From Neodothiora populina (taxonomy: Eukaryota), in contig NW_027191408.1 of assembly GCF_041146345.1 (NCBI RefSeq), positions 744,001 through 808,000 of the forward strand: a stretch of 64,000 nt of DNA, written 5' to 3'. Position numbers and translations under genes: made by a program. The notes under the pieces were generated by a model. It was not told where the DNA came from. It saw nothing but the letters and a program-made list of their open reading frames with translations, and ran no database searches. Positions within the stretch are counted from its first letter, which is position 1. The number at the start of each line of letters is the position of its first letter. Below are positions 1 to 64,000 of this stretch, one piece after another.

Positions 1-551
1 CACCTGGAATGTCAGCCCCGACGTCCAACATTGCACCCCAACACATCTTTGACAACGTCTCCTTGACTGAGCCCAACTTCCACTCTCCATCTCTGCCTTC
101 ATTTGCCTTACGGCAACCTTCGCCAACGACCGCGTCTCTCAACGGAAATCATCTCGAGAACAACCACGCATATGCCGAGAATGCTGCCAACAGCAGTCAC
201 CTCAAGACTCGCGTCAGTGAGCTCGAGGTCATCAATGATTTGTTCCGTGGCCGTGTCGCAGAACTCGAGCAGAGCGAGCAGGCTGCCCGCCGGAATGCCG
301 AGCTTGCTCACGATGCGGCAGAGAGGTACCGATCTGACCTCGACGCTGCATTGTCCCGTGAAAAGGACATGAAAAGAAGAATCGACCAGCTCGAATCTGA
401 GCTCGAGTCGTACAAGTCGCAAGCTCCCCCAGCGCCTAAGCGCGCACGTCTCAGCGACATTGTGCGTGATGACGAAGAGTCCCGCTCATTAAGCAAGTCT
501 CCACCATTGACCACTGCTGCCCCAGAGCCGGTCCAGGCTGCTGCTGCATAG
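1..551 (+). CDS. 3' part of a fungal GATA-type transcription factor (Ams2-like C-terminal coiled coil); 5' end lies outside the window
   Basis: ORF runs from near the window edge to TAG at 551. It contains LKTRVSELEVINDLFRGRVAELEQSE, a coiled-coil segment I recognise from Pezizomycotina Ams2-like GATA factors. The zinc finger is not in the window. Confidence 0.65.
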   Translation, partial: PGMSAPTSNIAPQHIFDNVSLTEPNFHSPSLPSFALRQPSPTTASLNGNHLENNHAYAENAANSSHLKTRVSELEVINDLFRGRVAELEQSEQAARRNAELAHDAAERYRSDLDAALSREKDMKRRIDQLESELESYKSQAPPAPKRARLSDIVRDDEESRSLSKSPPLTTAAPEPVQAAAA

Positions 552-1843
552 AGTGCATGACCTCACTGCATGGGCGAGTAGCTTCATCTAACGACGGGGG
601 CGTTACGGCTTCCTTTTTCTCTTCTTGTCACCAAGGAAAAGTCATGGGCTTTTGCGATTTCCTTATTTTCATTTCTTGTCGTTGGGGGACGTTTTCGATA
701 GAGTAGCTGAATCATCCGAATCAGATGATGAACGAGAGATACCAGAGCAAGCGAGCAAGCAAGCGGGAAGGAATGCTTGAAAGTCACGAACCCAAAAAAT
801 CCATACATAATCTTACCTAATTATACCAACCCTTTTTTCTCTTCGCCGAGCCTCTTTAGCCTGCCGTCACTCGTGAAGCTTCGGTGACGACCGGGCAGCC
901 ACTCCGAATATACCCAGTTTTGTTTATGCGACTAGCTCGAGTTCATCGAACAACCATTCCCACACCGTTGGTCATCGACCTTTCCATCACTCCAGATTCA
1001 TCGAGTATTGCACTACATGATTGACCTCGACTCATCAGGTATTCACTATACCAAGTCTGGCATACAGCACAGTCTACACATACTACTCAAGTTCCCATAG
1101 AGATTACAAAGGGTATTGACTCAGTGACAAGGTGCCCCTACATCTTCTCGCCCAGGGAGCGGCATATAGACTTATAGGTAAGGTAGGTAGGTTGACCTTG
1201 CCACAATATGTATATATGGGAACAATAATGTACGGGGGAATGCACGGTCTACTCCTACCGCTCACGTCTTATGGAGATCACGAGGAGGAGTGACACGTAG
1301 ACAGGCGCGGATGGGCATGGTGTTGTTGTTGGTGCTGTTGTTGCCATGTTGTTGTTAGGTAAGTACGGACTGATGTCAGCTGCACAAGAGTTGCATTTTA
1401 TACAGTACGTTCGCTGTCCACTTATTGTGAGCCCGCTTACGCATTCCTCATACTCTAGCTACCTTACCTTACCTTACCTTATGAGGCCCACCCCTGACTC
1501 TGTGCGTGCCGAAAATCAAGTCGAGTTATCTTACTGCTGTAACCCCTGTGCTACCGCACGTTGGGAGTGGTTGAACTTATACAAATACAAGCACATGTCG
1601 GTCTTGGCAACCCCATGGTCCACATGTAGTCCGATACTCCTTAATAATCGACCGACTACTTGTGCCTTGCCTTGCCTTACCGTATGTCCGCATGTGATCG
1701 AGGCCATTCGGTTGTTGTCTTTCTCCTTGGCTCTTTCCTTTCATTGTAATTGCACTATCCAACACCCGACAACCGAGACTCCACTGAACGAACACACGCG
1801 GCCGGAGTGAATGGAGTTAACGTCATTGCTATGAGACTTGAGG

Positions 1844-4150
1844 ATGCCCGGACGACCTGCAACATCAGGTTATGCGCGCATTGCGCAGGCGGAAGAGGAG
1901 GAAGAGGAAGTCGATCAATACAACTCCGAAGACGACAATGAGAACCAACACACCCTGTCCGGCAACACTCAATATGCACCGATTCAGCCCACCCGACGAC
2001 GCGACCGCATGGATGCTTCGGACAGAGCTTCACCCTCATCTCGCCGTCCCCCTCCTGGCAGACGCAGACGAACCAACTCTGGCGTCGATATCAAGGCTAT
2101 AAATGCACGTCTGGAGCGATGGGCAGACGAGATTGCGCAGAAGTTCAAGATACGCAAGGTCAAGGGGAAATCACCGGAAGAGGAGCACCTGGAGATCCAC
2201 CATTCCGTCTTCCAAGCTCCCGAGTGGTTACGCCCCGCCACCGCCGAGACTCTCGCAGAGACCGAAGAGCCGTCGGCTGATAGAATATCCAAAGTCGAGT
2301 TCGAGGAGATTGTGGAGAGCGTCAGAGTTGCAATAGAGATGGGCATGCAGCCCAAGCTCATCGCACAAGGCAGCTCCGGCAGCTACTTTGCCAGGAATCC
2401 GGCTGGAAAGGTCGTCGGAGTCTTCAAGCCCAAGGACGAGGAGCCGTACGCGTCCAAGAACCCCAAGTGGACAAAGTGGATCCATCGCAATCTGTTCCCT
2501 TTTGCTTTCGGCAGAGCGTGCCTTATTCCCAATCTGAGTTATGTGTCTGAAGCAGCGGCATACGTGCTAGATTGCCGGCTGAAAACCAACCTGGTGCCGT
2601 ATACTGACGTTGTCGCTCTATCTTCGAACGCCTTTTTTTATGATTTCTGGGACAGACGCGCGCATTACAAAAAGGGCAAGCCGTTCCCCGAGAAGCAAGG
2701 CAGTTTCCAGGTCTTTCTCAAAGGCTTCAAGGATGCCAATATCTTCCTAAAGGAACATCCTTGGCCGGATCATCACAATTCGGGGTCCAGAGGCGACGGT
2801 GCACTGCGGAAGCGTAGACACAGAGGCTTCAGAGGTTGGGGCGAGGACTGTCGACCAAAAGGTGCCGGTTCCGACGATGAGGACGATTTAGAAGATACTT
2901 CTGCATACAGTGAGCGACCACGGTCACGCCATGCATTCTGGACCGAAGCTTTGCAACTATCCTTCCGTGAGCAATTGGAAAGACTAGTCATTCTGGATTA
3001 CATTATGCGAAACACGGACAGAGGTCTCGACAACTGGATGATACGCATAGATCAGGCGAGTCAAGAAGCAACCATTGTCGTGGAGCCTCCGAAGCAAGAC
3101 AGGACACCCAAGTCTCAAGCGAATGGGTCCAGCGACCCGTATCGACGACAGGAAAACATGACCGCGTCAGGCTCAAACGGCACTGCGAATGGCTCAAATG
3201 TCAAGGTCACTATAGGCGCCATCGACAACAGTCTATCTTGGCCATGGAAACATCCTGATGCCTGGAGAAGTTTCCCGTTTGGTTGGCTGTTCCTTCCCGT
3301 GTCGCTCATCGGCCAGCCTTTCACTGAGAAGACGAAACAACACTTTTTGCCTCTGCTGACGTCGAAACTGTGGTGGAGCGAGACTCAAGTCGCCTTGCGT
3401 CGGTGTTTCGAGCAAGACTCTGACTTTCAAGAAAAGATGTTCGCTCGCCAGATGGCTGTTATCAAGGGCCAAGCATGGAACGTTGTCGAGACCCTCAAAA
3501 CACCGGATCATGGTCCACTAGAATTGACTCGAAGAGCACGAGTCTGCGTTTGGGACGATCTTGTTGACATACCTGTTGCCGTACCTATGCGGGCGCCTTC
3601 AGACGATGTCCGTCGTAAAGCCGCAGATTTCAAGGCAGCAGCACCGAGAAGCAAAGCACGGGGAATTGCGGAAGAAGACGAGATGGATATCAGTGCTGCC
3701 CATGCCTCCGCCCCCCTGCCTGAACACGATCTGCTTGGCCTACATCTCGACGTGAGCCAACCGAATAGGTTCAACGTCTCCCGACAGAACGGTGCCAACG
3801 ATGGACGCGGAAGTGAAGAGGAAGCCAGACCTCTCTCACCATCAAGCGTGCAAGGCTTCACATTTGACACCGCAAAGAAACCAGTGGTACAACAGCGACC
3901 ATTGAACAAGAGCAGGTTGAGCTATGATGAACCACGGCGATTGTTCGATAATATCAACGAGCGCAAGAGGCGATTTTCATTCTCGCTTGGCGGCAAGTCC
4001 AGTAATGCCTTCAACGATCCGAATAACGATGAAGAGGAAGGCGACCTTGGGTTCGCCGCTGCGGAGGATCAAGAAGGAAACAGACGTAAAGTCATCGTGG
4101 AAAGGCTCGAAATGGTCAAGGGCAGGAACCCGGTTTTCACTTGGTGTTAG
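1844..4150 (+). CDS. LSB6: Type II phosphatidylinositol 4-kinase
   Basis: Single-exon ORF, first ATG at 1844. Motifs QGSSGSYF, VFKPKDEEPY, DYIMRNTDRGLDNW and AIDNSLSWPWKHPD; C-terminus PVFTWC. Confidence 0.95.
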   Translation: MPGRPATSGYARIAQAEEEEEEVDQYNSEDDNENQHTLSGNTQYAPIQPTRRRDRMDASDRASPSSRRPPPGRRRRTNSGVDIKAINARLERWADEIAQKFKIRKVKGKSPEEEHLEIHHSVFQAPEWLRPATAETLAETEEPSADRISKVEFEEIVESVRVAIEMGMQPKLIAQGSSGSYFARNPAGKVVGVFKPKDEEPYASKNPKWTKWIHRNLFPFAFGRACLIPNLSYVSEAAAYVLDCRLKTNLVPYTDVVALSSNAFFYDFWDRRAHYKKGKPFPEKQGSFQVFLKGFKDANIFLKEHPWPDHHNSGSRGDGALRKRRHRGFRGWGEDCRPKGAGSDDEDDLEDTSAYSERPRSRHAFWTEALQLSFREQLERLVILDYIMRNTDRGLDNWMIRIDQASQEATIVVEPPKQDRTPKSQANGSSDPYRRQENMTASGSNGTANGSNVKVTIGAIDNSLSWPWKHPDAWRSFPFGWLFLPVSLIGQPFTEKTKQHFLPLLTSKLWWSETQVALRRCFEQDSDFQEKMFARQMAVIKGQAWNVVETLKTPDHGPLELTRRARVCVWDDLVDIPVAVPMRAPSDDVRRKAADFKAAAPRSKARGIAEEDEMDISAAHASAPLPEHDLLGLHLDVSQPNRFNVSRQNGANDGRGSEEEARPLSPSSVQGFTFDTAKKPVVQQRPLNKSRLSYDEPRRLFDNINERKRRFSFSLGGKSSNAFNDPNNDEEEGDLGFAAAEDQEGNRRKVIVERLEMVKGRNPVFTWC

Positions 4151-4816
4151 AAGAGAAAATGACATGCACGTCTCGATTACTGCATGGAAAATGGCTTGGA
4201 TGCATGGGCCCGGCGCAATTCAGAATATTTGTACTATACAACGACTGAAAGATGCATCTTCATTACTGTCCAATGGTATCACACGTCAAAATTTTGATGC
4301 ACTTATGCTTAGTAGCTTTTCCGATGCAGTCCGACCATGCCTCAAGCATTGCAATAATCTGGTAGATATCGGTAGTGTTGCTGTGGTCAGCCACACTTGA
4401 CAGGCGTTGCGCCACATATGGCGCCCGTTCGTAAGCGTCACCTTGAAAATGGTCTATCATTAACGATACCATAACGATAATTATCTCTCACTCGCATGAT
4501 TTACAATAACATCAGTCTTCACTTGAGATATTCCAAGCGACAACACTGTCACTATCGTCGTGGGGCTTGACCATTTCCTTGCTCTCCTTCAGTTCAAATC
4601 CTTCATTGTTGCCTCGAGGGTCATCGTCTCCTACAAGCATACGCCACAACAACCTGGGTCTAACACATTTACTTCACTTTCTCCTTCACGAGCGGCATTC
4701 AATAGTCAAGTTGCTCTCTTCACCGAAGGGCTAGAGGGCTCCCCCTCTGTGTATGACGACCCTTGATTGACTCGACATTGATTCATCGAGTGTCGCCACT
4801 CTGACTCTTCCTCGAA

Positions 4817-7800
4817 ATGAATGCGGCGCAACGCGCTGCACTACTCAATCCCAAGCAAGCACGAAGTACGTAGACATTTGACATTCCTTCACTCACTCGC
4901 ATAAGCATCGTCTATAGACATCATGCAGAGTCAGGAGCGCAGCATCCAACCTCATCTTCCTCACCTTCCTCAACTCTCTCCTGCACCCCTCGATATACTC
5001 TCCTCCTTGCTGCAAAATACAGAAGTGACTTTCAACAACATGGATGATGCCGTTTCAACACAAGGCATCCAATCCCCCTACACAGACGATCTACAGAACA
5101 GCAGTACAGCCATGCAACTTGACGTTGACGACATGATTGTGGATACAGAAAACAAGGCAAACTCAGTGAAGCCCACCGACGATGCCGACTCGACTACACG
5201 CCGTTTCGATCCCAAGAAACTCATAAGTCCTCGAGCGAAACGCACTTATGATGCCTTGAAAGGTGACACTGACCATGACGATGATGATGCTCTTGGAGGC
5301 TCAAGTCCTGGTTCGGGTCAAAGCAGTCTGCTGATGAAACAGTTCAATGTGGGTGAGCGCGAGCATGTTTCGCAAAAGCGACAGAAGCCTGCTGCTACAA
5401 ATGATCCACAGCAACCGGAGAAGCAGAAGTCTAAGTTCGGCGGCGGTCGTAGCCATGGTGAACTGGGCCAGTATATCAAGCAGAAGCAAGATGAAGGTGC
5501 AGCCGAAGCGGGCCCTTCTCGTGTCGTTGATCTGACCGATGATGCCGATGCCGATGACGACGTCTCTATCACTAAGAGCGTTTTTGTTGGTCAGGATCCT
5601 TCAAGCGATCCGGAGCGTGAAGTTTGCATAGGCATGTTGCACGCAAAGGTGATGGCTTATGCTGTCCCATTTTCGGCAAACAAAGTGCTTGGAAAGATGA
5701 CCGACAAGTGGCCGGCATGCAAGATTTCGTTGAAACCAGCTGGAACTAGTATCGTCATTGAAACCCTCGACAGCAAGGGTAATGGCTTTGGCAAGCTTGA
5801 CTTTCGCGAGGCCAATGTGCTCTCACCTCTTCTCAAGGCCACCCAGATGAACAAGCTACGTGCTGTTACGTATCTCAGCGAGCGTCCTCGTAGAACCGGA
5901 CAACGACCTGGCGAACAGATCTCGGAGTCTATGGACTGCCGCATAGTCCTTTATGCTGCTGCCAGTAAGGCCACCCCACTGGGAAAATTTCTGAGTCAAC
6001 GAAACATGTTCCTCTCGAAGCCATTGATTGTTGAAAATGGCAGGGAGGTCATGAACCCCCACGTGCCAGTCTACAAGGGCCCTCCAAAGGCCAGTAATGG
6101 TTCCGTTCGCAATGTCCAATATGGATACAAGGATCGTACTACCGAAGAAATCAAGAGAGACGTCCTTGGAATGTTTGATCGACTGATCAAGTCTGAAGAG
6201 CTTCCAGAAATGGAAGCCGATAAAAATCGGGTCAAGACGGAGCTGATGTCTCATCAGAAGCAGGCGTTGTATTTCCTTACGAAGCAAGAGATCCCTACAG
6301 CTGCTGGAGAGCCTCCCAGCAATCTGTGGAAGTCGAGCTATAAAAAGGATGGCACGAAGACATGGTACAACGTCATTTCAGGCCACGAACTCAAAGCGCC
6401 AGACCTCTCACTTGGTGGCATTTTCGCAGATATGATGGGACTAGGTAAAACACTCAGTGTCCTTTCGCGCATTTGTGCCTCGATCGACGAAGCCAAAGAT
6501 TTCGGTAATTCTGACCTGCCAGCTGAGCTGGAGGAACATGCTACAGCAGAGCGTAATACCAAGGCAACTCTCATCGTATGCCCGAAAAGTGTTCTGTCGA
6601 ACTGGGACGAGCAGATCAAAGCGCACCTGAACCAGGAAAAGATCAAATTCTACATCTACCACGGACAGAAGCGCTTACAGGACATTGACGAACTCGCAGA
6701 GTATGACATTGTCATCACAGCTTACACTACTGTTGGCAGCGAGTTCACATCGAAGACCGTCAATTTTTCGGCAATGTCGAAGCTCAACTGGTACCGCATA
6801 GTACTCGATGAGGCTCACATGATCCGTAACCAAGACACCAATGTCTTCAAAGCTGCATGTGCACTGCTTTCGAAACGTCGCTGGGCAGTGACAGGCACAC
6901 CCATCCAGAACCGTCTTGACGACCTCGGCGCTCTCATCCGCTTCCTCAAGATCTACCCTTTCCATCAGAAGGGCTTGTTTGAGCAGCACTTTATGTCGCC
7001 GTTCAAGGCTGGGGATCCCCAAGTCATCTCGAATCTCCAATTGCTCGTCGACAGCATGACACTTCGCCGATCCAAGGACAAGATTGAGCTTCCAGGAAGG
7101 ATCGAGTCTGTGATACGACTCGACTTCACGGAGTCCGAGAGCGCTTTGTACGAGGCCTTTGCAAAAGACGCCAACCGCAAGCTCAATGCCATGGTTGGAC
7201 AAGGTGCCAACGGCCGTCTCCAGGGCAGATCGTACGCTCATGTCTTGGTCAACATCACTCGTCTGCGTCTGATCTGTGCACACGGTAGAGAATTGCTCAG
7301 TGAAGATGACATGAAGGTGCTTGCTGGAAGCACCTGGGATACAGCCATCGACCTCGGCCTGGAGGAAGATGCGGACAAACCAAGTATGACCGAGGACCAG
7401 ATTTATGATACCTTCTACCTCCTCCGCGAATCGAACATGGACGTCTGCGCAAAGTGTAACGAAACCATCGGCAAGGTCAGCGAGGGAGAAGCCGACGACT
7501 ACGACGACGAAGGCATCGACAACGACATCATCGGCTACATGACACCATGCCTGCACACCATCTGCCCAAGATGCATTGAAGACTACAAACGTCAACTCAT
7601 GGAGACCCAAAGCAAGGATAACTACGCCATCTGCCCAACCTGCGAGCAGTACAACAAAGCCGTCCTGCCCCCAATCCGCCAGTCCGGCGTGCAAGCCGAC
7701 CTCGAACATCGCCAGCAGAAGAAGCTACACCGCACCAAGCGAGGCGGCAACTACAGCGGCCCACACACAAAGGTCAAAGCCCTGGTCACCGACCTCCTCC

Positions 7801-8312
7801 GCTTCAAAGCAGAGAGCGCGGACCTGGCCGGAATCGGCGAACCGCCCGTCCGCAGCGTCGTCTTCTCAGGCTGGACGCAATACCTAGACTTGATCGAGAT
7901 TGCGCTGCGCGACAACGAAATCCCCTTTTTGCGTCTCGACGGCAAGATGTCCGTGCCACAGCGCTCGGCGGTGCTCGACCGCTTCAAGACCGACCCGGAG
8001 ATCCTCTGTATCCTCGTGTCCATCAAAGCTGGCGGCCAGGGCCTCAACTTCACGGCCGCGAACAAGGTCTTCATGATGGAGCCGCAGTTCAACCCTGGGG
8101 TCGAGATGCAGGCTGTCGACCGCGTGCATCGTCTGGGTCAGAAACGCGACGTCGAGATCAAGCGCTTCATCATGAGCAATAGCTTCGAGGAGAAGATCGT
8201 TGAGCTGCAGCGTAAGAAGGTCGAGTTGGCTCAGTTGGCTCATCAGGGTGGCAAGACGGGCAGCGAGAGCATGAAAGAGAAGATGGAGAATCTGAGGAGC
8301 TTGTTCCGCTGA
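4817..8312 (+). CDS. SNF2-family DNA translocase with HIRAN-like region and inserted RING finger (Rad5/Rad16/HLTF-like)
   Basis: Motifs GGIFADMMGLGKT, RIVLDEAH, TGTPIQN, C3HC4 RING (CAKC...CLH..CPRC...CPTC) and QAVDRVHRLGQ. A probable first exon 4817-4865 (MNAAQRAALLNPKQAR) joins in frame via a GTACGT...TAG intron at 4866-4917. Confidence 0.9.
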
Positions 8313-8574
8313 GCATGAGCGATAGATGCAAATCGAGGCCATCGATTGGGGTTTGTCCTTTGGGTAAGATGAACCAAGAGGGGTGATACTATAACCTCGG
8401 TGATACCGTCAGGCAAAGGGAACAGACACAAGACAATTTCTGGACTTTGCACAGCAGGGACAGCAGGAGATTTATACCCCTCGATACGATATGATACGAT
8501 ACATTAATGACAGACCTCTCTCTGCTTACAGCGGCCTTTGTTCCCTGTGACCCAATTGTAATCAGCCCCAAAAA

Positions 8575-11500
8575 TCACCACCAGCGATCAAGCACAGCCC
8601 TGATATCCTCTACGACCGTGCCCGTCATCTCTAACTGCGCATCGAGATTCTCCCTAACCCAATCCCCAATCCTGTCTTTCCTCTTCGCCTCATCCTCAAG
8701 CATCTGTCTCAGCAGCGCCACGCCGCCTCGATCAAGCAGTCTCTGCAGGACATCGCCATCGATGTGCATATCAGCTGGCTTGACAGGACTACTGCGCTCT
8801 GTAGTCACTGACTCGAGATCGAACCCTCGCGGAGGCAGAATAAGTGCTGCGTCCTCGTCCATGTCTCCATCAAACACATTCATCGAGTGGCGGGGCGCCA
8901 TCGGGCAGATCCGCTTGCTCCTCTCGCACAATCGCTGGACCCATCGAAGCCTGTGGGCGAGGTCTCCCTCGAGGATTGCGAGCCCCGTCAGTGTGCCGTC
9001 GACGGAGGTGCCGATCAGTCTGTCTTCGACTATGCCGGCGACTCGCGCTGCTTTCCACGGTGGCAAGACGTTGGCTTTTCTCAATCGCACTAGTGATCGA
9101 GATGTTATGCCGTCGAAGGCGGTCGTCACTGCGTTGCTGAACGTGCGCGTTTCTGGCGTGGGTGCGATCTGGCCTACTACGTGACGGTCGCGCGTCGACA
9201 AAAGGTTGAGAGTCAAATTACTTGTCGGCTCGTGGCCATCTGGTGAGGAGGAGCGGTGAGGTGGATATGCGAGATCAAGGGTGAGATGGAAAACCGCCTT
9301 TCGCGGTATAGAGTCTGCTCCAACAAGGCTGAATCTGTGCTCGTCGGGAGAGTATTGCAGAGTGAGCAGTGAATCTTCATTGGTTGAGACGTGGACCATT
9401 GGTGGAGCTGTGGTGACATAGACTCCAGGATGGGTAGGTCTGAAGCGGCATACTTCAGTGAACTTGCTGTCGCTTGGCTGATATTCGAACATGTAGATCC
9501 ATGGATTTGTGCATGCGACAAGGCCGCATGCACCATATGGTGCCAGTGAATACACGGCCGTGTCGAAAGTGCGCAGTCGTCTTGGTCTTACTTGCTCAAT
9601 GACGCCGTCGCGCAAGACTGGCTGTAAAAGTATGATTTCACCGTTCACCGGCGACTTGTTGTCAATAGGTCCACTGCCCAGTGCGACGAATGCGTACTTC
9701 TTGCCACTTGGATCTCTGTAGATCCACTCTGTGATTGAATAGATACGAGATCCGGGTTCGAGCTCATGAACGTATCGCCAGGGTCTCGAACCAGTCCCTC
9801 GGAATTCAATGACAGGTCTAATTGAGCGGCTGTCTAGACCTCGACGTGTTTGAGAGGGGTGCACACCAATCTCGGCCGCCACGGTGATGAAGCATCCATA
9901 ACTATGCGAGTATATCACGCGGTTTGGCGTTCCTTGTACCATAAGTGAGCGAGGGACCACCTGACGATTAGCCTCGGTCTTTGTAATGTATGCGGTATCT
10001 CCACATGTTACAATCAGCGATTGTGGTAGGACTTCGCCGATGCAATCGCTGAAAGGGACCATCGCAAATGCTGTGACTGCGCCTTGTTGGAGTGATGGAT
10101 CTTCTGCATCTGTAATCCAGACATCAGCTATGGTCAGATCTTTTGTGGATGCTCCTTTCCATGTTATCTTGAAAAGCCCACCACCACATGTTGCGTATGC
10201 GGCCAGGCTGATCAACCGCGGACTGTGCTTGGACAGAGTCGTTGTGTCCGGCTTCAACTTGACAGATGTGAAGCCCAGTACAAAGTGCTGGCTTGATTGC
10301 ACGGAAAAGACCTCTGCTTGGCTCACGAGAAGCTCGATAGCATGCAAAGTGCCGTCACGAAGTCCGCAAAGTAGCATGAGCCGATGATGCTGACCGTCAT
10401 TGATCTGCTTGAAGTCGGTCAAAGCTACGATATCCTCGCAAGCGTTAGACATGTCAGCTTCCTCCACCAAGGTATGTGTTAATATCTCGATCATTCCTCT
10501 ATCTGGGGTCAAGCCATAAAATAGCAACGAAGCATTTGAGGTTCCAAAGACAGCCACCATTCCCATTGTAGTCTTGAAAATCGCAGCAGACAAGATTTCG
10601 AGAACTGAAGTAGCCGGGCTTCCAATGGACTGTAGACGAGCTTCGTTTCCATTCATCGAAATGCGGAACAGGTTGATGCGCGAGGCTCCGTTCTCTCGTA
10701 CTGCAGTCACAGCTACATCGTGCTCTTCATCTATGGCTGCTGCGGTAATGTTTCTGCCAACCGGACAACTCTCGCGCAAGACCCCGACTTGACCACCTTG
10801 GGACAAAGTGATGGTGTCGACTGTGACTTGCATGATGCAGTCGTCTGCAACCATAGCTGCAGCAAGGGTGCGACTGTCGAGATCGATGCCAATATCTTCA
10901 TCAACTTCAACAAGACATCCTTGTTCGAGAGGCTCATCGAACGTTCCCAAAGGCACCCGCCAGAGCTTGCTATCATCTGGCCGCGACAGCAGTATTAATA
11001 ATTCCTGTCGCCCCGCAAGAGGAAGGTTCCACATCTGCACAACGTCTTGCAACATAGGGAACTTAGCCCCCGAACGGGCTTGAATGCCAGATCGCAGCTC
11101 CGATAGTCGTCCATACGGCTGTCTGCCCCCTGACACGAATAGTGCATCTCGTGGGCGAGCACGGCCGTCAGAACCTTTCGATATTTTCGAAGCAACAAGA
11201 TCAAAGGTAGCTGTCCAATTAGGCAGTGTTGAAATGATCTCTGAACCGATCTCGGATTTAGACTCTGGCCAGGGCATAATGCCGTGGACAGCGCCATCAC
11301 TCATATCAGCGCCTATGGCGAAGAAGTCGTTTTGATTTTGATTGCCGTAACAAGCAAAGGCTGAATCAATATGACAATTGAAATTATTGACATGGCTTGC
11401 GGATGCGTGTCGTTCAGGAGCTTGTCTTTCCAGGACAAAATAAAATACATCACCGTCTTCTCGAGCCAGATACAGATAATCCTCTTTCTGGTTCGGCCCT

Positions 11501-12613
11501 TCATTACGTCTTGGTCGAGCCCAAGCAACCCATCGAGCTGACAACGGGGAGCTTCCTGGACGCTGCAAGTCACACTCAGGTAAAACAACTCGCTGAACTT
11601 TCTCGATATGGCCTGTCAAGATATTGGTATATACCCAAATATCCGGCCCCACTGTCAAAATGAAAGCTGCCGAGCTTCGGATAGGTATTAGCAGATTCGG
11701 GATCGGAGCTCCTGAGACCATGAGTCAGCGATGCGGTTGCATGCGGTATTCCCAACATACCTTTCAAGATTGGTAACGGATTATGGTATTGTGCGTGTTG
11801 TATACCCGTTACATAGTCCCATATCACCCGGATCAAGAATGTTTTGCGGTCTCGGACAACAATCAGGAGTAAAATGACTTGATCAGGGTCGCTGTCGGGT
11901 GGGTATAAAAAGTCCATTGCCTGAACGATACCACGAATGCGGGCCAATGGTCTCTCATGAGATACAGGCAACATACCGAGACCCCATTGCGCGTCTGGTC
12001 CCATGGGTTCCACAGAATACAGGAAAACATTATCCTGTGCCGCCGCTACAGCTACCGCGCGAGACCTCGGGTCTACAGCCAGATGCTTGCCGAGCTGCTG
12101 TGGCAGAGATGGGAACGCCGGCAAGGGTACATTCGAGGTCATTTCGAAGCTTATTGAGCCCATGGCATCTTCACAAGCATACATGAAGACAAGCTGATGC
12201 GTTTCCAACACCAAAACCAGACACTGGGGCGGCAGTCTTGTTGTTTCAGGAAAGGGTTGTCCAGGGTTTTCGTTTCTCTCGGCTTTAATGCCACTATCGG
12301 AATCGTCGTCTTCCTCATATGTGACCTGACCCAGAACTTTTGCAGAAAGAATTCTGCAATCAAAATCGGCCTTAGTTGCTACATGTCTCAAATGTCCGCC
12401 ATCATGAATCTGCTTGATATGAATCACATCTTCTCCGACAAAGATCAGATCGTCTTTATCCTTGTGACGTATCCGCGCAGGCAAGATCCATCTGATGACG
12501 GGGCTGTAAGTGATTGTCTTTGTGAGTAAGCCAAGTATCGGCTGCTCAGATGGGCGAGTAGCTTGTTCTTCCAAAAGACTATCCTGTCCGCTGGTGAGAC
12601 CATTGTCTGGCAT
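8575..12613 (-). CDS. Mms1/DDB1/CPSF-A-like beta-propeller protein ('thermotolerance protein' family)
   Basis: Two long minus-strand ORFs joined by intron 11760-11712 (GTATGT...GCTGAC...CAG), giving LKG-APIP. N-terminal SPVIRWILPARIRH and GKHLAVDPRSRAVAVAA, C-terminal HIDGDVL. Start uncertain; the first ATG is at 12613. Confidence 0.75.
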
Positions 12614-13641
12614 CGTCACTTTAGTCCCAAGGAAATGCTGTACTCCAAAAAGCAGATGAGCTCGAATATGCTGTATGTAAACATGCGATAAAGGCAACCT
12701 GGGAAGGACTCTGAAATGGTATACCAGTGTGAGGTATTTTCGTCGACGATTAGGTACGTATCTTGAGAGAATCTTCGATCAAAATGATCAGGAGAAAGAA
12801 ATCAGTAATACAACTGGAGACTTGATGTAATAGTCCTTTCAGTAATGCGATTGTCTTGTTGCATCACAATCTTTTTGAATAGAGTTCATGAGATCGAAAA
12901 GGCTCTCAAGCATGTGAATATTGTATATAAAGATGCCCTTTGCAGGAAGATATGCGTACGCACGAGTGGATGCTGCAGGGGCGCCTAGAGTAGACAACAT
13001 CTCAAATTAATTCACAGACTTAACAACATGGGCTCTGCAAGGGATCGCAATGATGATCACGACACCTCGCAGCCCTTGGAGATCATGGATTTGAGCCAAA
13101 GATTGTGAGATATGTCATTGGTCGAATTGAAAATGGTCATCACTCACCCAAAAGTGATCAGGTTTAGTGCCAGCAGCAAGCGAGACTGGGCCTAAGCCGT
13201 CGCGAGCCAAAAAGGTAGTTCAAATAAGGCAGCGTGTTTTAATCGAAGCCGGATTCAGGATTGGCTTGTTACCTTACCTACTGTACTCCTGCTGGTAAGA
13301 CGATCGCTGAAAACAATAGCCGCGCCGGGCAATGCTAGGACCTGCACAACTCAGCCGAGTCTAGTAAGTCAAGTACCATACCCTACGCTTCGCGCCACCG
13401 AAAGGACCGAAATGATCAAGTAGAACGTTACCAGCAGGGTGTTTCGGCGCTGTCGATCTCTCTTGGGGGCTTTAAAGATATATTCTACTGCAAGGTAGGG
13501 ATTCTGACCTGCAGTTACAGTGTGCACTAAGAAAATGGATTTATTGCAGCCATTTGGGGACAAGACTTTAGCCGTGCAGGATGATGCACTGACGTGACGA
13601 CACGCGAAACAGCGCGTTGGTTTCGGCCATTACCTTTCGCT

Positions 13642-15143
13642 ATGAACAGCACTCCCACAACTAACCCGCCTAGCGTAGATGGCCATATTATTGTCGAGCC
13701 TGATGATGACATGCCTGAAATTGATAGCGACGTAACATCGCCACCATCGCTAGAAGACGAGAAAAGTGGCGAGCCCCTCTCATCCTCATGGCGTGAAGAA
13801 CCTCTTACTAGCGATGAGGCGTCCAAGGTGACGCAGATACTGCGCGCGTGTAGAGACCAGGATAGGAATCAACTCATCGCCCTTGCAGCAACTGAAGGTG
13901 GTTTCGTTGAAGATCATGTCCGACGTCTAGCTTGCACGTCTACACGTTATCCTCGCAACCCGATTCGTCACTGACTGTGTTTCTAGGGCCTATACTACTG
14001 GGTCGAAGTGAGAAGCATGACAATTCCGAGAAATGGGAAGACCTCCCAGCTCACCATGACGAAGCACAAGTCAAGCTTGACGTGCATCGTGCCTTCGTAC
14101 ACTATCCTACGGGTGTGCTATTGCCAGAAAATGTAGCCAAGAGAATCCATACTGATGACTGATGCAGGTGAATCAAACAAACAGATCGAAGGGCGAAAAG
14201 AAGAGCTCTCTAGCCTCATCACGCAGATCCTCCGGCAGCACCCTTGCCTATGTTATTTCCAAGGATATCATGACATAGCGCAGGTGCTTCTGCTTGTGCT
14301 AGGCGCTGAAGAAGCCGCCTCACTTCTTGCAAGGCTTTCTTTGCTGCGTATTCGGGATTTCATGTTACCAACCATTGCAGCAACCAATTCGCATCTTCAG
14401 TTACTGCCAGCTATTCTGTATGCTGCAGATCCTGTCTTATGCAGACATCTATCCGGAACGCAGCCTTTCTTCGCACTAGCTGCGACCTTGACATTATACG
14501 CGCATGACATCGAAGAATATGGAGGAATCGCCAGGTTGTTCGACTTTCTACTCGCACGTGAGGCTGTCATGTCGGTGTACGTGTATGCAACAGTAAGTTC
14601 TCACCTTTCGATCAATTGTTGTATAATCTAATAATGTAGATCATCATGACCCGCAAAAGTGAGCTTTTAGAGCTGGGTGCGGATGAGCCAGAGATGCTCT
14701 ATGCTATCCTGTGTAAACTCCCGAAACCGCTCGATCTCGAAGATCTGGTATCAAGAGCAATATCTCTCTTTGAAGACCATCGTCCAGAAACTCTACCATT
14801 CGGTGCGTGGCGCAAGGTCTCATCTTACAGCACTCTCAAGACAACACGTGATTCAACAGCAGTCGCGCGCCAGACGCTGCAGGAGGGCGAAAAGTTGCTC
14901 AAGAAACACTCCGAGGAGATAGAACGCCAGGTAGCGAGAAAGAAAATGCTGATCCGCACCCGACAGCTTGCTCATCGGTACCGGCACCCAGCAAGGGCAG
15001 TCAGTCTTGCAGTATTTATTGGAGTCTTGTCTCTCTGCCTTGGTAGAAGTGGACAAACTGGGGGGTTGCACAGCATACTCGGGACTGCGAGACAACGCTT
15101 CGTGGATGTCATTGGCTATACTCTCGGCTTTGTTCAGAAATAA
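13642..15143 (+). CDS. GYP8: TBC-domain Rab GTPase-activating protein (Gyp8/TBC1D20-like) with C-terminal hydrophobic anchor
   Basis: Exons 13642-13933, 13987-14112, 14168-14592, 14640-15143. Motifs RRLAWPILLG, LDVHRAF (Arg finger), YFQGYHDI (Gln finger); C-terminal hydrophobic stretch AVSLAVFIGVLSLCLG. Confidence 0.85.
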
Positions 15144-15428
15144 AAATGACACGACTGATGAGTGTATGTGTTTCAAGGTCCGCATATTCGGTAGCCTCCT
15201 CCAATTTCTCGGGTATTGGGACTCGATCAACTCGCTTGGGTGTCTGCGTTGTGCAACGAGTGACTACCTTGATGGCTACCGCGGGTGGTCCCCTGCGCGG
15301 TTTGCGCGTTCTACGCGTTCAAATGGTACTTGCGCAAGCAGCTGTGAACCCCACCTGTTCGATATTTTTTTTGACTATATTACTACTTTACAGTCACAAG
15401 TTTAGTCTGCATCTGTACCATACCAGAA

Positions 15429-16833
15429 CTAGATTTCCAATGCTTGTCCCTTCTGCACCCTTCCGCAGACCTCCTTCAAGGTGTGACCAGCCCACTCCCA
15501 GTCTGACATGTCCAGATACACCTGCGCGCTCAACCTAGCCCACCAGGCATTATTGTAAACCAGAATGGCAATGAACGTATCATACTCATTGTTCAATGTA
15601 GAAGAAAGCCACTGCGCAATCTCGATTGCCTTATCACCATCACCGCTGGCATCAACCTCGAAATCAAGGGGAAGCCTGATGTTTGCAAAGTTACACTTGG
15701 TCAGTGTCTTTGCTTCATTGTCCAAAATCTCTGTTCCCAAGATACCAGAGACCACCTGTCCAGCTTTCTTTGCTTGGTCCTCAGTAAAGGCGATGATGGC
15801 GTCTTCGCCGCTGCGACCTTGCCATGTGAAAGCCTTGCGGAACTCAATCGCGGCAGGTACACACATGTAAGGTGAGTTGTCAATTGTACCAACGAACTCG
15901 AAGTTCGTGACGAATGCGTTCTTGCGGCTGGGCGGCAGAGGATTCTTGATGGCAGCGCCTTCAGTAGGAAGTGGTTGAAATCCGTGACTGGTAGGCAGGG
16001 TACTACGTATGAGGTGCTGGTTGCGTACTGGGACATACAACAAGGCGCATCCTCGAGGGACAAAAAGCCATTTGTGGAGGTTCGACACGAAGAAGTCGGG
16101 ATCAATCTCCTGGAGGTCGATAGAGATATGGCCGACACAATGCGCACCATCGATGAGGGAAAGGAGACCATGCTTCTTGCATAGCTTGGTCAGTTGTTCA
16201 AAGGGCATGCGAAGACCTGGCATAGACACAATGGAGTCGAAGATAGCGACCTTTGGGTTCTTACCGGCGGCCTTGACCTCTGAGATGGCTTTTTCGAAGG
16301 CATCACACAATGCCTCGTCCGACAGTGGATACGTGTACTCGACCTTTCGAGCTTCGGCATGGGTTGTCTCGGTAAGATAGATCACAGTCTTCTCGCAAGC
16401 TCCGTAGATGGTGTCGAAATAGAAGATGACATCTTTGGGTTCATAAACTAGACTGCGCAGAACAGTGTTGACACCAGTGGTGGCATTCGGGACAAATACA
16501 CAGGCTTCCACTGGGGCGTGGACAATCTTAGAGACTGCCTCTCGGGAAACGTCCAAGTTCTTCCCAAACGTATAACGGATATAGGTGTCAGGTCGAGCTT
16601 CACATTCATCTTGAGCACTACGAAGGACGGCCCGAACGGGCTTGGGGTAAGTGCCAAAACTTCCTATAGCATATATGTCAGACCAAGATCACTACCGATC
16701 AAGCACCACCGCATATGATCCACTGACCGTGATTCAGGTTCTTATATTTAGGATCGAAGCAGAAATGTTGCTTTATTGCCTCGCTTCCACACTCCATCGA
16801 TGTTGCTGTCCCGTTCTGAGGCTTGGAATCCAT
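15429..16833 (-). CDS. PLP-dependent class V aminotransferase / C-S lyase, hercynylcysteine sulfoxide lyase (Egt2)/LolT-like
   Basis: Intron 16727-16664 restores LNHGSFGTYP. Motifs FVPNATTGVNTVLR, IDGAH and PLP-lysine SNLHKW; C-terminal RLSAQVY. Confidence 0.85.
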
Positions 16834-17658
16834 AGTTAAGATTACTGTCGTTCGTGAAGGACTGTTTATGTCGAGTTCTTCTTTGTTCAAGCAATTGAGA
16901 AATGTTTATCTATTGTATGCCATGACTGCACGCATGTATTTATAGTTGTCTATATACTTAGATATCACCTTCCCCAGTGAGTCAATCACGGCCTGAGTCA
17001 TAAACCTGGGGCTGTTATCTTTCGTATCCGTATGACACTGTATATCTGGAGAGAATACTGATGGATTGACACGTACAGTAGGGCGTGGATCGCAGCATCT
17101 GGATGGAAACTTAGCCGACGAGATTGCTTTGTCTGAGTCACGAGCGTTTATCTACTGTACAAGCAAAGAAGAAGTCAGGCACGACAATTTGTTGCAGGTA
17201 ATTAATGGTGTAGATGACTAGGTATGATCAAGCCCCAGCTCGTATGCCACATCGGTGGGGTAACTCGACCATTCACGACCCGCGACATAGTTGAGATAGA
17301 TATACTTGCACAAGGGATTATTATCACGATCTTCTCTCTGGTCAGCCGAGCTCATGTACAAGAAGGATCGACTTTACTGCTGTTAGCATTTTATCAAAAA
17401 AGGTCGAGTCCTGTGGCCTCGTAGTGCGCCAAGAAAATCATCTGAGCTGCAACTTCAGGTAATTATATCCAGGTTTCGCTGTATACATCATTTCGAGACA
17501 AGATACTTCGAGCACTGGAGCATCACACATAATGTACTTTCTATACGTCTCGTCAACATACGCTCTTTACTGTATGTGACTGTGAATCTCAGGTCAATGA
17601 GTCTACATAATGAATTGCAGCCTGGACATCATAGTATAATCAAAACAAAGGCGGGATC

Positions 17659-19926
17659 ATGACGTCGCTGCAGCAGCCCTTCAAGCCTGTGGTATGCGTA
17701 GTGGATTTCCACCATGCTCGGTATAAACCACTTCTCGATGCTACGTGGACGAGCAGCTCATAACGTATGGCAGAGGTCCGGAGACAGAGTTCTGGGTTGG
17801 AACCGAGGGGTCTGATCCAGCAGCCGACAATGACTGGCACCTGTTGCCCTTCCTCGCTCTTTCTGACGGAGCGCATGCGTCAGTACATGTCGAAAGAATT
17901 GTTCTTGGTTTGGGGATTGTGACTGATTGCTGCGCAGATCCACGGAAGATTTCTCATACTTCACCCTCGTACAGAAGTCGTCGCCTGCCCGCTCGCTCTT
18001 CGGGATATCGTGTACGAGACAACTTGACAGTTCCACCCTGAAACATCGCGCCGCAGATGTGACTAGAAGTACCGTGCAAAAAGCGGTGGTGGTGATTACA
18101 GAGAGTCCTCAGACATTCAGCGCCATCCGGGAGAAACTGAGTGTGGTCACAAGAGCTTGGTTCTCACAGAGGTGCGTTCGGTGCTCCTTTGCTTAGGCCT
18201 ATGCTGATGCATTGTTATAGAGACTTTACAGACTTGGACATATTGCAGGTAGGTTCTGGCTGGATGACAGTTTGGTAGCGAATTCTCATTCGTTCTGCAG
18301 CGCTTTCAAGAAAGTTTGTCGAAAGACTTTGCCGGCCACGAAAATGAGGGGGACCAATATTATGGTTAGTAGCACATACTCCATCGTTCGCGCATTTATC
18401 CTGACTTTGTTCTCAGGCCTATCACTACGCGAGCTCGTCCATCATTTCAAGTGGCAGACACTTGTACTATTCAAGTGCTTGATATTACAGCCAAAGGTAC
18501 ATATTCGTCAAAGTGAAGAGAACATGACATAACATAACAGTGTGAACTAACATTGTCAGATGCTATTCTTCGGCTCACAATGCGAGCGGCTATGCCAGAT
18601 GCAATTCTCATTAGTCTCGCTGATTCCAGGCCTGCTAAAACATCTCGAGGACTGTGCTGACCCGCAGATGGACTCGTATGCGCAGAATCTTTCGCAACCC
18701 ACTTCGTTGAGGACAAGTGAACGAGCGTCGCTGTTGGCCTACATGGGTTTACCTCTACAGATTTTTGGAAAAGGGGCTCTGTTCGGACCTTATACCCCAT
18801 TGCAGCTGCTGGATACTCTGGCAGACCAGGAAACCAAGTCATATCTCGTCGGATCTACGAACCAGCTCTTGTTGCAGCAACGGGACCACTATGCAGATGT
18901 TCTGGTCAACCTTGACGACAACACAATCAACATCTTCTCACCCTCCCTGAGGAATGCGTTAACACTCACCAACGCGGACAGGCGGTGGGCCGACTTTTTG
19001 ACACAGGCGGTGCAGGATACTTGGGACCCCGATAATCCTTCTCGGCCGAAGGACATGGGATATGCTGGAAGCGAAGACTTCATCCGTCTGCAGTTCGAGG
19101 AATATCTTCTTGCTTTCGTGTCCTGTGTCAAATACCGACAGTACGTCGAAGCGAAACCGAATGACGAGAGAGCTTTGTTATCCGAAGTCGAAGGCAATCC
19201 GTCATCCGAGTTCGGCAATGAATTCGTGAACTCATGGCTGTTGACCGAAAACTACGCTCTTTTCAAGCGGTGTACAGATTCTCATCTATTCGACATTATC
19301 GAGCCTCGTCATCCGTGCGCAGGTGGCTTAACAATGGAGGATGTCCAAAGAAGACTAGCCCAACAGGTCCACGAATTGGGACTGGACGAGAGATACAAGA
19401 ATAGCAAAGAAGCGATAGGCCGGGGCCTAGCCAACGGACAGCAGCGCGTTTCGGGTGTGATCAACAACCTATGGGCAGACATTGAAGCGATGCGAGAAGC
19501 GCAACGCAAACGAGCTGCGGAACAAAAGGCTGCCGCTGAGCAGCAGGCAGAAGAGGCGGCCAAGGCCAGTGTCGAGATTGCTGCGCCCCCACAGTGTAAG
19601 TGACTCTCCTCATGTCGACATGGTTGCAAGAATTAATCACCATCGTGACAGCACCCAAGCCAGACGCAGAAGCACAGGAAACAGTGCAAGCAGCATCCAG
19701 CCGCGCAGCAGCATATCTATCGAGTTGGAGCTCTTGGGCAGCAGAGAAACGCAAGCAAGGTTGGCGAAAGAGCGACACCTCGCCTGCACAAGCTGAAGAG
19801 GAAGCAGCAGCGAAGACTAGTGTTGAGGAGCCGTCAAGGCCTGCAGTAACGACTGTGTCGGAGCTTGCCAAGACCGAAGGCAAAGAGGGCACAGAGGGCA
19901 CAGAGAACAAAGAAGGCACTCAGTGA
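17659..19926 (+). CDS. AVL9: Late secretory pathway protein Avl9 (DENN-related)
   Basis: Multi-exon gene. Motifs VVDFHHARGPE, LPFLALSDGAH, LFGISCTRQL, VTRSTVQKAVVV, QFSLVSLIPGL and GSEDFIRLQFEEY; canonical GT-AG introns. Confidence 0.92.
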
Positions 19927-20110
19927 TAGTAATACAATGTGTCCATCGTCTGTGCCGGATGTTAATCGAATAAGGAGTAGTATTTCACGAAACCCTACAG
20001 TCGCTGCTTATCATGGCCACTCGACAAGTACAACTATACTGCAAGTGTGAATTGTCCTCACGAAGAAACCTTCCTTGGCATCAACGTGTTTAGAGAACCT
20101 CGGCCCGGCC

Positions 20111-20138
20111 CAGCTCAGCTCAGCTCAGCTCAGCTCAG
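20111..20138 (+). repeat. (CAGCT)n pentanucleotide microsatellite between convergent AVL9 and HOG1
   Basis: cagctcagctcagctcagctcagctcag. Confidence 0.9.
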
Positions 20139-20647
20139 GGAGCCTTATGGTGATTGATGAGATGAAGCAAAGCAAGTTCTCCTTCCCCCCCACTTGCTGT
20201 TCTGTATCTTCCATTATATCGCCCAACTAGAAGCAGTTGGTGATTTACCAGGCCAGGAAGTATACATAATTTCGTACACCATGTTGGAGAAAAGGTCGAG
20301 CTCATCCCTACAAACTCTTCATTCATAGACAAAATAACAGCAAGGAAGTGAGGCTTCAAAAAGAACTCCATTGCTGTACTGTGGCTTCTATCCTACTACT
20401 CAGGCTATCTACTTTGGAAAGGAGCAGCTTCATAATCATTCCTCCTAGCCGTGTCTGCCCCCGGGTCTTCAGAAGTCATGTAAGCTGAAGATGGGAGACG
20501 AGCAGGCTGTGTCAGCACAACAGAAGTGCAGACAGTTTCCGTTGTCATTAATCCTAAACAAAACAACGATTCGTACGTTGTCGAATACAGGTACTTCGAA
20601 AGCCCTGACAATGGTGACACTTGGTTGGTGAGCTAGACTACGCTTCA

Positions 20648-22171
<1,524 letters not shown>

Positions 22172-23944
22172 GGTGATGGTATTGGTTCAACGAAAGTGTC
22201 GCCGAGACTCAGGTTAAGCTGTCGATATACGCGCTTTGACGAAGACAACAAAGTGTCTGGAAGGAGATGCTGATGCGGAGAGATGACGTTGCGTCACGAG
22301 ATTCCTGATGCTGCTGTTGCTGCTGTTGCAAAAATTGCTGGTATTATTGCGCGACCGAGGAGTGGATGGACAAGTGTGAGTCGAAGACGAAGAGAAGACG
22401 GCTGGTAGAGTAGTAGTCGAAGATCTCCCAGCGGACAAGGACTGCGTAGGTGGGGCAGAAATTGTAGTGGCGGGCGGACGACGTATTAGTTGTCACAATC
22501 AAGCTTCGTTGGAAACAACCTCTATCACGCAGTGAAGAGAGTCAAAGGTGCAGTCAAGCCGGCAAAACACAGCAGGTGCAGGATGGCAAACTTCTGGAAG
22601 GAAAGGACGTGATTCAGGGATGTTCGGACGAGGAAGAAAGGGAATGAACGACAGCAGTACAAGAGTACGAGTTTACTGCAATTACTAGAGTCGGGCTGAA
22701 TGTGTCTTGCACCTTCACCCAAGCAACCCAGCGCTTTCCTCTTTCCCTCGTTCCCTCTTTGGCTCTCCACCAACCGCCCTGGAGATCGAGATCTGGGGCT
22801 CGAAATCGACTTGGAGAGCACCGACAGGGCAGAACGGACGTCAGCGGCTCCGTGCCCTCAGAACTTAGTTAGCAACAACCTTACTCTGCCTTTATTTTCG
22901 TTAAATTCTGGATTCTGCATTGGGTGGACCCGTGCCGGATAAGACCTGGGTGCACAGTGCTTGCTCACCGAGTTGTCCATTGTCTTGACGATACACAGAT
23001 AAGCTATAGGTGCAGAATCCATGTCTCGATTGTCCGGCTCCTTGCTGTCCACCAAGCTGCTTGTTCGACTCGTGTCTCAAAAACGGAGTAAGTCTCCGTC
23101 CCGCATCACCCAAGTGGAGATCACCGTGTGTCGCATGTGAGGATCTGCATTCTAAATTCCTCACAGCACTGTATTGTTCTTCATGTGTGGCTGTGTGGCA
23201 CAGTACATTGGTGGCACAACCCATTGTGTCTAATCAAGGGAGGCCGTCACTGTCATCCAAAAGGGAAACACTCGTTGCACGGTTGGCTCAGAGGCTGACA
23301 TCTCGACGTGTGGCCAAGGCAAGGCAGGTCTGCAAAGCCAGCGCCCCTAATTCCTGTTCATGAATCGGAGGAAGGGCCACACTGCCCAATTTGCCCGGAG
23401 CCGAGCCCGGCTCTGGCAAAACAAGGAAATGGCCCTTCTAGTGTGCTATTAGATTATGGCAATTCGCATTAATGCACTGTGCAAGGAACATTCCACTTCC
23501 TCAAACGGGTACCATACACGCCTTACCGCTGTGCTGTTTCAAGAAATGTCGCTCTTACCCGTATCATTTCTGACACAGTGCGAGATGAGTATCTCAACCT
23601 GCGACATTCGCAACTCCCTGCCTGCGAACCTCCGCGGCGCGGCGCAAAAGGGAAAAACTCCTGACACGAATTTGGAACGGTCGATGTTGGCGCTTTGCTT
23701 CCACCAACAACAGGACAACTAAGTGTTGTGCAAGCTCTAATCTGAAGCCGCTTACGTGGCTCATTATATGTGTTGACATAACTACCAGTGATGAAGGTTC
23801 GTCTCTGCACAGTGTTATGGACCATAAACCTTTCCCTGCAAAAGACATGGATAACGAGGTTCATTATTTGTATATGACAAAATATACAGTGTAGACGGTG
23901 GATGCAAGACCAAAAGAACATGTCGAAGGTAATAGACATGGAAT

Positions 23945-24016
23945 TGAACCACACCTGATTTGAACAGGTAACCTTCTGGACTGGAATCAGACGCGCTACC
24001 ATTGCGCCAGCGGTCC
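23945..24016 (-). tRNA. tRNA-Trp (CCA), intronless
   Basis: Minus strand reads GGACCGC TG GCGC AATGGTA GCGC G TCTGA TTCCAGT CCAGA AGGTT ACCTG TTCAAAT CAGGT GTGGTTC A: a 72-nt cloverleaf with A and B boxes. Confidence 0.93.
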
Positions 24017-26160
24017 CGCTAATGTAATGTGAATGCTTTAATAGATACATATCCCTCACAAAGAGTATATCTTCGTAACATACGACTTGGAATACAAATA
24101 CGTCGGTCGACCTCGTCTGAAGCAATTATGTATGAATCTAAAGACTGTCTTGAGGTACAGTAGGCAACAGATGTCATACATCGAGGATCAGCCATATCCG
24201 GAGTCCACGGAAGAGGGCTGGATAGGTACTCGTCCTGCCCGGTTTACCTTGGCCGTACAAATACTGACCCGCGAAGCTTGTGCAATACTATCACAGAGTA
24301 TTGATTAGGGCCGAACGTTCCAACAGCCACTAGCAAGCACGTTTCGATCAGAAGTACGATCTTGCAGGTTACAGAGGTGAGCAAACTGACCTTCCCAGCA
24401 CGCTGGTTGGACTGGGTAATCATCAAGACGAAGGCAATGTAGCTCCTAAGTCCGTAGTGGAGCTACTGCAGCCCCTGCAGATTCCTTCAAATACAATGGG
24501 CGCAAATGTATGAAGGCTACCGTACAGTGATTTGACATGCCTGGTCATGTCTGCTCAGACCACAGTTAATCGAACTGCTTCTCATGGTATCGATCGAATC
24601 TGAGAGCGATTCACCTGACTCAAATCCTCTAATTAGACGCTCAATACGGCTCCTCCGGGAACACAATAATCAAGGCAAGTCACGTACTATCTGCGGCTCG
24701 CGCCATGACAATCTGACGAAGATAGTACACAGTCGATATTGTGGACTTCGAAAGGAGATCGCTTTCAGGATAGACGTTCGATAATTTGTCATAGGAGGTG
24801 TAGGTAGGGTGCATGCTCGGTCATGGGCGCATCCGCCACCGAAACTTACCATATGCAAGCTCGAAGATACGTTTGGTATTGACCAGTATTACTTGTGATC
24901 GTATCGAAGTTTCTTAGTCCTTGACGTACTGTATACCTTGTGCCTGTTTATGTTGGGTATGCACTGTATAAGGAGCACGTGCACGCGAGGCCATTGTGTA
25001 GATATATGTTGAAAGTCCACAAGTACCTTAGACAGGTTGACGAGTGCATTGCGACATGCATTCCTCGTGGAACGATGGTAGATTGATTGGTCGCGTCTAG
25101 GCAAGGCCACTGATTCATGGATCATCGACGGCAACGCAACACGAGGCATGGCACAATCCGAGAATATGCCTACTATGATGATGATTCCGAGCAGTCCTGG
25201 TTGGTATACCTCCACATCTACAGAGTGCCATTTCCAACGGTTGTATTCGAGAGGGGAAGGAAAAAGACAAGATCTAATATGCTCCAGCTTTTGCTTCGAT
25301 CGAATGTAGAAGCTGGCAATCGGCGGCTTCGATGATGCTACAAGGCTGTCGCACCGCCGCAGGAGGCTGATGACGAACCAGGCAAATTGTTTCATTATAC
25401 TGTCACATCATGCAAAAGCTTTGAATTTTTTACAGGATGCGGCGGTTTCTTACCACTCTCTGACGATTCTCATGGCTTAAATAACTCGTACACGCAGACA
25501 GGTAGCATGTCAGTGGAGACGGCCGCCCCTGTTTCACGGCGTGCTACAATGGTGCAATCTATCTCGCATAACGATGGCAACGCAGTCGCCTAGACTGACT
25601 ACGACTTGACCATGGCGACTCGACAAAGCCCCAAAAGGGTAATGAACGTTGTGGTCCACGTGCGCTATACTTGAATCCGGAAGAAAAAGGGCGGCAATAA
25701 TGGTGGCTTCATCTTGACCATTTTGTGCGGAGTAAAGAAGGTCGTGCGCAGGTGCAGAGACCAACCAGTTGTTTGGTAACAAATGGGATCTAGAGGCTCG
25801 GCCCCATGTCTGTTCTTGTCGCAGGCCCAAGGACGCGAATGTCATTGTTGGAAAGACGCTGGGGTGCACAGGTGCAATGCGAGTATACTGTCATAGTATT
25901 GAACCGTTGTGGCTGACGATTGTCGCTCTCGACCACGTCCAATTGTCTTTATGCCCCCGTTATCGCTGGGCCGCCTACCTTACCTAGGATAGATCGGGCG
26001 GCAGATCAACTACTGTGCAGGAAGGGGAGAGGTTACAGGCACACACTACAGACAGGTCGTCGCTCTGCAAGCATTGCTGCACTCTCCTTCCATCTCCCTT
26101 TTGCCTGTTATCTCGCCTTGCCTGATCTGACCTGACCCGAGTCTTCTTGGCTACGGTGCC

Positions 26161-26252
26161 ACCTTACCTACCTTACCTACCTTACCTTGCCTTTGCCTTG
26201 GGTTTTGCCTTGCCTTGCCCTCCCTCTGCCTTGCCTCTTGCCTTGCCTTGCA
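26161..26252 (+). repeat. Degenerate (CCTTA/CCTA/CCTTG)n pyrimidine-rich tract upstream of the G-alpha gene
   Basis: accttacctaccttacctaccttaccttgcctttgccttg...ttgccttgccttg. Confidence 0.8.
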
Positions 26253-26952
26253 CCAAACTTCTCAACCGAACTACCACCCTACCTATCTGCCTGTCTACCT
26301 ACCTTCCCGCCTCCACGTGCCACGCTGGATCGTGTTTCCAATTTAGCAGCACAGGATCTTCTTCACCCCGTACTATTCCGGGGACCAAGGAGAGGCGAAC
26401 CCACGAACCCAAGGAGCGGGGTTCATAGGTTCGAAGGCTGAAGGCTTGCATCCCAAAGCATAGACCATTGCGCGCGCCATTGCCATTGATCGTCAAGCAT
26501 CCATTTGCCAGGTGCATTCTTACAATATAGCACCGCAAATCGCTTACTTGGAGATCTTCAGCCCAGACATTGTCCTGTTACCCCCAATTCCATCGCTCGT
26601 TCACTCACCCCCCTGCTGTCGAGGGCAATCTCGTCATTCACGACCGCCAAAACCAACACAAACACTCACGACACCCTGACCTGCCCGGCCACTGCACTTG
26701 ATCCAGCAGCGGCTTTAAGCGCGCAGCACCCCGGCACCGACAGCACCGAAACGAGGCGAATCGACCTCCTTGGACCGCCGTCTACCGTCACCCTTTACAA
26801 CAACCACTCACATCGCCACTGCCGAACTCACGCTTGACACCATCACGGCCCGCTGCGGACCCTTGCTTCCACCCTGAGCATCAAGCCATTGACGGCGACA
26901 ACGGACACATTCCGGCCGCGGCCGGGGAGAGGACCAGGAGCTGCTCATGAAG

Positions 26953-28328
26953 ATGGGTAACTGCATGAGTTCGACGGGCGGCGAAGATGGAGACCAGAAG
27001 AAGCGGAGTCAGATGATAGATCGCACCTTGGAAGAGGACTCGAAAAAGCTACGGCGAGAATGCAAGATCTTGTTATTGGGTACGTCCCTGTCGCTTGTCT
27101 GACAACAACAGGATGCGCCGTCATCCTTGTGTCTCCCTGCCAATGCCACCACGACCCCTACTGACATCGCACAGGATCCGGCGAGAGCGGAAAGTCGACC
27201 ATCGTCAAACAAATGAAGATTATCCACCAGAACGGTTACAGTGCGGACGAACTCGCCCTCTACCGACACACAGTGTACAAGAACGTCGTCGATTGCGCAA
27301 AAGCACTCATAGCGGCAATGCGCCAATTTGAAATCGCCCCGGAAGCTCCTGGAAACATGGAACACTGTGATTTCATCATGGACTACACAATGGATCCCGA
27401 TCCGGATGCTCCTCTACCGCAACGAATCGCCAACGCCACCACGGCAATATGGAAGGACCCATGCATGCCCAAGGTCTTTGAGCATTCCAGCGAGTTTTAT
27501 CTTATGGACTCGGCGTCATAGTAAGATCTGCGAGATCAAACTAACCACACTCCATCGCTGACACCCCCTAGCTTCTTCGACGAGGTCCAACGCATCGCTC
27601 AACCGGACTACTGTCCCACAGAAGCCGATGTTTTGAGAGCACGAACGAAAACGACCGGCATCTATGAAACGCGATTTCAGATGGGCCAGCTCAGCATACA
27701 GTGAGTCATCATATTTGAGTGGTCACCTCAATGTCTCCTTCTAAGCAAAATCTGTAGCATGTTCGATGTTGGCGGCCAGAGAAGTGAACGCAAAAAGTGG
27801 ATCCATTGCTTCGAAAACGTCACCTCCATCATCTTCTGCGTCGCGCTCAGCGAGTACGACCAGGTTCTTCTCGAAGCTAGCGACCAGGTATGTCAATCCC
27901 TACGTTGTGTCTACAATGCATGCGCTTATCGTCGTCTAGAACCGTATGGTCGAGAGCTTGGTGCTGTTTGACTCGGTAGTGAACTCACGATGGTTCATGA
28001 GGACCAGTATCATCCTTTTCCTTAACAAAGTCGATCTTTTTAGGCAAAAGCTTGGCCGTTCACCTCTAGTCAATTACTTCCCTGACTACTCTGGCGGCAA
28101 CGACGTCAATCGCGCGGCCAAGTATCTATTATGGCGGTTTAACCAAGTCAACCGTGCTCATCTTAATCTATATCCACAGTAAGTGAAGCCAGAGCACACG
28201 TCAGATCAGGCATACTGACATCGCTTAGTCTCACCCAAGCCACCGATACCTCGAATATCCGCCTTGTCTTTGCTGCTGTCAAGGAAACCATCCTACAGAA
28301 CGCATTGAAGGACTCTGGCATCCTCTGA
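26953..28328 (+). CDS. Heterotrimeric G-protein alpha subunit, group III (GanB/GpaB/GNA-3/Gpa2-type, cAMP pathway)
   Basis: MGNCMS myristoylation/palmitoylation start, [43 protein letters not shown]-terminus KDSGIL. Exons 26953-27079, 27175-27520, 27572-27700, 27758-27887, 27940-28178, 28229-28328. Confidence 0.95.
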
Positions 28329-30049
28329 GAAGCCCTCGATCCAACTATTGAACAATACAAACAGCGCGTTTGTTACGACAGATGACCGCACTACCACATA
28401 ACTATTTCAATGACCTTCGAGCCTATAAAGGCGAACGCACGGATTTCGTTATCATCTCATATTATTGGCATACATGCCATCATTAATCCTCATATCTCTT
28501 ATTCGGATTGGACTGGGCGGGTCACGATCTGCTTTTCAGCATCGGCGTTCACGGCGAAGAGGGGAACGGGCTACTCTGGGGATAATACACCGTGGAAGCT
28601 TTTTTTTGGTTAAGGCAACACATCCAAACACACACACTCATACTTGATATCCGGAGGCGGGCCTTATTTCATTTGTTCTTTTTCTTTTTCGTTATAACAT
28701 CCCACAGCGGATCTGGGGGGTCGTCCGCTTGTTTCAAGAGCTGACGCGGATGCTGACGGTAGCACCGAAAAGTGTTGATCAGGAATATCCTCGATCAAAA
28801 GGAGCAATCCAATTCTCAGGCTGCGAGTCAGCCTAGTTAGGAATAGCAATGTAATCTGCAAGGTTTTAATCCAAATTTCAGTTCTTTTCACTATCAGACT
28901 CGATCGATTATGATTAGTATATATTCTGCGAGTACTGCACGATCGATCTTGAGACAAGAGGCGCGTATAGACATGCTGTTGTGGTATGATGTTTTCTAGC
29001 CCTGCATATCAGACATACTGTATATCAGCATGAAGCAGTTTGGGGTCGCGAATAGCTGCAGCAAAGGGAAAGACAGGCAGCGGATGTCTTGCCGGCTCCC
29101 CAGGAAATTTGGAGATCACCCTTTCCACTAATTTATAGCTGGAGCGAATCGAAGCAAACTGATGACGGGCAGGCCGTGCACGGGGTACAGCACATACAAG
29201 TACTTCACACTTGTACATCAGGGCATGTACGAAGGTAAGGTAATTACTCGCGTGAAACGATCAGGTACAAGTACCTTACCTTACCTTGCTTTGAAGTTCT
29301 ACAAAGATCTTGCATCCTAAGAGCACTAGAGTCCACATTCCCGACCATATATATATGTTACGTACCTGTGCACACTCGTGATGCTGAAAAAAATCCCCTT
29401 AGCGCCTTTTCCTGTTGGTTTACTGGCATCGTTGCCCACGGTGTCGTCCTTTGCCAACTCTGGCTACAGTAGCTATGTGCTCTAAGGAGCATAACTTATG
29501 CTACACGAGTGAGCAGCCCAAGAGTAGAATAAGAAGCAGTTATGTGGACCACATCTTCCTCTCATAGATCCCTATATGAGGTTCAGCGCAAGGAGCTACA
29601 TAACGCGCCTCGATGTGATGTAGTGCATACCCTTTACGATAATTTGGACACTCTTGTGCAACCTTGATTGAATTTGATCGAATGCGACATTCGCAGAATC
29701 GTTCATCGTTGCAGCTGCACACAATCGTAGCAGTTAGTTCCTCGTTTTTCAGGACAGCCACTGGGTGCTACGCTACGCTTCTTTGAAGGGTATATGCTCT
29801 AGGTAGGGAAAACCTCATTCAGAGGTGAATGGGCCACGTTCGACACTCTTTCCTATTGCGTCAACGTTTATTACTGTTCTTTCCTCTTCAGCATCCATCA
29901 CATCCTGACTCGGAACTTCATGCGTACTGGTCAACCTGTCTTTTCGTAGCTATTGCTTATGTTCACTTCTCGGATGCTTGAAAGTCCTGGTATCACGGAC
30001 TGAGGACTGTAACATGTGGCTGGGTGCTGATCATGTGTCTGCACGAGAA

Positions 30050-32329
30050 ATGGCGAGCAGTAATGCTACCACTGCTGCCTCTTGGCCTGCGAAGGATGTT
30101 AGTCCATCGTCAGTTCGCAAGATCAACGCCTTTGAAGAAGCTGATATTGGATCGTAGATTGCATATGTGGCTACCGTAGGAGGTGTAATGCTTGCAGCGC
30201 TGCTCGAGTGGTTCCTATGGATCGCTGCTTTCCTCTATTGCCTTGCAAAGGTATATCAGAAAGCTGAAGACTGGAGTATACGCATGCTGGCTATAGTCAT
30301 AGCCGTTTTCTTTACCAGTCTACGGTGAGTGGCTTTGAAGAAAGTGTCCCGAACGAGCTTGCTAATGCCACCATACAGTGCTGTATTCCTACCAATCATG
30401 ATAGTCACTCTTCCACTACCATCACAGATAGTCAAGTACTTCCCCACCGAGATGGTCGTCTTCTTGCAGTGGTTCGCCTTCTGGTCATTCGCAGGTCTGC
30501 TGATCCTCCCATGGCTGCTTTGCGTATATCAACTCACGACAAAATCTTTTGGACGGGCCAGACGCATAAAGTATGTACTGGACGAGGGCTCGGCGCCAAA
30601 AGTAGTTATAATCATGCCATGCTACAAGGAGATACCAGAAATCCTTCTTCGGACCGTTGACTCATTTGCGGACTGTGAGTATCCACCGTCATGTTTGCAT
30701 GTCTTCTTGTCATTTGATGGAGATCAAGAGGACGACCTGTATCTGAACACGATAGAAAAACTTGGCGTCCCTCTGACACTGAACACTTACCCCAAGAGTA
30801 TCGATGTGACCTACCGGAGTACTCGGATGACGGTATCTAGGTTCCCTCATGGAGGTAAAAGACATTGTCAAAAGAGGACGTTCAGACTGATCGATAAGGT
30901 TTATGCTGAATATCTCAAGCGTAACGATGATTTGTTTTTGCTCTTCATTGACTCCGACTGTATACTGGACAAAGCTTGTATCCAGAACTTCATGTTCGAG
31001 ATGGAGCTCAAACCTGGCAGTAAGCGAAACATGCTTGCAATGACCGGCGTCATCACGTCGACTACGGAAAGGAACAGTCTCATCACGGTCCTGCAAGACA
31101 TGGAGTATATCCACGGGCAGCTATTCGAGAGATCGGTCGAGTCAGGCTGTGGTTCGGTCACTTGTCTGCCTGGAGCGCTCAGCATGCTGCGGTTTTCGGC
31201 CTTCAGAAAGATGGCCAAATACTACTTTGCCGACAAAGCAGAGCAATGTGATGATCTCTTCGACTATGGAAAATGCCACCTTGGAGAAGACCGTTGGCTG
31301 ACACATCTTTTCATGATCGGCGCCAAAGAGAGATATCAGATCTCAATGAACACCGGCGCTTTCTGCAAGACCGAAGCCGTAAAGACATATCAATCATTGC
31401 TCAAGCAGCGCAGACGATGGTTCTTGGGGTTTATAACGAACGAAGTCTGTATGCTCACTGATATTCGCCTATGGAAGCGATATCCTCTCTTGTGTCTGGT
31501 CCGCTTTTGCCAAAACACTATCCGAACCACGGCTCTTCTCTTCTTCATAATGGTCATCTCGCTCATCACCACCTCGCAAAAAATCAAGAGCCTACCAGTC
31601 GGGTTCATCGCAGTGTCGCTCGGGTTGAACTGGGTGCTGATGCTATATTTCGGTGCCAAACTGGGCAGATACAAAATCATGCTGTACCCACTCATGTTCG
31701 TGGTGAATCCCTTCTTCAACTGGGTCTACATGGTCTATGGGATTTTCACAGCAGGCCAACGCACCTGGGGCGGGCCACGCGCAGACGCCGGAGCAGCAAA
31801 CATGACCACGACACCCCAAGCCGCCATCGAACACGCCGAGGCAACAGGCGATGATCTGAACGTGGTTCCTGAGACGTTCAAGCCCGCCATCGAAGCAGCA
31901 GCAGCAGCAGCAGCAGCAACAACCACCCGCACCAAATCACCCAAAACAAACCTCGTCCAGCCACCAAACACCGTAGCAGGAAAATTCGCCGCGGCCGAAC
32001 TCATGCCAGGCGGATGGTACAGCCAGCCCGACCCACAAGTCGCATCACATGCAGAGACCCAATTGCGACACACGGATACTTTGCGCCGCAGCAGTGGCGA
32101 CTCAGCCTACACCTGCGCCTCAACAGGAGGAGAATCAATCAATCTCCCGCGCAGAGTCGAGAGCATCGTCGCGCCAGATGACGCGAGCGTCTATCGGCGT
32201 GGGCAAGCGACGCAGAGGCCGGCGGGGTGGTTGAGGAACATGTATCAGCGGCAGCAGAGGAGCAGTCATGGCGCAGACATGCATGCTCAGTTCACCAATA
32301 TGACATCTGATTTCGCCGTCGGACCATAA
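30050..32329 (+). CDS. Chitin synthase, GT2, class VI-type (short, divergent division)
   Basis: Exons 30050-30097, 30158-30324, 30379-32329. Motifs FIDSD, QDMEY, CLPGA, LGEDRWLT, QRRRW and TWGGPR; N-terminal TM segments LLEWFLW. Confidence 0.9.
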
Positions 32330-33251
32330 AGGGGACAACCCTCTGCGCGTTGCACACTACCCGAGAACACACCCCATAGACTGTGAGCGTACCAGTGCGA
32401 GAATGGCGATGGACAGACAGCCAAGTGCAGTTCAAAGCAACGCCACGACAGATGCGATGGTCACTATGCCAGCACGACGAGTCGCCGACCGCTCGCGAGT
32501 AGATGGCAGGGATGTAGTTGTCACGAAGAAAGGAAGCAGAACAAGAAGACGCATTTTGACCTTGACTGCTCGGGAGCTGAGGGTCGCGACGTTTGAGAAC
32601 GAAATTGGGACATCCGATCGGATTGAGACAAGTGAGGGCGGAAGGCGAAGACGACAAGAGGCCGAAAGCGCAAAGTGCGGCAATGGATGCTGAGAACAGC
32701 GCTTCTTTTCCTGCGAGACAGAGACATAGACTGAGTAAGACGAGGGGGCAGTAAAAGTGGTCGAACAGTCAAGAGGTATAATGTATGCACGTGCAGCTTG
32801 GCTGGGAGGGAAAGAGTATGGTTTACTGGGCTTGATTATGAAGACTACATCCGTCTCGATGCGATGCGATTCCCCTAGCATGCGTTTCTCAAATGCCATA
32901 AACCCGCCCTTATACATCCCCTTCTGTCCCAAGCCCTCAAAGTATATCGGATCGAAGTCCCTATTGTGCCGAGTTCCATTAGCATCATGTGCAGAAAACA
33001 GCAATATCTTGTCTTGAACAGTGAAAAGGGTTTTCTCTTTCGTAAATCAGAGAGGCTCGCATGCGTAAATTTTGTAACCATTGTTTTTGTCTTAAAGACT
33101 AATCGAATTTTTTTATAGTATCATCATGTGAAGAGGAAAAAAAAGATGATAGTCGGCGATGTGGTGCCGAGGGAGAACATACCTTTTGGGAAGAGGGTTG
33201 CTTGTGCGAGCACGAGAGTGTCAAAAGCACAAATCATGTATCGTTGTGTTT

Positions 33252-34202
33252 TCAAGCCTCCGTGCTGGCTTTGCCATCAGTCGGCGACGATGCTGCCGAC
33301 GCCAGTGGTGCGCCGTCAAGTGTCAAGATGATCTCGTCACTAGGATATCTCAGCGCCACGCCGAGGCCCTCAAGACCACACTTCTGAACAGCAGCCTGAT
33401 TCCACACAAACTGCCTGATCAGGCCATCCAAAGCAGCGACATAGAGAAAAGCCATGGGGAGCTCACTCCTGGCAATGGCGTCCCTGACGCCTTTGGTAGC
33501 CGGTTTACTAGCAGCGAGCAGACCGATAGCTGCGAGGCCCTTGAATGCCGGCGGGGCAGACTGCATTGCGCCCTCGAGCTCGCGCACAAAGACTGCTTGG
33601 GGCGCAGACGCTTTGCATTGCACGATTGCAGGGAACGAACGTGACAAGGACGGCAAAGCCCATTGGCCCAGGAGATCTATCCCTAGATCCGAGGCGCCGC
33701 CGACACGTGTGAGGTCGAACCCGAGGCGCACGAGTGAGGCTGCTACGGTGTATTCGTAGTGCGTGCCGACGTATACATTGCTCGTCGGTGACAGTGCGGC
33801 TGACTGGGCGTGGGCGAGGAAGGAGGCGAGGTCGTGGTGGTTGTGAGATGCAGACACGACGCGCGAGAGCAGGGTGACGGGAGCATTGGGAGTAGTGCTT
33901 TCCGTTTTGAGTGCTTTTGGTTTCCGACCTCTTTTGGGCCTGGGTGGTAGGGCCTCGAGTGAGGAGTCTTGAGACTTCTTGCTCGTGAGAGTAGGGTCTG
34001 CTGACTCAGCTACAGATGCAACAGGGGCATTGGTCTGCGCATCTTGGTCTGTCGGGGCTGGACTCTTTCGAGTTCTATACCGCCTTGCCTGGATGGAAAA
34101 GCCAGACAACCCAAGTAAGTCAATGCTTGGATGACAGAGGAATGAGGGGGATATTGGACATATTGTCCGCTCGAGTGGTTTCAAGACATGCTGTACTCGC
34201 AT
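33252..34202 (-). CDS. RRG7: RRG7/DUF2034 mitochondrial protein, PD-(D/E)XK nuclease-like fold
   Basis: Motifs YVGTHYEY, RVGGASDLGIDLLGQW, IVQCKA and VRELEG; N-terminus could be a mitochondrial presequence. Confidence 0.8.
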   Translation of the reverse strand: MRVQHVLKPLERTICPISPSFLCHPSIDLLGLSGFSIQARRYRTRKSPAPTDQDAQTNAPVASVAESADPTLTSKKSQDSSLEALPPRPKRGRKPKALKTESTTPNAPVTLLSRVVSASHNHHDLASFLAHAQSAALSPTSNVYVGTHYEYTVAASLVRLGFDLTRVGGASDLGIDLLGQWALPSLSRSFPAIVQCKASAPQAVFVRELEGAMQSAPPAFKGLAAIGLLAASKPATKGVRDAIARSELPMAFLYVAALDGLIRQFVWNQAAVQKCGLEGLGVALRYPSDEIILTLDGAPLASAASSPTDGKASTEA

Positions 34203-34520
34203 GGAATAGTCGACCACCGAACAAGGGAAATTCGGCGTCTGGGATGTTTACAATCAAGCATCACACCAAGGATTTGCAGACTTTTATATGAAATGTTGAT
34301 TTGCGTTTCACTCGAGCTTTTCGGCTCTTCGGCGCAAGAGACGCCGGTGCCAAGACTGATTAGCAGCTGTCTCGGGCCGCTTCTGTTTATCTATCGCCGT
34401 ATCTCACTTATCTCACGCAATATGAGGTTCATGCCTAAGGTAGGTAATAATACTCATTGATTGATATTGATCTTACCTCACCCATATCATCATCTTGATC
34501 CTGCAACACCGCTCCCCAAA

Positions 34521-35087
34521 ATGGCAGACAGACTGACCCAGCTACAAGACTGCTACGACGACGTAAGCGCCCCTCCCAAGTGAATGCCCCATCCACGAAC
34601 ACTAACACCCCCGACCCAGCTCCAAACACAAATGTTCGCCTGCATAGACTACATCCGAACGCGGCACCAATACGAGGCCATCGAAGGCCAACCAGACATG
34701 AACCCGCACTCCTCCACTTCAGCGAACCCCTCCGCGCTCACCAACGGCGGCACGGCGAATGGAGGCGACGCCCACCAGCAGAACCAGAACGGACAACAGC
34801 CACAAAACGACTCGGCAGACGGCCTCACGCCCGACCCGCCCGAAGTCTTCAAATCCGCGCTCACAGAGCTCGCGCGCGACCTGGTCATCAAAGAGCAGCA
34901 GATCGAGTACATCATCAGCGTGCTGCCGGGGATCGGCAACAGCGAGGCGGATCAGGATGCGAGGATCCGCGCGCTGCAGACGGAGCTCAGAGAGGCTGAT
35001 GCGCTGAGGACGTTGGCGATGCAGGAACGAGAGCAGATGTTGGGACTCATTGGGGATCTGGCAGCGACGTGTAAGAGGGTTTATTGA
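34521..35087 (+). CDS. MED21: Mediator subunit Med21 (Srb7)
   Basis: [10 protein letters not shown] start, intron 34563-34619, [22 protein letters not shown]. Confidence 0.93.
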
Positions 35088-35542
35088 TCCATGCTCTGGT
35101 TGTGTTCGACGGCTTCGTTGCTTCTAACAGCAGCAGCGTTGGTTGCGTCTAATCACTTCTTGTCAGATCAACTGGACTCCTGCCCCTCGGTGCCGCCACC
35201 CCACAAGGACCCGAAAGCAAAAGTCACGCGCATCTCTTGCGACCTTTGCGCCAAACGCTATGTGCATCGCGACTTCAAGAGCCTGTGACCTCCGCAGAGT
35301 CATGGAGCGCTGAACCCTGCACTATCGATTGTTCACTCAGATTATCCTCTACCAGCAACACGGCAGCTTGCCGTGGGGCGAATAACACTCAAAAGGCACA
35401 TCCATACTCGACCCACGAGTGCGACAAACAAGCTCTCTTCCTCGGCCACATGTCATTGGCTTATTTGCCGAACGATTCGAGAGGTCCTTGTGCCTACTCT
35501 TTGACCTCTCACTTCATATCCAACAAGCTACGCAAACACGTA

Positions 35543-35560
35543 CACACACACACACACACA
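35543..35560 (+). repeat. (CA)n microsatellite
   Basis: cacacacacacacacaca. Confidence 0.9.
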
Positions 35561-35999
35561 TCACTTGAGTGGACAATTCCAATTGGTTCAACGGCGTAGT
35601 CGTGATTTGATATATTGTACAGGCTTGCGAGTATTAAATTTCATCATCAACAACGAAAAAGCCCAGCCAGCCCGAGAAAACACACCTATTCGCGCGCAAC
35701 AAGACGGGGAGAGCTTCTAGGAAAGTCCAACAGACGGATCAGAAAGACTCGCAGAGAGCATGGTAGTGTGGTGAGAGGAGTGAGAACAGAGGTCAACAGG
35801 CCTGAAGTCATGGTAGTTGAAGGAAAGCCTGATCAGTTAATCAATCGTATCGAAATTCGTCCTTCTTCATTCTCTCTTCTTCTTTGTTGAGGAAACCAGA
35901 TCTCTTGCGTCCCGTGCACGGTTCAGATGACATGGAGGTGATGGAATGGGTCGGCTCATCCTTCTTCTTCAGGCCGGTGTGATAAGGCACGATAGGCGC

Positions 36000-36791
36000 T
36001 TATTTCTTGGTGGGGTACTTCTTGAAGAAGTATCTGTGCGACATTTATTAGACTCATGCGCAAGAGAGGATATTCGAAAATAGCAAAACTGTCTTGCAAC
36101 CGACAAAGCACTTACTGGCTTGTGTAAAAGTCGGCGACGGCAAAGAGACCGACAACACCAGCCCAAGCGCCAGCGACCTTCCAGGTGAGCTCGCCGACAG
36201 AGTACTTTCTGTAAGCACCGTAGCCGAGGAGACCACCGAGGACAGTGATGCCGATGGCGTTGGACAGAACAACAGGGTTCTCCTTGTTCTTGTCGGCCTT
36301 TGCGGCGAGCTTCTTGGCTTGCTCCTTTGCGCGCTCGGCCTCCTGCTTGAGCTTTTCTTCCTGCTCACGTGCCTCGGCCTCGAGCTCGTGCTCGCGCTGT
36401 TGCGTCTCGGTCTTGATCTCTTGGGATTCAAAGTCCGAGGGCACCGAAGAGATGTGAGGGCTGTCTACGTCGATGAGCGAGTGCACCTCGTCGTCGGTGT
36501 GCTTGATCTCTGGGGGAGCGGGGGCGCGCCTGTTTGGTCGTGTGGTTAGCTTCGTGTTGGCTGTCTACTTGCACGTCTACAAGATAGTTTCCGAATGCGC
36601 CGTGAGATTGCCATCGATTAGAACGGATGTGACAGGTCTGAAAGCTGCTGGAGAGGACCCGGGGCTTGGGGGTGTTTACTTACTTCTGCGCAAGATTGTC
36701 AGTATAGCTTCACTGTATAGATCAAAGACGAATTACTCACCTCCTCCTCGCTCTGCTCAGGACCACTTGCGGCAACGGAAGCGTAGGACAT
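36000..36791 (-). CDS. Mitochondrial outer membrane protein OM14-like
   Basis: Exons 36791-36741, 36685-36684 (2 nt), 36529-36116, 36033-36000. Protein MSYASVAASGPEQSEEEKRAPAPPE...SLIDVDSPHISSVPSDF...NPVVLSN, two hydrophobic segments, ending YFFKKYPTKK. Confidence 0.8.
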
Positions 36792-37915
36792 GGTGGGTAC
36801 TGGTGACGAGTGGTTCTCCGTCTCGCTGTTGGGACGTTGAAGAAGAGAGGATGGGTCTGCCACGGTGAATAGAGTGTTTAGTATCAAGTAACCACAACGT
36901 TTAGCTGCGGATAAACTTGATGATGAGAAATTCCAGAAAAAGGAAAGATAAGGGTGGGGGGAAAGGGAAGCGTGGAAAGAGTCGGGATCGGGTTGTAGCT
37001 AAGGTAAGGTACTGTAAGGTAGGCAGGTGCAGTAATGGTACAGTAGCAGAAACAGCAGTAGCAGCGGTTATCAGTACAAAGGTAGCAAGCGCGGATTAAC
37101 GGTTTAACTTCTTGCGCAAACGAAACTCACATGCAAATCTGAACCTGAACCCGAATCTGACGACAAGCAGGGAATGCCGCTCCAATTGCCTTCTGCTGCT
37201 GATGCTTGGCTTATGTCATTGGCTAATCATCCAATATTCAGGGCACTTTACGGATCTGATCTCATTTGTTAATTGCTACAAGTACTGGGTCCACTCTGAA
37301 TTCTATGACAGGCTGGGTAGCGGACAGTAGCAATACACTGGGAGCCATGTAAAGCAAATACCGTGGGTCCTCTGTAGCAAGAAGCCTTATGTATACCTTA
37401 TCCATACAAATGGGCGAATAGAGGTAACCTTGTGTGCCAACATCCAGAGCTGTGTGAATAATTCTTCCATCATCATTTCGTATCTAAAGCCTTCGCTTTG
37501 CTTCTTTGTTTCCTTTCATGGAGCTCGATCCTGTCCACACAACCTCATATTGAGGCGCTGGTCCCAAATGTACAGTACCGTCCATAAACAGCCGCTGCTC
37601 TATGACTCGCTTGCCCACTGATCGCACAAGCACCTATACTCAGCGTCATGCTCTGAGCTATTCATGATACACCAATCCATCACTTTGGGATCTGTCAAAT
37701 GCCCTATCAGAGATCGGAGAAACAGACTCACATTAGAGCCAGCGCACTACATCTCTAGATATGACCATAGCATACTCTTCGCTCTATAGATACATAAAAA
37801 GGGGTGGGAGAGTGTGGTACTGCTTTTCTTTTTTGTCTCAGCCGTATAGTCCTTGTGTGTGCCCTTTATGCTGCGATAGTGTACAGAGCCCTATTTTACA
37901 ATCAAGACAAACCGC

Positions 37916-38930
37916 CTATTTCGACTCGTGCCATGCCTTGGGAACTATCTCGTCTGTTTCCGAGATTGGCTCACCGTGCTCGGCCTTGACCTGCTTGAGG
38001 GCAGCCTGTGCCCGCTCTGTCTTTCCTTGCGCCTCGTCTGGATGGCTGGGTCCATCTGCGACCTTCTCGCCTCTAGCAACAGCAGCAGCAGGTTGTGCTG
38101 CGCCGTCGTTCTCTGCACCCTCGGGAGCCGGAGCCTCATCTTCCGGTGCTTCGTCGTCATCAATCTCCGCCCCGTAGATGTCTGGATGTTCGCGGAAGCA
38201 GTTTTGCATGTTCCTACACAGACGATGTTAGTTTATGCAAGTCGATGTGAATACTGCGCCCCAACATACTTGAATTTGTCGATGCAATCCACACCCTTGG
38301 GCTCCTCCTGTGAGTAGACAAAGCAGCTGAAGGCTTCTCTGAACTGCTCTCCGCAGGGGCCGTGGGCCATTCCTCCGAGACAGGGGCAGTCCCAGTTGAT
38401 CTCGCCAGTCTCCTCGTTGAATGCACCCTGTTGACTTGCCTCATCCTCGAGCTCTCCGGGCGATCCAGACGCGGCAATGTCGGCCGGTGTTGCTTGCTCG
38501 CCAACGACACCCTCGGAACCGGAGGGCGTTGCTGCTTCTGCTTGTCGCTGGGCTGCCGCGAGCTCGGCCTTTGCACGCGCTTCCCGCTTTGCAACTACTG
38601 CATCCAAAGTGACAACATTTGTGTCCGGCTCAATGGGTGTTTCCGGGGGTGGGAGGACTCTGACTGTGAATTGTTAGGGCCCATCTTCCTTTCCAACCAC
38701 CAATGGGACCTGCGATTGCGCTTACGAGCTGGTTCTTCGGCGAAAATGTTACTCGTGTTGTAGTAGTACACCAAAGCACCGGCGAGCGTCCATCTGACTG
38801 CACTGTTCTTCCAGCTGCGCGACGTCTTGTGAGGAGGAGCGGTGGTTAGAAATCGTGGAGTTTGCGCGCTCCGCGTGAGGTTCCGGGGAGTGCTCTGCAC
38901 GAGGACACGACGAGCCGTAGGGCGGAACAT
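37916..38930 (-). CDS. MIA40: Mitochondrial intermembrane space import oxidoreductase Mia40
   Basis: Presequence [10 protein letters not shown] segment, [29 protein letters not shown] and CIDKFKNMQNCF (CPC plus twin CX9C). Introns 38725-38664 and 38269-38214. Confidence 0.96.
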
Positions 38931-39212
38931 GATGGGCGACAGTAGACGGGACAAAGGGAATGCAGAATGATTAGACAGTAGGGCCCATCCGGCGAGAAGG
39001 CAAGATACAGAATTATGGTAGAAGTAGAAACACTTCATCATCGAGATGCTCCGGCCAAGCTTGACTCCGAGATGCGGCTTTCGCCGATCAGGAACCCTTC
39101 AGCCACACGACTGCGAGCCACGCTTCAAGCCCAATGGTCGACTCGCACATTTCGCGACACATATATTTTGCTGTGTGACGTTGCTCAAATACTGTGCAGG
39201 TGCAGGTACACT

Positions 39213-40055
39213 ATGCTACGGGACCAGCAGTGTTACGAGGTTTCGCCAACTAGATATCTTGAGACCTCGCCTGATCGTGAGAGTGACGATGATTGTAAGA
39301 CTGCCCTCATCATTTTGAACCAGCCTATTGCAGACATAGAGGTCTTGGGCCGGCTCTGGAAGCACGCGGGATATCGTCTTTGCGCAGACGGAGGTGCGAA
39401 TCAGCTGTATGAATTGTTCAATGACAAGCCGGACCTGCGGAGCAGCTTTGTAAGATGAAACTAAGACTCGTTACCCTGAAGGACCGGACGTTGATTAGCA
39501 TAGCTGCCCAGCATCATTCATGGCGACCTTGATTCTTTACGGAACGATGTCGAACAATACTACCGCGACCAAGGTGTAGAGGTCACGAAAGATCCCGATC
39601 AGTATAGTACGGACTTCGGTAAGGGCATTAAGCAAATTCTACGCGATCAGCCGTCGGTTCGCCACTTCCTTGTCTTGGGCACCATTGCTGGCCGCCTCGA
39701 TCAGGGTATTGGTCTTCTAGGCGAAATGTATCGTGAACAACACTCCAAACACCATCCGGGCATACGACTCTGGCTTTTCTCCGAGTCCAGTATCTCATTC
39801 ATATTAGATGCTGGCAAGACCGTCATCCATAGTCCCTTAGCTCAAGGCCTCATCACGCGAAACATTGGCATCTTGCCTGTGTATGGGCCAGCTCATATCA
39901 CCACCCAAGGACTGGAATGGGATGTTCAGGACTGGCCTACTCATATGGGCGGCCAAATCAGTACAAGCAACCATATCGTTGAAGACCAAATAACCATCGA
40001 AACCGACACCGAGGTTCTCTTCACAGTCGAACGCAACTGCGAAACATCGGGATGA
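39213..40055 (+). CDS. THI80: Thiamine pyrophosphokinase
   Basis: Motifs LIILNQ, CADGGAN, intron 39450-39503, IHGDLDS, DQYSTDF, GRLDQ, TQGLEWD and STSN. Confidence 0.93.
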
Positions 40056-41576
40056 AGGCACTTTCCAACATCTGGACTAGCCTAGTGTACTCCATCGATG
40101 ATTATGAGGCACCTCGATCAAGCGACAAAGCTTCCGGCTGTCATCTTGATATGTTCGTGATATCGAGACGTCGCTCCGCGATTCTCAGGGATAGTACCAT
40201 GCGAGTAGGCTCATTGCTTGCATGTGGGATTCGGCAAAGTGTCGCGTGCTGGTACTCGCGGTTAGGCACTTTTGCCATGTTCTCACATTTCGAGTCGCGC
40301 ACTTTTGACAATACACGTTAGAAATGGGACAAAAGCTACAGGGGGTTCCAAGCGATCCCCCGCCTGCTCTGCAAGGACATGGTTATGAGAGTGTGTCAAT
40401 CGTCCTGAACCGCCCGATAATCTTCGATGTGTACCTTGATCAGTTCTGCGGCCCTTCCTTAACGTCATGCACAACTGAGTGGTCTCAGCAGGATCTAGAT
40501 TTTACCGTCCACGTAACCTCGGTTGTCAGGGATAAAGCGGTTACGTCTACAAGTGACACCCCTTGGAGTAGTATTAGAGCAGACAGTAATCTCGGTCGGG
40601 GTGTCAGCCGCACGTACTTTACTTTCACTCGCACATGTATCTGAATCTGCTCTGTCCGTACTTGTGGGCTTATCAAGACGACGACTGATGTGGAAAGTGA
40701 CAGTATGAAACTACCTGAATCTCACTGGTGCTGCACCGCACACATTCAGATGCCCGTCTATCGTAGTATCATCTCGTGTTGATCTTGGGACGAAAATGTC
40801 AGGATCGTCAAGAGAGCTCGCTTATTGGCTCTGGAGCAGCCCAATTATTGCCAATCAGGCCAATAATGCTTGTCAACAATCAATCGCGATGCTTGGTGGG
40901 CGTAGTGGGGTCATGCCAGACAGCATGGGCCAAGTGTAGGTGCTTTTACCCCGAAATCTATCTTTTGCTTTACAGTAGCACTTTTTGTCCGCCAATTCCC
41001 CTACCGTAAGGCGAGCCTCATCAGCTTTCGTTGTGCGTTACCTTACACAGACAGTGCGATTTGCCTATTCCATAGATATCTAGGAGATACTAAGGTCCCA
41101 CGATTGACGCTGAAGACCTGTGTCGACATCGGTCTCGAGGCTTTCTCACTTCCCTTCTTCTTCGCTTGCACCAACCAAAAGCATTTTCTTACCCGCTCAA
41201 GATTGAGGTTGCAATCAAATTCTAGGGGCTAGCGTCATCGTCCAGCTTTTGCGATCGATTTTCCTGCTTAACCAAGCGGCACAACCTCAGGCAAGCCTGT
41301 CCGCTTTACTCCAGCCAAATTTGCAAGTCATTATTCGGATTCGCGACAGCACTACTGTCTCTGTCTTCGATATCATACATAGTGGCACTTCTTGGCCAAA
41401 AGACGTGTTCCAGTGCAATTCGGCACCACGTCCCTCCGTTGTCCCACAGAAAAGAGGGCTGCCAACACCACCGGGTGCTTTCTACTTGGTCTCTATCGCA
41501 CTCTTCACCTGCCTAAGCTGGTGCTCTTCCACATCAACAAACAATCCGGAGTCCCTTTACGGTCTCGCCTCCAACA

Positions 41577-44463
41577 ATGGATTGGACTCCGCAACCCGAA
41601 CCTCTAAGTCAATTGGCACATTATCTTAGAGACTCTCTGAGTGCATACGACAAATCAGCTCAAAAAAATGCTGAACTAGTAGGGATATTCTTGCGACATA
41701 TCTTTCTGCACCCCGAATATTAACACAATCACACAGGCATTAAAGCAGGCGAAATCCTTTCCAGACATCAACAACTATTTGGCTTACCTATGTACACATT
41801 CAACACCCCCACCAGGTCTGGATGCGACGGGCTACCATGCTGCCAGAAGCGCAGCGGCTGTCATGCTTAAGAACAACGTCAAGACGACCTACAAGACTCT
41901 TTCCGAAGACAGCAAGGCCTATCTGCGCTCTACAATCATCTTGGGCCTGCAAGACCAAAATGCACAAATTCGCAGTTTTGCTGGAAACGTCATCACAGAG
42001 ATGGTGCGTCAAGGAGGTATCCTGGGATGGCCACAAGTCCTGTCCGAACTGCTCGCACTTTTAGACGGAGCAAGTGGCAATGTTTCTCCCGAGGCACAAG
42101 ATGGCGCAATGGGAGCCCTACTCAAGATCTGCGAGGACAACAAAGCCTCGTTAAACAAAGTCTACGAAGGACAGAGGCCTCTCGACTTTCTCGTTCCGAA
42201 ACTGCTCGACCTCACCGTACACGGAAACCCAAAGGTTCGGTCAAAGGCGCTGGGTACCCTCTGCACCTTCATCGATGACCCCTTGCCGCAAGCTATGGAG
42301 AGCAACGCCGAGAAGATGCTCCTTCAACTTTTCCAACTCGCCAACGACCAGAATGAAGACGTTCGACGCTTCGTATGCCGCTGTTTCACGAAACTTGCAC
42401 AAAACCTACCGTCGCTGATTGCACCCCACCTCGGACCTATCGTCGACTACGTTCTCATGCAGCAAAAGAGCGATCCGAATTCCGAGCTAGCACTCGATGC
42501 GGCAGAGTTTTTCTTCGAGAACTGCGAGGTGGAAGAGTATCAGGATGGTTTCCTGCATCTTCTCGACAAAATTGTGCCCGTCCTTCTGGAGAGTATGATT
42601 TACAGTGAAGACGACCAATCTAGACTGGAGGCTGAAGCCGAGGACGATGCCGAAAAGGATGACAGAGAGCAAGATCTTAAGCCCCAATTCGCTACCGCAA
42701 AGAATGCTGGCGCTGCCGGTACTTCCGCCATCAAAATCGAAGAGTCCAACGGATCAAAGCAGGATGGAAACGGCTATGGCTACGATGATGATGATCTGAG
42801 TGAGGGTGAGGTTGACGACGATGACGATTACGGCGAGGACCCCGAAGACATGTGGAACTTGCGTAGATGTTCTGCAGCTTCGCTCGATACGTTTGCGACC
42901 AGATTCCACGAGCGCGTCTTCGAAGTCACTCTGCCTTACCTGAAGGAGAACCTCAACCATGCAGACTGGCCAAACCGGGAGGCTGCCGTGCTTGCACTGG
43001 GCGCCATCTCGGTCGGCTGCATGGACGTTGTACAGCCGAACCTGCCAGACCTGGTCCCATTCCTGATCACGCTACTCAACGACCCTCAGCCTGTCGTCCG
43101 CCAGATCACATGTTGGTGCCTGGGACGATATTCATCTTGGGCATCACATCTAGACGGATCCGGCAAGCAGCAGTTCTTCGAGCCCATGATGGATGGTATC
43201 CTGCAACGAATGCTTGATAACAACAAGCGTGTCCAGGAAGCGGCCGCTTCCGCATTTGCGAACCTGGAAGAGCAAGCCACGAGTGCCCTGACGCCTTATA
43301 GTCAGGTCATTGCCCAGCAGTTCGTCAAGTGCTTCGAAAGATACAAGGACAAGAACATGTTCATCCTCTACGACTGCGTACAGACACTAGCCGAACACGT
43401 TGGCCCTGAAATGGCACGACCAGAGCTTGTTGATCTCATCATGCCCGCACTCATCACTCGCTGGCAGAAAGTAGCAGATCAGTCCAGGGAGATGTTCCCA
43501 TTGCTAGAATGTTTGGCATACGTAGCGACAGCACTTGCCCACGCATTTGCTCCTTTCGCGAAGCCGTTCTTTGACCGTTGCATCAAAATAATACAGGAGA
43601 ACCTCGAGGCTGGTAACGAGGCTGCAAGCAATCCGTACCAAGATCAGCCCGATAAAGACTTCCTGGTGACAAGTCTGGATCTCCTAAGCTCAATCATACA
43701 GGCCTTGGATGAGCCAAGAAGCAGCGAGTTGGTTTCAACTTCTCAGCCAAACTTTTTCGAGATGCTAGCATACTGCATGCGAGACTCAAATAACGACGTG
43801 AGACAGTCAGCCTATGCCCTCCTCGGTGACTGCAGTATCTACGTCTTCCCCCGTCTGCAGCCATACCTTCCATCCATCATGGAGATTCTCATTCAGCAGC
43901 TTGACTTGGAGCAAGCAAAGGAAGATCCCGACACGGCTTTCCGCGTGATCAACAACGCATGTTGGTCAACCGGCGAGATCGCAATGCGCGAGCGAGGCGG
44001 AATGGATCCTTATGTTGAAAGACTTTTGCAGAGCCTCGGTAGCATTTTGTTCAACAGTGCGATTCCAGAGTCACTAAATGAAAATGCTGCGATAGCGCTT
44101 GGACGATTGGGTCTTGGGAATGAGCAGAAACTTGCGCCTCATTTGGCTACTTTTGCGCCAACCTTCCTTTCGATCATTCGAAGAGTTGCCTGGACCGATG
44201 AGAAGTGCCACGCTTTCAGGGGCTTTGTTCAAGTCGTACTCCAGAACCCGCAAGGCCTCGAGCAGTGCCTCCTGCCCTTCCTTTCAGAGATCGCCATGGT
44301 GCCACAGATACTTGTTAGCCAAGGCTTTCAGGACACTGAATTACTCAGTGGGTTCCAACAGGCTTTGGTACAGTATCAGGGTATGATTCCCGACTTTGAT
44401 GCATTCATCAGTCACCTCCCGCCTGAGCAAGCGCAAGCTCTCAAGCGCAACTACCAATCATAA
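41577..44463 (+). CDS. KAP104: Importin beta-2 / transportin (HEAT repeats with acidic loop)
   Basis: Exon 1 41577-41678, intron 41679-41736. Acidic H8 loop followed by WNLRRCSAASLD; also REAAVLALGAI and NKRVQEAAASAFA. Confidence 0.93.
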
Positions 44464-45399
44464 AGGTAGTCGGTCCAATGGGTTTATTTCCGAGGGCTCT
44501 TGATGACCTTATCGCGTTTGGTCACCGTTGACATTACCACTCAATGAGCAACAAATGTCTCGTAACGACATGACATAGATGAAGCGTATCGTAAAGCGCA
44601 GTATATAGTATTGCTCCTTTAAATCTTTTTGAAACTTCTTGCATTCAGCGTAGTTAGCGTAGCATCTGCTCGGATTAGCCGGCAGCATCTGTGGATCATA
44701 CAGCGTATCACCGGAATGGTATCGGCATACTACAGATCAGAATTTTTCTTCAATAGCCCACGTGGGGAAAATAGATCCCGTCTCGAAACATGCGCTTCAT
44801 GAAGCGAAGCATGAAACTCCTTATGCTCGAGTTTGCCGCATAAGAACCGCACACCGCATCCAGTATGTGGTCATGATGCCTTGTTGTTGTTGATGATAAA
44901 TAAATAAATACTCGAAGGACATTGACAGCGCGCGCTAAGCTGCAGTCGACTCAAGCAACGTCCACCGCCTGTTCACTGTAAAGTGCGATGCCCCCTTAGT
45001 TTGGGACGTGGCTATTTCATATTGCAATTGTGCACTGGATTGTGGCGATGTCTGCTTTGCGTCTTGAGCAGAGCGGGCGTCCTGAGGGCAGTGCAGGAAA
45101 GCACACTGGCGCTGCTCTCCCTTTTGACATGGCCTTTTCAACATATTCAATGGCGAGGGCTACAAATGTAGAGATATTTCATGTATACAAATTCCCAGTG
45201 TACCTTACCTGCAGCAAACAATTCATATGATTCAGTCGGAAGATAATCCGATGCACGTTCAGTGATCACTACATCCACTACTGGTAGACAGCTGCAAATG
45301 GTGCCCACTAATTAGGTACCGATCGGGAGAAAACGCAAGTCGTCGAGCGCTTGGCCTGACAGACGCCTAGATTCAGTTTGGCTTGAAAACGATTGACGC

Positions 45400-45427
45400 T
45401 TGTGGTGGCACTTGTGGTGGCACTTGT
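45400..45427 (+). repeat. Short tandem duplication (12-bp unit TTGTGGTGGCAC, about 2.3 copies)
   Basis: ttgtggtggcacttgtggtggcacttgt. Confidence 0.8.
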
Positions 45428-46079
45428 AGGGCGCCAAGCCGGCCCCGGTCTCCAATGGCCGAGCACTTTCTCTCCCACAGTTGCCGTAATCGCCGCAAAC
45501 TACAAGTACAATGTACCGCAGGAAAGTACCTTGCTGTACCTTGGCTCCAGGCTGTCTCCGTACAGGGCAAGTACGGAGTGCTGTAAGGTAAAGGACCGTA
45601 GAGTTCCAGTGCGCACCTGCCTTCCCTGTGCACATCTTCCCCACCTGCAAGTGCAAGTACCGCCTCAGGATATAGAAGTGGAAGTCACCCGTACACTGAC
45701 TCTTCTACGCTGTGCTGTAGTCCTACTACTGTCATACTATTGTCATTAAATTTCCTTTTTCCTTTTACCATTTCCTTATACGTTCTTGTCTCCTCCAGCC
45801 CATCGAAGGATATCAGAAACCCCGTATATCCTAGCCATACACTCGCCGACGCCATTTCTTTACTCGTCGGCGTGCTCTGAGCCCTTTCCTCCGTCCGTCT
45901 CCTATATCCGTGAAGGAGCGTCAACGCCACCGCAAGGGACTTCTTGATCAATCATCAACCCGACGCATGCCGCTTCATTCACGACCTTCAGCATCATAAC
46001 CCGTCTAGGAGAATTGGGAGCGCTCAACAACATCTCGCCCGTCGCCGTCGCGCGAGTGTGGCTCTAGTCGACTACCACA

Positions 46080-47732
46080 ATGGAGTCCCTTCCACATCTC
46101 TCTCAAACGCTGTCGACCAGTTATCTCGCCGCACAGCAGACTCCCGCCTTTGTAGCCAACAGCTTTGAATGGGTGGTCAAACACGGACACAATGCGCCCG
46201 ACACCACCCACGATGTCACGGTACGACAGTTCAGTCTTGGTTCGACAGGGAAAGGCATTCTCATCGGCATGCTATCCGCTTTTGGATCCGCTGCGCTTGT
46301 CGCCATCGTCCTGGCACTCGTCTACTTTTTCCGCTATACCAGTCGCGGTCAAATCTTCCTGGATCGGATGGGACGACCTGGTGAATATGATGATGAACAG
46401 GCCTTCCTGAAGGAAGAAGAACAGGCCTTGGAAGAGATGGATGATTTTCAGAGGGCTGAGTATACTCGTGCAAAGGGTGTGTCAAGTGTTCCCATCCTCT
46501 GATCTTCAGATTTCGTTCATCGATATTGTCTAGAATCGCATTACTGACATAGTCACCATCCAGCTTTCGTACAAGCAAATCCACCTGAATCGGTCCAGAC
46601 AGACATTTCCTTATCTCAATTCCTAGCCATACAAGAGAAGGGAGTCTCGGCTTGGGAATTCGAACCCGAGCTTGAGATTGCCAATTGCTTTGTCGAAGCC
46701 CGCACCGAAATCGAATTCTTTGATTCTGCCTGCAGTGTACAGAGCAACTTGCCAATACCAAAGCAGAACGAAGTTTACTATTTCGAGGCCAAGATATACG
46801 ACAAGCCCGAAAACACCCTCATCAGCATTGGCGTAACGACGAAACCATACCCTCTATTCCGTCTTCCTGGTATGTTTGATTGCCATCCTTCAACGCTTAC
46901 TTGACCCGACACTGACCTTTGCTCAGGCTGGCACAAATACTCGATAGCCTATACGTCTAGCGGACAACGCCGGTACAATCAGCCCTTTTCAGGCTCAAAT
47001 TATGCGCCGCATTACGAACAGGGCGATGTAGTCGGAGTCGGCTACAGGCCTCGCACAGGCACCGTCTTCTTCACACGCAACGGAAAGAAATTGGAAGACG
47101 TCGCCCATGGTCTGAAGACGCAAAACTTCTTCCCAACAGTCGGCGCCAACGGACCGTGCAACGTACACGTGAACTTTGGACAGATGGGATTCGTCTTCAT
47201 CGAAGCCAATGTCAAGAAGTGGGGCCTGGCGCCCATGACGGGCAGTCTGGCACCGCCGCCTCCTTATGGTAGCGAGCAAGGCAGTATCCTGATCGAGTCG
47301 GGCAGGGATGGCATCAGGGAAGGCCAGGGCTACTTCTCACACAGTCGTAACTTGAGCAACCAAATACGTCTTGCACGACCACCTACAAGTCCTGGCCCAC
47401 AGAGGTCACCAACGGACATATCACTCGCACAACTCAACTTGATGGACTCTGGAGAGGACGACGACGCAGGGGAGGGCACGAGCATGGCTGCTTCGGTACA
47501 CACCATACCACAAGATCTCGGCATAACTCTGCCACATGCCGATGCGCCTCCGCCTGATTACTCGAGTCCTTCGGAAGACGGAGACGGAGAAACAGCGCGT
47601 AGGCCCAGCGAGCAGTCGGGGTCAAGACCACTGCTGCACGACCCACCGATTCCTTCGTATGAAGCAGCTATTGGAGATCGAGATGTGGCTGGTGCAAGGC
47701 GCAGCAACGAACACGAAGACAACAGATCGTGA
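46080..47732 (+). CDS. SSH4: SPRY-domain single-pass membrane protein Ssh4/Ear1-like (Rsp5 adaptor)
   Basis: TM ILIGMLSAFGSAALVAIVLALVYFF; introns 46477-46563 and 46870-46926; SPRY motifs YYFEAKI, KPYPLFRLPG, GDVVGVGYR and FTRNG; PPPY motif. Confidence 0.88.
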
Positions 47733-48255
47733 AAATAAGCTTGAGCGGTGTTTTGGGCATGTATGGATTTGCGGACGGCGCTTAGACCCAATTTCAGGAG
47801 TTGAAAGTAGTCCACGGGCTTTGGTTGGAATGGTGACTAGGCAGGGTTGTCCCCTTCATTTCTTTTTTTTGTGGGCGGTCACAGTTGGCGTTCTGCTTAT
47901 CGCCCATGTCATTCTTTGTTGTTCATTTCCCCTTGCTGAGATGTTCTTTATGATATATCCTATATAGTGCCTCCATTGGTACACACGCTTGAAAGCACAC
48001 TCACTTGACTCGGTACATGCGTGTGATGAAATAATCAGCCATGACGTACCATATACAGGACCCTGCCATTAGATGAATCGGATGAAATACGACTTCAAGC
48101 GTCTGGTATACTGCACGTCACACCTACGACTTTGACAACTATCTACCTTGAGTTGTGGCCAAAACCAGACTACTAAATCTTTCCACCAATCCCAAGGTCG
48201 AATCACCCAATTTATGAAATCTATCCCTCGAAGACTCCTAAAAGCAACAGCAGCA

Positions 48256-48822
48256 ATGTCGCCAATTACAAACCTCATCACCCCACTCAAAGACGTCAAG
48301 ATACACAAACACCAAATACCAGCGCACAACCTCATCCCCAACACATCAATCAAGCACAAACCACTCCTCATCTACACCTCAGCCTTCAATGCCGCAAAAA
48401 ACACCACAGCATCAAACATAGAATCCCACTTGTCCGCCACGGGCGTCGTGGATCCCCAGTGGAGATACACCATGTACTCGACCTCGCACTTCCACTCGAC
48501 GTCTCACGAGGTCTTGTGCGTATTCTCTGGCTCCGCAAGGCTTTGCTTCGGGCACGAGGAAAACCCGGGCCGCGTCGAGGTTGTGGTTGGCAAGGGGGAT
48601 GTGGTCGTTGTGCCTGCCGGGGTCGCGCATAGGTTGGTGGAGGATTTGAGTGGTGGTCAGAGTGATGGGTTCGAGATGGTCGGGGCGTATCCGAAAGGGT
48701 GCAGTTGGGATATGTGCTATGGGAAGAAGGGCGAGGAAGGCAAGGTTGGTAGGATTGGGGGGTTGGAGTGGTTTGAGAGGGATCCTGTGTTTGGTGATGG
48801 GGGCCCGGCTTGTGAGGTGTGA
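48256..48822 (+). CDS. Cupin-domain protein (YjlB-like, RmlC-like cupin)
   Basis: Intronless. Motifs IPN..PLLIY, HFHSTSHEVL, GDVVVVPAGVAH, MVGAYP and DPVFG. An alternative ATG lies slightly upstream (MKSIPRR). Confidence 0.85.
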   Translation: MSPITNLITPLKDVKIHKHQIPAHNLIPNTSIKHKPLLIYTSAFNAAKNTTASNIESHLSATGVVDPQWRYTMYSTSHFHSTSHEVLCVFSGSARLCFGHEENPGRVEVVVGKGDVVVVPAGVAHRLVEDLSGGQSDGFEMVGAYPKGCSWDMCYGKKGEEGKVGRIGGLEWFERDPVFGDGGPACEV

Positions 48823-49732
48823 ATATCCTATGTGTGGTTCCAAGTCACGCTGCGTGATCATGTATTCACGAGTCGAATGGTATATCAAGGTAAAGCCTAT
48901 TTGTTCATCAAGTAGTCCGTAGCTTGCCGGCTGACCTGTGAGTGATGTCCGATATGGCGCTTTTCACATTTGTTTTGTTCAGTCTACCACCGCAATTAAC
49001 CTAAAAGCATCACCGATAACAGCTAAGATGTCATCATCACCGACGATAAGGCAGATATCTACTATGCGGCGAACACGGGTTAAACAATAGACTTTCAATC
49101 CCCAGACTTTTGCCTCGAATCCCCTTCCAACGTTGCAGCACAGAGTCAGATGCGAGGGTCCGGGCGTGTCTGCCTTGCCAAGCCTGTGCCAGCGTCATTC
49201 AGTAGCAGGGTGTTGTTCACCATCCATGCGCTCTTGCCTGACTAGTAGTAGGTACCTATTGTGAAAGAAGAGACAGAGCACGAGCAGCAGACAAGGTTGG
49301 TTGCCTACCCTATTGTACTCTGTATGTCAAGATCACCCTTTTCCACCATCCCAGAATCTTGCCGGGTGACTTATCACTCTCTTCACCGAAAACCCCTTTG
49401 CTTCATCACTTGTTTCCTTTCCCCCTTGCCGTGGTTCGCCGCCAGCTTAGTAAATCAGGTTTACATCATCACGGTCGCGCCACCATAAGCGTCTCCCCGT
49501 AAACGCTTCAAGGACGACTTGTTGCTGCTGCTGCTTGCTAGCTGCTGAAGTTCGCCGCCTTAAGCCCCTCATCTTTGCGCAACTCGCGTGCCTTCTTTGC
49601 CAATACATACCTTTTCTGTCTCTCCCCCACGTGCATATCAGGCACATATTTTAGCTAAACCAGAGGAACCGGAGATCCTCTGACGTTTATTGTTCTCATC
49701 CTCTTTACACGTTCTTTCCTTTGACGTACAGC

Positions 49733-52332
49733 ATGAGCAAGGCAGCGGCATCTGCGCCGATCTTGCCGGCCAAAGATGATATTCAGGGAACGTACGTACT
49801 GAACTTTCCATTGCTACATTTGTGTTTCCGACTTGGTCAGAGAAGATACCACATGCTCGCGTCACGATGGAAGCTCAAAACAAATAGAGTTTCGAGGTGG
49901 AGAACGAAAACATGATCTATCAATAGCTTCGTGCAGTTCCTGTTTAGCTAACTGTGGGTGCGCATATAGATGGCTGTACCTAGAGAATGGCGTCGAGAAG
50001 ATCATGTATCACCTGCGAGACGGAGTCGACCTCAAGACCTACATGGGCCTCTACACCGCAATTCATAACTTCTGTACCGCACAAAAAGCTGTTGGTCAGA
50101 ATGCTACCCTCAGCTCGACACACCGAGGGGGTGAGTAACAATGCTTGCCATTTTAGAATAAGAGCATCGAGCTGATTTGCAAACAGCACATCTCCTCGGA
50201 GAGGACCTCTACAGACGCCTCGAAGGCTATCTCAAAGCGCATCTCCATCAGGTTCATGGCGAGATGATCAAACACAGCGACGAAGCCCTCCTTACCTATT
50301 ATATCAAAGAATGGAATCGATACACCACCGCTGGCACGTTCAACAACCATCTATTCAAATATCTCAACCGTCACTGGGTCAAGCGTGAGGTCGATGAAGG
50401 TAAAAAGGACGTCTACGACATCTACACCCTGCACCTTGTGCGGTGGAAGGAAGACATGTTCGGCAGCACGCAAAATGCCGTCATGGATGCTGTCCTGAGA
50501 CTGGTGGAGAAGCAGAGGAATGGAGAGACTATCGAGCAGTCGCAGATCAAAAGCGTCGTTGACTCTTTCGTCTCGCTCGGCATCGATGAACAAGACAGCA
50601 CAAAGACCAATCTGGACGTATACCGCGTATCCTTCGAAAAGCCGTACCTCGAGGCCACCAAGCAGTACTACGCCAACGAGTCACGACAATTCCTCGCGGA
50701 GAACAACGTGGTCGAGTACATGAAGAAGGCGGAGCAGCGTCTTGAGGAAGAGAAGGAGCGAGTGCCCATGTATTTGCTCAACGAGATCATGACTCCGCTC
50801 ATGAAGACGTGCGAGCAGGCATTGATTGCTGAACATTGCGGAATCCTCCGCGATGAGTTCCAATTGCTTCTCGATAATGACCGCTACGACGATATGGCTC
50901 GCATGTACAAGTTGCTCGCCCGCATACCTGACGGACTAGATCCCTTGAGGACACGTTTCGAAGGCCACGTGCTCCGAGCCGGTAACATTGCAGTTGACAA
51001 GGTCGCTGCCGCTTCCGAGAACGGAGCAATCGACCCCAAGACTTACGTCGAGGCTTTGCTCGAGGTCCACACCAAGTACTCGGACCTGGTTCAAAAGGCT
51101 TTCAATGGCGAGTCCGAGTTTGTGCGCAGTCTCGATAATGCTTGCCGCAACTATGTCAACCGTAACGCCATATGCAAGAACGGCTCGACCAAGTCGCCGG
51201 AGCTCCTCTCGAAGCATTCTGACACTCTTCTGAAGAAGTCAACCAAGAGCACGGAGGAAGACGACATGGAGCAGCAGCTGAACCAGGTCATGACGGTGTT
51301 CAAGTATATCGAGGACAAGGATGTCTTCAACAAGTTCTACTCGAAATCACTAGCCAAGCGTCTCGTCACCGGAACCTCTGCCTCTGGTGATGCCGAGACC
51401 AGCATGATCAGCAAGCTCAAAGACGCCAGTGGTTTCGAATACACCAACAAGCTACAGCGCATGTTCCAGGACATGCAGACCTCCAAGGACCTCAACTCCA
51501 ACTACGAAGACTGGCGCCGCGAGCATCTCGACGCTGGCGATCTGAAGAACTCGATTGACGCTTACTACAGTATTCTTGGAACTGGTTTCTGGCCATTGCA
51601 GCCGTCAACGACGCCCTTCGCACCCCCACAGGAGATTGTGAGGACCTATGAACGATTCCAGAACTTCTACATCACCAAGCACTCTGGGCGGAAGCTTACG
51701 TGGCTATGGCATCTGTGCAAAGGAGAAATCCGGGCGAATTACGTCAAGATGAACAAGGTGCCTTATACATTCCAGGTCTCGACTTACCAGATGGCCATCC
51801 TCCTATTGTTCAACGATAGTGAGACGGTGAGCTATGACGAGCTTGCCGAAGCCACCAAGCTCAACAAGGAGACACTTGATCCGTCCATAGCCATTATGCT
51901 CAAAGCAAAAGTTCTCATAGCTTCCCCTGAAGGTGCCGGCCAGGAGAGCGGCACCACTTACAAGCTCAACCACGGCTTCAAGAACAAGAAGCTGAAGGTG
52001 AATCTCAACATCACCATCAAGGCCGAGGCGAAGCAGGAGGTTGAAGAAACGCACAAAACAATCGAGGAGGACAGAAAGATGTTAATACAGGTGAGTGCTA
52101 CAGTCTATCACATTGCACATGTGGGTTGCTAACACAGGAACAGTCTGCTATCGTTCGCGTGATGAAGTCACGGAAGACGATGAAACACTCTCAGCTAGTC
52201 GGCGAGGTGATTTCACAGATCAAGAACCGCTTCGTACCCAAGGTACCGGACATCAAGAAGTGTATCGACATCCTTCTGGAGAAGGAGTACCTCGAGCGTC
52301 TCGAAGGCGATGAACTCGGTTATCTCGCCTAA
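49733..52332 (+). CDS. CUL1: Cullin-1 (SCF scaffold, Cdc53/CulA)
   Basis: Motifs [41 protein letters not shown], neddylation motif AIVRVMK and C-terminal LLEKEYLER. Introns approximately 49792-49969, 50131-50187, 52091-52143. Confidence 0.96.
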
Positions 52333-53180
52333 GCAGCAAGTGGCACACGAACGTGGGCTGCCTCGCGGACGACAGGGGACGGAGAAATGGAGAGGGATTC
52401 TGGCGTTATGTATTGCTCAACCGGGTCGCCCCGAGCGCTGTCGTCCCCCCAGACGAAGCGACCATTCTATCAGAGATGGTGCGGAACGGGCGACGGACGG
52501 ACAGGTCTTGACGGTGCGATGAATCAGCATGGCGTGGGCGTTGCGCGAAGGCTTCTGCGCTCTCTTTTGACAGTATAATGGACTTGAACGGGCGGTAAAT
52601 AGAGATTATGCTCAAATGCCTACTGGAATGTGCTTGCACGGTGATTGGATTTTGTCTTTCCCATGCACTCGACCTGCCCATGATGCTGATCCCGACGTGG
52701 AGTGAGACGGACGGGGTCGTATGAGGTACAGGTAAATATAGCAATAAAGAATGCAAGGTACTGATTGTACTGCATGTTCCTGACCGGAGGAAGTCAAGGC
52801 ACAGCACAAGGATGCCGCAGTGCCAAGAAAGTGATTGCGGGAAGGTGCAAGTGACAAAAAGTCCGCAATTGGGTGCAGGTGCAGGTGCGTGGATCCATCA
52901 GCCATCCTCCATCCATCTTTCATCCCCCGCCGTCATATTACTTGTATTTGTAATTGGTAGGCTCGAACTTGCGCCGCAACACAACAATTCACTTGCTGTT
53001 CTTCCAAGTGAGAGCAAAAGCTCAGCTCAGGCTCACAACCCCTCTGGGACATTGACCTTGCATGTTCTTAAATGCAGGCGACTCTGGCAGCAAGCTTGCA
53101 TCCACGACTTCCCCACATGCCGCCGGATCCTTGAGATCATCTTCTCACATGACAAATTAATCACAAGGAGGAAATCAAAA

Positions 53181-56100
53181 ATGGACAGACCGAGGAAACG
53201 TACGCTTTTGCCACCGAACAAACCAGGACTTTAGTCGAGATGGACCATCACTGAACATAACAATCCAGGCGAACTGCGTGACCTCAATTTGAGAGCATGG
53301 GCTGGGGAGAAGGGTCCGTCTCTGCCCCCATCCATTCCTTTGGATCTGTTGGATAGACCAAGAAGAAATTGAGCAGTGAACTGATACAACTCGCAGATGT
53401 CCTGCCCGTCAACGCATCCCTGGATTCGTCCATGAAGAGGAACACGGCCTTTATCAAGCGACTCAGGACTGCCATTGCGCCCGCCGGCCAGAGCACCTTC
53501 CTCCAGGAGATCCGCTCCCTTTCGCTGCACAAGTACCTCTCCGAGATCATCTCGGCCTGCTTCGAGGGTCTTTGTAAACTCAAGTCTCCCGGAGAGATTG
53601 CCGCCGGCGGCGAGGTTGTCTCTGCGCTGCATCAGAGATTCGGGCCCGATGAGTTCACGAGATATATTGGATGGCTGATCGGCCGGGGCCTCAGCACGCC
53701 AGACCGCGCGCAGCTGAAGAATCTGGCGCAAGAAGTGAGGGAGCGTGAAGAGAAGGACAGAGTGAGCAGACAGAGAATCCTCCTCAGAGTTGCCACCGAG
53801 CTATGGCTTGTCGGCGTGTTGAAGAGCCTGGAAGATGTCGCGAGACCAGAAGACGCCAGCAAGACCAAAGACTCCGCAAAGGCTGGCGATGTTATGCCTA
53901 AACCCAAGACTAATGCCCTTCGACCCGATACCGCAGACCCGGAGCCTTTTCCTCTGGAGGTTCTCAAGGACATGTTAGGCCATGACCGCGAACACGTCAA
54001 TATGCCTCTCGTTGTCCTCTTCGTCAAGAGTTTTGGATGGGATATACTAGGCGCCAATCCAGCCAAGGTCGAGCGCAAGACGGTCATGGAGGACGGCGCC
54101 ACTACGTCCACTAATGGCAAGCACGAATCTCAGACCTCAGAAGACGAAGAAAAGGATGCTACTCAAGACCCACCACTGATCGGACCCGAGCTACAGCAGC
54201 GCTTTCGAAACATTCTCACTCGCTACTTTGAAGATGTCAAGGCTCACATCATGCGCGACCAGAAGCAAATCACCTCGCAAGGACGCCGCAATGCTGAAGC
54301 ATACGTCAAATCTGGCGAGGTTTTCGAGGATCGTCAGAACAACTACGAGAAGCAGATGAAGGCCCAGGAGAAGCTCTTCGCTAATGCTCAGATCCTTGCC
54401 GCTGCTTTGTCGGTGGAAATGCCTGATTTGTCTGAAAAGGAATCTGCCAACGGCAATGGTGACGGTAGTATCGGCCTTGTCAAGACCGGAGAGTATTTAC
54501 GTGGTCAAGCAGACGGCGCCGGTATCTGGGAAGACGACGAGGAGAGACGTTTCTATGAGAGCCTTGTTGATCTCAAGGACAGAGTCCCTGGCATTCTGCT
54601 TGAGGACGGAAAGAAGAAGAAAGCCGACACCGACGAACAAGTGGGCAAGCGCATCGAAGAGAAATCTGTCGAGGAGAGCAAAGAGCAAGCGGAGGTGTCT
54701 GGGACCAAGACCGCCGATGACGACGCCTCTACAGCAATTGCGAACAAGACGATTGGAGCTCAGGTCGATGCCCTTCTCTCTCAACTCACTGAACTCAGCA
54801 ATAGGGATCAGGTAGACCAATTCGCCATCGACTTTTGCTTCCTCAATTCTAAAGCTTCCCGAAACCGCTTGGTCAAAGCAATCCAGGACATCCCAAAGGG
54901 CAGGACTGATCTCTTGCCAGTTTATTCGAGACTTGTCGCTACTCTCGGAAAGCATTTGCCCGATGTCGCTCAAGGCATTGTTTCGTACCTGGACGAGGAG
55001 TTCCGTAGTCTGCAACGCCGCAAATCCAAAGACTTCCTGGGCCAAGTCCGCATGGTGAACATTCGCTATATCGCCGAGCTCACCAAGTTCGGTGTGGTTC
55101 CGGAACACGTCATCTTCCACTGTCTGAAGGTCAGCTTGGACGACTTCTCCCGCATGAACATTGAGATAATATCCAGCTTGTTGGAGAATTGCGGTCGCTA
55201 CCTCTTGCGTAATCCGGAGACTTCACCTCGCATGGCTTCTTTCTTAGAGACGTTGCAACGCAAAAAAGCTGCTCAGCATCTTGGTCAGCAGGAGCGCATG
55301 CTCATCGAGAATGCCATGTACTATGTCAACCCTCCCGAGCGTGCCGCCATCCAGCAAAAGGAGAGAACTCCGCTTGACTTGTATGTGCGAAAACTCATCT
55401 ACCTGGATCTTTCCAAGCGATCCCTCGAGAAGGTGATCAAGCAAATCCGCAAGCTGCACTGGGAAGAGCCAGAGGTTCCGGAGCTGTTACGCAAAATTTT
55501 CACCAAACCTGGCAAGATAAAATTTGGCAACGTCCACCTGCTCGCGGTCATTCTGGGCGCTCTTCACCGCTATCACCAAGACTTTTCTGTGTCCGTTATC
55601 GATGACTTACTGGAGAAGATCACCGTTGGTCTTGAGGTCAATGACTTCAAACACAACCAGAAGCGTATCGCGGAAGTCAAGTATCTGAGCGAGCTCTACG
55701 TATACCGCATGGTCGACTCCTCGCTCATATTCGATACTCTCTACAAGATTCTCAACTATGGTCATCCGGCTGGGTTCGCCAGACCTGACAGCCTCAACCC
55801 CTTGGATCTCCCTGACGACTGTTTCCGCATCCGTCTGGTTTGTGCCCTGCTCGAGACGTCCGGAGTGTATTTCGACAAAGGCGCAGTCAAAAAGAAGCTT
55901 GATTTCTTCTTGTCATTCCTACAATACTACATACAGACCAAGGATCCAGTCCCTATGGATATTGACTTTGTGATTCAAGATACTTTTGCCTTGCTACGAC
56001 CTAACTGGAAGATAGCGTCTACTCTCGAGGAGGCAAGTCATGCGTTTGCTGAAGCATGTAAGCAAAACTACAAAGACACAGCTGCCAACAAGACTGTCGA

Positions 56101-57558
56101 ACCTGAGGAGCGCGAACCAGAGGAGGGAGAATTATCCGACGACGCCAGAGACAGACACGATCTTTCAGAGAACGAAGACGACGATGGTGAGAAATCGTCC
56201 GGTGAAGAGGGCGTCGAACGAAATGAGGACGAGCCTTCCGGCAACATGTCCGACGAAGAAGAACAAATCGTCGTCACTCGCGCCGAGGACCAACGTGATC
56301 CCGAGGCTGACGCCGAGTTCGACCGTGAATTGGCAAGGATGATGGCGGACAGTGTCGAGTCACGCAAGTTCGACCGCAAACCCATCTTCGATGTGCCCCT
56401 ACCCATGCGTCGCGGGCGTGATGTGCCATCTTTTAGCACTGAAGAAGCACCACCCCAAGAGCGCACAGAAGTGGCGCCCACGGGCCCTGGTACAATGAAA
56501 TTTGCCTTGTTAAGTAAGAAGGGCAACAGACAACAGGTAACGTCACAATTACTATCCAATCTTAGGATTTCTTTCCTGTCCTCCAAAGCACACTCACTGA
56601 TCGAACCCCGTCTCTAACCGAATAGACTCGTGCAATCGATCTCCCTTCTGACTCGACATTCGCTGTGGCAATGCGTAACCAACAAGAAGCCGAACGAGCA
56701 GAACAGCAACGCATTAAGAGCCTGGTCTTGAACTACGACCTGCGCGACGATGATTCTAATGATGGTGAGCAAAAGCAACAGCGACATCCCTTGTTACGTC
56801 CCAACCCAAACCGCAACCGTAAACGTCAAAACGGTTGTCGAGCCCCAAGAACAATCGAAGAATCACATTGTGTCGCGCTTCAACAGTGGAAAGCGAATAT
56901 CTCATGCGCAGTCGGTTGGATTCAACAACCTGCCGACGACTACAACCACTCGTATACCCAGTGATGGTCGTGAGATGCCCCTCGAGTCTCACGTTCTGTT
57001 CCCCCCTCTGCCCAAACCTGCGAGCCAACGAGATGGAAAGAAGACAGAGAGGAAGACCAAAGGGAATGCGAAGGCGGAGAACTCGAAGCCTTTGTGATTT
57101 GTGTTCATCACACATTTCAACTCTCTTTTGTTTCGTCTCATCATTACCTGGCACTTTTCGTGCAACCATTTTTTTTTGTCAAGTCCATCCTGCGTCACAC
57201 ATCAGTCTTTCAACTTGATACCCAAGAGCGAACAACAAGATCCCTTGATGAACCCCTGCACTATTATAACCGAGGATACGGAAGAAGTAATCACAACAAA
57301 ACAAAAGCAAAACAAAAAAACCTCTGAGAAAAACATAGGCTAACCAAAACTCTCCTCTGTTCCTCTTGGCACAGCAGCTCTAGAACTTCAATCTCCATAT
57401 ACACAACCTAGAATCGACAAATCCGGCACGGGTCGCAATCAACAGCGAGCGAGAAAATTGCAGTTGAGTGATGTGGACTGGTGCGTATTTTCTCTTTGAG
57501 AACAAGCGAACGACAGAAGAAAAAAATTAACACTCACATGAGTCTCTGAAGGACATGA
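53181..57558 (+). CDS. UPF2: Nonsense-mediated decay factor Upf2 (three MIF4G domains, C-terminal Upf1-binding region)
   Basis: Exons 53181-53199, 53269-53313, 53397-56536, 56626-56764, 57375-57480, 57552-57558. Motifs LDSSMKRNTAFIKRL, FIAEL-like YIAELTKF, FRIRLVC, EQQRIKSLVLNY and terminal RARKLQLSDVDW(T). The last two exons are less certain. Confidence 0.92.
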
Positions 57559-58544
57559 TGACAAACAACGCCACAAGAAACCGGTACGACCAACACTCTC
57601 AAGAGGGAGGGAACGCATAAGTCCGACACCTCGAGTCACCACTCGATACACAGTCCCCAGAAGAGAAAATTGAGACAAATTGAGACAAGACGGAAAGTAC
57701 TGGACTTGAGACCTCGATCGACGCCTTCTTATTCGTCTGGAAATGGTTCTCGTATGAACCTCCTCACCCGACAGTCTAATGCATCCTTCCGCTCGACTCG
57801 ACCGACAGATCAGACTGCACCAGATCAACGCAACGACCAAGAGCAGGGGAGAGGGGAACACATTCCATCGCTCGACCCCTCACTACCTCTTTCTTCTCTT
57901 CTCTTTCACCGACAACTCTACTTTTTCGAAACACATCAATCTCTGCACACCACAAGAGAGCAAGCACGAAAGGAGAAGGAAACGGGAGGGATAAGGGATA
58001 GGTACCTATGCGAGAGACGAGAGAAGATGATGATGGGTTGGTCAATCCATGCATGCATATCTTTTCTCCTTACTCGTTTCTGGAAGGAGTCATGCAATGA
58101 GATGGGAGGGGATGATACGAGCGAGGAAGAAAAGGGAAAGAACTATCATCCATGCTAGCTTTCTCGTCTCCGACGGCTTCTACAACCACATCGTAGTGGT
58201 TGGCCCGGGGGCAGAAAGTCGGCAGAATTGAGCTGTAGGCTACCTTAGACATCGGACTCCAAGCAGCGATATTGGTGGTCATGCAGATATATCCACAAGA
58301 GCAAATGCCGTTGCCACTCGCTGCGGTCTTCCCACACAAAAATCCCCAAAACACTCTTTACCCCAGTCAAATTCAGCAAAGAGTGACACGTATACGGCAA
58401 AGTTCAAGAGCGACAATTCATGTATTCATTAGGAACGATGTATTAACAATAGCTAGGTCTCATAGCACCCTTCTCAAGCATGCATCGCTCATGAGACCAT
58501 CTAGCCGTTCGCTAGACCCGTGCAGTACCTCATCATCATCTCAT

Positions 58545-58982
58545 CTACTTTGAAGCAGCAGTAGAAGTGTAACCGCCGGATTTGACACTATCCGAACTCA
58601 GCATCCTCTCCATGTTGACACGCTTCTGGTTGGCGGCATTATAATTCTGTTGTCTACCAAGTACGCCGGGCCCGTTGGCTGTAGCGTCGGCATTGTCACC
58701 CCGATAAGCCAGACCTGCAACAACTTTTGGTTCGGACGAAGATGATGATGTAGTCGTGCCCACGGCGCGGTCTGCTAGCGCTTGTGCGTAATTTGTTGAG
58801 CTTGTAGTGCGGAGATGGTCAGGGCGAGTATGGGAGTGCGGCGGGTGCGATGCTGGCGTGTGGTACTCTGGTACCAACCCGGGAGGCTTGGAAGAAGCAG
58901 ATTCATCAACGATTGCACGAGTTGCGGTAGCTGATGGACGTTGATAGTGGTAAGGTTCCACTGCTGGGGCGTTCGAAGTCAT
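58545..58982 (-). CDS. Small low-complexity hypothetical protein
   Basis: ORF MTSNAPAVEPYHYQ...PGVLGRQQNY...KRVNMERML...GGYTST. The C-terminal pattern resembles unnamed ascomycete hypotheticals as I recall them. Start uncertain. Confidence 0.55.
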   Translation of the reverse strand: MTSNAPAVEPYHYQRPSATATRAIVDESASSKPPGLVPEYHTPASHPPHSHTRPDHLRTTSSTNYAQALADRAVGTTTSSSSSEPKVVAGLAYRGDNADATANGPGVLGRQQNYNAANQKRVNMERMLSSDSVKSGGYTSTAASK

Positions 58983-59155
58983 CCTGTATCGCATTGTGTC
59001 AATTTGACATGTTGAGCAATCGTAATCCACGGCTAAGCATCACCCTCAGTTTAGACGTGCTTACTTTATCTTATGCTGTCGCAAGTGATTCGATTGGCGG
59101 AGCTACAGGAACAGCTGTTGATGGTGCCACTGGTACTAGGACTGCCGTTGGTGGG

Positions 59156-59178
59156 GCTGCTGCTGCTGCTGCTGCTGC
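59156..59178 (+). repeat. (GCT)n trinucleotide repeat
   Basis: gctgctgctgctgctgctgctgc. Confidence 0.85.
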
Positions 59179-61081
59179 TGGAGACGCGACCGGATCTGCC
59201 ACTGGTGAAACTGCTGGGGCAACAGGCGCTGCAACTGGTGAAGTTGCTGGTTGAACAACGACTACGGCTGCTGGAGCTATCGCAGGGGGGTCTTCGTAGA
59301 TCTCGCCCTCTTCCTGCTTCCTTCGTTTCAAGTGACTGAGGAGCCTTCCACGTTCGAGCTTTGCAATGGTTCCGCCGATGAGGAGGTGCAGCTGAATCAG
59401 CACGCGCTCAAGAAAGCTCTTCCTCTCTAGAGTTTCTGACGCAGGTGGCGACGACGGTGTTGCACTGGGAACGGAAGCTGCACTTGGAGCTGACTTAGTA
59501 AGCGTTGGTCAAGCGTTGATGAGACTGTCAAGTCAGTGCATCTCACAAGCTATCTCGATGAGTCGACTCGAGAGGGACCAAGTAGGTATATTCTCTTTGT
59601 CGAGGACTCCTCAGGCAAGGTCGGCGGGGGCGGCTTTTCTGTGCCAACAATGTGCAAACCACAAATCAATGGGTAAAGAGGAAGGATGTAAGCAAGAAAC
59701 AAAGCTCGAAATGGTAATGATAGTGGAGGAAGAAGGAAGTATGAGCAGAATGTCGAGAGATAGATAATCTCCTCCCACCGAAGGCAATCATGAAGATGCT
59801 ATAGGAAGGAACGATTCATTCCTGCGAACTTACCCGGTCTGAGCCTGCCAGCACCAACATCATGCACCTGGTCATTCGGCAGATTGCTGCCTTACATGGT
59901 GCTCTTGTCACATGTATTTTAAGTAAGGTCCAGGTAAACATCAAGTGCGGGGAGAGGGCCCACTTCAACCTCCTCCCCACACAGGAGTTGGAGTTGCGAG
60001 GGAAAGTAAAAGCAAGGGCCAACGATATGTGGAAAGCGGCCTCCACAGACCGAAGGATTCGCCGACTCGCACGACAGCACCGGATAGACGACTTCTGAAC
60101 CTTACCCAGTAACACTGCTCTTGCTCTCGAATATGACATGTGTGCTCGCCTCTGTGCTACATTTTCCTGTGCCGGCGTAACTGGAATGTGTAATTGTTTT
60201 TCCGAGACAAATAAGCCAGAGCCTAACGGGAATGATGCGAATCTGAACGGATTGGAGTCGATAACAGCAACGCTTACAAGCCGCACACAACGGGTACCGC
60301 GTGAAGTACCGAATGGTAGAGCCACAGACTGCAATCAAAGCGCAGCAGCCCTGCGAGTAGAGTGGTAAGAAAAAGTCTTGACTTTGTGGGACTGGTCTGG
60401 AGCGTTGTAGTACCTCTTCAAGCCACACAAGCCGAGACATCCACATTGATCGCATCTCGTGGTAGATCAACCGGCATTCCAATACTCTATGCAATGGTTG
60501 TATAAGGCTTGTGCCCTCCGAGAAGACGATCGTCAATACTGATCCAGGCCGTACCCAGAGATCACACAGTACGAATATTCATAGCAATGCAGGACGAAGC
60601 ACGAACCTGTTCTTGTCATAAGTCCTGCCAGTTTTCATAAATGAACTCAGCTTACAATGTCGGTGAGCGAGGGGGCAAGCACTCAAATATAGTCTGCACT
60701 TCGTTATAGAGCGTTGTAGAATAGGCGTAGGGTCCGCGACTGCACTTAACGTCTTTCCCTTTTGTCACAACGCACATGGCGCAACCTGTCCCATTACCGG
60801 CTTTGCAGCATGTCTCGAGTGCGCCATGCATATCTAAGACTTTTAATGACGCTTGTGTCTTTCCACACCGCGACAGTGTGCAAAGAAGAAACGACCGACT
60901 CATGTCTGGGTATTTCGCTGCTTGATCTTCCTTGAGAGCCTTCTAGGTGCAGATCAGAATCTTCAGGTTTCGATGATCATTTAAACACCCAGCCTCTCCC
61001 TACTTTAGTAACACCACTTTAATAGCAGGATTTGCTGCGTCTTTACCTCACATTGTCACAATTGCAACCCCTACCAAGACC

Positions 61082-61975
61082 ATGTCGATCCATTGCTCTC
61101 CTGCTCTAAGCTTCTGTGACACTCTGTCTTCACCTGATCTGGACGCATACCTAGATTGTCTTCCACCTCTTGATGCTCTTCCAAGTCCGCATATCAAGGA
61201 GGCTCGGTGGAGAGATGAATACCTTGCTGCTAGTCTCAGTAGGAATGGTTCCATCCTTGGTGATGCGCAATTATGTCGTAAGTTCCACAGGAAAGCCTGG
61301 CTCAGCACCTAGCTAATCATGCATACAGACATGACGATAGCAAGGGTCCTCTGTGACATAACATCGTGTGACAATTGTTCCATGGTTCAGGTCTTGCCAG
61401 CCACCATTGCACATTTCTTGGAGAAATCTCAGCTTCCTGCGGAGACCATTGCGATAGCCTACAACGTCTTGGCCTCACCCAATATCTCAGACTGTTGTTG
61501 CTGCACATCGGCGAAAATACTCAATGGCCATGGATCAATAGACGCTGGCTCGTCTCATCAGCAGGCATGCATGATCATTTCTGCGCTGAGTATCGCCGTC
61601 TCTATGACCGAGGACCATACGCGAGGCCTGTCGTACTGGTGTCAACAAGTTGCGGGTGGTGCTGTCAGTGCTGAGCAAATCGGAGCTATGACCAGATTCC
61701 TACTCGCCCAGCTGGACTGGCAAATCCTCCACTTCACGGCGCCTGGAGCGGTCAGCGATACGATCGAGATGTTTTCGAGGTCGGTTGAGCGAGCGGCACA
61801 CGCGTCTCCACCCAGGAAGTCCCAATGCCTTGATGAGTTACGCAGACTGCAGGTCAGTCCACACATAAGAGTAGCCATGGGGTATGGCATGATCACTTCA
61901 GAAGCGAGCCTGGAGCGGCCATCGTATCTTTTATCTTCACGATCTACAGTCCAAGCAAACAAAGCAGCTGCGTAA
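61082..61975 (+). CDS. Hypothetical protein with cyclin-like (Pcl/Clg1-like) fold
   Basis: Exon 61082-61238 and exon 61329-61975 join in frame via GTAGGA...GCTAAT...CAG. Helical pattern FLEKSQLPAETIAIAYNVL, IISALSIAVSMTED, SYW and LLAQLDWQI resembles a cyclin box. Confidence 0.55.
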
Positions 61976-62649
61976 CGGCACAGAGCGGGTATCTGGTGAT
62001 GGAGCTGACGGTCGTCGGCACTCGGAGAGGTCGGAAAGTAGCGCCAAAGCATGCCCGCTTTCGCCAAACTTGATGTGGAATGATGAAGCATAGCGAATTG
62101 ATACCCCAATGTTCAGAGCACGCAACCATAGATACACTCTTATAAGTCATAATAATAACACCACATTACATGCATAGACTGATAGGGGCTCCGCTGGTGA
62201 GCATGTCAAATTCAACAACCCACCCTCTGGCGATCACAAGGTAGTACCTGCCAAGGCACTGGTCCAAGACCCATGCTTCCGCTGGCTTGTCAACGCAAGA
62301 GTGAAGTAGCTGTCACCCCACATGAGACTCCCCCGCATTCGGGGCTCCGTTTGGCTAGAACCTCCGACCAGAGCACGTACAGTATGTGAGTACAGGCGTG
62401 ATGGTACCGTTGTTAATAGTGGAGGGATAGCTTTGCTCAACTGGAGAGATAGCTTTTCTCAACAAGTTGCGAGGATCTTACGAGCCTCGCATAACAGCTT
62501 GGAGCTCCCCTCTTCTTTCCTCGAGCCATTTCATACCTCTGTTCAGGTCAATTTGTCACACTTTTTCCTTTGCCCGCACCTTCCCGCTAGTCGTCAATAC
62601 TTTCCCAGAGTGCCTCGTTACCTACCTTTGGGGTACTATAACAGCAAAG

Positions 62650-64000
62650 ATGGCTACACCTGCCTCTCCACGTCAACGCAGGCCGTCGACGAGTGCACCT
62701 GTTGCCGAATTGGGCCCAATCGGTCCAGAGGGCATGACCAGGCCGAAGCACAAGCGAACTGTCACTGGTCTCAGTCCTGACGACAGAAAGAAAGTCGAGG
62801 CAGAGATCCCCGACTCTCAAAAGGCTGCGTAAGTTTGTCCACTTGATTGAAGATGCTTCTGCATGACTGACCGTAACCTGTAGGTGGAAGAAACATGTAA
62901 GTCTGCCGACTCTGCTGGGTCCTGGGACTGCTCACTGACTGCATCAATAGAGCGCACAAGGTTTCAAGACGAAGGAAGAGTTTGAGGTTCGAACACTGAT
63001 TCGTAGTGGTTTCCAACATATGAACTGATCCATTACAGAACGAGGCAGTCCGCCACATTGAGACGACCCTCGCCAGATCGCTGTACAACCTTGACGATGG
63101 GTGTGTTCTCCCCCGCCGCACTTCAGTTGCAATTTGACCTGACAACATCTAGGGCCGTGTACGGCGGAACTGCTCTGGCGTTCCGTGACCGCTTGGTCAT
63201 TGACTGGAACAAGACTCAGCAGAACCAGGCCAATGCTGATCAGAAGCGTGTTTACTGTATGTTATGTCTTTATTGCTGTTTAGCAGTCCTGTCTCTTACA
63301 GAGCCATCTAGACTTATCACTAGAGTTCCTCATGGGCCGTGCTCTCGACAATGCTATGCTGAACGTAGGACTCAAGAATGTCGCCAAAGGTTTGGATGTC
63401 CACGATACTACCTGGCTCGGCAATTACTGACAAAAAGTCACAGAGGGTTTGGCAGAACTCGGCTTCCGCATGGAAGACATCATCAGCCAGGAGCGAGACG
63501 CAGCACTCGGTAACGGTGGTCTCGGCCGTCTCGCAGCTTGCTTCCTCGACAGTCTTGCATCTCTCGACTATCCAGCCTGGGGATACGGACTCCGGTACCG
63601 TTACGGTATCTTCAAGCAAGAGATCGTGAACGGGTACCAAGTCGAGGTTCCCGACTACTGGCTTGACTTCAACCCTTGGGAGTTTCCCAGACACGATGTC
63701 ACGGTCGACATTCAGTTCTATGGAAACGTTCGTAAATACACTGATGATGACGGAAAACAAGTGTCCGTTTGGGAAAATGGCGAGATTGTCACTGCGACCG
63801 CGTTCGATGTGCCAATTCCTGGTTATAGCACCCCAACAACCAACAACCTCCGTTTGTGGTCGAGCAAGTCCTCGTCTGGCGAGTTCGATTTCCAGAAGTT
63901 CAACAGTGGCCAATACGAGGGCAGTGTTAACGACCAGCAGAGAGCCGAGACCATCTCTGCCGTGCTCTACCCCAACGACAACCTTGAGAGCGGTAAGGAA
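62650..64000 (+). CDS. GPH1: Glycogen phosphorylase, 5' part (runs off the window)
   Basis: Exons 62650-62828, 62884-62896, 62951-62986, 63039-63100, 63153-63256, 63312-63389, 63444 onward. Motifs [43 protein letters not shown] and ISAVLYPND. Confidence 0.97.

Follow-up and report, generated by a model that had tools for sequence, protein, structure and literature searches.

Can two nucleotides form a coding exon of their own? A gene on the minus strand of a 64,000-nt stretch of DNA, hereafter the window, raises this question. A first-pass annotation had read there a first exon ending in phase 0, a 55-nt intron, the bare dinucleotide AA and a 154-nt intron, and this layout is present letter for letter (Table 1). 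We conclude that AA is very probably a coding microexon of 2 nt that is constitutively spliced in and has an ordinary U2 intron on either side. The gene is single-copy and encodes an OM14_C-like protein of a Dothideales fungus close to Neodothiora populina. The exon is an ordinary constitutive microexon and not a new kind, since exons of 1-2 nt have already been published in fungi.

Table 1. Features of the gene, from the candidate upstream start to the stop codon (positions are those of the window)
Feature	Position	Strand	Remarks
Candidate near-cognate start GTG	36861..36863	minus	A at -3, G at +4; would open an N-terminally extended isoform
In-frame stop-free extension with L[QH]RPN	36792..36863	minus	24 codons, putatively coding
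Exon 1, coding from main ATG	36741..36791	minus	17 codons, ends in phase 0 (GAG GAG GAG)
Intron 1	36686..36740	minus	55 nt, GTGAGT...CAG
Branch motif ACTGAC of intron 1	36698..36703	minus	13 nt from branch A to CAG
2-nt microexon AA	36684..36685	minus	Lys codon together with first base of exon 3
Overlapping tandem acceptor AAG	36683..36685	minus	latent [D1,2] stwintron route, predicted from sequence
Intron 2	36530..36683	minus	154 nt, GTAAGT...CAG, phase 2
Branch motif GCTAAC of intron 2	36545..36550	minus	
Exon 3	36116..36529	minus	acidic/charged stretch, then hydrophobic C-terminal region with weak OM14_C match; no Met
Intron 3	36034..36115	minus	82 nt; missing from relatives' spliced contigs
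Exon 4, coding part up to stop codon	36000..36033	minus	

The gene and its reading frame

With AA included, the four-exon coding sequence spans 501 nt (166 codons), contains no internal stop and has Met at position 1 only. When AA is skipped, the frame runs into a stop after 50 codons, 312 nt ahead of the last junction, as expected of the frame-required exon that had been proposed. The N-terminus encoded by exon 1 is conserved in homologs, and the absence of Met from exon 3 rules out translation from a start downstream of the two introns. Confusion with a paralog was ruled out by the single match that the gene gives in its own 24-Mb genome. The nearest named protein, that of Neodothiora populina (Dothideales), matches at 96% over exon 3.

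The gene had also been labelled OM14-like. At the level of the family it reflects a weak C-terminal profile match: PF17304 (OM14_C) was matched at E ≤ 0.01 by 27 of the 38 aligned family sequences (best 1.2e-6), and an Atlas lead gives the link with high confidence. For the present copy the label is weak: the score of 15.9 bits (E = 0.019), taken from exon 3 alone without the 10 residues of exon 4, lies below the Pfam gathering cut-off of 26.1. About 900 nt from the stop codon, the next downstream ORF on the same strand (34584-35087, minus) resembles what we take to be a Mediator subunit (Med21-like).

The two-base exon is conserved and not expected by chance

Dinucleotide shuffles of the intron interiors in the window gave the arrangement branch-YAG-NN-GT(A/G) in 9 of 2000 trials, and in 0 of 2000 when the donor had to be GTRAGT. 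Relatives were collected by a scan of metagenome contigs, in which 101 were confirmed; the 80 that were listed were used, and three of these (L045, L058 and L071), whose contigs lack exon 1, were left out, leaving 77 sequences to be classed. L045 still shows TAG-GC-GT. All 77 fitted one of four clean classes, with none unexplained: both introns around a 2-nt exon (53), intron 2 only (9), intron 1 only (5) and neither intron (10). Six exon-3 anchors were placed by hand from tblastn positions. Where two candidate YAG-NN-GT sites were present (nine sequences) the first was used, except in L079, for which we picked by hand the one lying 13 nt from the branch.

Collapsing near-identical introns reduced the 54 two-intron sequences, the window included, to 41 non-redundant loci. 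Every one of these 41 carries branch-YAG-NN-GT(A/G) with a spacing of two bases, and none carries the motif at lengths 0, 1, 3, 4 or 5. At length 6 it was found in 12 loci, with the GT lying inside the donor hexamer and out of frame, and at lengths 7 and 9 it was found once each; other microexon lengths were rejected on these counts. Against the 41 loci observed, the same test scored 0.26 on average over 200 shuffles and never more than 3. In 54/54 two-intron sequences the dinucleotide is preceded by an intact YAG acceptor and followed by an intact GT donor; the microexon lies between two complete introns, each with a donor, a branch site and an acceptor of its own. An alignment of orthologs showed conservation of both the ag-NN-gt arrangement and the E-E-x-R-A-P peptide, as the first-pass annotation had anticipated.

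The two bases themselves occur in three states among the 41 loci, GC (26), AA (14) and AC (1), and two-intron loci with AA fall in two separate clades. The split codon covaries across intron 2: a purine follows AA in 14/14 loci and a pyrimidine follows GC in 25/26, with a Fisher value of 6e-10 that is overstated because kin share states. The AC state, which encodes Thr, was seen in L036:445-610, whose exon 1 has one codon fewer than that of most loci. The second donor reads GTRAGT in 22/26 GC loci versus 4/14 AA loci; weak second donors (GTACTA, GTACAT, GTAGAC, GTAGGC, GTAGGT) were found in L006, L008, L010, L011, L077, L079 and L080. In the clade of L040, L071 and L074-L076, charged repeats of 11 residues form an expanded tandem array in exon 3.

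Intron 1 is short throughout the 41 loci (47-84 nt, median 54 nt; none above 100 nt). Intron 2 ranges from 51 to 670 nt (median 105 nt) and exceeds 100 nt in 21 of the 41, and intron 3 exceeds 100 nt in 5 of the 33 loci in which it was measured (8 of 41 unresolved). Long introns, of 159 and 178 nt, occur in two of the five intron-1-only loci. The tight length of intron 1 as a sign of splicing order is suggestive only.

The two bases are kept in spliced relatives

Of the 10 loci with neither intron, nine are without intron 3 as well and behave like transcripts (spliced contigs). Two of them could be matched exactly to genomic counterparts, both pairs being GC-type Pleosporales. Spliced L015 equals in-silico spliced genomic L013 at 558/558 nt with the dinucleotide and shows 396 mismatches without it; spliced L025 equals L031 at 561/561 nt with the dinucleotide and shows 387 mismatches without it. 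Both pairs are exact only with NN, confirming that spliced relatives include the two bases. For the AA type, the spliced contig L012 carries AA and is placed in the Aureobasidium clade, beside an Aureobasidium protein. No other spliced contig comes from a two-intron AA clade. The intron state of L012 is inferred from relatives, and its closest genomic locus, L010, matches at 79%.

A skipped or codon-less form was present in 0/9 spliced contigs of relatives, which show majority isoforms only. Since assembled contigs hide minor isoforms, there is room for a rare skipped form. None of these contigs uses an alternative acceptor or donor that restores the frame without the two bases. Among proteins outside the three NCBI lists with a readable N-terminus, exactly one residue occupies the site in 62 of 63, and zero residues in none. 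Nine rows scored as zero-residue in one protein comparison read E/Q-A-A-A-P, which by eye is the same spacing.

Judged from its relatives, this organism would include AA in the same way, and the microexon is very likely real in this genome too. One run, X1 (probably DNA, share 0.12), yielded a single 216-nt contig at 36524-36739 with no joints and no differences. This contig covers almost exactly the two introns and not the exons, and we do not count it as evidence.

Probable splicing by intron definition, and its alternatives

How might an exon of two bases be retained? Intron definition applies in Pezizomycotina (PMC5587772), and under it each intron would be recognised through its own donor, branch site and acceptor, so that the tiny exon would not itself have to be recognised. 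The first YAG past the branch of the short intron 1 would be used and two bases would stay in the mRNA, forming two thirds of a Lys codon here and of an Ala codon in most relatives. On steric grounds, two spliceosomes likely act one after the other. The first-pass annotation had gone further and supposed an ordered removal of the introns; an obligatory order finds no support, as each intron is complete and relatives have genes with either intron alone. The microexon appears to be kept for frame and not for regulation, since either or both introns have been lost in some lineages without change in protein spacing.

CAG-AA-G contains, in tandem, a second AG acceptor, which had escaped the earlier reading. 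Through it the two introns could be handled as a [D1,2]/[A2,3] stwintron, giving as main product an in-frame mRNA one Lys shorter and no microexon at all. Either intron 1 would be spliced to the tandem AAG, with the donor rebuilt from the G at the end of exon 1, or intron 2 would leave first and create the AAG acceptor. The earlier statement that the frame requires AA must be narrowed to this extent: skipping breaks the frame, but the stwintron route open to the AA form keeps it. The window possesses both G residues that define a stwintron according to PMC5587772 (one before the 5'-most donor, one after the 3'-most acceptor), and the inner AG overlaps the inner GT, also as defined, in the window and in 9/14 AA loci. 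Both paths are available to 9 of the 14 non-redundant AA loci and one path to the other 5, and AAG would sit 16 nt past the branch A, the same distance as the acceptor of intron 2. The route is impossible, however, in 26/26 GC loci and in the AC locus, and in every two-intron locus a CAG or TAG stands ahead of the dinucleotide, so that no splice site needs to be rebuilt. A stwintron leaves no intervening base in the mRNA, whereas all spliced contigs of relatives keep the codon, L012 its Lys codon among them, and no homologous protein without the residue was found. In the clade that lacks intron 1, AA is fused to exon 1, as precise loss at YAG predicts. The Lys-less product was never seen, so this is at most a minor path and very unlikely to be the main one. 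Judging by their letters, AA lineages would be one mutation away from a true [D1,2]/[A2,3] stwintron.

It had also been proposed that skipping acts as an NMD-coupled switch, the microexon being a regulated cassette whose omission yields a frameshifted, degraded mRNA and so tunes protein level. The geometry fits, given where skipping places the stop relative to the last junction. Weak second donors (GTACTA, GTACAT and GTAGAC among them) are present in some AA loci, and a regulated 20-nt microexon is described for Trichoderma virens Xlr2 (PMC11121469). But none of the nine spliced contigs skips the microexon, and skipping would have to bypass a short, well-formed intron 1 that never exceeds 84 nt. 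The second donor of the window is the consensus GTAAGT. Moreover, the 15/68 genomic loci without one or both introns would make such a switch dispensable, and the lineages concerned keep the protein spacing. A regulatory cassette is highly improbable. AA loci with weak second donors are the best places to seek either skipping or the stwintron route.

Barely credible is a single long intron ending at a downstream in-frame acceptor, for although acceptors of this sort are chosen in deposited models (in that of Neodothiora, P0001, EEE runs on to HTDD) and in-frame AG sites lie 38, 44 and 59 nt past the second branch A, these are GAG or AAG, stand far from the branch, delete R-A-P residues conserved in homologs and are never used by relatives' spliced contigs, and the deposited models disagree among themselves. 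Single-intron solutions in general comprise 14 in-frame donor/acceptor pairs, and were rejected because they need non-consensus donors or misplaced acceptors, located upstream of the branch or 36-59 nt beyond it.

Sister groups have probably lost opposite introns

Both introns coexist in 53/68 genomic loci. We placed the loci on an unrooted tree of exon-3 proteins (99 rows, 149 columns), in which many forks are weak. Two-intron loci are found in Pleosporales, Dothideales and other Dothideomycetes, and in a clade nearest to proteins of Myotisia and Arachnomyces. These Eurotiomycetes proteins are 45-55% identical to members of that clade. The arrangement is thus common to Dothideomycetes and Eurotiomycete-like loci.

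The loci with intron 1 only are scattered. L041, L042 and L065 group with Leotiomycetes, Coleophoma among them, L043 stands alone and L078 lies beside Teratosphaeria (100/89). L042, with intron 1 only at the microexon site, also lacks intron 3. A single clade for the five was rejected (p-AU 1e-35), the group having been defined by intron state after the tree had been seen. The nine intron-2-only loci form one clade (100/99), sister to the group that holds L078 (99/81), and both are nested in the AA clade (99/93). L028, on a 39.8-kb contig, is genomic, has kept intron 3 and is devoid of both flanking introns; nested among two-intron Pleosporales, it is a gene that lost both. The fewest changes on the tree are two for intron 1, four for intron 2 and four for the dinucleotide.

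Because they are nested, L078, the intron-2-only clade and L028 are best read as probable losses. This reading applies to the nested cases only, the state of the Leotiomycete loci and of L043 being either loss or ancestral on an unrooted tree. Opposite introns would then have been lost, each precisely, by two groups that are sisters in the Capnodiales/Mycosphaerellales region of the tree. Compared alone, L078 and its sister clade would mimic an intron shifted by 2 nt. We lean slightly towards regarding the gene as a living intermediate of such an apparent shift, in which the two-intron state survives. A fully spliced cDNA could hardly remove one of two introns lying 2 nt apart, which points to partly spliced templates or to precise DNA deletion; if partly spliced templates were involved, either intron can leave first. 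The ortholog series, with both, either or no intron, makes this route to apparent intron sliding testable, and provides a compact substrate, in fungi, on which to study spliceosomes at work on introns separated by two bases.

A candidate GTG-started extension of the same protein

Upstream of the main ATG, the peptide of the window's extension contains L-Q-R-P-N. The motif L[QH]RPN was found in 20/78 sequences (the window, L001, L003-L005, L009-L012, L044, L047, L049, L050, L052, L054, L056, L060-L062 and L078), and in 20/20 the extension is in frame and open, with a length of 24-99 codons. The motif is confined to the Dothideomycetidae clade of the tree, but not all members of that clade have it. 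The opening codon is GTG in 12 of the 20 loci, ATG in 7, which is the codon of Aureobasidium-like loci, and CTG in 1, with A at -3 in all of them. In all 20 motif loci the stretch from the candidate start to the main ATG is free of intervening ATG codons in every frame. An in-frame Met is present further upstream in genomic L054, L056 and L061, but not in the spliced relatives L044 and L062.

Two forms, of 190 and 166 residues, would probably arise by leaky scanning from a near-cognate start, and both need the microexon. An upstream intron in place of the GTG start, suggested by a CAG after GTG in most loci, was rejected, since spliced L044 and L062 align continuously with their genomic relatives and L062 has no CAG. 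The gene thus probably has a second, GUG-initiated isoform with a short conserved motif, which lies outside the deposited Neodothiora model.

Most deposited models of the first search lack the conserved spacing

That annotation usually misses such an exon, as the first-pass annotation had said, is borne out here: conserved spacing at the site is found in only 10/47 NCBI models from the first homolog search, one of which has Val and may be an intron read-through. It is found in 23/23 Leotiomycete models, from a group whose sampled loci have one intron. These counts left out three NCBI rows without organism name and one non-Leotiomycete row, and tying the model errors to the microexon presupposes that those genomes have the same introns as their neighbours on the tree. 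On that assumption the frame-critical 2-nt exon would be misannotated in most NCBI models of that first search. By eye, 11/17 Capnodiales/Mycosphaerellales models have the conserved spacing (4/17 with a pattern that was too narrow). We base no claim on these 17, as their intron states were not seen.

Comparison with known systems

The protein itself invites comparison with yeast Om14, reported to be a mitochondrial outer-membrane receptor for NAC and the ribosome (PMC4268710). The likeness is a weak C-terminal profile match to OM14_C (PF17304) within the family, with the present copy under the curated cut-off.

Conserved non-AUG N-terminal extensions are known in fungi (PMC5487733). The candidate extension shares with that of Neurospora cpc-1, also from a filamentous fungus, a conserved near-cognate codon ahead of the main AUG. 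It differs in belonging to another gene, in its length of 24-99 codons, in the ATG of Aureobasidium-like loci and in being known from sequence.

For the microexon, the closest parallel is the 1-nt exon of Fusarium CYP621A (PMC12940212), likewise an ultra-small, frame-required coding exon between canonical introns in Pezizomycotina. Annotation had missed it, ortholog comparison brought it to light, and an intronless homolog and RNA data supported it. Here the exon has 2 nt, the gene is unrelated, the arrangement spans at least two classes rather than one genus, and three dinucleotide states and all four states of intron presence and absence are represented. Exons of the same size are numerous in Coprinopsis cinerea, with 57 exons of 2 nt in 50 genes, and omission of internal exons of ≤3 nt creates a stop in 63/89 such models (PMC12230235). 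Coprinopsis is a basidiomycete, and the work is a single-genome annotation, whose section on these exons offers no ortholog series or intron-loss analysis.

The 1-nt microexons of plant APC11 and VPS55 (PMC8831610) are, like the present one, conserved, N-terminal, frame-required and unannotated, and with the loss of both introns they too become part of a larger exon. What the passages on them describe is loss of both introns or their retention, not reciprocal single loss in sister groups. A literature search over the main texts of open PMC papers and bioRxiv found nothing on the microexon of this gene or on reciprocal loss around a 2-nt exon; supplements of the Coprinopsis and stwintron papers could list this gene or similar cases.

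Near intron pairs, that is orthologs with single introns a few bases apart, look much like the single-intron states found here. The method built on them (PMC2891723) takes the presence of both in one gene to be very unlikely, whereas here they coexist in the majority of genomic loci. The stwintron described for a 1-nt shift (PMC5587772) likewise consists of two abutting intron units, shares both G residues with the AA form, and leaves discordant introns and an unchanged mRNA when either unit is lost. According to that paper, an intron cannot travel further than an adjacent position by this mechanism. In the present gene no splice site need be interrupted, two exonic bases are kept and the discordance is 2 nt. 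If the gene is indeed an intermediate of an apparent intron shift, it carries the published 1-nt stwintron route on to 2 nt and goes against the assumption on which near intron pairs rest.
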